Shown: positions 1 through 64,000 of the stretch, one piece after another | Layout of the letters: every line of letters begins with the position of its first letter | Numbering within the stretch: position 1 is the stretch's first letter | Assembly (NCBI RefSeq): GCF_000143415.4 | Contig: NW_003314324.1 | Location: 348,011 to 412,010 of the forward strand | From: Selaginella moellendorffii | Lineage: Eukaryota; Plantae; Lycopodiophyta | Length of the DNA stretch: 64,000 bases | Reading direction: 5' to 3' | The notes under the pieces: model-generated | Told to the model about the DNA's origin: nothing | What the model saw: only the letters and a program-made list of their open reading frames with translations | Databases searched by the model: none | Translations under genes and position numbers: made by a program

Positions 1-596
1 GTTTGATTGGAGCGCTTGGGGAATTTGCTCCGATAGGCCAGGCGCAGAAAGTTTTTTTAGTGTGGGCAATATGGTGGAATCTACACATATAGGTACTTTC
101 GTCCATTCCACTGCTTCATCTAAGTTGCTCAACCAGCGGATGGCACTTGTCTTAGCAATGCTTTTATTATACATGAACATAAAATTAATCTAAATATATA
201 GTATGTGTTTTAACTTTAAAAATGTTTTTAAAAAATAACAATTAGATCAGAGCATATAGTAGACTAATCTAGATTATCTAACAAGTACATTTCGCTTAAG
301 CAACCAGAAAGAATCTATCCAACTGCTCTATAATAATATTGTAGTGTATGTAAAGCATCTACTACAAAGTTGTTATATTGTTTATGTTGCATCATGGCCT
401 TGAATAGGACATTGAAGAGCACACATTATTCTGATGTAATTATATATTTGGGGAAAACATTTACCAAAACACAGTTTTGACTTGGCTATGCATTATCTCC
501 TAAGATCAAAATGAGAAACCTTGATTTACTCAAGATAAGATAAGTTAAGTTCCACAAACATGTAATTGTGCATTCTGGATATATACAAAAACCTAT

Positions 597-601
<5 letters not shown>

Positions 602-643
<42 letters not shown>

Positions 644-685
644 ATGTATATGTATATGTGTATATATACATGTGTGTGTGTATGT
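602..685. repeat. (AT)n/(GT)n compound microsatellite next to an assembly gap
   Basis: Direct reading; followed by 100 N at 686-785. Confidence 0.95.
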
Positions 686-785
686 NNNNNNNNNNNNNNN
701 NNNNNNNNNNNNNNNNNNNNNNNNNNNNNNNNNNNNNNNNNNNNNNNNNNNNNNNNNNNNNNNNNNNNNNNNNNNNNNNNNNNNN
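686..785. other. Assembly gap (100 N)
   Basis: Run of N. Confidence 0.99.
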
Positions 786-893
786 GATCTAAATAATTTA
801 TTGCTTAATAAAGAGTATGAAAGTTTTTTAATTTCATGATTTTCAATTTAAATAATAAATAATTTAAACATAAAATTGATTTTAATTATATAT

Positions 894-3478
894 TGTGAGG
901 TCTATACAATACCGTATACTAATATTAGCATAATGAGATTTTAGTAAGTATCAGATTTGTTTCAATCTAGACCACTCACTCCTATATATAAACTAAGGTT
1001 TTTGGGTTAATTGATATACACATTTCTACATTCTCTTTCCAAATTTTATACACTCACAATGGTGGAAGTGGGGGGCAATTTTGATTATTTCTAAAGAGTG
1101 CTAGGATTTAGGATTTTGGTTTAAATCTAACTTTTGCATTGTCTAGATCTCCATTTTTTTATAGTTGTTTTCAACTTTTTCACTTTTGTTCTTTCTTTTT
1201 TGTTCATGTTCATGGTAAAGTAGCTCTTCCTCCTTTGACTCTGGAACAATAGTTGTTGCAATTGCTTGATATATATAGTTGTAGTTGAACAATTAAACTT
1301 AGTTGATGGCAGCATTCATAGTATGTGGTACAACTCTTCCTACTCTTGTTGTCAATCCTTGTGTCTGGCTGAATTTTTTCTATGGAATCCTACAGATGAT
1401 GCATATTAATCACTTTATGGTGATTGCTATATATCATTCTTGGGATGATGTTTGGCATTTGTATGATTTTCCCACATGTTTCTAAGGGACAACACTTCAA
1501 TGGTATAATGGTTTAAATGTAGCCATTCATGAGGATTAAAGTATTCTCCTGAACGTTTTCAAACACACATTTGGACATACTAATGATTGTGATAATGCCT
1601 TTCAACAAATTGTATTGTCTTTGTCAAGAGCCATCTGAAGCCATAATGCAATTTGGCATTTGTTTTCGAAGCCTCTTGCTTCATGTGGAGCAAAATATGT
1701 CAGAGCAGATCAAGTTGAGAATGTTGTGGCCAACATTTCATCAAGATCTTGTAAAATTTGTGCATGCATTTACTCCAGCCACCCTTAACGATGCTCTTCA
1801 CTACACATAACATTATGAGATGTCGCCTTTTCCACTTCTCACTGCACGTACTTTAGCTCCATTTTCTATTGGAGATGGTATTATTCTAATGGAAGATGAT
1901 GTTGCTACTGTCTGAGTTCAAGAACAAGAACCAAGATGTGGTTGTGGCTGTAATGTCTACTATTAGGCATATAATGAAGTTGGTTATACTTATTAGTATT
2001 GTCAACATTGTCCGGATTGGTGACCTCCATTTATTGGGTGAAGACCTTGGCATCAATAATGTTCTGTTTATGCTACTGTAGTGGAAAGTTTAGATATCAA
2101 GATGCTTCCAGAAAACAAAGAGTGATATGAGTAGTAGAAGAACCTTGTACAAATAAATCAGTGACTCTTTCATATTTCTTTTAGGAGTATTATTAAAGGG
2201 TTCACTTAGCATCAGTTCATCAAGTGTTTATTTTCCAAGCTTGTTTTTATAATAAAAATTTTTCTATTATTCTCTTCGTGTTGGTTGATACATACTAGAG
2301 TTTATCTTTTATTGCTCAACTTGTTACCATACATTACCATTTACATTTGTGTTGTGTGGCAGAGCTAGTTTTCATTCTTTATTCCAACAGCTGTACACGC
2401 ACATGTGCATAAGATGCGGCAGACTTAGTTGTGTGTGTGGGATGTTGGTAATAAGTATATTATTATTAATTCTAACTACTTGATTCGTTGGGTGGAAGTT
2501 GGTGCTCTTGTTAGTGTATTTGTTACTACTGTTGGCTACTTCCTCCTCAATCGAGTGGTATTCTAGCATTATTGCTTGGAGTGAATTCTTTTGGATAATG
2601 GTTTTGCATTTATAGCTGAGGCATTTCATATTTTAACATCTTGGTTGAGGATATGCCACACTTTTATGAATGTTTATTATCCACAATCAGATGGTTTGGT
2701 GGAATGGCTCGTTCGGACCTCCAAAAGGATGATCATGAAATATATGAACTTTCAGCATTCAGAACTTTCAGTTGCATCTCTTCAGTATATGTATGTCACA
2801 GAAGTGTAGAGTTTTATTGGTGCCTTACCATTTAAACTCTTATATGGTCATAATCTGATACTACCAACGGAGTTGAGTTTTGCCACGTGCTACTGATGCT
2901 AGGTCATAGAATTAATATTTAACAAGCATTCGTCCATTTGTCAAGCAGAGTTTACTGAACACCTAGGCTGTGTACAAATGGGATAACAATGGTGCTACAA
3001 CTCTTATTATTGTTCACCTGTGGAGTACAAAATGGATGACTATATGTTAGTTTATTTTCCAAATCTTACAATACATGGTTTATCTAAAGAGCTCCTTGTT
3101 CAATAGAATAGACCATATTAAATGTTACAGCAAGTTGGACGGCAAATTTATAAGGTTTGGCATGATGTCCAATAGGCCAATCCTCCAAAAATTGGCATAT
3201 ACAATAGCTAAAACACTTCATACAAATGGATCATAAATAATTAACACCACTTATAAATCCATTAATGCTACCTCTTGATGTTTCTCCATATCCTGGCCTG
3301 TCCATGAGAAAATCTTGATTATCTTCCATCATTTTGAGAGAAGGGGATGATGTGAGATCCAATTGTATGGCTACAATGCCATATATTAATATTAGAGTAG
3401 TGGGATTTTCGTAGCTGTTAGATTAGTTTCAATCTAGACTATTCGCTCATGCATATAAACTAGGGTTTTTAGGTTAAT

Positions 3479-3551
<73 letters not shown>

Positions 3552-3581
3552 AATCTCTCTCCATATTCCATGATAGTCATA
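894..3581 (+). mobile_element. Decayed, internally deleted Ty3/Gypsy-like LTR retrotransposon
   Basis: Two similar LTRs, both starting TGTGAG (894 and 3351) and sharing 'gtttcaatctagac...tataaacta.ggttttt.ggttaattgatata'. PBS-like TGGTGGAAGTGGGGGG at 1060. Polypurine tract GAGAGAAGGGGATGA just before 3351. Integrase-like remnant YYPQSDGLVEWLVRTSKRMI at ~2675-2735. No long ORF. Confidence 0.75.
3481..3547. repeat. (AT)n microsatellite inside the 3' LTR
   Basis: About 33 AT units; the 5' LTR has only 'atataca' at this site. Confidence 0.95.
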
Positions 3582-5099
3582 ATCCATGTACTCATATGTA
3601 TTTTAATTTCATATCAAAATCCTTTTTATTATCCCAAAGAAATTTAAATTATTTCTCATAGCTATATAGAAGTAAACACAAAATTCTTTGATCAAAATGA
3701 AGAATACATATATATGTACATATATACATACATATGTATGTATATAAACACTACTAGGACTTTTTAGTTGATATTTATGTGTTTGTATTGTGCATTATAC
3801 TATTGTATTTTCTATAAACCTTGAGAAAACACATCTAGTTGAGAGATATGTTCTCATCCTTGTAGATCCATACAAATCACAACTACACTAACCACCACTC
3901 CCAAACACAGTAAAAATGAGGAAAAATTAAGACTATCAAATAGTATAGACTTATCAAAACTATCTAGGAGACAAAACAATTAGAATCTCAGTTCATGTAG
4001 CTTGTCAGGAATGTTTGTCAAAGCTTCTCTAAATGATGGATATATCTAACTCATAACTTTATAAATATTATATTAAAGAGTATAAATAATATAATTTGAT
4101 TTATATATTATTTCTTATTATAAATATTAAGTCTCTGTTCAAAACTATTTTAAGAAGTAAAACTACTCAAAAAAAAAGGAATTTGTCTAATTTTTTAAAA
4201 TACCTTTTTTTGTAACCTATTGTTAAGTTTTGTGAAGTTTTGTTAATGTAGTAGATGCTCTTTTGATCAATAATCTTTTGGTCAAGATTTGAGCCAAATG
4301 GCAAAAGAAAGATGAGCTTGCATTGGAAAATATTGTGGGCCTTGCAAGTCTGCAGGCCGAAGGACAAATGTTGGTAAACAAAAAGAATCACAACAAGATT
4401 CAAAATGATTGAACGTATGGTATGCTTCACCCATCCAAACATTTCTTCATTTCTTTCCAAATCGTTTTCTTGTTCTTCTACCTTCTATAAGCTTCCTTCG
4501 TGTTAGATGCGCTTGAATCTTCTGCTTGACAAGAGGATTCTTCCGGATGCTCCAAACGCCAACGCGTCCGGCTAATCATGACCCTCCATAAACCTGGTCG
4601 TTACCGTTCGATGCCTTTAGCTCCGTACACCGCGCCCTCGGTGTACGGCACCCCGGGCTTTTTAAAATCCGGGCAAAGCCCTCTTGTCGTGGTTTCATCC
4701 AGGCATCTTCGAGCGGGAGGAGCGAGAGCGTACCGCAAGGAGCGACGCCCGGCCAGATTTCGATATTTCGATCGCCGCGCATCGCGATCATCCACGATCA
4801 TCGCAGGTACATTGCGTGTCGAGCGGAATCGCCCCGGTTTTCTTGCCAGGAAAGGCATCGATCGATCGTCGTCTCACTGCTCTTGCCGCTCTCTCGGCTT
4901 TCACGCTTTTCCTCTCGGCATTTCCTCTGCGCGGTTGGATTCCCGTGATAGGGCTTTGGCATCCCCCCGCTTTTCGCCTCCTCTTTGGCCGCCATTGAAT
5001 GGCTCCCCCCACATTCCTCGCTTTTCTTTGAATGCGCTCCCAAATCTCCTCCTCTCCATGAAAAGCAGGGGCCAAGAAGCAGCGTTTCTTTGCATCGAG

Positions 5100-6116
5100 A
5101 TGGCCGCCTCCGAGTCTCCAGCTCCCCAGGTCGCAGAGAATTTCCCAGACTGCCACGGCACGGCGCCAGCAGCGACAGGCTATGGATGGCTGAGCCCTCG
5201 GATTTCGTTCTCGACAGATTTTGGGGTCCTCGCAGGGAAAGATTCGCCACGCAGGGAGGAGGCATCGGGCGTCCTGGAATGGTCCACCGAATTCGAGTTT
5301 AGCCTCTCCATCGAGTGCCCCGGGGGGTCGCCAGCCGACGAGATCTTCTGCGAGGGGAAGCTCCTCCCGCTCCAATTGCTGCCGTCGTCTCATCGATCGC
5401 CAATCCTGCTCGTCAAGGAGCTGCTGGAGGAGGAATCGGGCGGTGGCTCATCGCGGGACAGGTCGTGTGCTTCGTCGGGATGTGCCTCGCCTCTCATTGT
5501 CAAGTCGGCATCGTTTCCTCCCGGATCGCCCACGGTAGTTCTGCCAGCCGGACGGGGTTTCCACGCCACAGCAAGCAGCAAAGGGAATTCGTCCAAGTCG
5601 TACTACCCAGGCCTCCACACTCTCAAGCTCGTGACGCTGTTCTTCCGGCGGCAATTGGGAAGAACTCCGCCACCAAGGCCAGCTCCTGTTCCATCGCCCA
5701 GTGGCGACGGTAATTCGGCACAACCCGGTGACACCACTCCCTCCGTCATCGAGTTGACCCGATCCAGCTCAACTAGCAGCTCCGGAAACTCGCGCCGGCG
5801 ATCAAAGTCAACCAACTCGGGCCGGATCCTGTGGATGAATCTGGAGAGGTGTAGCAGGAAGAACGCGGACCAGAGCAAGAACAGGAGGAGGAGGAGAGCG
5901 AATCCGGGCGACAAAACAGGGTCGTCGTCGTCGTCGTCCGGAGCGCCGGGATCTTTCTCGTCGAGCGTGAGGGTGGCGCCGGTTCTAAACGTTCCGATGT
6001 GCATGGGGCCGGTGAGGGAGACCAAGAGTACACTGGCGGGCCTCCGCAAGCTGTTTCATGGGAGGAAGGCGGGGTTGCAGAGGGTGACTTGGGCTTGTCC
6101 GGGCGGCGCAGTCTAG
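5100..6116 (+). CDS. MAKR/BKI1-related (DUF1645-like) Ser-rich plant protein, intronless, ~338 aa
   Basis: Motifs SPRISFS.DF, FEF, SPADEIFCEGKLLPL, a basic cluster (KNRRRRR) and C-terminal VRVAPVLNVP. The ATG at 5100 is in frame with ORF 4578-6116. Confidence 0.7.
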   Translation: MAASESPAPQVAENFPDCHGTAPAATGYGWLSPRISFSTDFGVLAGKDSPRREEASGVLEWSTEFEFSLSIECPGGSPADEIFCEGKLLPLQLLPSSHRSPILLVKELLEEESGGGSSRDRSCASSGCASPLIVKSASFPPGSPTVVLPAGRGFHATASSKGNSSKSYYPGLHTLKLVTLFFRRQLGRTPPPRPAPVPSPSGDGNSAQPGDTTPSVIELTRSSSTSSSGNSRRRSKSTNSGRILWMNLERCSRKNADQSKNRRRRRANPGDKTGSSSSSSGAPGSFSSSVRVAPVLNVPMCMGPVRETKSTLAGLRKLFHGRKAGLQRVTWACPGGAV

Positions 6117-7630
6117 CGGAAAGGCCTGGAGGAGTTTCGGAGGCTTCGAAACGTTTTCTCGAGTACTATACTATCATAAGGAGGTGAAACCGTCCGTTAT
6201 GCGAGACTAGATCAGGCCTAAATATGATCGAGTAGCAGCAGCGGCAGAGATGAGAAATCTAGGAGAGATTCTGGCTCCGAAACGTAAACGTAAATCCCAG
6301 CAGCGCAGCTATCCGTGACTGAGGTATGTTGTTAAACTTTTCCTGGAGTTTGTTCTTGCTCCATTGAATTCCTTGCCTGCTGCCTTGGCGATTAAAATAC
6401 TGGAAAGAGTAATGGGCTTTGTTTGCTGGCAGGCATGAGGAGCTTTTCATTCGACGCGCTGTGTACGTTTCTCGTCTCGCACAAGACTGACGTCAGCTGT
6501 TGGCGGTGGGCGATCTTCTCCGAACTTCTTCTCTCGCGTCGCTCGGCGGTGACGGCCGATTGAGGAAGGGAATGTCCGCAGCTTTCTGATGAATCCGTGG
6601 GCGTTGTTGGAGACAATGAGAGGCCAGCAGCCGCAAGCAGCATTGACAAAAAGGTATGCGTTCTTTTTTCTTCTGAACTCCTCCTTTTTTTTGCTTTCTT
6701 TTTGGCTGTGCTTGAGGTTAGAGAGATGTTGCATGTGCTGCTTTTCTGCTGGTGGTCGTATGCTTGCAGGACGTCTTGTCTGTCTTGTGTGTGCTTGCGC
6801 TGCGCAAAGCGCCAGAAATGTGTCTTAGTGCTGCTGAAGGGAAGGACTGTGCGTCCGCGTACGAGCTTTTCTTCACTTCCTCTGCAAAGGCATGGTTTTG
6901 TCAATTTTTTCCGATTGCAACTTCCTGGGATCAAAGCTGTTTTCTCTCTTTTATCTTCTAAACTTGTGCGTATCTCTCTCCAGGATGGAACGAACTTCGT
7001 CATGCCGCAGGATCAACGTGCAGCAGTGCAAGAATCTAAGAGCAAAAGAGCTTGTGCAATGCAAAATCCAACTTCCAAAATCCAAGGTATGATGTTTGCT
7101 CAATCTCAACTAGAGCAGGGATTACTTCGCTACCAGTAGCACAAACTCTTCACTTGAGCGGACAGCATGGTGAATGCCATGAGAACAATGAGAGTACAGC
7201 CCACCCAGGTTTCTTCCGGTTTAGCGGCTTGAGTGGTGCTCAAACGTTCCTGTGTAAAGGGAGAAATCAAAGATCAGCAAAGGTCATGGTGTGAGATCCT
7301 AGCTTTGCTTACAAGAAAAAATTCCGACAAAGCTGAAGACTGAGTTACCATGTTGCGTAAAGAGTCTTCCAACCAAGTTCCAATCGTCAAACCATTTCTA
7401 CACAATGAGATGAAATTAAATGTTCTACCCGCAAATCTGAGCCCATCCATACAAATGTCAGGAATATGCTAGCGACTTACAAACCCTACCACCTTTTATA
7501 CACGCTACCTTTTAGTTTGGAAAAGGTAATGATAAACCCTGGTTAGGGTTAGGGCTTTACTTTTTTCCTTAACCTAGATATATAAACCTGGAATATACTG
7601 TTAGAGCTCACTCTTTTTAGGGTTTGTTCA

Positions 7631-8840
7631 ATGCGACAGCTCCATTTGAAGAAAGCTCAAATCTCTGGCGCCCATGATGGGCCGCTTCCATCCTGGGACA
7701 GATCTAGCAGAGGCGGCGGCGGCGGCGTCCGCGGCGGTGAGGAATCCCGGGGAATTGACGAGGCGGCGCTGGCGATCAATCATCTCCTGGGAATCGCTGC
7801 TCTGGGGCTGGTTTGCGTCTGGTGTGGAAATGTAAGGGGAGGTCTGCTCTGGAATTCCCCCAACAAGGATCTCCTCTTCAATGTAAGCTCGATTCGTTTC
7901 TTTCTCGCTGGCTGATCGCTGGATCCACAGTTCCATCCGGTGTTGATGATCGCGGGCTTCGTCTTCGTGCACGGTCAAGGTAAGATCTACTCTATCGATC
8001 GAGATTTTCGGAGAGTTGAAGTGGTCAGCGCATTAATTCTTTCTCTCTCGCAGCGAATCTAACGTATAGAACACTGACTGGCAGCAGGAACTACAAGAAG
8101 GCGATCCATTTCCTGGCACAAGGATTGGCGCTCGTCCTGGGAGCTGTGGGGTTTCTCGCGGCTCTCAAGTTCCACAATGACAGAGGCATTGACAACTTTT
8201 ATAGCTTGCATTCGTGGTTGGGCCTCACAACCATGACCCTCTTTGTCACGCAGGTTCGATTTCACAGCTCCATCCTCATTAATTTGATTTTAGTTCTTCA
8301 ACACTTGCATGCCTTGTGCTTGGTTTTCTTTCCCTGCAGTTTTTTTTTCCTCTCTCCTCTCTTTATTCCTGTTTTTTCCTTGGTTAAATCCCAGAAACGT
8401 TTCCTCGTTTCAAAACTTTTCTCCCCAGTGATCTCGAAGAGTCTTTCTTCGAGATAGTTTTTGTCTCTTGATGTTCCTTTCAAAGTTCTAGGATGATCCT
8501 AGAACTTTGGAATTTTTGGAATTTGGTTTCTAGTAGGACTTACGCTTGTTTTTTTTTGCAGTGGACGGTGGGATTCGTCTCATTTTGGTACCCCGGTGGC
8601 TCCACCGCCGCTCGATCTTCCATTCTCCCATGGCACATCTTCTCGGGGATTTTTCTCTACACTTTGAGCCTAGTTACTGCCGAGACGGGCCTCTTGGAGA
8701 AGTTAACTTTTCTCCAAACTTCCCAGGCCATCGAAAGATTTGGCAGGGAATCCACCCTGGTAAATTCCCTGGGATTAATCCTCGTCCTCCTGGGCTTCTT
8801 CCATGCGCTTGCGTTGCTAACACCTAAACCGCCAAGATGA
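7631..8840 (+). CDS. CYB561: Cytochrome b561 (transmembrane ascorbate ferrireductase), 4 exons: 7631-7882, 7931-7979, 8054-8253, 8562-8840
   Basis: GT-AG introns join in frame. Motifs FNFHPVLM, KAIH, NFYSLHSWLG, PWH and TGLLEKLTF are present, including all four heme-ligand His. Confidence 0.9.
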
Positions 8841-9525
8841 TCATGAGAATCATATAGGTTCTTCATATTAGAAGTTTGCCAAGGAATGAAAATGCTTTCC
8901 AAGATTATCTACGTTATGGGCGTCCAAACCATTAACCTTGAAATTTCTACCCGCACCAGTTTAGTTTAAGGTGGACACCCGTTGTTCGAGCACACACTAT
9001 GCTTTCCATACTTGTGCCTGTGGTTGCAAACACGTTCAGCACTATAAAGTTTCCTTGTGGGTGCCGCTGATTGATGAAACGCAACCAGTATCCTAGGAAC
9101 CTCTCTATATGACCTGATCACAAACTATGCACACTACCAAAAAGATGTATTTCCCTGGATGAAATAGTGATGGAACGCATGATACACCCTTCCGCTGTTG
9201 AGCATTAATTTTGCGACCGTGGAATGTTCACAAACTGCTGCAGAGCTGGAGTGGAGATTTCTCGAAAATTGTAGTTTTCCCAGGGTCTTTACATAACATA
9301 ACCTTACATAACAAGCTCTTTACAATCATGAGAGCCCAAGCAGCATCAGACCAGTTTTTTGTTGAATAAAGAGCTGCTCGAGAATGCAAAGAAGCCTGTC
9401 TTGTAGAGCTGTGGCTGATGTGATTGCAGGAGAAAGTCATGAAGAGGTGAGGTGAAATCCAGGGAATTCTCCAGCCTTACATGTGAGAACCATCCAAATA
9501 TTACTTGTCAAATGTCAAAATCATT

Positions 9526-12500
9526 ACTAAATTGCTACGCGTTGCGTGTAGCAACGCTTGGTTTGCTTAATGGTAATTTTATTATTACTTATTAATCTAA
9601 TTGATCAAATAAAGTTTATAATTATAAGCATGTTTGTAATTTATAAACACAAGATTAATCTTATTGCATATCAACCATTAGATGATAGAATAAAAAAGAA
9701 TATATTAGAAAGTGTTTAGGAAAGTTTATAAATTATAAATACCAGATTAATCTAAATAAATACCAACCATTAAATGGTAGAATATCCTAGAATATCCAAG
9801 CATATTCTAGGTATTTTCACTATATAGGTTTGCTTAAGCAAACAAAAAATGCAGATGTCTAATATTTTGGAAGAATTAGCATTTAGATTCTTATTGTAAA
9901 TCTATTATAGTTACATTAAAGTTTAAAGGTATGAGAGCACAATATGCTTTCCAAAGTAAGTGAGCAAGCTTAAACACTTTGCAAAAGTTTTTAATAAAAT
10001 ATTTAATACAAATCTATGATACACATTATTAAATACCAATTGAACACCTTCTAACACACCTTTTTTCTAATAAAAAACCCAAATTTTTATTATCCTTATT
10101 TTTAGTAATTATCACACTAAATGTAAGAGAGAACAATTGGCCTTGCTACAAACATATATCAAAGGTATCTTAACTTCAAATATGTCATATCAAGATTGAT
10201 TAAAAGATAATAACACACAAAACTAATAATAAAGCAAACACTATACAAGATAAAAAGCCTTTTAAAATTTGAATTTCCATCAGCTTTGATATGAAATATG
10301 TTATCTAAATTTCTTAAAATAAGAAAATTTTCATATTCAAGTAGTTTTGTATAAGTTATATCATAATCTCTATAAATTTTTTTTGTAATTTTCTTGTTTT
10401 CTTTCCAAATTTTTTAATATGCTTGCAATATATTTTAGCTATCATGCTTTTCGGAATCACCTTTAATTTACCTCTCACTCATTACTTGAAATGATCTACA
10501 ATCCAATTCACCAATGTCTTTTTGTTTCCCAAATTCTTTATCCCATTACATGAATGTTTATTCACAAGTAAGATGAATCTTTGTCAATAAAAAAAGATTA
10601 AATGAGTCTTTCTTTTGCATCAAATTGTGTATCATTTCCTCTTTAATTGCTCATGGTAAATTCAAAATATTTAGAAATAGCTACATTTTTCATTGCTATT
10701 CTTAGATCATCAATAGAATTATACCTTGCCGAAATAAACTTCATTTAGTTGTGATTAAACAATATCTATTTAGCCATATTTTCTCTAGGTTAAAATAGAA
10801 TATTCTTTTAAAATGCTCTTAAACTTCATAGGCTTTTTTTGCAAATTTAAAACTTCAAGAGGTATTAATTTGCAAATATAACTTTTAAGCAGTTTTCCCT
10901 TAATTTTTCTAAAATATAATATTAAATATTGCCAAACATAGTTTTATTATTTAACTCTTGACAACTCTTACTCTTGCAACTTTACTCTCATCTCTTTATT
11001 GGTGGGATGATGTGATTTTTTATAATAATTAGTTATTCTCTTTAATGGTTTATACCTTTCTGCATTACCATATGTTTTTTGTGGTTTGCTCTGGATTAAT
11101 CTATTGAGCTCTCACATAAAGTAATGGAGAGATAGGCTCTTGACTCTTTGGGTGAGGACTTTTATTATTTTTTATTTCACTAACACTTATACATTTTTTA
11201 AAAAATTTTTATAATGCTTCTCTCAAAAAGTAAGCCTTTCTAGGGTTGTTTTACCTCGACTTTTATAAATAAAGACCTTTGTTGTCTTTTTTTTCACTAG
11301 TTTATCAATTTTAATTCTATTGTGCAACTCAATCATTTTGCAAATCTAAGCTTTCCTATTATTTTTGTGAGTTTTGTGTCAATTTTTTAGAGAAAATATT
11401 ATTTATCTTTCATAGATTACTTGGTTATAGGATTGATTTTTTTTTGCATGGCTAAGCTAATAATGATAGCTTGTAGATGCCTACATTATAAGAAGAAAAA
11501 TGTATCTGTAAGAATATTTAATAGCCACTATATTCGTGTTGAGCAAAATAAATATGGAAAACATTTCAAATGGAGTTAAAGATGGACATTCTAGAAATTT
11601 AAACTCAATTTTATTCAATTGATGTGGAATTTATATTTTAACTATCACTTAGATTGTCACTTAAAGTTTAATGTTGAAACTTCAACAAATTTGGTTTCAA
11701 AAGAAATATTTTTAAAAAGCAAATGCTTATAGCAACATTTAGATATCCTCCCCTTATTCTATGAAGGACACACTTGAATGTTCAAGGTCTAAAAATGTTA
11801 TATTTTCTGGATATTAAAATTAAAAAATGGATTAAATTACTAAACTTAAAGTAATGGATATATTACTATGGCATGGCCAAATATAAACAAGGAGCACATA
11901 TCATATTGTGGGAATACTCAATTTCAACTAACTTTTTTTCAAATAAAAGATTTCATTTCTAATATATTAGCTTATTGAAATGATTGTTAAACCTAAAGCT
12001 AACTCAATAAAGAGAGCATAAGTTTTGGTATAGTTTTTTGTTGTAAAAATATTAAATCTAAATTCAACATAAAAGCTACCTCTTGTTTGTGTTTATGGAA
12101 TGCAATATTAAGCATTTACAACCAAGGATGATAAGTTTATACAAAGGTGAAATGAAGAGTAATAAGCATATTCTTTTATCTGGAAACAAATCAATAAATA
12201 AGTTAGTATTTTACATTACACCACTAAAGACAAGAGATAAAGGATTATAATCAAGCTTAGTACCTTGAACTTCAATGCATTAAAATACTTATTAATATTT
12301 TTACTCTAATCAGATTTTTAGACTAATTGGCTAATGCATGGATAAACTTTTTAGTTTTGATTTTTTTTCCTTTAAAAAGATTTTGGAATAAAGAACAAAG
12401 AGAAACTTAAAAATTATAAAGATGAACAAATTTATGCTATTATATACTTGCTTGTTTGTTAGTAACATGGTGGAAATTCTTTGTTACTAGCAATTTACAT

Positions 12501-14830
12501 CACTAGCCATTTAGAAATTGTTGTGCAAAAGTTGGTGTAAACTTAGTTGCAAATCACCATGAATAAATCTTTTTATATGTTTTTAGTACATCTTAAGAGT
12601 GTATCACCAATATCTCTATTTTAAGTATATGTGATTTTAAAAAATTTCACTAAGCAAGGTGCTAGGGTCTTATTAACCCAAAATCCATAGCACCAGCACA
12701 ATCTATGATAGTTGGGATAGGATTGATGGTGCTGAGCTAAAACAACACTCATATAATAACATTTTATCTCAGATTTGCGAATATATAATATATGCTATTC
12801 TTTCCTTTCTCTAAATAATCTTCAATATATAATTTAGCATGGGATGTAAGGTGTTAGTGGTAGGATTGAATAATGATGCTATGCTAAAATAGCATTTGTG
12901 CAATGATATTTTAGGTTAGATTTCTTTACCTTGGCACACTAGTGTAGGATATATTCCAATTTTTAGATTTATTTCCATAGAAATTTTTTAGTTGTAACTT
13001 TGTTTTTAAAAGATCACTTATAAATGGTTATACAAACTAAACATATGGAGGAAAATTTATTAAATAGTGTAGAATTAATTTCCACTACTCTAATTTAGAA
13101 ATTAGTTTGCATCTCAAATAACTCTTAAAACCTTATTATAATTATTATATGCCCCTAACAAGCACAGTTATTCTAGAGTAATGGAAATTGTAGAAGAGGT
13201 AGAAGAGGTTAAATATGCAGTAATAGTAGTGTTTTCAAGATGACACTCCAAAGTTAATATTCAATTATTTAAAGTGATCTTTACCATTGAGTAAATTCCC
13301 TTTATGGTTACATGCAATTAAAATAAAAATAAAAATAAAAGCAATATCTTTTTGCACTTTAATAAATTTGAGCTTGGTAAACAAATCAAAAGTTTATATA
13401 ATATGGGCATTTTAGGCATAGATAGCAAGCAAGGAAATTTTAAGAATATATATTATTTGCCAAAAACTTTATGTAGTAAAGTTAAAATGGTCATTCTAAG
13501 TATAGGTGTTTGTAATGAAAATGTATGAAACCAATGTTTTTTTCAACATTTGGAAGAGGATTATTTTAGTTTTCAAAAAACAAAATTATTTTAGGAGTAT
13601 ATTAGAATTGATCTCAAATAAAGGTATTAGATATGATTGTGAAATTTGATATAAAAAATGATATAATAGTTCTCATCTAAATTCTCATATATATTCCCTT
13701 TTTTTTTACTAATTAACTTAATTATAAAAGTAACATAATTGGTTTTTGGATAGAAATTCATTTAAAATTTCAAATTTGCATAACCCAATTTTCTATATAA
13801 AATGGGTATATTAAAGGGTATGACTTAGGGTTAAATTTGTTTTTTTTGTGCATTTATCCTTCAATAATTTAGACTTTTATTTGTATTGAATCCACAATAT
13901 TTAGATTTTTTGTTATAATTTTCCTCATTTTATTTATTAATACAATTTTGAGTATTTTTTGAGAGTTTAAAAATAGTAGTTATATGTAAACTCCCAAAAT
14001 GTTATTTATTTTAATATTATATATAAAAAAACTTAACTTAAATCTAATCTTTTAATTGATTGGAAAAAAACTTCATTCCGCTTGGTGGGCGCTAGTGTTA
14101 GTATCGATTCCACAAATGCCACCGCTACTAGTTCTTCCCGAAGAAAGAAAGATTCTTTCTATTTTTAAATTTTAATGGGTATTTTTCAAATTGTTTTTTT
14201 ATTATTTATATTATAAAGAGTTGTTTTATTTTTCTATAATAATATTTTAAAAGCCTTCACACTCAAAATTAATGGTATTTTTGAAAAATTAAGAAACTTT
14301 TTATTTTTTAAATTTTTTTTTCTACTTTAATTTTATTGTGAAAAATATGGGTCAAGATGTTAAAGAGTGTCATTCATTATGGATCCTTTAAAAAAAATTT
14401 GAAATTTTTTATTAATTTTTATAAGTAATTTATTAAACATTAGAAATAATCAATATGTTTGGAAGAACTTAAATTATTAGAAAATCTATAAACAAGATTA
14501 TTAATATATATATTTAAATTCACATGTGTTATGTTTTCATTTAATACACTTTTTGTAGGGATGAGGAGTATAAAGTAATTGAATAATTAAAAAATGATTA
14601 AAAATTTTATGGAGGTAAGTGATAGTTACTCTGTCTTGTTAGTTTTAGTTTTTATTTAATTCTAACAAACATGACATTTGTGCTATAAGCAATAACTAAC
14701 CAATTTGATACCAGCTTTTATATCAATTTTTTGTTCTGATACCAGCTTTTATATAAATATTTTATTTAGATAGGCTTTTCATGTTTAAATACTTAAAGAT
14801 GGAAATTAAACAAAAAATTTCTTTTGTTCA
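9526..14830. mobile_element. Very AT-rich decayed transposon DNA with a Helitron-like terminal hairpin at the left edge
   Basis: Abrupt compositional switch and no ORF of 60 aa or more across ~5.5 kb. Palindrome TTGCTACGCG-TTG-CGTGTAGCAA (9532-9554) is preceded by ACTAA, read as a degenerate minus-strand CTAG|T. Subterminal direct repeats at ~9640-9790. Confidence 0.5.
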
Positions 14831-15363
14831 CACACACATTGACCAGCAAAGTGTCCTTTGATTGGCAATTAACAGCTTCCAACTTACATGACCTATAAAA
14901 CTATAATATTGTTTATCTGTTACTCATCCTGGCATAAAACACAAATCTTCTCACCACAGCCAAGGCTTTCAATGTTTTCACAAAGAAGGGCCTGAAGGAA
15001 ACTGTGTCAATGTTTTTATATATATACTACCAAATGGATGCTGTGAAAGGTGATATAGATAGACTAGAATGGTTGTTCAACAAAATGAAGAATGCAGCTT
15101 CCACCTACTAGGTGCACTTACCTCTGGATATGTGAACACTGGAATACATGAACCAAACAGTTTAGATTATCACTATATCTGACTATAGAAGAAACTATAG
15201 AAGAACAACAATTGAGCCACATTATCAAGCACACAATAGATAGTACATTACCTCCATAAAATTGAGGTAGCTGAAGACTATATCTGGTGCCTCGGGAATC
15301 CTTGCTGCTGCCTGCCTCTGTTAGACCTGTAGGAGCAGCCCAACATGACACTCTTTCATCACA

Positions 15364-15659
15364 TAGGTTCTGTTTCACAGCTCCATCCTCATTGATTTTA
15401 GTTTTTCTTGACAGTTTTCTATCCTTGATTAACACTTATTCAGTCTTCAGCTATCTAGTAGAACTTAAGTTGGTGTGGACAATGGGATTCATCTCATTGG
15501 GGTACCCCGATGACTCCGCCACCGCTCGATCTTCCATACACATCTTTTTGGGAATTTTTCTCTACACTTTGAGCCTAAGTTCTGTCAAGCAGTTAACTTT
15601 CATCTGGTAAATTCCCTGGGGTTAATCCTCGTCCTCCTTCCATGCTAACGCCAAGATGA
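15364..15659 (+). pseudogene. Degenerate duplicate of the 3' part of CYB561 (intron 3 start plus last exon, with deletions)
   Basis: 15364-15403 matches 8252-8295. 15475-15659 matches exon 4 (WTMGFISLGYPDDSATARSS; 'ctggtaaattccctgggg/attaatcctcgtcctcc'; 'gccaagatga'). Confidence 0.8.
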
Positions 15660-15753
15660 GAACCAGTGGTTGAGTTTAACACGCATGGTATATTCGTCGA
15701 ATATATACCCTGGAACTAGGGCGTTTGGCTGTTCTTCGTCTGGAGGAGGAGCG

Positions 15754-16191
15754 ATGGGAGTGTCGGGAGCGGTAAAGAGGGGATCGCGCTGGCTCAAGCC
15801 TGAGGTAGAGTCCCCTACATTCTTCCTCCAATCCTTTGTATTCCTTGCTTCCAGCTCTCAATCGCCTGGGCTTTTAGGTTATCCCCTTGATCGGCTTCAT
15901 CGGCGCGGCCATGGGGCTTGCATCATTCATGTGTGTGAGGAATCTCATGCTCAATCCGGAAGTGAGGTAAGAAAATTTCTCCCCGTGGATGGGTTCTTCC
16001 TCTTCTATCTAAGTTCCTCAAATTTTTTTGCTTGCTCGCGCAGGATAAACAAGGAGGATCGAAGCGCTGGACTCGTCCAGAATTACAAGGAGGGATACGA
16101 GTACCACGAGCACGGATTGAGGCATTACATGCGCAACAGGAAGTCCGAGATCATGCCCCGGATCAACGAGTACTTCACCAAGACGAGCTAA
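15754..16191 (+). CDS. B12D: B12D / NDUFA4 (MLRQ)-like small mitochondrial membrane protein, 3 exons: 15754-15804, 15878-15966, 16044-16191
   Basis: Spliced product RWLKPEVIPLIGFIGAAMGLASFMCVRNLMLNPEVRINKEDRSAG...EIMPRINEYF matches the B12D pattern. Confidence 0.88.
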   Translation: MGVSGAVKRGSRWLKPEVESPTFFLQSFVFLASSSQSPGLLGYPLDRLHRRGHGACIIHVCEESHAQSGSEVRKFLPVDGFFLFYLSSSNFFACSRRINKEDRSAGLVQNYKEGYEYHEHGLRHYMRNRKSEIMPRINEYFTKTS

Positions 16192-17614
16192 AATCTTTCT
16201 TCTTTCTCTGGTTGTCTCAATAAACCACTGATCAATTCAAAGGGGAAAAGTCGAGAATATCCTTAGTATCATTCATTGCTAGCGAGCGGTCAAATAACAG
16301 GACTGACTCTTCATTAAAGAAACCAGAGAAACCAAGAGAGGTTAACCTATGAACCACCCAAACACATTACAAAACACATTGCATGCTCACACCCAACACT
16401 TATTACTTCTCTCCTCCCATCCTTCCTATATGTGAACCAAGAACCCTCACACACCCATTTGCCACATTAACACTTGGTTAGGGTTTGACCAAACTGAACG
16501 CCGTTACATATGTAATGGTCATTCCCCCATTAAAATTTGTGTGTCCTCACACAAGATAGAATACCAAATTTGTACCATGCTCTACCAGGAAACAAATATT
16601 ATGCATGTTTTCCTGGATTTGTGTCATATTTACAGATTAAACCTCCATGCTCCAAACCAAACTGACATCCATTTAATTTTGAGCTGCTATAACTTGCTGA
16701 TTTCATAGCCACTACAACCTTGGCCCTTTGACAATTTTCTTAACAAATAGAACCTTTGGGATTTTCTATCTCTTTTTTTACACTTAAGTAGCATTTGCCT
16801 CATTCCCCTAAGAAAGAAATGCTAGCATGCTACAGCATTAACCACAATAAGCTTCCTCTCACATGCACGGGGTGTTTAAATAACTCTCTTGTTTGGGTCA
16901 CTTGCTATGCCTCAAAAATCAGGTTTTGCCTCGATTTGATGCATCACTTTTCAGCAACACCCTTAACATTCTCACTAAAAGTCTCAGGTGCCACACAAAA
17001 CAAGCTTTATTTACATTGCTCAAATTAGTAACCACTCATGATGCTCAATTTAGCAATCATTAATCATCCACAGATTCTCATACCCGAACCACACCCACTT
17101 GCCACGTCAGAACTTATGATTAAACCAAGCGTCCGATATTCTTCGTGAGAACGCTCCAGTTGTTCGCGCAGAGACTGGTCCCAGACTTCCACTCCACCCT
17201 TCGACTTTGCCGCTGCTCGCAGCACAGTGAAAGTGGCGGATCTCGCAAATTCCTCAATGCCGCGAAGCTCCAAGAACTTTGATGCCTCCTCCATGCTTTC
17301 TTTTTAATCTCGATCATCGATTGGCGCGCTCAAAGATTTCTCATCCGTACGCGACTTCTCTTCTCCAACAGCGAAATCTTGGAGCTCGATTCCTTCCAGC
17401 TCGCGATAGCTAAGAACAAGAACCCTAAAATTTTGTGGACACCGTTGCCACTAACATCTACCAGAGAGAGCGCATATTCTCCTCGTTTAAACAGGCGCCA
17501 CGTCGTTGCACATCCTCTGGCCAATAGCTCGATGACACGTTGGCAGTAAATGCAACGTGGCGTGGACTATATATAAATTTGAGTAGGGCAAACTGAGACG
17601 AAGGAGGGAGAGAA

Positions 17615-19007
17615 ATGGAGGCTATGAAGCGCGCGGCGATGCTCGGCGTGTGCGTGGGAGGGATTTGGGGCGCCTATGTCACGCAGGGCGTGCTGCAAGA
17701 GACTCTGTAAGTGGAATCGATCGATCGAGTGAGAGTCTGATTGATCGAGTGATTTTGTGTGTGGCAGCTCCACAAAACGCTTCGGCCCCGATAAGCAGAG
17801 GTTCCAGCACCTTGCATTCTTAAATTTCGCGCAGAGCGTGGTTTGCTTCCTGTGGTCATTCATAAGTAATGCATTGTGTGATTTTTTTTTTCCTTCTAGA
17901 GCTCACGCCGCTACTCTTTTTCTCCAGTGCTTGTCCTCGTTTCACCGAAGAGAACCTCTCAAGCTCCACTATGGGCTTACTGGAGTGCCAGCATTACGAA
18001 TTCCATTGGTCCCGCTTGTGGAATCCAGGCTTTGAAATACATCAGCTATCCTGCCCAGGTGAGCTTTTGGATTTTACTTGTTTTTCTCATTTGTTCTTGA
18101 AAGCTTAAAGTTGAGAATTTCGTTTCCAGGTTCTGGCGAAATCGTCGAAGATGATTCCAGGTATGTGTATTGAATCTGAAAAGCTGGCTGGTATTTAAGT
18201 GTGCTCCTTTTCGTTTTCTCTTCTGAATCCAGTGATGCTCATGGGGACAATTTTGTACGGTGTCCGCTATACAATTCCTGAGTACCTTTGCACCTTTCTC
18301 GTCGCTGGAGGTGTTTCCATTTTTGCATTATTCAAGGTTGTGTGATTTTTCGATTTTTCTCAAAGGTGAGATTTTTCTTTCTGTCGTGCAGGGTAGTGTA
18401 AAAGCCAGTAAAGTAGCGAGTCCGAATGCTCCTCTTGGATACGGGCTATGCCTGTTAAATCTGGCGTTCGATGGTTTCACAAATGCAACTCAAGACTCTA
18501 TTACGATGAGGTGAGGAAAAACACAAAGTAACTTTCTTGTTTGTGTTTTTGTGTGGAACGAGGCTTGACAACGAAAGTTTCATTGTGTGCTGCTCCAGGT
18601 ATCCGAAAACAAGCGCTTGGCATATAATGATGGGAATGAACTTCTGGGGTTCCATTTACATGGGTCTCTACATGTTTGGATGGACGAGCGGGGGATTCGA
18701 AGCTCTGAGCTTTTGCAAGCAGCACCCGGAGGCTACGTGGGACATTTTCTTCTTTTGCCTCTGCGGAGCCGTCGGCCAGAACTTCATCTTCCTTACCATC
18801 AGCTGGTTCGGAACGCTGGCTCTCACGACAATCACAACGATGAGGAAGTTCGTAAGCATTCTCGTGTCGTCGCTGTGGAGGGGCAACCCGCTGACGCTGG
18901 AGCAGTGGATCGGCGTGTCGATGGTCTTTGCTGGGCTTTCGTACCAAATTCTCCTCAAGTGGAGGAGGCAGACGAAGAAGCGGCCGCTAAGAAAGAAGGC
19001 CGTGTGA
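17615..19007 (+). CDS. UTR3: UDP-galactose/UDP-glucose transporter (UTR1/UTR3, SLC35B1 type), multi-exon
   Basis: Motifs GIWGAYVTQGVLQE, FLNFAQ, ALKYISYPAQVLAKSSKMIP, DGFTNATQD, GAVGQNFIF and TTMRKF; C-terminal KKAV ER-retrieval signal. Confidence 0.9.
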
Positions 19008-20929
19008 TTGACCCCCCCCCCTCGAAGACAGTTAATGTACACCGAGTAGAAGGTATGAGAAGAAAGCATCCATTTCTTTTTTTTTGTTTTTACTGATTTG
19101 CTTCCCTTTCCGCTCCAGAGGGGAGGGTGGCTTTTAAGTCACTGGCATTCAATGGCCAGCCATTCCTTTCTCTCTTTGCTTTGCAGAGGCAATGGATTGG
19201 AAGCACAACTTCCCTGTCCTCTCTGCGAGCAAAGTCTATATACTTTTTAAAACATTGTTTTATTTTTTGCACACTTTTTCTTCTTCTTTCCTAAAGTTTG
19301 ATCTTTCAAGGTTTTGTTTTTAACAGTTTTTCCGATTTGCAGTTCCCAGCTGGGACACAGGCTGGCTGTCCGCACACGGGAAGAGAAAGGATGGCACGCG
19401 GTGAAAAACAAGAGTCTCGGAACTGCGCACATACTTTGCGATTGTGGCGCCTTCCAGACAAAGCGACAGGCTCCTACAGTGTAAGAAGTAAGAATGTCCA
19501 CCAGGGAGAATGACAACCGAGGTAAAAATGCCTGATAACAGAACGCTTTGCTTGATCCAGACGTTTGTAACGCTCTCTCGTGTTTCCAGGAGGTAAAGGG
19601 AAAAAAAAAAAAAAAAAAAAAATCTCGGCCGGGGAATTAACGCGGCCGAAAGAAAAGGAGGGACCGACCAAATGCCGAGTTTTTCCATCTCCGATACAGT
19701 TTCGAGTATGGACAGCCAACGAGACAGGCAGGCCAATCAATGTCACATAGGTGATCCCTTTTCATTCTTTCTTTTTTGTATTTCGTCGCTTCTCTCATCT
19801 TCAGGTGATCACACATACCTGTATCAGCCCCTGGTGGCTGGTTTCATTCCATACAGGATTCCACAATCCAGCGATAAATTATCAGCGAGTTTTTCCTTAA
19901 GTCGATACGCTTTTCTTTGCTACGTTCTTAAGACAATACGCTTTTCCTTGCCAAGTTTGCACGCTGCTAATCGACTTCTCTGTTCGTTAGCTTGGGATCT
20001 CCAGATTTTCAAGGCAAAGTTTCGAATTTTTCGCTGTACGAACATGCTAGACGTTAGCCGAGGACCAAGTATCGCATAAAGATGAAGTGTAGAGCACATG
20101 TCCCCAAGTTACAACCATGTGCTATAGTTTCTATTAAATTCCACATTGCCGTGTTATAGGCCCATAAGTTTTGACCGATCAAACCAAGGTTAGATTTAAT
20201 CTTAGCCCACACATGTACGTTTTTTAATGCTTGTTTTGGTTGGTTGGCCATTAGGTTTTCCACTTTGTCTTTGGCGGTGTCATGCAAAAGAGATGTCCTT
20301 TCCTTCCCCACACAGCCCGGAAGGATACATGGAAGTGCGTGGGTCCTCCACAATCGCGGTTAACGGCTGGGATTTGCGCTGGATGTGATCCCCACCGCCC
20401 ATTCTGTCCATTACAACGGTTAAAAAACCATTTGCCAGTGTACGAGCCGTTTGGGCGGACGCCACGCTCTCACTTAAATCCGGCTCAATGCGGCTGCTAA
20501 CAAACCAGTCTGGTAACCACCGTTTCCTCAAACGGTAAACTCTACCTGACCGCGGCCAGCAAGGTCCACGAGCGGTTAGCTGGATGCTTACACGTGTCCC
20601 CCAAGAAGCATCCTGGCGGATAATTCTGCCAGGCTGGCTGGGTTGCCACGCGGCAACGCCAGATTGGTACGCTCTTTTGCATGGATGTGGCCGCAAGTTC
20701 TTCCTCTGTTTCTTGTGAGTATAGTCCTGTCCAGCCCGGCTTGGAGCTCGCGCTTCGCGTCTTCAATCGGCAATGGCGGCCGCGCGTTAGGTCACCGGCA
20801 TTCCTCGCGGTGAGTGACATGATGCTAGGTTCTATAAGAGCGCTCACATTCTCGTTTCTCGTGGCGATTTCGCAGGTCTGAGCTCCTGGCATTGGATTTC
20901 TTGGTCAGATCGCAGCCATTCTGGATACC

Positions 20930-23300
20930 ATGGCAATGCCGCGCTTCTTGCTGCTGATTCTCGCGATTCTGGGGTTATTGCACTCCTCCCGGGCCGACGC
21001 TCCCATTTCTTTCTTCGACTGGGTTGTGTCTTATGAGACTCGGGCCCCTCTTGGCGTCAAGCAACAGGTACTTCGTTCTTTCTTTCGATTCTTCTTCTCT
21101 TCTTCTTCTCTTTCTTTTGGATTTTTTTGTGTCGATTCGTTGGTTGGGCGGTGATGTAAACCCTTTCTTGTTTGGTGTGCTCTCAGGTGATCGTGATAAA
21201 TGGGATGTTCCCGGGTCCAGTGCTAAACACCACCACCAACAGGATCAACATCGTCAACGTCCAGAACAATCTGGATGAGCCCTTTCTACTCACCTGGTAT
21301 GTGATCTACAGATCAAAGCTCCTCTTTCTCTTTTCTCAAGAGATCTGGACTTTGCTTGCCTACATTCTTTGTTTTCGTGGGTGGAATTCTAAAGTTTCCT
21401 CCGCAGGGATGGTATCCAGAACCGAAGAAATGCCTGGATGGATGGAGTTGCGGCAACGAACTGTCCCATACCGGCGGGCCAAAACTTCACCTACAACATC
21501 ACGGCTAAGGATCAAATTGGCAGTTTCTTCTACTGGCCAACGACGATGTTCCAAAGAGCTGCTGGCGGTGTTGGGTCTGTGAGGGTGAATCCGCGTGCTG
21601 CCTCGGGTGTGAGGGTGCCATTCGCACCTCCAGACGGTGATATAGTTGTTATGATTGGTGACTGGTACACTCGGAGCCACAAGGTATGTGCTCTTTAATG
21701 ATCCACCTAGCAATATGAAGTCAAGGCATGGCACTGCAGGAATTGCGAGCTTCTCTAGACAGGGGCGTTTTACTCGGGATGCCAGACGGTGTTCTTATCA
21801 ATGGGAAAGGAGCTTACAACAGAACCACGGATTACGAAACCATCCCTGTGCGAAGAGGTACAAAACTCATTGATTCCGTGAGAAAATAAAAATGAAAATG
21901 GAAGCATTGACTCACTCCCTTGGCTGTGCTTGCAGATCATGTATACCGGTTTCGAGTGACAAATGTGGGTGTGAGCACGACTCTAAACTTTCGGATTCAA
22001 GGCCACCAGCTCAACCTTGTGGAAACCGAGGGGTCTTACACTGTGCAGCAACCATACGACTCTATAGACATTTTCGTGGGACAATCGTATTCGTTTCTTC
22101 TTAACTGCACTGCAAATGCTAGCGACTACTACATCGTTGCTAGCCCCAGGTTTGTGGGCAATGAGACCGAGTGGGCGAATATCACTGGTGTTGGAGTCCT
22201 CCATTATTTGGACTCCAAGGCTTTGGTTAATGGCCCCCTTCCCGAAGGGCCCAGTATTTATGATGGGGGCTGGTCCGTAAATCAAGCTCGTCAACTCAGG
22301 TATGTGTATACTGTTCAAACTTCCAAGACTAATCTTTGTCACCGCAGACGTAACTTGACAACGGGAGCGGCTCGGCCAAATCCTCAAGGCTCTTTTCACT
22401 ATGGGCAGATCAACGTCACACAGACATTCGTTTTGACAAGTACCGCAGTATCAATTGCCGGGAAGCGACGGTTCGCGGTCAATGGTTTTTCTTTCGAAGT
22501 TCCATCCACACCTCTGCTTCTCGCGGACGAGTACAACATTACAGGCCTATACAAGCTGAATTCTTTCCCAGAAAAAGTTGGAAGCGTCGTTCCTGGCCTC
22601 CAGACGTCCGTCGTAAACGCCACGTACGCTGGTTTCTTGGAGATCATCTTTCAAAACCCGGACAACAACTCAGTCCAGTCGTGGCATGTCGATGGCTATG
22701 CGGCATTCGTCGTCGGGTATGTAGGTTGGAACTTTCATATGCGACAGGCTGATCGATGTTTGCTTCTTCAGATACGGACCAGGGCAATGGACTGAAAATG
22801 ATAGAGGCCAGTACAACAAATGGGACGCTGTATCTCGCTCCACCGTTCAGGTACTGAATGACCCGAACTTGTTTCTTTCTGCCTCTTGGTTTTTGTTTTC
22901 TAAACCATTGCTTTTCCCAGGTTTTCCCTGGCTCCTGGACGGCCATCCAAATCTCCCTGGACAATGTGGGCTTGTGGAACATACGCTCAGAGGACTTGGT
23001 CCGCCATTATCTCGGCCAAGAAATCTACATGTTCGTGAACGATCCAAGCGACAACATCAAGAACACGGCTTTCCCGAAACCAGACAACGTCCTGTATTGT
23101 GGACGGCTTGCAAATCTTGCTCCGCTATCGAGGTACTTACATCAATCAACCTCCTCAACTTCGTTCATATACTCATTCCAATCTCATCGTTCTTTTGCAG
23201 TCGCCATCGCAAGAGCTCCGGCACCCAAGCAGCGAAGCTCTCCTTGACTACATTGCTCACTCTGGCGAGCGCTGCGCTCCTGAGCTTACTGTGGCTCTAG
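20930..23300 (+). CDS. SKU5: SKU5/SKS-like monocopper oxidase, probably GPI-anchored, multi-exon
   Basis: Signal peptide; motifs APLGVKQQVIVING, WMDGVAATNCPIP, KDQIGSFFY, GAARPNPQGSFHYG, WHVDG and LDNVGLWNIRS; hydrophobic C-terminus. Confidence 0.88.
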
Positions 23301-24045
23301 AGGTCTGTAGAGGATTGATTGACCCGACGGTTTTGCATTTCATTTTTTTTTTTTTTCTAGTTTGAGGAGCCACATTACTGCTGAGAGATATATTGGGTGT
23401 TGGTTTTTTTGATCTATCTCTGAAAGGAAGAAACCACCATTTTGTTTGCTTGTTCTTCTCTCTCTTCTCTCCTCTCTCCCAAGTTTCTGGTGATGATTTG
23501 TAAGTTTGTGAGAAGAATTCGTACTCTCTTTTTTTCTATTCTTTGTAGAGTCAAGGTGTTGATCAGTTTTGACGTTCTTTGACGAGAATCGGAAACTTTG
23601 GTTCTAGAAGCAAGGATTTGATTAAACTAAGACACGAGCTGGAGTGTGGCCTCACGCGCCGGCATGTGAAAACACAATTTGGAAGGCTTGTTTAACTTAA
23701 TGATTATTGGTAAGCTTCGTGGAGATTAACCGTTGTCACGAGCGATCGCGTGGCTTTTCGTGGTGGATTTAACGCATAAAATTTGTTTGTCAACGTCCCT
23801 CTCATATATAGAGAGGTTAATTCCATGACAAGCTCTAAGATCCAGCGAAGTACACCACTCAGTGGCTAGCTAGTTGGTGTTACTAGCAAACAAGAAAGTT
23901 TCCATTTAGTTCCCTGTACTATGAGAGCGTACCAGTCCATCCATGATAAGGGGAATCTTTAGCAAGAGGTGAAGAATTGAAAGAAGGAGAAGAGGAGGAG
24001 GAGGAAGTGGAAGTGAGGATCTTTCTTCTCTGCTCAAGGGAGCTC

Positions 24046-25644
24046 ATGGAGCAGCGAGACGGAGAGCTTCTAGCCGGGCAAGTCGAGGGAGAGGTAAACT
24101 CCACCACTTTCCAGAGCTTCAACCTCGATTTCCTCAGCGCCGAGCACCAGCAAAGCCTGCTCGCGGCGAATTTCCAGCCGTGGTCCTCGAGCAGCAGTGG
24201 AGCTGGAGCCTGTGCTGCTGCGGCCGAGGATGAGGATGTCAAGGGACTGCTCACTCCGCCCAGCAGTCCCTCCGGCGCGAGCAACAGTGGCGGCAGTAAG
24301 TTCCCGTCCGGCCTGGCTCAAAAGATCGGCTACCTCCAAATGGTTGTCAATATGCTGGGCAGCAACAACAGCGCGCGCGGCCAGTCGAGCAGCGGCGCTC
24401 AGCAGCAGCAAATTGGGAAGCTCGTGGATCAGCTCCTGGTGACGGCCAGAGGTATGTTCTTGGAGCAGCAGCAGCAGCAGGAGCAACATCAAAGTGCTTC
24501 CTTTGCTGCGAATCCCTCCAGCGATCGCTACTTTAACATCTCTCCGGAAGAACTCGTCTACCATCATCATCATCATCAGCAGCAGCAGCAGCAAATTCTC
24601 CAGCAGCAGGCTTATAACCACCAGCAGCAAATGCCTTATCAAGGCATTTTTCCAAAGCCGGAGAGTATGACTCCAGTGGAGAATCTCTATGCGGGTGTGG
24701 CGGCGGCTGCAATCGTTGATGGAGACGAAGACGAATCTCTCCAGGAGAGCCAAGACTCGTACGAGTTGATCGAGCTCGACGCCATGGAGATCCTTGCCGA
24801 GCACACACACTTCTGCGAGATTTGTGGCAAGGGATTCAAGCGCGATGCCAACCTCCGCATGCACATGAGAGGCCACGGTGACGAGTACAAGACACCGGCG
24901 GCCCTTGCCAGGCCCAAAGGTGACGACGAACACCGCGGCGATGGCAAGAGGAAAGTCTCCAGCCCAAAGTTTCTACCCAAGCGCTACTCCTGCCCGTATC
25001 TGGGATGCAAGCGCAACAGGCAGCACAAGAAGTTTGTGCCACTCAAGACGGTGCTGTGCGTCAAGAACCACTACCGACGATCGCACTGCCCCAAGCTCCT
25101 GACTTGCACCAGATGCCGCGTGAAACGATTTGCGGTGCTTGCCGACCTCAAGACGCACGAGAAGCATTGCGGGAGGGAGAAGTGGCAGTGCTCTTGCGGG
25201 ACGACCTTCTCTCGGAAGGACAAGCTCCTGGGCCACATCTCTCTCTTCGTCGGGCACAAGCCGCTGATGATGATGGTTCCGCCACAGCCGCTGCAGCCGC
25301 CTCCGATCATCTTGCCCAGCAGCAGCAGCAGCAGCTCCTTATCGGCTGCAGAGCTCTCGCCAGCTTCAATCTACAGCAACATGCAGCAGATTCCATACTC
25401 ATCAAGCATGATGGATTCCAAGTCCCAGATAATGGGAACTGTTGATGGTGTTCCTTCTTCTGTGGAGAGCTGCTGGAATCCAAACAGCATCTTTGGTGGT
25501 GGTGGTGGTCGGTCTATGCTTGTCCCCGGGAGCAGCAGCAGCAATAACAACAACAACAACAACTCTAACAACAACACCACCACAAGCAGTGAAAACTACA
25601 GCCTTGGATACCTGAGCCTTGATTTCTTCGACTGCAAGAATTGA
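24046..25644 (+). CDS. STOP1: STOP1-like C2H2 zinc-finger transcription factor, intronless
   Basis: [41 protein letters not shown]...[12 protein letters not shown]...[22 protein letters not shown]; poly-Q/H/S/N tracts. Confidence 0.92.
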
Positions 25645-26652
25645 CAATGTGAGATGGTTTGTGTGACTGGTCCACAATAACCAAATGGTGGACGCATTAT
25701 ATATCGCTATGCTAACATCTTGTTACTAATATTAAATAAATAAAAAGATTTTTTTGTTGAATGGCGTTGGCCGTTGAATAGGGTTGACTTACTGACCGTT
25801 GGCCGTTGACTATAATTGACCATGGTTCTTTCCTTCTCAGAGTACGGGCGATTCTGGGTCACTTCACTGCCAGATACGCCGGCGGCACACGTCAACGCGC
25901 GATCTAACAGCGCTCACTGCTCCTCCTCTGACGTTTCACGCATTGAATGCCATAATAATTATAACACCCCCAACGATGAGAGGCGCTCGCGCTCGCGCCC
26001 TCCATTCATGAAATCTTTTTTCCTCGCCTCCTCCATTTCAAACCAGGGAGGATTTCTCTTCTTTTCCGAGCTCCGGTCGGAATTGGAGCCACGGGAGAGG
26101 AAGAATCTCAAATCCAGAGAACAAGAAAGATCTCGAGGATACTCTCAGAAAACCAGTTGGAGAAAAGGAGGGAGGAGAAAAAGATGATGTTGTTTTCGTT
26201 GGCGGCCTGCCATCTTCTTTCTGGGAATTCCCATCACACGCAAATCTTCTGCCACTGGCAGGAGTGTAGCATAGATAGATTTTGTCTTTGATCAAGCTTT
26301 TATTACCTAGTTCTCTCTCGGCTCCACATCTCGCTTCTTCTCCGTCCGCCGGGAAGAATTTACCAGCGTCTGGACGAGGAGGACAAGCAATCCAGTACAC
26401 TGATAGGTCTGTCGTATCATGGATAGATTTAGCTTGTATCATTCAGCCACCCTCAAGGCTTGCAGGATCCAATGACCCATTTGTGATCGATTGCCGCTCG
26501 CGAGTTTGATCGATATCAATACCTCAGCTCCTCCCACAATGGGCTATCGGATCCACCATCAAAATCACAGCTTGTTCGCGAGTGGCGGCTCCAGCTGCTC
26601 GTGAGACATCACGATTGCGACCAACAGCGACAATGGGAATTGGAACAGGGCA

Positions 26653-28214
26653 ATGTACGCACTCCATTTGGGTGACAACGCTGGAGCAGGGCTAGGCGTC
26701 TTGAGTTCCTCGTCGGCCGATCTTCCGGATCACCATCGCTCATCAGTGCTCCAGCAAAGGGAGTTTTTCACCAGGGATGCCTTCGCGCAGGGATCATCGC
26801 GCGCATCAGCTGCGGCGGCGGCGGCGGAGGAGGAAGCATACTATCGATCAGCGTCGTCAAATCTTTCCAGCCTTGCTTCTTCGTTCCACCATCGGCTGGA
26901 TCACCCGGAGGTTCCTCCCGCCGAGGCAGTGTTCTTGAGTCGGGATAGGCCGAGGAGCACCTTGGAGAGATCGACGAGGGCGAGTTCTAGAGTCGACTTC
27001 TCGGCGGATCGGTATCAAGAACACCACATTCCAAACTTATGGGATCAGGCATCGACTTCCAGCAAGCCCGCGGCCACGGCCTCAATCCAAGCCACTCCAT
27101 TCATCGGGTCTTCGCGGCTCCCGGAGGCCCAGCTTCTTCCTCCTCCGCTTCATCACCATCAAGCGATATCGATCCAGCACGATTTCAACGACGCGGCCTC
27201 CTCGGAGCACCATCGGAACCCATCGCCGACAAGCTGCGATATCATCGCTCCTCCCCAATACAGGATCTACAAAACGACCGCCGCCATTAACATCAACGCC
27301 ACCTCTGGCGCGAGCACCTCCACCGCCGCCACCATTACCAACACCACCAGCGCATGCAAGGAATGCGGCAACCAGGCCAAGAAGGATTGCCAGTTCCAGC
27401 GATGCCGGACGTGCTGCAAGAGCCGCTCGTTCGACTGCCAGACCCACGTCAAGAGCACTTGGGTCCCCGCGGCGCACAGGAGAAATCGAGGCGCCGCCGC
27501 GCACGCCGGCGGCGACGCGATGATCGACTCCTCCTCCTACGATCACGAATCCAGCGGGCTACCGCGATCCAAACGTGCCCGCGGTGGCGGCTTTCGGCTC
27601 GTGGGTTCCACGGCCTCGGCATCCTCCTCCGGCTCGCAGCACGACTCGGACACGCCAATCTCGGGTAAGTTTTGGGGTTTGACCGGGCTTGACCGAGCCT
27701 GATCGGGGTGTCTTACCTGCTTGACTTTCGTTGACTGGCTTCTGGGCAGCCGCATTTCCGGCCGAGGTGCGCGCGCAGGCGGTGTTTCGATGCGTAAAGT
27801 TGACCAGCGTCGAGGACGGCGAAGACGAGTACGCGTACCAGACAACGGTGAGGATCGGGGGCCATATCTTCAAGGGTGTTCTTCACGACCGAGGCATTGA
27901 AGCTGGACAACAAGACTCGTCCAGTTTCGGTGGTACTTCCACCGCGTCCCATCACCTCGTCGCCAAATCCATGGCGCCATCAGCGACTGTTAGCGCTGCG
28001 AGCGATCCAGCGCTAGCAGAAGCAGCAGCAGCAGCAGCGACAGTGGCCTCTACAGCCACATTATATGGACACGGAGGAAACGTACTCCTTGAAGGTTCTT
28101 CTAGACTCCTTTCACCAAAGAAAAATCTTCTTGGTTTTGGGTCATGGGCTTTGGATCTACGTGATTCTGGTTGCTGCAGAGATGCGAGGTGGCGTCGGAG
28201 GCACCAACTGGTGA
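26653..28214 (+). CDS. SRS: SHI/STY (SRS/LRP1) family transcription factor; exons ~26653-27664, 27750-28094, 28179-28214
   Basis: RING-like finger [12 protein letters not shown]...[24 protein letters not shown] and IGGH domain (FPAEV...[18 protein letters not shown]). The last intron and the stop are uncertain; unspliced, the frame ends at 28300. Confidence 0.88.
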
Positions 28215-28846
28215 AGTCTTGCGAGGGGAGCGAATCAATCAGTCGAATTTTTGGAGTTTTGGGTACTAGATGGAAGAACTGGATATCTTGTTTGAGGTGA
28301 GTGATGTGAACTTCCACTCGAGAAACTCACAAACATCCTTGTCTGTGACAGGTTTATATCAGTATCATCATCTTTACCACCGATTTTTTAACTCTTTTGT
28401 ATATGTCTAGATCCAGGATTAACTGGCAGCACTAATCACCCAAGTGTAACGAGTGAATCACTCAAAGCTATGGAATCGAGCCCTCCTTCCATGCAAAGCA
28501 AAGGAGTCAATGCTTGGATCCAAAGAGAAAAAAATATATTCCATGAGTAGACGCAAAGCCATGAACGCCAATCACATCGAGCAGCGTGTCCTCATACGGA
28601 TCTTACCGTACGTCTTCTGAGGGATATCCATAATGTTGCTGGACAAGCGGCGCTGTGACGCGCAAGGGGTGGTAGGTTCTTTGGATCGACGCTACAAGCT
28701 CTCAAACTTTTAGCAATCGTCTTCTAGTCTGGTCCCTCTGCCAGGAACAGGGTCCCTCTTGATCGGTAAGTTCGCAAGATCTTGGTGGGCGATCTCTGGT
28801 ATTTGAGGAATCGAAATGTGAGCTTGCAATGCAGATCCAGGGGATC

Positions 28847-30436
28847 ATGAAGCGCGGGAGTTTGATGTTGCTGGGTCTTCTCCAGGCGGCTTTGGTGCTT
28901 TCTTTGATCCAGCACGGCCATGGCTGGGACGAGTACCTTAAACCACCGGCTGGAAACAGGCAAGAGCTTGAGTAACTCGGTTTTGGTTTTTATCGTTCTG
29001 GTTGGAACCTTGGCAGCCCTCATATGAGAGTGAAGACTTCGAATGGCCACCATAGCTACAAGTGCTCGTGCGAGAAATGGGAGCTAACCGCAGCCTCGGC
29101 CGACCTGCTCAGCACCGTCGACTCCAAAACTATAATCGGCGCCTACTCTTTCTCCAGAAACTCAAACTCCAATTCCAAGCACCAGGGAACTTGGACCTTG
29201 TTTAACAATCCAGCCGACGCCATCGAGTCTGGAGCTCGTGTGAGCGCTGTTACTGGTAAAGAAGTTCTGGAAGTTCTAGCAAAGTTCTAACTTTTCTCTT
29301 GATTCCAGCAAAGGTGATACTTTCGTATCCAATCCCCGGGAGCTTATCCGAGGCTCTCTTGCAAGTAACCTCTCACCACTTCGAGGGCCAGAGCGGGCTG
29401 GTTTCTTACATCCAGCGTCTCAAGCCGCAAGGTGGCGTGCCAATGACGAACTCGTGCCAGCGTCCTCACGAAGTGCTCAAGGTTCCATTCTACGCCGAGT
29501 ATCAGTTCTGGAGGCAAGACGTGGTGCCACCCAGCGTCCCATACTCGCTCGTCGTGCCCTCGTCCGTGAAGCCGGTCCAGAGCTTGTTTGGCGAAGGGGA
29601 GGTCCTCTACTTGTTCAACGGTGAGAGCTGGGAGCAAAGGTACGCGTTTGCGAAGCTCTACGACGTTCCCGGCGGCAAGAAGCTGGGGAGCTACTACATC
29701 AAAGCTAGAGGCGCGGGCGAGTCGTATGGAACGCACTTTTGGGATCTCTCCAATCCAAATGGCGTCCAAGTCGTGGGGAGAGTTACCATGCCTCCGGTTA
29801 GCGTCTCGAACAGCAGCCTTCCGTGGTTGACGACCACAATCACTGCTCACACGGGATCCAAGTAAGCTCTTCTTCTTCGATCTCTTCTTTCGCTTGTCAC
29901 TTTTGTTCATGGCTTTGGATTTCTTCTAGTTTGTTGCTTGAAGACTTTTGTTCATGGCTTTGGATTTCTTCTAGTTTGTTGCTTGAAGACTTTTGTTCAT
30001 GGTTTTGGATTTCTTCTAGTTTGTTGCGTGAAGACTTTTGTTCATTGTTTTGGATTTCTTCTAGTTTGTTGCGTGAAGACTTTTGTTCATTGTTTTGGAT
30101 TTCTTCTAGTTTGTTGCTTGAAGACTTTTGTTCATGGTTTTGGATTTCTCCGAGTTCTTTGTTCAGACCTAGTTTGAGTTCGTTCCTATGGTTTTTCTGG
30201 TGTGTTTTTAGACTTTACTTCGTTTCGATGTTAGTTTCCATAAGAGTAATTCCTGAGACGTTTCACAAGTTCTTTTCCTTTCATGGCCACGCAGCTCGCT
30301 CCTAAAGAACGCAAAGGCCGTGCAAATGCTGTCAACTCGAGGTGGTCTCCCCAACAAGAAGAGTCCCAGAGGCAAGCTTTCCAGAGGCCAGTTGTGGAGA
30401 GTTCCGTTCACAGCCGTCTTCTGGTTCTATGGCTGA
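28847..30436 (+). CDS. Secreted protein with two tandem DUF3455-like domains, ~348 aa; exons 28847-28959, 29017-29255, 29309-29861, 30295-30436
   Basis: Exons total 1047 nt in frame. Signal peptide, then two repeats ending VSYIQRLKPQGGVP...VPFYAEYQFW and AVQMLSTRGGLP...VPFTAVFWFY, matching the remembered DUF3455 C-terminal pattern. Confidence 0.72.
29899..30149. repeat. 45-bp minisatellite, ~5.6 copies, in intron 3 of the DUF3455 gene
   Basis: Unit ACTTTTGTTCATGGCTTTGGATTTCTTCTAGTTTGTTGCTTGAAG, with up to 3 substitutions per copy. Confidence 0.95.
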
Positions 30437-31589
30437 TAGCTTGCTCGCTATTTTCACTCCACTCTCGCTCGCTCCAAGAATACGATCACCTCCTGCAAGG
30501 AGATCTCCAGACAAGAATAGCACTTCACCGGATGTACAAACTACGTAAAACGAAGAAAAAAAAAACAAGAGAAAACGAAAGCAATGATATGTCACACATT
30601 CTAAGATACTTGTGAGAAGTTTGATCTGATTGACATATGGTTTTGATGGAGAAATTGATATGGACACGGAATTCGTACTGCCGCCCAGAACTTGAATGTG
30701 CTCAGAGCTGCAAACGAACGAGATTAGCAGTGCACAAAGACCAGGCGCACCACAGGAAAAGCATACAAAAAAGTGTAAGACGACGACGACGAGAGCTGGA
30801 GCTGGCAAGACGGCTTTAAATGCTCTCACTCGGCAAACACCATGCTACATATTGACCTGAAGAAATTTAAAAAAAAATACGTTTTTTTTATAAATGTAGA
30901 TAATTATTCAAATAAGAATGTTTGGAGGCAAAAGGAATGAGTCCATTTTTCCCCTTTATCTTTAAATTCCACATGGGAAAAATGGGACAGCTTCTGGGAA
31001 TTCATGAGCAAGGGGTTGGGTGGTGGCATTTATACTCGTGATTTCATTGTTGAAAGCGAGAGGTATCGACCCTTTTCCTTTAGTTTTTCATCTCTTTTTT
31101 ACGTTTTTTTCTACTAAATTCATCCCAAGATGGAGCATTTGCATGAAAATAAAGAGCAAAAAACTGGAAGAGAAGAGCAGAAAATGGAGAAAAAGATCCA
31201 CAGTGTTTAGCTTTGTGGTCGTCATGCATTGATTATATCACGGGCCGTACAAGACCAGACCGCGTTCGTACACCGCGAAGCTTGAACCCTTTATAAAACC
31301 CTGCACGTCTTTCACCTCCCCTCTCGGCATTCATTAAACGCAGTGCATCCATCCTGCGTGATCCCTGGCATATTCTCTCCCCTCCGCTTCCTCCATAGCC
31401 GCCGACTAAAGAAGCGAAGTAGACGCACTCTGCGCGAAGACAAGTGAGAGAGAAGTAGCAGCTTCTCTTTTACCTCGTTTTTGCTCCCGGGGCCTGTCCA
31501 TGCAGTGGTGGACACAGTCGTCATCCTTGGATCATCGCCCACGATCATCGAGCAGGATTTTTGGATTGATCATCCGGTATTGGAGTGCG

Positions 31590-33612
31590 ATGGAGATAAA
31601 CTCCAGCAGCAGCGGTAGCAGTAGCAGCAGCAGCGGTGTCGGAGACAAGAACTTCATCCAAGTGAGTGGCATCGATGCTTCTCCATCCCCTTCCTCCTCC
31701 TCGCTGTTGATGGTCATCGCCCACGGCTCCGGATCGGCGAGCTGGATGATTAGCATCGCCCTGCTGCTGGCCTGGTGGGTGTTTCTCCACAGGCTGAGAC
31801 AGCGGCATCTGGCCGGGCCCAAGACGTGGCCGCTGCTGGGCTGCATCGTGGAGCAAGCCCGCAACTTCGACAAGCTCCACGACTGGCTACTCGGCTACTT
31901 CAACAAGACGCTCACCTTCTCCGTCCCCATGGCCACCATCAACAACACCTTCACCGCGAACCCGGCCAACGTCGAGTACATCCTCAAGACCAACTTCAAC
32001 AATTTCCCCAAGGTTGATCCCAGATCCCAGCTCCCAGTTTGCTTTCGTAGTTTCTTTCTTTTGTTCATGAGGGAACAACCCATGTTTACAGGGTGACAAG
32101 CTTTGCGGGAGGTTTGAGGATCTCATGGGTCAAGGCATTTTCACCGTCGACGGCGAGAGGTGGATCCACCAGCGCAAGGTTGCCACGGCCGAGTTTGCGT
32201 CGTCCAAGCTGCGCGATTACAGCATCCACACTTTCAGGGACAAGGCGCTGCGGCTGGTCAAGGTGCTGGACTCGGCCTCGCGCTCCGGGAAGCAAGTCGA
32301 CCTCCAGGTAGAAGATCATAACTCTCTAGTGGTGAATTCACCTCTAACTCCTTGTCTGGATGCGAATTATGCGCTCTCGACCAGGATCTGTTCATGAGGC
32401 TGACACTGGACTCGATATGCACGGTCGGGTTTGGAGTTGGCGTTGGGTGCCTGTCGCCGGATCTGCCGTTTGTTCCATTCGCGGCCGCGTTCGACGAGGC
32501 AATGCGGCTCATCATCCGGAGATATGTGGACGTTTTCTGGAAGATCAAGAGGGCCGCGAGCATTGGATCGGAGGCCCGGCTCGCGCAGTGCCTCAAAGTG
32601 GTGGACAGTTTTCTCTACCAAGTTATCAACCGGAGGCGAGAGGAGATGAAGAGACTATCCTCGGAGGTATAGAACGTTACAATCGTCCAGTTCAATTCGA
32701 GCGTGAATTGCATTGATCCTTGTTTTCTCAGGCTCGAGCGGACTTGCTATCGCGATTCATGGTGCTGGAAGGCGAAGAGGCCTACACCGACAAGATGCTG
32801 AGGGACGTTGTGATGAACTTCATGGTGGCGGGGCGAGACACCACCGCGCTGACGCTCTCGTGGTTCTTCTCCGAGCTTTGCAAGCACCCGGAGGTGGCGG
32901 ACAAAATCGTCGCCGAAGTCTCCCAGGTTCTAGGAAGCAAGCAGCAGAAAATTCCCAAGATTTCCGACAGGAGCAGCAGCTTCGACTATGGACTGGAGCA
33001 GGAGATCCTGGATCTTGCGGAGCTGCTGGACTACCAGACGCTCAACAAGATGCAGTATTTGCATGCCGCTCTCACGGAAGCTCTCCGGCTCTATCCAGCA
33101 GTCCCTCTCGTAAGAACACAAACTCCTCGAGATCTCACTCACGCCAAATTTTCTCTTTGCAGGACACCAAGCAAGTTATCGAGGATGACACGCTCCCGGA
33201 TGGAACGAAAGTCCGAGCAGGCCAGTTCGTGAGCTACGTTCCATACAGCATGGGAAGATTGGAACACATATGGGGACCCGACGCTACCGAGTTCAAGCCA
33301 GAGAGGTGGCTCAACTCGAGTGGTGTCTATCAACCGCAATCTCCATACAAATTCACAACTTTCCAGGTAAACTTCTCTTCGAGAACTTTGTTGATTGTTC
33401 TCGATTATCATCTTGAACTCTTTTGTTTCCAGGCCGGGCCACGAATGTGCCTGGGAAAGGACTCGGCATATCTTCAAATGAAGATGACCACCGTGATGCT
33501 GCTCAAGCTGTTTAACTTCAGCCTGGTAGAAGGCCAGAGCCTCGACTATAGAATGATGGCAGTGCTCTACATTGCCGATGGCGTCCAAGCCAAAGTCACG
33601 AGAAGGGAGTGA
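31590..33612 (+). CDS. CYP704: Cytochrome P450, CYP86 clan, CYP704(B)-like fatty-acid omega-hydroxylase, 6 exons
   Basis: GPKTWPLLG...NFDKLHDW, PANVEYILKTNF, I-helix AGRDTT, EALR, FKPERW and heme motif FQAGPRMCLG. Confidence 0.88.
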
Positions 33613-33782
33613 AGAAAAGAGTGTGGAAGCGCTGGAGATTCTTTATTCATCCTTTAGGCCTTAGTTGCAATAACGAGATCGATGCAGCTTTGCATGCTTG
33701 TGTGCATACACCACCCTCGATAGTTCATCGGGATAAATTCTTACGCAGAGGTGCCTGAGGAATGAGAAACGAGAAAAGCTCG

Positions 33783-35270
33783 TTACTTTTGTAAGCTATC
33801 ATCGCCGAAAACCTCTTTAATTCTCTCGGCGGTGAAACGAGCAACCCATTCCGAGCCAGGCTTTGTGCAGCAAAAGTCGTGTGTGATGTCCTCGCTTTGC
33901 ACCACCGCGGTTTTTAAGCCTGGGACGTGTTCATGGACCTGATGAATAAAAAAAACTCTTATTCTAAGAAGCTAAAAGAAGAATACTCACTTGTTCCAGC
34001 AAGCTCAGGGGACCCCAATGATCGTCTATCCCAAACAAGAAGCAGACTCTCCTGTGATTCTCTCTGAGAAAGTCCCAATCGACCTCCTCTTTGAGCTGCA
34101 TGATAAGAAACAATAAACCTTGAAAACCATGACAACAAATTGCGTACCTTTGCAAACTCTGTCATCCCCATGTACGTGAAGTTGGCAACCATGGAGCTCT
34201 GAAGTCCTAGTTAAAAACTGGAGCACAGAGTGTAAGAAAGAATTTTACCCGAAGAAGGTATTTACAGGTTGTGTCGACTGCGCACGGCCCCCAGGCCCTT
34301 CCCACAACAGCCTTGACAAGCCGTCTGGAAATCCACGCTGGAGAGTGGCCCAGTAAACCTGCGAGTGAGCTCACTGTCGCACGCATCAATGAGCTCCTGT
34401 ATCGATAAAGAAGAAGGACAAGAAAAAAAGAAAAAACGAGCGTAAGAAACTATAAGAATGTCACTGACTTACACTTACTCGCAAATCGCTTTGAGCACCG
34501 CTTGTTTCAGGGAGTCCGGATTTGTTTTCAGAAAGGGGTGCAAGCCGATCACGCACTGTAGCTGGACGAAGAAAAGCATTAAAAAAGTGTGTTGTTTGTT
34601 GCAAAGATGGGAGCACACAAACCTTGTTTGGGAATCTCTTAAGGAGCTCGAGAATTATGTACGCGCCAATGGAGTGGCCGACCTTGAAAGCTCTACAGGA
34701 TCAGCAAGTGATATGAAAGCATCCTTTTTAACTTTTGAGGAGCTTACCAGGACTGTTGGGAGGTCCGAGTTTATATATCGCTCTTCCAGAAACCCAGCCT
34801 GCAAGAGAAAACTTGAGAGCTGTTGCTAGATGAGACTCAAGTCTCACCTTGTGATCAATCTGTTGCTGCAAAGAAAATTTCTTGCCTTTCTCATAGTCCT
34901 GGGAAACGAATTTGTGTCAAACACTTGAATGCGGGGAAAGTTAGATTTTTACATGAGCGGTATGCGCGATATGTCCAATGGCTGCCACAAGAGAATTCAT
35001 CAGAATGTGGAGATGGAAGTTTCAGTCACTCACCTGTGATGGAAGCTGCACCTTCAAAGTGTTTGGAGAGAGCAGCGAGATAATCCTTGTAAAAACCCAC
35101 AATGCCTGGATTCCCAGGAACAAAGACAATGTGAAGCCGAGGCATGGAATAAGGTTTGAGCTCCAGCAGCTCTGTGGCATGCCTGAAAAGCCCCAAAAGC
35201 TTTGAGGAAGGCAAACAGAGAAAGCGCTCACTGCTTACCCACAAACGCTCTCCACTCGACAGACCGCCAT
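33783..35270 (-). CDS. LDAH: Lipid droplet-associated hydrolase (LDAH/DUF2305-type alpha/beta hydrolase), multi-exon
   Basis: FVPGNPGIVGFY, nucleophile elbow GHSIG (~34665-34680), FLFGIDDHWGP and His motif THDFC. The 3' end may splice to a further short exon. Confidence 0.82.
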
Positions 35271-35641
35271 AACTCTGCCCTAAATTTTGGAATATTTCTG
35301 GAATATCGATTATTTACACTCAAACTTCTAGAATATAACACCAAAAATCATGGCAATAAGCATGTCACACAAAGTAAAATAATATAACTCTACAACTTTT
35401 ATTAAAACTCACTCAAAAACCTAATGTATATATGATTGTGCATGGGAGTTTATATTTTTTGTTTTGAGTTGCATCCAAAAATATTATGTATATAATCACT
35501 TTTCAATTTGCAATTATATGTATAATATTTTTGTTATGGGATATGCCATATATGCATGGGATATAACACATTAGACTACTATAGAAGATTGATGCCACAT
35601 CATCTCAAATAATATAATGTCATTGTAAGTCTAGCAAGGTT

Positions 35642-37354
35642 TTCTTATTTCATTTTTATGTCATTAAATGTAAATTTATGATCTTTTGATTGTGATAATT
35701 TTGCTTATCCTTTGCACATGTTTTATTCACATCTCATTCCATGTGGTTATTCTTCATTTTTCATGGTTTGGAGGCACAATGCACTAATGTAAACATGGTG
35801 CTTCAATTACTTTTATAAATGCTTTTCATTTATTGTGACTTATTTGCAGCACAACACTTCAATCTAGGTAGCAATTTATTTGCATAGAAACAAGCGTGAT
35901 CAATTAGAGCATAAACATGAGTATAAAACCATTTTTGGATGATCAGGGCATTTAATGCAATGGTTTTTCCATGAGTAAGTGGATTTTATTATAACTATAG
36001 TAAAGTATTAGTCCATTAATTTTTTATATTTTAAATCACATATACATATTTTTAGCATTACAATAATTTGTTAATCTTGAGGGTGTTAGTTTGTTAAGTT
36101 TGGGCTTAATATGCAAAACAATTTTCATTACTCTCACTAATAAAGTACCTTAAGTATGCAATAATGGCAAACTCATTTAAAAGACATTCAAGCTCTAGCT
36201 CACATATTGAAAAAACCCATTCCCACAAGCTTATTAATATGTTAAAAAATCTAATATAACATTAAAATTTGTGTAGCACAAAAATCACATACATAGCGCA
36301 AATTTGAACTTTGTAGCAGGCACCAACGTATGCCCACCTATAAAAAATTTTACACCTTATGTCCTTGCCTATGATATGTCTTATTTGTTTAACTTTATGT
36401 CTTTGCCTTTGACATGTCTTAAAAAAAGCTAATGCCTAACAATTTTGGTGTTTAACAAAAAATGAGTCTTTTTCTGTCTTCTTCACCCACTTCAATGTTT
36501 TTTTATAATATATATTCAAGATGATTACCTATGATAAAGAATCAACTTCTTATAGCTTACTTACCTAAACATGCCCTCACCTACACTACAACAAAAAACA
36601 CTCAATGTATTTGAATAAATCCTTCACTTCATCAAGGTCAAACAAGAGAAAAAATACATAAATTTTTCTATCTCATTTTTATGTCATTGAGTGTAAATTT
36701 ATGATCTTTTGATTGTGATAATCTTGCTTATCTTTTGCACATCTCACTCCATGTGGTTATTTTTCATTTCTCGTGGAGGCACAATGCACTAATGTAAACA
36801 TGGTGCTTTAATTACTTTTGTAAATGCTTTTTATTTATTGTGACTTATTTGCTGCACAACACCTTAATCTAGGTAGCAATTTATTAGCATAAACGCGAGC
36901 ATGATCAATTAGAGCACAAATGCGAGTATAAAACTTTTTTTAGATGATTAGGGCATTGAATGCAATGGTTTTTCTGTGAGTAAATGGATCTTACTATAAC
37001 TATAGTAAAGTATTAATTCCATTAATTTTTTGTATTTTAAATCACATGTACATATTTTTAGCATTATAATAATTTGAGGGTGTTAGTTTGTTAAGTTTGT
37101 GCTTAATATGCAAAACACTTTTCATTACTCTCACTAATAAAGTAGTTTAAATATGCAATAATGGCAAACACAACCCATGACATTTAAAGACATTCAAGAT
37201 CTAGCTTGCATGTTGAAAAAACTCATACCCACAAGCTTATTAATATGTTAAAAAATTTGATATAATGTTAGAATTTGTGTAGCACAAAAATCACATATAT
37301 GGCATGGACTTGAATTTTGCAGCAAGCACCAATACATGCCCACCTATAAAAAAA
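35642..37354. repeat. ~700 bp direct duplication (35642-36347 and 36666-37354) in AT-rich decayed DNA
   Basis: The two segments are collinear, from 'catttttatgtcatt..tgtaaatttatgatcttttgattgtgataat' to 'tgcccacctataaaaaa'. Confidence 0.88.
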
Positions 37355-38504
37355 GTTGTGTTTAAAATATTATTTTGTGAGTAACACATATATATTATAA
37401 AAATTTAAGCACACATGTAAATTTTTATATATATTTTGCACACTTACACTTGCTAAATTGGCCACCCCAAGTACCCTTCCCCCAAAAAAATAAATGGCTT
37501 ACCATACTAGAATTAGTAAGTACATATTAGATATAAATTTCATGATTATTACCACATAAAATCATGTTTTTGTCATGAGAAAGTTTTTTATTTTATATAT
37601 TATTTTATACAAGAAACAAATCCACTTAAACCACTTACAAAATGGTAAAAAGCTCCAAAAGCCTTCACCACACTTAAAATAAATTTTAATATGGAAGAAA
37701 AATTATAATATCTTATTCTAAACTCAATTAAATCAAGTATGCAAACACTTTATAGAGAGATTTTGAATAGATTTATTAATAAAGCTCAGAAAAATTGAAA
37801 TGATCAATTCATTATAATTTCAAACTTTCAAAAAAGTGTTATTTATTGCATGGAGGAAATTTTTTTGTATATTACGATCTAAAAGTAAAATTTTGTCATC
37901 CTTGTGATCAAGGTGTAGAGCATGATAAAATCTATTAACCTAAAGCCAATATTGAATAATAAGAAAAAGCAAATAAAGAAAAAATAACTGTCAATAAAAA
38001 AGAATACTTTAATTTTATCATAAAAAATTTATAATATAAATAAAATTTCCCAAAGAAATAATTTTTACTAATTAAATAATAAATGAAATATTTAGAAAAA
38101 ATGCATAAGGATATAGTTATATAACAGAGGTTTAGACAATTTTTGTTAAGTACTAACTTAAACTATATTATGCATGTTTCTCATCACCTAACTAAAAACT
38201 CGATTGTGTCATTGTATCATTAACTTTATGTCCTTGCCTTTGACTTGTGTTGACATGTCTTTAACCATTTTTGGTGTTTAACAAAAAATGAGTTTTTTTT
38301 GTCTTCTTCACCCACTTCAATGTTTTTCTACAATATATGATAAAGAATCAGCTTCTTACAATATATATTCAAGATGATTGCCTATGATAAAGATCAGCTT
38401 CTTACAGCTTACTTACCTAAGCATGTCCTCACCTGCACTACGACAAAAACACTCAATGTATTTGAATAAATCCTTCACTTCATCAAGGTCAAACAAGAGA
38501 AAAA
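36390..38504. repeat. ~270 bp direct duplication (36390-36653 and 38221-38504) carrying decayed minus-strand exon-like pieces
   Basis: Shared 'gtcttcttcacccacttcaatg' and 'ctcaatgtatttgaataaatccttcacttcatcaaggtcaaacaagagaaaaaa'. The minus strand reads FDLDEVKDLFKYIEC...|GTAAG. Confidence 0.8.
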
Positions 38505-39253
38505 ACAAAAAAAAAAAATTAAAAAAAACCCTGTGTACATTGGTCCTATTGTTCAAGTGGGAGTTTACTACTTAGAGGACAATTCTCTTCCATACGAATT
38601 AAATAGCTTTATGCATCAGTTTATCAATTGACCTTTTAAAAAGGGACAAAAAGGAAGTAAATACTTCTGATATTTCTTTCACATTACCTGAATTGATCCT
38701 GAATTACTATTTTTCTAACATTCTCTGTTTTTAGAGAGAGAGAGGAGCTTAGTTGACATCTGGTCTTGTGATTAACTGTCTTGTTTGGAGTGTACCTCTT
38801 AACTGGTATGGTTTAGGGGAATTTGCAAGTGGTTATGGAAACACAGTAATCCTAAAAGTTGGGAAAGGTCTTGAGAATCTAGCTGGTGGTGAGCGAGTAC
38901 AAGGGAGAGCGGTTGAGGTAGTTGCGTGTTGATGACGACCCAGAATCAAGCATTGGTGCAACACCAGACACCCAATACCTAAACAGTTTTAAAGATGCAT
39001 GAATGAATATGTGTGGGATGTGTGATCGCAAAACAAATGCCCACCCATCAAATGGCATCTCAAAGCGCATTAATTGGAAGTAAATTTTACGCAAGAACTG
39101 GGCCTAGGAGGGGGGTGGATGCGGCCCCATTCTTGCTTAGCCGCCCACTCCACTAGAGCTCTACCCTTCGCCCTTTTGACCACAGTCAGAATCTCTTTAA
39201 AAGGTTTGGACACCGTTTTGCCCTAAATTCGGAAGATTCTTTCTGCCAGAGAC

Positions 39254-41007
39254 ATGACGAAGGCGTTGCACCTCGCCATTCTCTCGGCCGCATGCACCTT
39301 CTTCTCCGGATTCCAAAACGTTGCCATTTGTTCTTGGCTCCAGCCATTTCTCCTCTTGCATTTCTTCCTCAAGTCAGGGATTTCGCGCAATTCTTGCTCA
39401 TGGCGCTCCGCGGCGCTCACAATTCTCCTGGCGCTCCTCCTCCAGACCACCGCCGCGAGCCTGGCGTTCCTGGCATTCTTCCCGGGAAAGGTGAGACCGG
39501 ACAGCTCCACGGCCAGCAGCGTGCCAATTGTGGGAATAATCTGGGCACTGGCGCTGTGGGTGTTTCTTCTCCTCCCATTCCTTGCAAGCATCGGCTACAG
39601 GAAGCGTTTTGATCGAGCAAGAACGTCCCAGCCGCTGGTATTCGCGTCGATCTGGACCACGGCGTGGTTCCTGTGGAACCGATTCGGCGGCGTCGGAGCC
39701 CTCCTCCATCCCGCCGTGTCGCAGGTGACAATCTTGCCCCTGGTGATGAGCGCGGGCGTGTGGGGGATGGATGGGATCGCATTCCTCATGGCGTGGTTCT
39801 CGGCGATTCTCCACGACAGGACCGTTCTCGACGAGTCTCTTCCCAAGATGGACAAATCCGACAAGAAGCGTGCTACGCAGCTGCATCGCGGCCACTCCCT
39901 GGCGTTTGGAGCCATTGCCCTCTCGACCTTGTTCTACGGCAGCGCCAGGGTCTCGGTCTTCTCGGGCGATTTCTTCCAGAAGGACATCGCCCTCACGATG
40001 AAGAAAACAGTGCCGGTCTCTTGCGTCCTGGGCAAGCTCCTCGTCTACGAGGACATGGATGTGATGCTCAACCGGACGAACCAGCGCCTCCGAGCCGGCG
40101 ATCGACTGGTGCTCTGGTCCGAGGCTGCTGTGAAACTCCACCTCAAACAGGAGAGGGATTCTCTCCAATTCAAAGCCGGACAGATCGCTTCCCAGCACGG
40201 CGCCTACGTTGGCATCACTTACGAGTACAACGACGCGAGCACTGGAAGAGTCGGGAACTATTTCGACCTCGTTCTTCCCGATGGCTCCATTGGTTTTAGC
40301 TACAGGAAAGCCCACTTGGTTCCATTCGCGGAGTCGTATGTCACTCCGGGGGATCCCATTCTTCCTGCCATCGACACCGAGCTCGGCCGGATTGGAGGAG
40401 CGATTTGCTTCGACTTCGAGTTTCCAGACCTGATGCGCCAGGCCGGGGAAAAGAGGTAGAGCAAACTTTCAGTATGGTAGCCTAGAGTTCCAAGTTTTTG
40501 GTGGTGCTTTGGCAGGATTGATATCATGCTCCAACCAGCCGAGACTTGGGGAGCAACCGGCCCCCGGGTGAAAGAGGCCGATGCCTTCCGTGTCGTGGAG
40601 AACGGCTTTAGCTGGTTCCGATGCTCCACGGGAGGCGTTTCAGGGGTTGTCGATCCGTATCTCCAGACATTCGACTACAGGTGCGACAGTGTTAGATCAA
40701 TGTTCGGCTGTGATATTCTTTTGGTTTCCCTTCGCTTGACAGGGAGGGTATCTCCGACTCGGTCTTCGCCATGGCGCTCCCAATACTTGGGAAGGCGTGG
40801 ACGCTTTACCCCAGCTATGGCTGCCTTTTCGCGTGGCTAGTGGCAGCGCTCGCTGCGGTACACGTCTCCATGCTCTGCCTCCCTCTTGGAGCAGTGATGT
40901 ACATCCTTGACAAGTCCCCGCCCGCCTTTGTGTTTTACATCACTGGTGACCGATCGTTCAAGGAGTTTGAGAAGTCGGAGCTAAGTTGCGTGCTGCTGGG
41001 CGAGTGA
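39254..41007 (+). CDS. Apolipoprotein N-acyltransferase (Lnt)-like membrane nitrilase-superfamily enzyme, ~543 aa; exons 39254-40455, 40516-40680, 40743-41007
   Basis: Multi-TM N-terminus; triad motifs LWSEAA (E290), YRKAHLVPFAE (K352) and AICFD (C385); RVVENG, SGVVDPY, and TLYPSYG followed by a final TM. Exons total 1632 nt in frame. Confidence 0.82.
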
Positions 41008-41232
41008 TAGCGATCGCTATCCATCGTGCACACGCTGCCGACGCTAATACATGCGACCTTAAGATTCCTGTGACGCAGGCAGTGGAGCCCAATGCGTGGG
41101 CCAATGTATATAAAGCACCGGTAATACGAGGGGACCGACACATTAGAGAACTCCTTGCATTGAGTAGAGCTTCAATCGCTCCTTAGGTGGGAGCGCAAAG
41201 AATCTACGCTTTTTGGATGTAGCGGCGCAACT

Positions 41233-42675
41233 TTAGGCCAGATCTTTGGAGGGATTCAAGGCCCCAGAGAGCAACACGTAGGCGTTGGATCGCGTCGGCT
41301 GGAGCGTCACGGAATGCTTCGCTGCAAAGCGCGCTGGCTCATTGCTGGCGTGAACTTTACTCGCTGACAAAAGTGTCATCCAGGCCGTGGATTCGGGGCG
41401 GAATGGCATGCTGGAGACGAGCTCCTGGGCTTGCTTGAGCTCGCCGGAGCGACCCAAAACATCGATCAGGCAGTGGTAGTGCTCGGGCAGCGGGGGGATT
41501 TCCCAGTCCCTGGTCATGGTCGAGAAGTATTTCTTCCCTCGGTCCAGGAGCCCCACTCGGCTGCACGCCGCCAAGACGCTCACGAAGCTCAGGGCGTTGG
41601 GTATGATGCCCTCCATCTCCATCGCTCCGAAGAGCTCGAGAGTTTCGTGCCAGTAGCCATTCTGGGTGTTGCCTTGGAGCATTGTGTTCCAGGTGACTAC
41701 GTCCTTCTCGGGTATGGAATCGAAGAGGAGCATTGCTTCTTTCATCCGGCAAATGTGAGCAAGGGCTTGGAGTGCTGACGTCCACGAAAGGTGGTCTCGC
41801 ACTGGCATGGATTCGAACAAGGTCAAGGCTTGTTCTAGATGCCCGTTTTGGGCATATGCCGAAAGCATAGCGTTCCACGAGATAAGATCCGCATAGGGCA
41901 TGTTGTTAAACACTTCTCTAGCTTCTGAAATACTGCCACTGTTTGCAAGAATTTCTATCATGATTGTGCTTGCAATGACGTCCTTTTCTGGCATTTTATG
42001 GAAGATTACCTTTGCTTCGTTACAATGCCCAGATTTGCCATAAGCAGCTATCATCGCCGTCCAGCAAGTTATGCCGTCGTCCGGCAATCTATCAAACATA
42101 GATCGCGCCTCTTCTAGTTTTCCATGCGATGCGTATGCAGCGATCATACAGTTCCATAGAACGCTGCTGTGTTCTGGAATACCATTGAAGAGTGAACTTG
42201 CCGTGTCAAGATGCCCGTTTTGAGCATATGCTGTAACCATGGCATTCCAGGAAACTATGTGTTTTTCAGGCATAGAATCAAACACTTTCCTAGCCATCGT
42301 AATATGTCCTGCTTGTGAGTATGCTGTGACCATTGTGGTCCATGAAATGACGTCTCTCTGTGGCATTTTTTCGAACAGACAGCACGCTTCCTCTAGGTGC
42401 CCATTTGAGGCAAATGCTGAGATCATTATATTCCATGAGAAAATGTTGGGATAGAGTATGGCGTCAAACACTCTTTTTGCATCTTGGGCGCTGCCGCACT
42501 TTCCATACATCTCGATCAGAAGGTTCGCAAGGTATCTGTCTGATCGATGTTGCTCAGATCCCAGGATCTGAGAGTGGACCTCCTTTGCGCGGAATAAGTC
42601 GCTGGAACCTCCAAGGGATCTGATAAACTGTACGTAGAAGCTGCGTTGTAGACACATAGAATGTATGAAATGCAA
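41233..42675 (-). CDS. PLS-class PPR protein rich in short (S) motifs, ending in an E-type extension, no DYW
   Basis: 480-aa ORF with ~31-aa repeats 'A..F..MP..D..SW..M..AY...G' and HYHCLIDVLGRSG...MPF.P...AW.TLLSA. Confidence 0.9.
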   Translation of the reverse strand: MHFIHSMCLQRSFYVQFIRSLGGSSDLFRAKEVHSQILGSEQHRSDRYLANLLIEMYGKCGSAQDAKRVFDAILYPNIFSWNIMISAFASNGHLEEACCLFEKMPQRDVISWTTMVTAYSQAGHITMARKVFDSMPEKHIVSWNAMVTAYAQNGHLDTASSLFNGIPEHSSVLWNCMIAAYASHGKLEEARSMFDRLPDDGITCWTAMIAAYGKSGHCNEAKVIFHKMPEKDVIASTIMIEILANSGSISEAREVFNNMPYADLISWNAMLSAYAQNGHLEQALTLFESMPVRDHLSWTSALQALAHICRMKEAMLLFDSIPEKDVVTWNTMLQGNTQNGYWHETLELFGAMEMEGIIPNALSFVSVLAACSRVGLLDRGKKYFSTMTRDWEIPPLPEHYHCLIDVLGRSGELKQAQELVSSMPFRPESTAWMTLLSASKVHASNEPARFAAKHSVTLQPTRSNAYVLLSGALNPSKDLA

Positions 42676-43245
42676 TATTGAAAATGGTCACCAAGCTTCT
42701 TCCATCCCCTCAAAGCGGATTCATAGCAAATTGTCTTCACATTTACTACAAGGCATAAAGTGGATATTGCAAAACGTAATCATAAAGTGCCCAGCAAATG
42801 CCAAGGTTTGCAAAAGTATTGTGTATCTGCCTTGCACAGGGTGCAGATCATCAGTTTATTCGAAGAAACGCCACGCGTTGCAGTACAGCTTCAGCTGAGA
42901 GGCTGGCGTTTTAAAGAACACATGAATCATAGCTCCGTACATGCAAAAGAAAAAAAATGAAATAAAAACTGCAAAGCTTACTTCCCAGCAAAGACGTATT
43001 GATCACCATAACAGTTCAGCCTTTGCGAATTTGGCCAATCCGGGGCTGTGCGGCAAGCCATGCTCTTTTACTTTTCAAATGGCGTTAACATAATCGTAAG
43101 CTCACATTTTACATGCTCTGAATATGCTCCTGAGAAAAAGAGTGCCCAGATAATTATGCGCTCTTTTACATTGGTCCCTTTTTGCTAGAATTGTATATAA
43201 AGGGTTTCAGACCCTGAAAATTTCGTCCAAGTCTAGCTCGAAGCC

Positions 43246-44031
43246 ATGGCGGAGGTGGCGAAGTTCGTAGAGCAAGTGATTATCAAGCTGGCCAATGCTG
43301 CTGAGGAGGACATGGAGCTTAACAGACAATCCAAGCCGGCCACCAGCAAGCTCAAAATGCTCGAATTTTTTGCTGGAGTGGCTGAGAAGCGATCCTACCA
43401 TGCCCACTTGTTTGATAAGGGTGTCTTGATGCTTCTTGCTGCTTGGCTCAAGCCGCTTCCAGATGGGTCACTGCCCCATGCCATGATTCGCAGCACAATC
43501 TTCACAATCTTGCTTGAGAAGATGCCGATCGATTTGGATGATGAGACGAGAAAGAAGCAACTTGCATGGAGTGGCCTGGGCATGCTGGTGAGGTATTATT
43601 TAGAGCACAAGGAAGAGACACAGGAGAATAAATTGCTGGCCAAGAGGCTCATTGAGAAATGGAGTCGCGTGATCTTCGACACAGGAATTTGCCAGAGCAA
43701 GGTCGTCCACGATGAAACAATTGATAAGGTTTCTTCTCCATCGAAAAAGCGACCAGCAATAGCGATTGTGGAAGAAAATCTGGATCTCAGGGAGAAGCCA
43801 TCTCCAAAGAAGAGAAGAATTCCACCAATCACAGCTCCCCAGCCCATGACCATGAATTTCTCGATTCGTCCGAAGTCTAGGTTTGATGGAGAAGCGATTA
43901 GAGAGAGTATAATGCAACGTGAAGCAATGGAATCCAAGAGGGCGAGGATAAACAAGTCCATGAAGCGACTACACGATGCCAACAAGAGAAGGCCCAGAGT
44001 CATGGGGGGCCGAGGTGTCCTCCTAATGTAA
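43246..44031 (+). CDS. IWS1: IWS1/SPN1-like (TFIIS N-terminal domain) protein, short and intronless
   Basis: AAEEDMELNRQSKPATSKLKML, WLKPLPDGSLP, SGLG, ETQENK.LA..LIEKWSR and P.P..M.F.IRPKS. TATA-like 'tatataaa' at ~43194. Confidence 0.82.
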   Translation: MAEVAKFVEQVIIKLANAAEEDMELNRQSKPATSKLKMLEFFAGVAEKRSYHAHLFDKGVLMLLAAWLKPLPDGSLPHAMIRSTIFTILLEKMPIDLDDETRKKQLAWSGLGMLVRYYLEHKEETQENKLLAKRLIEKWSRVIFDTGICQSKVVHDETIDKVSSPSKKRPAIAIVEENLDLREKPSPKKRRIPPITAPQPMTMNFSIRPKSRFDGEAIRESIMQREAMESKRARINKSMKRLHDANKRRPRVMGGRGVLLM

Positions 44032-44386
44032 GAGATGTTCTCTGCTTGAGAGATCAAGCTAAGACTTGGTAACTATGAGAATGTTTTTAAAAGGTGCCAA
44101 TCTTACATTGGTTACATCGATTTTTGCGCATCGAAAATAATCATATTCATTCATTCATTCCTGTTTTACAGCCTTGGAATTTTCTTGCCGTACAATATTT
44201 AGTGACCGAACTAAGAACATAATACGAAGAATAGAAACGCTGCAACTAGAAAGAATCCAAGAACCAAGATCTCGACGGATGGAACCACATACCTTGGACA
44301 ATCGAAGCGATCATCGGTTGATTCTCGCTCGGAACAAAACTTTGATCCTCGCGCGCGCGATCAACACCTGCAAAACAGCACAAGCA

Positions 44387-44472
44387 GCACGCTCCCTACG
44401 CAGGTATTAACCTGTTCAGGTGCAAAGGGACTCTCTCAGCCTGTCCCTGAGACGGACAAGCACCCCTGGTGC
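44387..44472 (-). ncRNA. TPP riboswitch aptamer in the THIC 3' UTR
   Basis: Minus strand GCACCAGGGGTGCTTGTCCGTCTCAGGGACAGGCTGAGAGAGTCCCTTTGCACCTGAACAGGTTAATACCTGCGTAGGGAGCGTGC. P1 GCAC/GTGC, CUGAGA and CCUGA-CAGG-UAAU-CCUG-CG-AGGGA consensus; ~270 nt after the THIC stop. Confidence 0.97.
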
Positions 44473-44743
44473 TACCACTGTCAGCAATGCAAAATAGCGA
44501 ACCTTCAAACTTATAGAGCAAAAACGAAAGAGAAATCTAGCTACACATGCGAGAGCACCACCACTTATTCCCTACAAACCAAACCAAACACTACCTTCAA
44601 ACTTGATCGTCATCTTCTCCAGATCCAAATCCTGGCACTCCTTTCCTTGGCGAGATCACCTACAAAGACAAAGCTTTCAAGCAACTGAAGAAAAGAAAGA
44701 AAAACTTACCTTGTGAGACAAGATGATCTTTGGTCCATCGCTC

Positions 44744-46812
<2,069 letters not shown>

Positions 46813-46981
46813 CGATCGAGCTCGAAATATCCCAAAATGCCAAAGTTCCCTCTCTCTTTAATTGGAGGGAGAAATATCTATGCCAACCTTTGCTCGTACA
46901 CATTTCTTTGACCGTACACATCACGTTCTATATAAGCGCTTATTTTCAAATGGAATGATCGTTCCGTCTCCCCATTTCTCT

Positions 46982-48688
46982 TCAAAACCTGTTCATGCCG
47001 AGTGAAGAAAAACTTTGCTGCTGCTGCTGCTGCTGTTGCTGCTGTTGCTGCTGCTGCTTGGAGGAATTTCCGCTGCTCGGCATTCCAACTGCGTCGTGCG
47101 ATTGGAAGCTCTGATGGTGCCGGTGATGGTGGTGGTGAACTTGATGAGCCGCTTGATGAGGCTGCTGCTGTTGATGAGCTTGAGCTTTCGGCGATGGAGA
47201 CCCTCCATCGCTGGCAGCAGAGGTTAGAATGTATTGAGTGTTTTGAGTACCGATAGCTGTCGAGGCAGATGATCCGGCCGAGAGTTCGTAGCTTGTTGGA
47301 GACTTTGTCCATGCGTCTGATGACAGAAGAGAGAGAGCACGGCCTGAGTCGAGCACGGGGCTTAGTCCTCCGCCGCCTCCCCCTCCACCCCCGCCCGAGG
47401 AGGAGGAGAGCGAGAGTTTCATCTGGTCCGGCTTGGCCATGCTGCTGTTTGACGCCGTGATGGCTGCTGCTGTTGTCGACGACGACGAGGAGATCGTCGG
47501 GAGGCCGGTTGGTCTCTTGGAGTTTTGGAGCAGCAGCAGCAGCTTCTCCGGGGAGAGGTTCTCCACAAGCTGTTTGCTGAGGAACTGGTCGCGGCCGAGG
47601 CGTCCCCAGGCGCCGGCGCCGTAGCCGAGAGCGTGATCGCTGTGACTGTCGACGATGATCGAGGAGCCGACGCCGAGCCTTTGGTAAGCAGCTGGCCAAA
47701 GGAGAAAAAGCAACGTCAGCCGAGATAAAGCAGCGAAGTTTATATGAACTTCACCTTGGAAGCTAGCGTTTCCCATGTTGTAAGCAGCTAGAGCGTCGGG
47801 CTGTGGCTTCCTCCGGCGCTCGTTGTGCCCCTGGAGACGTCTCCGGCAGCTCCGTTTCCCCTCGTCAAACTCGGGCAGCAAGTGGAACCTGTGAGAGCAA
47901 GACCAGAGTGTGTGAGCCAACTAATGATTGTAAGGAAAGAACCAGCAAAGAATTCGTTCAAGCAAGAGAGAAAAGAATAAGAAACGAGAAAAATCGCTCT
48001 CCTGGCACACAAAGCTTGCAAGCAAGATCGAAGAAAAAAAGAGAAAAGCATAAGTATGGAGTGATGGAAAAAATCTCTCCTGACACTTCCACTCACGCAC
48101 TGACCTGCTGCATTGCTGACAGAATCTTTGCTCCTGGCCATTGACAGTGTTCTTGGGAGTCTTGGAGTGGACTTCGCAAACTTTGTGGCGGCGGTGGTAG
48201 TCCTTGGAGCCGGAGAGATCCGCCTGGCAGCCCTCGACTTGGCACTTGGGAGTGACGCTGGTTTGCGAGCAGCCCCGCCCCTTTTTGGCCGGAGGAGTTG
48301 AGGATGGAGGAGGCGTTCCGGCCGCCGCTGGCGCTGGCGACGCCTTTTGCTCCTCGTAGGTCCTCTTGCCGAGCTTCAAGGCCATGGGAGACGAGGAATT
48401 CGCCGCTTCTTTCGTGTCCTCGTCCATCTCCTCCCAAGATCGCGCCTGCGCTCCGCCCGGCGAGGATTTGCCGGGGCTGTAGCCGCTGATGCCGCTGCTG
48501 CAAAACCCTAACTCCTCCCCGGGATTTCTCGGCGCCTTGACGGATTTCCACTCCCAGGGCTGCTGCTGCTGCTGCTGCATCTTACCTCGGTCCGCGTCGC
48601 CGCTGGCCGGGGATTTCGATCCTCCTGCGCTGGTCTTGGACGGGGAGAGCGCTGCGGGAGAATAGGAGGGAGAAGAGGACGACGCCAT
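46982..48688 (-). CDS. SPL: SQUAMOSA promoter-binding-like transcription factor; exons 48688-48105, 47888-47755, 47691-46982
   Basis: SBP domain CQVEGC...[11 protein letters not shown]...QRFCQQCSR|[27 protein letters not shown]; LKLGKRTY motif; RALSLLS. Confidence 0.95.
47321..47345 (-). promoter_or_regulatory. Overlapping miR156 and miR529 target site in the SPL CDS
   Basis: Plus strand TGACAGAAGAGAGAGAGCAC (miR156-type) overlaps AGAAGAGAGAGAGCACGGCCT (miR529-type), so the mRNA carries their complement. Confidence 0.93.
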
Positions 48689-49027
48689 TCCTTTCTCTTT
48701 CTTTTTTCTTCTTTTCTCTTCTCTGGTTGGTTTTTGTTTTCTCTCCCCTGTTGTTGGTGTGTGTACACTAAAATTTTAAATGGCGAATATTGTATTAAAT
48801 ACAGGTAAGAAATTGGCAGCACGATTTCTGGATTGGTGGAAATGCTGCATTCCTATTGGACGCTGTAAAGCCCATGAACCGCTTTATACCGTTCCGGGCC
48901 CGACACGTGTCCGTATGGGACAGCACGGATGGGTGCCACCGGCCCGCCTGAGTGGAGAATATTCCTGTTTATGGGATTACATTAACTTAAATCTATGTTA
49001 AACCATGACCTAATTTGTAATCTTCTA

Positions 49028-50970
<1,943 letters not shown>

Positions 50971-51126
50971 TAGTTGATCACTAAATATTGTACAATGTAA
51001 AACAGGAATGAATGAATGAATTTGCAATGTAAACCTTTTACATTCTCATAGTTTCAAGTGTATAAAATCTTAGCTCGATCTGTCAAGCAAAGAACGTGTC
51101 TTACATTGCAAAGAACATCTCTTACA

Positions 51127-51883
51127 TTACGAGGACACCTCAGCCCCCATGACTCTGGGCCTTCTCTTGTTAGCATTGTGTAGTCGTTTCATGGACTTGT
51201 TTATCCTCGCCCTCTTGGATTCTATTGCTTCACGTTGCGTTATACTCTCTCTAATCACTTTTCCATCAAACTTAGACTTTGGACGAATCGAGAAATTCAT
51301 GGTCATGGGCTTGGGAGCAGTGGTTGGCGGAATTCTTCTCATTCTTTGGCTTCTCCTCGAGATCCAAATTTTCTTTTACAATCGCTGTTGTTGGTTGTTT
51401 TTTTTTATGGAGAAGAAATCTCACCAATTGTTTCATTGTGGACAACTTTGCTTTGGCAAATCACTATGTCAAAGATCACATGTCTTCATTTCTCAATCAG
51501 CCTTTTAGCCAACATTTTATTTTTATATGTCTATTCTTTGTGCTTTAAAAAATATCTTACCAACTTGCCCAACCAACTCCACACTAATTACTTCTTTTTT
51601 CGTCTCATCATCCAAATCAATTTGCATTTTTTCAAGCAAGATTGTGCTACGAATCATGGCATGGGACAATGACCCATCTGGAAGTGGCTTGAGCCAAGCG
51701 GTGAGAAGCATCAAAACATTCTTATCACACCTGGGCATGGTAGAATCGCTTCTCAACCACTCCAATGAGAAATTCAAGCATTTTCAGCTTGCTGGTGCCC
51801 GGCTTGGATTGCCTGTTTAGCTCCACAGCAGCATTGGCCAGCTTGATAATCAGTTGCTCTAAGAACTTTGCCACCTTCGACAT
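51127..51883 (-). pseudogene. IWS1-like pseudogene (inverted copy of 43246-44031)
   Basis: Broken ORFs LTAWLKPLPDGSL and PKPMTMNFSIRPKS, with frameshifts, stops and many transitions. Confidence 0.9.
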
Positions 51884-52047
51884 GGCTTCGAGCTAGACTT
51901 GGACGAAATTAATTTACAACTTCAGGGTCTGAAATCCTTATATACAATTCTAGCAAAACGGGACAAATGTAAAAGAACGCATATTATCTGGGTTTTTTTT
52001 TTCAGGAGCATATTCAGAGCATGTAAAATGTTTTGAAAAGTAAAAGG

Positions 52048-52440
52048 CGCTTGCCGCAGTCCGCCGCTAGTTATGGCGCCAGTGAGGTCGTTGTGGGAGA
52101 CGTTCAAGTAGTTCATGTTCTTGAGCGCCAGGAATTCCACTGGAATCTTGCCGGTCAAGGCGAGATTCAGCGTCTTCAAGCTCGTGAGATTGGCGAGGCT
52201 GGGAGGGATGGCGGCAGTGGAGCGCCGTGAGTTGGCCAAGCTCTGGTGGATTTTCCCAGTGATGCGGTTGGAGCTGAGGCTCAGCACTGCGATGCATTTC
52301 GTCTTGGATCATTGTTGGAGAACCAGCTCGGGATGGCTCCTGTGAGCTGCGACGAGATCGATCCGGACCCTCCCAAGTCGAGAACTTCCAGATGACGCAG
52401 CTTAACCAAAGGCAGGAGGTACGGGACCATCCACGCCATT
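52048..52440 (-). pseudogene. Deleted fragments of the secreted LRR gene
   Basis: LSLSSNRITG...TGKIPVEFLALKN..YLNVSHN.LTGAI matches the C-terminus of 54299-56458. Confidence 0.8.
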
Positions 52441-52479
52441 ATCTCGTTAAAGATTTTGTACTACACATCCACATCGACC

Positions 52480-54050
52480 AAGTGAAAATAACATCACGTT
52501 GAAAGAAATAAAACTCCTCTCCTAGTAATGCTACTCAAGAATTCAGTCGCATGCAATGCCATGCTAGCCGGATATTCCCACGCTGGCAAAGTTGAGCAGG
52601 CAAGTGTCTATTTGACAAAATGTCAAGTTGGAGTTTAGTATCGAGGAGCTCACTGCTGTATGCCTATGCAGGATCAAGAGATATGGACTTGACACGACGA
52701 TTTTCGATAATATACCATATCAGCAGCTAGTTTCCTGGAACACCATGCTTGATGCTTATGCCCGAAACGGGTATATGGCATGGTCATGTTCCATGCTAGA
52801 AAAACTTTTCAGAGAAGAATGGATTTTCTTGGGATGCAATGCTCACTTGCGTGTACCCAAGCAGGGGATTTGGTTTCTGTATTTGAGTTGTTTCACAATA
52901 TGCAGATGGCCGGCATTTACAATTAAGGTAGATTTGTCTCAGCTCTTAGTGCTCACGGCCAAGTTGGTAGTGTTGAATGTGCTAGAAGTTACTTTGTGTT
53001 TCGATGGCTTTTGATTGTGGCATTCAACCATGTCACCATCATTACTCCCGCATGATCGATGGCTTGGCAAGAGCTGGTTACATTAAGAGAACTGATCACA
53101 AACATGCAATTTGGTCCCACTTCTTTGGATTGGCTGTGCCCCTTAGCTGCATGTCGGCACCTCATTGCTGTGAGCAGCAGAGCCATGTATCCTCTCTTGG
53201 CAAATGTACGGGCATAGCATTGATAGAATCTAAAGAAAACCAAAAACTGCTGCCTAGATTATGTTGTCAAAGTTTTAAGACTCGAAGTCAAACTCTTAAC
53301 AATTGCATTTCAAATTCAAATAATTTTGTCTTTATTGTCAATCATTCTATGTGTCTACAAATGACGCCTTGCTGTTCAGCAGACAAAGTAGGGAATATGT
53401 CTGATTCTATGCGAATATGCTCAAAACTTCAAAAGCATAACTAGAAGGCGATCAATGTTTGATAGATTGCCTAATGACTATAGCTGCGATGATAGTTACT
53501 AACAATATGGAGGCTAGTGACCTACAACAATCTTGGTTGCCTTGTCGCTACACAGAACAAAGTTATTTTTTTATGCAATGCCGCAGCACGATCTCGTCAC
53601 CTGGACTGTGATGCTTGGCGCATGCGCACTAAACGAGGATGTTGAATTTTCCACAGATGCCTGAGATCGAGCAACACCGTCATGCAATGCTACATGTTAG
53701 ACAATCAAAGCTTATATTTGACTCCATGCCGCAGAGAGCTCTCTCGTCGTGGACAACAATGCTCAATGTTCTTGCCAAGAACAGCACCGGGGAGGAAACC
53801 AAGAGCTTTTTCTATCAAATGTTGCTCTCACAACCATCAAACTTGGAGCTTGTGAAGGCCACCTTTGATCAAATGCCGCAGCAAGACTTGTGCATTTGGA
53901 ACTCTATTCTTTCGGCGTAAGCTATCATGGAGCTCCACAAGAGTTGGTCCCTATCAAAAAAATTCCTTGATGCCCTTCCCGGGAAAATGCAGATATTACA
54001 AGCGACAACGTTGCTGTGAAAGATTAAAGCAACTTCACGTAGTTTACTAG
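52480..54050 (+). pseudogene. PPR pseudogene fragments
   Basis: Interrupted PPR motifs: LVSWNTMLDAYARNG, HHYSRMIDGLARAG, FDSMPQR..SSWTTML. Confidence 0.8.
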
Positions 54051-54298
54051 CTAGAGGTAGAACGCATTTAACATTGTGTTGTTCGACGAGGCCTCGGGCA
54101 TCTCGTTAAAGATTCTTAATGTAAAGTCACAATCTCCTGATCGGGCATATGCAGAAGTAAGCGCCACAGCCAAATGCAAGCCATCGATTCTCCAAACTCT
54201 TCGTGCTTTGCATCCATGCAAACAGCCACAAAGGCAGAAGGGACATTAATTAATTAATTAAAAGGCAAAGCCATTTTGAAAGTAGAAGTCCGCCATTT

Positions 54299-56458
54299 TC
54301 AGGACAGGGCTAGGGTTTTTGGGGAGCACGGGGGCAGGGGCTTGCCGCAGAGCCCCGGATTGGCGGCGAAGTTGTCCGGGTCCATGTCGATGAGCGGCTG
54401 TCCGCTAGGTATGGCGCCAGTGAGCTGGTTGTGGGAGACATTCAAGTTGACCAGGTTCTTGAGCGCTAGGAATTCCACTGGAATCTTGCCGGTCAAGCGG
54501 TTCTGGGCGAGGTTCAGCCTCAACACGCTCGTGAGATTGCCGAGGCTGGGAGGGATGGTGCCAGTGAGCGCGTTGTCGTCCAGGTAGAGCTCTGTGACTT
54601 GGGTCAGCTGGCCAAGCTCTGGTGGGATTTCCCCAGTGATGCGGTTGGAGCTGAGGCTCAGCACTGCGACGTCGCTGACTTGGGTCATCGGGATCTTGCC
54701 GAACCAGCTCGGGATGGCTCCTGTGAGCTGGGAGTGGTCAAGCAGGAGGAAGGAAACTTGGGGGAGCGTCGACAGTCCTTCGAGAGCATGAAAGCTGAGA
54801 TTGTTGTGGTGGAGTCCGAGGTAGTAGAGCGCTCCTTTTCCCATGTTGCTCAAGTCTTCCGGTACTCCCGTAAGGAAGTTGTCCCGCAGCTCCAAATACC
54901 TCAGCTTGGGGAGTGTTTTTCCAAAGCTGTCTGGAAGTTTTCCTTGGAGCTTGTTGGACTCGAGGTAGAGATGCTTGAGGCTGGAGATTCGTCCCAATGA
55001 ATTGGGCAAAGCTCCGGTGATGGAGTTGAAGGAGAGGTCGATCTCGCATGTCAGGTCGTCGGGGTGTACCTTGAGGTTGATGCTTCCAAACCAGGAAGGT
55101 ATTGGCCCTTGAAGCTTGCAGTCGCGGAGAGAGATCGTTGAGAGCTCCGGGAGTGTTGTCAGCCCGGAGATGGCGTCAAAGCTCGTGATATCATTGTAGT
55201 CAAGGCGGATGACTTGCAAGCTGGTAAGGTTGGCCATGTTGGTGGGAAGCCCAGTGAGTTTGTTCATTGACAACTGCAACGTTTTGAGGTTTTTGAGGCC
55301 CCCTTGAGCAAATCCTTCTGGGATCCTGCCACTCAATGAGTTGGACGAGACATCGAGGCTGACAAGTTTGATAAGTTGGCCGAGAGAACTTGGTATTTGT
55401 CCGGTAAGCCGACCGCGAGCCAACGAAAGTTCTTCCAGGGAAGAGAGCTGACCGAAAGAGCTTGGAATGGAGCCACGGATACTGTTGCCAGACAGGTCCA
55501 GTACTTTGAGCTTCTTGAGGTTGCCGAGCGTGTCAGGGAATCGTCCAGCGACGGCGGTGCCTGATATCTTCAGCGTCTCTAAGCTGGCAAGGTTGCCTAG
55601 CGATGGAGGAATGGAGCCGGACAGCATGGTGACACTTAAGTCGAGATACTCCAAGTTTTGGAGGTCGCCGAGGCTCTTCGGAATGGATCCTGTGAGCTGG
55701 GAAATGCGCGAGAGATCGAGACGTTGGAGGCTTTTCAGCTCCCCCAAAGACGAAGGAATGGAACCTGTGAGCTTGGAAGAGTCCGAGAGATCGAGCTGCT
55801 CAAGGCTTTTCAGTTTCCTCAAGAAGGAAGGAATGGAGCCCGTGAACCAGCTTCCTTGGAGATTTAAGACAGTGAGATTCTCAAGGTTGACGAGGAACGA
55901 AGGAATGCTGCCGGCAGACGCATCAGCTCTTTCCAGGATGAGCTTCCTCAAGCTGGTAAGTTTTCCAATAAGCGATGGAAACGGTCCTTCGAATCTATAA
56001 CCTGACAGATCCAGTATTTGCAGCGTGAATGCGAGCTGAGCAAGAGACGATGGCAGCGGTCCGGAGAAGAAGAAGTTCCCGCCCAAGTCGAGAACTTCCA
56101 GTCGAAGTAGCTTACCAAAGGTGGAAGGTATCGGACCGTTCATACCATTGCCGCGGACGTTGAGAGCGCGGAGATGAGTGAGGCTTCCCAGCTCCGGAGA
56201 CAGCGTACCTGTTAGTCCTACGGATTCCAGGTTGAGCTCGCTCACCCGTCCGCTAGCTCCGTCGCATTTGACACCAGGCCAGGCACAGCAGCTGGATTCC
56301 TGGGTCCAGTTGGTGAGCAGCTTACTCCGAGTCTCGTCGGCATTTTTGAAAGCCAGCAATGCCTTCTCGTCTTCGCTGTTGCAGGATGCCGCAGTGGTGC
56401 CGTGAGCGAGGAGTGAAACGAGGAAGGCAATAAGAAGTGTTCTAGACATCGCAAACAC
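54299..56458 (-). CDS. Large secreted LRR-only protein (PGIP/RLP-like, no TM or kinase), 719 aa, intronless
   Basis: Signal peptide; LRRNT cap (C...EKALLAFK...W....CCAWPGVKC); >20 plant extracellular LRRs; C-cap NPGLCGKPLPPC, then stop. Confidence 0.9.
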   Translation of the reverse strand: MFAMSRTLLIAFLVSLLAHGTTAASCNSEDEKALLAFKNADETRSKLLTNWTQESSCCAWPGVKCDGASGRVSELNLESVGLTGTLSPELGSLTHLRALNVRGNGMNGPIPSTFGKLLRLEVLDLGGNFFFSGPLPSSLAQLAFTLQILDLSGYRFEGPFPSLIGKLTSLRKLILERADASAGSIPSFLVNLENLTVLNLQGSWFTGSIPSFLRKLKSLEQLDLSDSSKLTGSIPSSLGELKSLQRLDLSRISQLTGSIPKSLGDLQNLEYLDLSVTMLSGSIPPSLGNLASLETLKISGTAVAGRFPDTLGNLKKLKVLDLSGNSIRGSIPSSFGQLSSLEELSLARGRLTGQIPSSLGQLIKLVSLDVSSNSLSGRIPEGFAQGGLKNLKTLQLSMNKLTGLPTNMANLTSLQVIRLDYNDITSFDAISGLTTLPELSTISLRDCKLQGPIPSWFGSINLKVHPDDLTCEIDLSFNSITGALPNSLGRISSLKHLYLESNKLQGKLPDSFGKTLPKLRYLELRDNFLTGVPEDLSNMGKGALYYLGLHHNNLSFHALEGLSTLPQVSFLLLDHSQLTGAIPSWFGKIPMTQVSDVAVLSLSSNRITGEIPPELGQLTQVTELYLDDNALTGTIPPSLGNLTSVLRLNLAQNRLTGKIPVEFLALKNLVNLNVSHNQLTGAIPSGQPLIDMDPDNFAANPGLCGKPLPPCSPKTLALS

Positions 56459-57599
56459 AATGACGATACGAGGTACACAAAGAGGCTCACTCTCTATTTA
56501 CGTAGGACTGCGCACTGTGAGGGAAGAAAGGATGGATGAAAATGGGAGAGCGTCCAAAGGGACTTAAACTATGATAGATCAAGGATTGCGCAGAATTTTT
56601 CCTTCTTTCTCACTTCCCCATGCTTCTTAGTTGCACTAGTCCTTGGTTTTCGTGTTTTATTACTGCCTGGCTGACAAGCCTTTCACTACTTGACAACTCA
56701 CAAGGCATACCATGTTCGTGCCAGGGCATAGCCAAGAAAGAAGTATTTTTTGACGAATTGACCATTGTACTGACCGAGTGTGCCTGCTAAGTACATGAAT
56801 CTCTCAGCTGACACACTGAAAAAGTCACGTACACGATTTTCACGCTTGGTCGTCCTGATCCAGACATCACTTTGTATCTTGGAACGTAGTTAGTGGAGGC
56901 CACAGTGGAGGAGGCTGTGGTGGAGGGGAGGTGACTAAAATGATCTCTTAGATCTCAATATGTACAGGAATTTTGTTTGCGAGCTTGTGTAATTGTTTGC
57001 TAATAACAACGCATAGACATAATTAATACATAGCATGAAGGCAGTGGCAGTCAACAAACAACTAAGGTAATGGCTTTTGAGATGTGTTCCATCCCAAGGT
57101 CTGCAATACTAAGAGAGATGTTTTATATGCAATAACAAGCACTTGAAATATCTTATATAAGGAAAGTGTAATTGTTATGACTGCTCATGATGAGCATCTG
57201 ACAGTAATCTACAAGCTAAGGTTAATGTACAATTTCATATGATCGTCATGAATCTCTTGAATAGCTTTTTCCTTGACTTTCCATCTTTTATATATCTAAT
57301 GGTAATGTGGGGACCTTCATTTAACATTAGTGTCCCATGCTTCTGGTAAACAACTCTATATTGATTCTTATGTTTCTTAGTTGGGCACAAATAAATTATA
57401 AAAAAATTTATCATTACTTCTTGGCTTGATTGGTGCCTCCATTTGGGGCCCCATGTTCCATATCCTTCAAAAGCGGGACGTTATCCAAGCTCCAGACCAT
57501 GAAAAGATGGTGAGGGTTGGCCACAGTGGCACATTAGTTAATAGTCATGAATTTTTATTTTTAATTTTTTTGCCATGCCTTGGGATGAACATGGTGAGA

Positions 57600-60705
<3,106 letters not shown>

Positions 60706-60976
60706 GAGCGATGGCTGAAAGATCATCTTGTCTCACAAGGTAAGCTTTTCTTTCTTTTCTTCAGTTGCTTGAAAGCTTTGTCTTTGTAGGTGATCTTGCC
60801 AAGGAAAGGAGCGACAGGATTTGGATCTGGAGAAGATGACGATCAAGTTTGAAGGTAGAGTTTGGTTTGGTTTGTAGGGAATAAGTGGTGGTGCTCTCGC
60901 TTGTGTAGCTAGATTTCTCTTTCGTTTTTGCTCTATAAGTTTGAAGGTTTGCTATTTTGCATTGCTGACAGCGGTA

Positions 60977-61131
60977 GCACCAGGGTGCTTGTCCGTCTCA
61001 GGGACAGGGTGAGAGAGTCCCTTTGCACCTGAACAGGTTAACACCTGCGTAGATTCTCGCTCGGAACAAAACTTTGATCCTCGTGCGCGCGATCTACACC
61101 TGCAAAACAGCACAAGCAGCACGCTCCCTAC
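60977..61131 (+). pseudogene. Broken TPP riboswitch: mutated 5' part (60977-61052) with the 3' strand and acceptor inverted (61052-61131)
   Basis: GCACCAGGGTGC...GGGTGAGA...CCTGCGTAG is followed by the reverse complement of the normal downstream 80 nt. Confidence 0.9.
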
Positions 61132-61614
61132 ATCAATCGATGATCGCTTCAATTATCCAAGGTATGTGGTTCCATCCGTCGAGATCTTGCTTTTTCTTGG
61201 ATTCTTTCTAGTTCCAGCGTTTTTATTCTTCGTATTATGTCCTTTCTAACTAGTTCGGTCACTAAATATTGTACGGCAAGAAAATGCCAAGGATGTAAAA
61301 CAGGAATGAATGAATGAATATGATTATTTTCCATGCGCAAAAATCGGTGTAAGCAATGTAAGATTGTCACCTTTTACATTCTCATAGTTTCCACGATCTC
61401 TCAAGCAAAGAACATCTTTTACATTGCATACCTAGCTCTTTCGTTTTGCTAGAATTGTATATAAAGGGTACACAACCTAGCAGCGTACAGGTACCAATAT
61501 AAAGAATTGTATATATATTTGCGCCATACCGTATAGCGTACAGGTACCAATGTAAAAGAGCGCATATTATCTTGTCATTCTTTTTCTCAGGTGAACTTAC
61601 AAACATATGTTAAC

Positions 61615-62215
61615 GCCCTTGCCGCAGAGCCCCAGATTGGCGGCGAAGTTCTCGCTGCTAGGTATGGCGCAAGTGAGGTGGTTATGGGAGACGTTCAAGT
61701 AGTTCAGGTTCTGGATGGTGGGATTTTCCCAGTGATGCGGTTGGAGCTGAGGCTCAACACTGCAACGTGCGACGAGGTCGATCCGGAAAAGAAGTTCCCT
61801 TCCACGTCGCGAACTTTCAGCTGACGCAGCTTAACCAAAGGCATCCATGTCATCGTGGACGCTGAGAGTCCGGAGCTGAGAGAGCGTACTCAGCAATCCA
61901 GCTGCTGTGCCTGGTCTGGTGTCAAATGCGACAGAGCTAGCGGACGTGTGAGTGAGCTCAAGCTGGGATTAAGAGGTCCATTTGGTAAGCAGGTTACTCC
62001 GATGCACGTCTGCACTTTAAAAAGCCACTAATGCCTTCTCGTCTTCGCTGTTGCAGGATGCCGCAGTGGTGCTGTGAACAAGGAGCGAAACGAGTAAAAC
62101 AACGAGAAGTGTTCAAGACATTGCAAGGGAACCCACAAGCCAATGATGATACGAGGTAATCTAAGAGGCTCACTCTCTATTTACGTTATAGGAGAGAACA
62201 CGCACTGTGAGGGAC
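61615..62215 (-). pseudogene. Collapsed, rearranged remnant of the secreted LRR gene (C-cap, pieces, signal-peptide region and promoter)
   Basis: Matches 54340-54450, 54620-54670 and 56310-56525, with large deletions and a locally inverted piece near 61910-61965. Confidence 0.75.
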
Positions 62216-62545
62216 GAAAGAGCTTCAAAGGTACTTATACTAAGAAGTCCTGCTGCTTATCTTCATGTTCTCATTGCAGTCGTTTCTTGGCCTTTGTGTT
62301 TGTTTGCTGGCGGCGTTCCCGCACTGAGAATGACACTGTTCAATTGGTGGCCAGGAGGTTAACTTTTAGTTCCAAGTTCAATGGTTCTTACACACTCTCC
62401 AGGTGATTACTTTACAACTAACAAGGTACACCATGTTTGTAAGGAATTTTTTTCCTGATAGGGGGGGCTCCATGATAGCTTCATATGCATGCACGCAAGG
62501 CAACGAAATGCAGGCCGTCGATTCTCAAAACTCTTCTCTTTGTAT

Positions 62546-64000
62546 TCATCGTGGCCGCACAAAGGCAGAAGGCATGAAAACTAAAAGTCCCGCCATCTTC
62601 ATGACAGAGCTGGGGGAGCGCTTGCCACAGAGCCCCGGATTGGCGGCAAAGTTCTCCGGATCCATGTCGATGAGCGGCTCTCCGCTAGGTATGGCGCCAG
62701 TGAGCTGGTTGTGGGCAACATTCAAGTAGTTCAGTTTCTTGAGCGTCAGGAATTCCACTGGAATCTTGCCGGTCAGGCGGTTCCTGGCAAGGTCGAGCCT
62801 CTGCAAGCTCGTGAGCTTGGCGAGGCTGGGAGGGATGGCGCCAGTGAGCGCGTTGTCATCCAGGTAGAGCGCCGTGAGTTGGGTCAGCTGACCAAGCTCT
62901 GGTGGGATTTCCCCAGTGATGCGGTTGGAGCTGAGGCTTAGCACTGCGACGTCGCTGACGACGTCTTTGGCGTTTTGGGCCATTGGGATCTTGCCGAGCC
63001 AGCTCGGGATGGCTCCTGTGAGCTGGGAGTGGTCGAGCGCGAGGAAGGAAACTTGGGGGAGTGTGGTCAGTCCTTCGAGAGCCTGAAAGCTGAGGTTGTT
63101 GTAGTTGAGTCCGAGGTGGTACAGCGTTCCTTTTCCCATGTTGCTCAAGTCTATCGGGACTCCCGTAAGGAAGTTGTCGCGCAGCTCCAGATACCTCAAC
63201 TTGGGGAGAGTTTTTCCAAAGCTGTCTGGAAGTTTTCCTTGGATCTTGTTGGACTGGAGGAAGAGGTGCTTGAGGTTGGAGATTCGTCCCAAGGAATTGG
63301 GCAAAGCTCCGGTGATGGAGTTGAAGGAGAGGTCGATCTCGCATGTGAGCTCGGGGTGTTCCTTGAGGTTGATGCTTCCAAACCAGGAAGGTATTGATCC
63401 TTGGAGCTTGCAGCCGCTGAGAGAGATCGTTGAGAGCCCTGGGAGTGTTTTCAGCCCGGAGATGGCGTCAAAGCTAGTGATATTATTGTTATCAAGTTAT
63501 CAAGCTGCTAAGGTTGGCCATGTTAGTGGGAAGCCCAGTGAGGTTGTCCATCGAAAGCTGCAGCCTTTTGAGGTTTTTGAGCCCTTGAGCAAAACCATCT
63601 GGAATACGACTCGACAGCTGGCTTGCCGAGGCCCAGATTGGAGAGAAGGCCTAGAGACTAGGGGATGCTGCCGCTGAATGAGTTGGACGAGATATCCAGC
63701 TTGACAAGTTTGCTAAGACGGCCGAGAGAACTCGGTATTTGTCCGGTAAGCCCAGCGCCAGACAGCCAAAGTTCTTCCAGGGAAGCGAACTGGCCGAAAG
63801 AGCTCGGAATGGGGCCATGCATACCTCTGTTGAAAGAAAGGTCCAGTACCTTGAGCTTCTTGAGGTTGCCGAGCGTGTCGGGGCATCGTCCAGCGACGTT
63901 GGTGCCTGATATCTTCAACGTCTCAAAGCTGGCAAGCTTGCCTAGCGATGGAGGAATGGAGCCGGACAGCATGGTGACACTTAAGTCGAGATACTCCAAG
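62546..64000 (-). pseudogene. Paralog of the secreted LRR gene, frame-disrupted, running off the window end
   Basis: Collinear with 54299-55655; frame broken around 63485-63665; altered C-terminus. Confidence 0.72.

Follow-up and report, generated by a model that had tools for sequence, protein, structure and literature searches.

A nuclear gene of Selaginella moellendorffii predicted to encode a membrane enzyme with the fold of bacterial lipoprotein N-acyltransferase

Lipoprotein N-acyltransferase (Lnt) is regarded as a bacterial envelope enzyme and as an antibiotic target, and in the eukaryotic host studied here no Lgt/LspA pathway is known. One of the questions raised by the genome of S. 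moellendorffii is why a vascular plant carries a gene for a protein that resembles Lnt, and from where this gene came. The gene lies in a 64,000-nucleotide stretch of contig NW_003314324.1, which we call the window. A preliminary description, made from the DNA sequence alone, read it as a bacterial-type gene that was horizontally acquired and domesticated in a land-plant nucleus, with patchy retention as a bracketed alternative. In this paper we looked at the gene model, the predicted structure of the protein and the descent of its family, and we suggest a possible reaction.

Gene structure, expression and selection

The gene is found on the plus strand at 39254-41007 and has three exons, which join in frame to give 543 codons and a stop. 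Exon 1 (39254..40455), read from its open reading frame and translation, holds codons 1-400 plus 2 nt and encodes transmembrane (TM) helices 1-7 (residues ~4-236) together with the larger part of the nitrilase-fold domain, in which E290, N335, K352, E360 and C385 are found. It is followed by intron 1 (40456..40515; 60 nt, GT..AG, phase 2), by exon 2 (40516..40680; 165 nt), which encodes the C-terminal third of the nitrilase-fold domain, and by intron 2 (40681..40742; 62 nt, GT..AG, phase 2). Exon 3 (40743..41007) completes the nitrilase-fold domain and adds the TLYPSYG motif and the final hydrophobic helix, TM8 (40825-40911; residues 484-512); it closes with a short tail on the cytoplasmic side and the stop codon. 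This gene model agrees with the intact 543-residue spliced reading frame and the two short GT-AG introns described before.

Coverage by assembled contigs gives the transcript an approximate extent of 39236..41200 on the plus strand. Transcript-sized contigs from four runs, belonging to four public studies, skip exactly 40456-40515 and 40681-40742, so that the junctions at 40455/40516 and 40680/40743 are precisely those predicted, and contigs run unspliced through 40747-41079. Although it was only guessed that these runs are RNA, both introns are missing from their contigs, which indicates a spliced transcript.

The genes that flank the locus are plant genes (STOP/IDD zinc-finger, DUF702/SHI, PPR, THIC, LRR kinase, P450 and laccase), and the S. 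moellendorffii scaffold GL377603.1 is collinear with the region at 94-97%, the window gene being the counterpart of the second of its tandem copies. Neither the ~5 kb upstream of the gene nor the 226-bp spacer downstream of it contains an open reading frame for a Gly/Cys-rich peptide. The plant neighbours and the collinear scaffold bear out the earlier argument from position against bacterial contamination, and together with the spliced introns they exclude it. A pseudogene was also considered and is ruled out by splicing and by dN/dS: compared with an allelic or orthologous copy the ratio is 0.11, and with two paralogues it is 0.23-0.31. DNA divergence from L011, the paralogue that differs most, is roughly 10% over the gene but reaches about 50% at intron sites. 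This is a nuclear gene with introns that is expressed and evolves under purifying selection. Two proteins annotated in RefSeq as 'uncharacterized protein' of S. moellendorffii, LOC112349392 and LOC112351564, are 96-97% and 90% identical to the window protein, respectively, and the family appears to have been amplified in Selaginella.

Predicted fold, catalytic residues and family assignment

The protein structure was examined in an AlphaFold (AF2) model of an S. moellendorffii protein that has 96-97% identity with the window protein (pLDDT 92.5, pTM 0.93). In a Foldseek comparison with the PDB the top 24 matches were all Lnt, with full-length alignments and TM scores of 0.64-0.76. The model contains seven TM helices followed by a nitrilase-fold domain and an eighth TM helix; hydropathy gives the same seven N-terminal helices and one C-terminal helix, where several N-terminal helices and a final one had been noted. 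Eight helices with the nitrilase-fold domain placed between TM7 and TM8 are common to this protein and to the E. coli and P. aeruginosa Lnt structures (8B0K, 5N6H, 5N6M), which superpose on the model over its full length (Z 28-29, rmsd 3.3 Å, ~457 residues) at an identity of just 15-18%. In the VIA superposition with E. coli Lnt, residues 1-503 of the model fall on residues 5-508 (Z 29.1, rmsd 3.3 Å, 457 residues aligned). Soluble nitrilases and amidases superpose only on residues 250-490 (VIA; Z 22-24). A soluble plant nitrilase, as another candidate, is ruled out by the fold.

A hand count of Lys and Arg residues, using the model helices, gives 3, 5 and 7 in the cytoplasmic loops against 0, 2 and 1 in the outside loops. 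From this positive-inside pattern and the superposition on Lnt we infer that the nitrilase-fold domain is extracytoplasmic and would face the lumen of the ER and secretory pathway or the apoplast.

All the motifs quoted from the translation were found: LWSEAA (E290), YRKAHLVPFAE (K352 and E360), AICFD (C385) and TLYPSYG. By alignment, E290 (codon 40121..40123, plus strand), the general base, corresponds to E267 of E. coli Lnt, and C385 (codon TGC, 40406..40408, plus strand), the nucleophile, to C387. The stretch K-A-H-L-V-P-F-A-E (40307..40333, plus strand) begins with K352, the counterpart of K335, and ends eight residues later with E360, the counterpart of E343. The roles of the catalytic residues of Lnt, including K335 and E343, are described in PMC5500890, where the fourth Glu, which lies in loop 5 and is specific to Lnt, is tied to the formation of the lipid-derived acyl-enzyme. 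Besides these four, N314, Y333, W415 and R432 of E. coli Lnt are also conserved in the window protein, and each of the eight is kept in 82-89 of the 89 members of the eukaryote group defined below (Glu at the E267 position in 88/89 and at the E343 position in 85/89). The Lnt architecture and catalytic residues of the preliminary description are therefore sustained, with the full-length structural match as an addition.

Other parts of the Lnt active site are different. The window protein lacks a counterpart of the E. coli lid loop (~344-364), a segment of ~19 residues that follows E343 and contains the essential R352. Its catalytic Lys and Cys are 33 residues apart, compared with 52 in E. coli Lnt, and 89/89 members of the eukaryote group show a gap at the R352 position. 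F386 and D387 come after C385 and replace Y388 and E389, which in E. coli Lnt are required for the second, transfer step. In the eukaryote group the first of these positions is F or L in 84/89 members and the second is D in 87/89, and both substitutions in the window protein are conservative. F416 and G342 of E. coli Lnt are replaced by G and A.

The family scores give a similar picture. The score for Pfam CN_hydrolase (PF00795) is 34.8 bits, above the cutoff of 23.2, and this score, the fold and the E-K-C triad place the protein in the nitrilase/CN-hydrolase superfamily. LNT_N, the other Pfam domain for which a match had been proposed as a check, reaches only 15.6 bits against a cutoff of 27.1, so that the check succeeded for one domain and failed for the other. 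The threshold of TIGR00546, the equivalog model of Lnt (EC 2.3.1.269), was also missed: against a cutoff of 132.9 bits, exon 1 reaches 53.3 and the full-length protein (P0001) 67.7. Given the failed family thresholds, the missing lid loop and the replaced Y388 and E389, the protein is Lnt-like and not an Lnt orthologue.

The nearest non-eukaryotic relatives are bacterial Lnt-like proteins with a short loop (for example P0009, P0054, P0055 and P0151; 23-29% identity), whose gene contexts were confirmed to be bacterial. They also lack the lid loop, as 46/49 of them have a Lys-to-Cys spacing of 31-34 residues, and like the eukaryotic proteins they have a D after the Cys motif. Unlike the window protein, with its LNT_N score below the cutoff, they match both LNT_N and CN_hydrolase in Pfam. 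Most of them score 88-103 bits, under the Lnt equivalog cutoff, and their function is uncertain.

Distribution and descent of the family

Named homologues are found in the green lineage (Closterium, Sphagnum and Chromochloris), in protists (Balamuthia, Paulinella and one MMETSP protist) and in fungi (Dichotomocladium, Mortierella, Basidiobolus, Dendrothele and ~12 genera of Glomeromycotina, with the family present in every sampled order of the latter). Further relatives lie on eukaryotic contigs, one of which adjoins COG7 and another RRM and HDAC gene fragments. In the databases the proteins of Sphagnum, Glomeromycotina, Mortierella and Basidiobolus are labelled 'CN hydrolase domain-containing protein'; the entries of the family give no function and mostly do not mention the Lnt-type membrane domain. 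One Balamuthia entry has been named 'Apolipoprotein acyltransferase' automatically. No description of eukaryotic Lnt homologues was found in the limited library of literature that was searched.

Other searches added little to this list. A word-indexed search with a 38-sequence profile found no additional homologues, and a scan of genome contigs gave a single locus, which is bacterial and belongs to a Rariglobus MAG. The ESM-Atlas clusters nearest by features are bacterial, and a feature search of ESM-Atlas with a member of the sister group returned no taxonomic information. Seed plants, ferns, liverworts and hornworts were absent from the homologue hits; to judge by these hit lists, most land plants seem to have lost the family.

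In the IQ-TREE phylogeny (LG+C20 PMSF) the window protein falls among the named homologues of eukaryotes and away from the Lnt-like proteins of bacteria, and the eukaryote group, whose label rests on ~35 named or context-checked members, is separated from the nearest bacterial group with support of 100/97. Within it the streptophytes form a clade (Closterium,(Selaginella,(P0065,Sphagnum))) with support of 100/99, and this clade joins a group containing Chromochloris with support of 95/84. The deep eukaryote branches have no resolution, and the fungal sequences fall into three separate clades. The streptophyte clade, nested in the eukaryote group, has the branch order of the species tree.

The introns give a second line of evidence. 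Introns 1 and 2 of Selaginella coincide with introns 3 and 4 of Sphagnum in alignment column and in phase, and in both plants a 165-nt exon lies between the paired introns. The site and phase of intron 1 are also found in Closterium NIES-54, where the intron was read from tblastn boundaries and splice-site sequence, and intron 2 is shared with Sphagnum. An intron common to Closterium, Sphagnum and Selaginella is direct evidence of vertical descent followed by loss.

One possible option is that a bacterial lnt gene was transferred recently, or in a lineage-specific way, into Selaginella or early land plants and acquired introns later. The best curated family match, which is bacterial Lnt, the bacterial ESM-Atlas neighbours and the lack of seed-plant members among the hits would all fit such a transfer. 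Yet a streptophyte clade within a eukaryote-wide group encloses the Selaginella genes, Sphagnum and Closterium have introns at matching positions and in matching phases, and an approximately unbiased (AU) test, run with the simpler model LG+F+G4 and fast searches, rejects a clade of Selaginella with the bacterial set (p 0.025, delta lnL 63.5). This option is largely refuted and we consider it extremely improbable; the eukaryote-wide clade, the common introns and the AU tests likewise speak against the domesticated bacterial gene that was first proposed.

Another option is a transfer, in either direction, between early land plants and arbuscular-mycorrhizal or other early-diverging fungi. Such an exchange would be supported by the presence of the family in ancient symbionts of plants, namely Mucoromycota and all sampled orders of Glomeromycotina, and by the appearance of Paraglomus among the first matches of the plant protein. 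However, the sister group of the streptophytes is not fungal but includes a chlorophyte alga besides other eukaryotic contigs (95/84), the alga Closterium has the gene with the same intron, and an AU test under the same settings rejects Selaginella with Glomeromycotina (p 0.005). Such an exchange is therefore very unlikely.

A more probable history that fits these data is vertical inheritance in the green lineage since at least the common ancestor of Zygnematophyceae and land plants, as read from tree and introns, and it probably reaches back to the ancestor of Viridiplantae. This favours the alternative that the preliminary description had put in brackets, a patchily retained gene, which agrees with both the streptophyte clade and the introns shared with Sphagnum and Closterium. 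A third history concerns the deeper part of the tree: eukaryotes may have acquired the family a single time, from a bacterium with a short-loop Lnt-like protein, and its patchiness may be due mainly to transfers between eukaryotes, one of them into an ancestor of streptophytes or Viridiplantae, and not to an origin in the last eukaryotic common ancestor followed by numerous losses. The monophyly of the eukaryote group against the nearest bacteria (100/97), the unresolved deep branches with fungi in three clades and the patchy distribution are compatible with it. Yet no data demand such transfers, and the green branch order follows the species tree with a common intron, so that any transfer would have to be older than the split of Zygnematophyceae and land plants. 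We regard this third history as somewhat unlikely, and vertical green descent remains our preferred reading.

Proposed reaction and its meaning for the family

Taking gene, model and tree together, we hold with good confidence that the locus is an expressed nuclear gene for an eight-helix membrane enzyme of the Lnt fold, which descended vertically in the green lineage and is predicted to act by acyl transfer through a thioester. By homology with Lnt, this transfer through the catalytic Cys likely takes place at the extracytoplasmic face of the membrane. A membrane glycerophospholipid would enter the active site laterally from the bilayer, and C385, activated by E290, would attack its ester, with K352 and E360 completing the site, to leave an acyl-thioester on C385. 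In a second step the acyl chain would be handed to the amine of a membrane-associated acceptor. The window protein conserves the residues on which the first step depends in E. coli Lnt. The elements of the second step and of the rim of the substrate cavity are changed (Y388 and E389) or missing (the lid loop with R352), which suggests that the acceptor is probably not a bacterial diacylglyceryl-cysteine lipoprotein. It could instead be a lipid amine, a protein N-terminus or water.

If water is the acceptor, the protein would not be an N-acyltransferase but a membrane-anchored hydrolase, either an N-acyl-lipid amidase/deacylase or a phospholipase-A-like enzyme, whose acyl-enzyme is released to water. 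Nit2/omega-amidase, PH0642, the Nesterenkonia amidase and N-carbamoylputrescine amidase have in common with it the alpha-beta-beta-alpha domain, the E-K-C triad and C-[FY]-D, and they are hydrolases that act on small soluble amides. The C-F-D motif and the short loop after the Lys resemble such soluble amidases and Nit proteins, the best phmmer matches of exon 1 in the PDB are PH0642 and yeast Nit3, and the alteration of the lid loop and of the second-step residues is in line with hydrolysis. However, the soluble amidases have neither the membrane domain nor the Lnt-specific Glu eight residues past the Lys, while the window protein retains the entire eight-helix domain with lateral access from the bilayer, and keeps this Glu (E360) with its role in the acyl-enzyme (PMC5500890). 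A hydrolase is in our view unlikely, and acyl transfer to an amine remains the preferred reaction. A broader proposal, which we put forward only tentatively, is that several eukaryotic supergroups carry a phospholipid-using enzyme of the Lnt fold that faces the lumen or the exterior and N-acylates a eukaryote-specific acceptor, be it an amine lipid or a protein N-terminus.

The attractive reading of the Selaginella Lnt-like gene as a product of horizontal gene transfer is corrected by these results. A vascular plant expresses, and maintains under selection, a complete Lnt-fold protein with every residue required to make the acyl-enzyme, and the presence of the protein's family in fungi, amoebae, algae and mosses raises the question of which targets are acylated in eukaryotes. 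If the proposal is true, this would be a lipidation route new to eukaryotes, leading for example to N-acyl lipids of the N-acyl-PE type or others, or to N-acylated secreted or membrane proteins, and such lipidation would have persisted in Selaginella and Sphagnum, while seed plants apparently lost it.

Gene structure, expression and copies

An ATG-initiated ORF at 39254-40459 (+) opens the Lnt-like gene, and joining 39254-40455, 40516-40680 and 40743-41007 gives 1632 nt, or 543 codons and a stop, with two introns of 60 nt and 62 nt that both have GT..AG ends. The translated protein contains all motifs quoted in the preliminary description: LWSEAA with E290, YRKAHLVPFAE with K352 and E360, AICFD with C385, and TLYPSYG followed by a hydrophobic helix. 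The intact spliced ORF seen there is thereby confirmed. Contigs from four runs of four studies span ~39236-41200 and omit exactly 40456-40515 and 40681-40742, so that both predicted junctions (40455/40516 and 40680/40743) are found; the RNA origin of these runs is only guessed, and it is the occurrence of intron-less contigs in transcriptome-sized assemblies that indicates a spliced transcript. The dN/dS is 0.11 against L010b, the allelic or orthologous copy (8 nonsynonymous and 23 synonymous changes), 0.23 against the most diverged paralogue, L011 (53.5 and 67.5), and 0.31 against the paralogue L010a (35.2 and 34.8). Between L011 and the window gene the introns differ at about half of their sites, while the whole gene is ~90% identical in DNA. 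Splicing, dN/dS and this intron versus gene divergence show a real nuclear gene that is expressed and under constraint.

The protein shares 96-97% identity with S. moellendorffii LOC112349392 and 90% with LOC112351564. The gene's flanks are collinear at 94-97% with scaffold GL377603.1 (locus L010), which has two tandem Lnt-like genes (10001-11760 and 16778-18531) with repeats between them. In the window only one copy is present, corresponding to the second of these and adjoining the same PPR gene; haplotypes or assemblies differ here in copy number. AT-rich repeated DNA precedes the single copy (35776-38128, compared with L010:7493-15674). Intron-less and with an ORF of 480 aa, the PPR gene (41233-42675, -) runs toward the Lnt-like gene, and the two stop codons are only 226 bp apart, a pairing also present in the reference scaffold. 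A third, truncated copy on the same scaffold, LOC112349345 (P0003, 373 aa), has an annotated product that departs from the family frame just past the motif of the catalytic Lys and is missing the Cys; probably this is either a pseudogene with a frameshift or a mistake in the gene annotation. The plant-type neighbours in the window are a STOP/IDD zinc-finger gene, a DUF702/SHI gene, the PPR gene, THIC, an LRR kinase, a P450 and a laccase. Directly 3' of the long THIC ORF (44744-46546, -) sits a TPP riboswitch aptamer (RF00059; 44375-44477, -; 68.2 bits, gathering score 54.3), the usual arrangement of THIC in plants.

Active site and predicted fold

The protein was compared with the translation of the MG1655 lnt gene, and conservation was counted over 89 members of the eukaryote group of the family tree. 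The E. coli catalytic residues E267, K335 and C387 correspond to E290 (kept in 88/89), K352 (89/89) and C385 (84/89), and E343, the Lnt-specific fourth catalytic Glu, to E360 (85/89). N314, Y333, W415 and R432 correspond to N335 (85/89), Y350 (87/89), W412 (82/89) and R426 (83/89). Five of the 89 members have Gly in the catalytic-Cys column, and these could be inactive paralogues or the result of alignment or gene-model error. Unlike E. coli Lnt, the window protein has F386 for Y388, D387 for E389, Gly for F416 and Ala for G342, and it lacks the lid-loop segment of ~19 residues after E343, including the essential R352; the catalytic C follows the catalytic K by 33 residues, compared with 52 in E. 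coli Lnt. Acyl-enzyme formation in E. coli Lnt requires E267, K335, C387 and E343, whereas the variants Y388W, E389A, V339A and S78W still make the acyl-enzyme and fail afterwards (PMC5500890). In the alignment the step-1 residues are retained and two step-2 residues (Y388 and E389) are substituted; V339 is retained as V356.

In Pfam searches CN_hydrolase is above its cutoff (34.8 versus 23.2 bits), but LNT_N is below (15.6 versus 27.1). The top NCBIfam match, to the Lnt equivalog TIGR00546, reaches 53 bits, well short of the 132.9 cutoff. On this model the range is 51-99 bits for eukaryotic members and 88-103 for most of the nearest bacterial relatives. By curated thresholds, Lnt orthologue status therefore fails.

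Structure was predicted for P0001, the S. moellendorffii protein 96-97% identical to the window protein, from a 96-sequence alignment (mean pLDDT 92.5, pTM 0.93). In Foldseek against PDB the best 24 matches are Lnt structures without exception, each aligned along the full chain, and soluble nitrilases rank after them, covering only ~250 columns. VIA-align places model residues 1-503 on E. coli Lnt 5-508 (8B0K) with Z 29.1 and rmsd 3.3 Å over 457 aligned residues; for soluble amidases the match is confined to residues 250-490, at Z 22-24. The Lnt-like architecture and chemistry proposed at first are supported by this full-length match at the fold level and by the aligned residues at the active site.

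Topology was assessed from sequence and model together. K/R residues number 3, 5 and 7 in those loops that Lnt has in the cytoplasm and 0, 2 and 1 in the outside loops, and the window protein begins directly at TM1, with no presequence. These features predict a nitrilase-fold domain exposed to the apoplast or to the lumen of the ER or secretory system. An N-R-T sequon (N-x-T; residues 273-275, window 40070-40078) falls within the part predicted to be luminal. The Selaginella paralogues share this sequon, and it aligns with an N-E-T sequon of Sphagnum; it would fit a glycosylated luminal domain.

Relatives, shared introns and origin

An exhaustive HMMER search over 1.84 billion cluster representatives gave 101 matches at E<=1e-30 and 1115 at E<=1e-10. 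The closest clusters have named members from Zygnematophyceae (Closterium NIES-64 and NIES-54), Sphagnum (S. jensenii, S. magellanicum, S. balticum and S. compactum), the chlorophyte Chromochloris zofingiensis, Balamuthia mandrillaris, Paulinella chromatophora, an MMETSP protist, and fungi: Dichotomocladium, Mortierella, Basidiobolus, the basidiomycete Dendrothele and some twelve genera that between them represent the orders of Glomeromycotina. Further members of the sister group are on eukaryotic contigs, one adjoining COG7 and another fragmented RRM and HDAC genes; two members of the presumed bacterial group have dense bacterial surroundings with two-component systems and multihaem cytochromes.

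The preliminary description offered horizontal acquisition or, in brackets, patchy retention. In the IQ-TREE phylogeny (64 rows, 528 columns, LG+C20+F+G4 PMSF; most tips without organism name) the eukaryote and bacterial groups are split at 100/97, and Selaginella falls within the former, in a streptophyte clade (Closterium,(Selaginella,(P0065,Sphagnum))) at 100/99, P0065 being another streptophyte tip. Embryophytes receive 93/79, and streptophytes with the group containing Chromochloris 95/84; FastTree on 145 rows recovered the same groups. AU tests (LG+F+G4, fast searches) reject grouping Selaginella with Glomeromycotina (p 0.005) or with the bacterial group (p 0.025).

The introns bear on the same question. 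The Sphagnum jensenii homologue has four, the last two of which match the two of Selaginella in alignment column and phase (2), with an exon of 165 nt between them in both. Closterium NIES-54, its intron placed from tblastn boundaries and GT/AG sequence, has a phase-2 intron in the codon directly before the conserved V-D-I, which is the Selaginella intron 1 site. Separate transfers do not readily account for a spliceosomal intron in common, and this intron places the intron-bearing gene in the last ancestor that Zygnematophyceae and land plants share. With the AU tests, the streptophyte clade and these introns, horizontal transfer into land plants is unsupported, and the evidence favors an old eukaryotic gene that was retained patchily. 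No orthologues from seed plants or other land plants were found among the named matches or in the streptophyte clade (11 rows) of the FastTree, whose 145 rows are near-full-length matches; as an angiosperm orthologue would be expected to form its own cluster and none turned up, we infer that these plants lack the gene.

The nearest bacterial group also has no lid loop (K-to-C spacing of 31-34 residues in 46/49). The eukaryotic family is therefore derived from, or sister to, a bacterial "short-loop" Lnt-like subfamily. Among ESM-Atlas structural neighbours, some bacterial Lnt-like domains are fused to a HAD hydrolase (Verrucomicrobiota), TatC (Latescibacterota), a GT2 glycosyltransferase (Actinomycetota) or Rce1-like protease domains, which suggests a use of the Lnt fold in a variety of envelope pathways; P0150 (1204 aa) is another long fusion. 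RefSeq already lists the window gene as an uncharacterised protein; the novelty lies in recognising an Lnt-fold family that is eukaryote-wide and lid-less.
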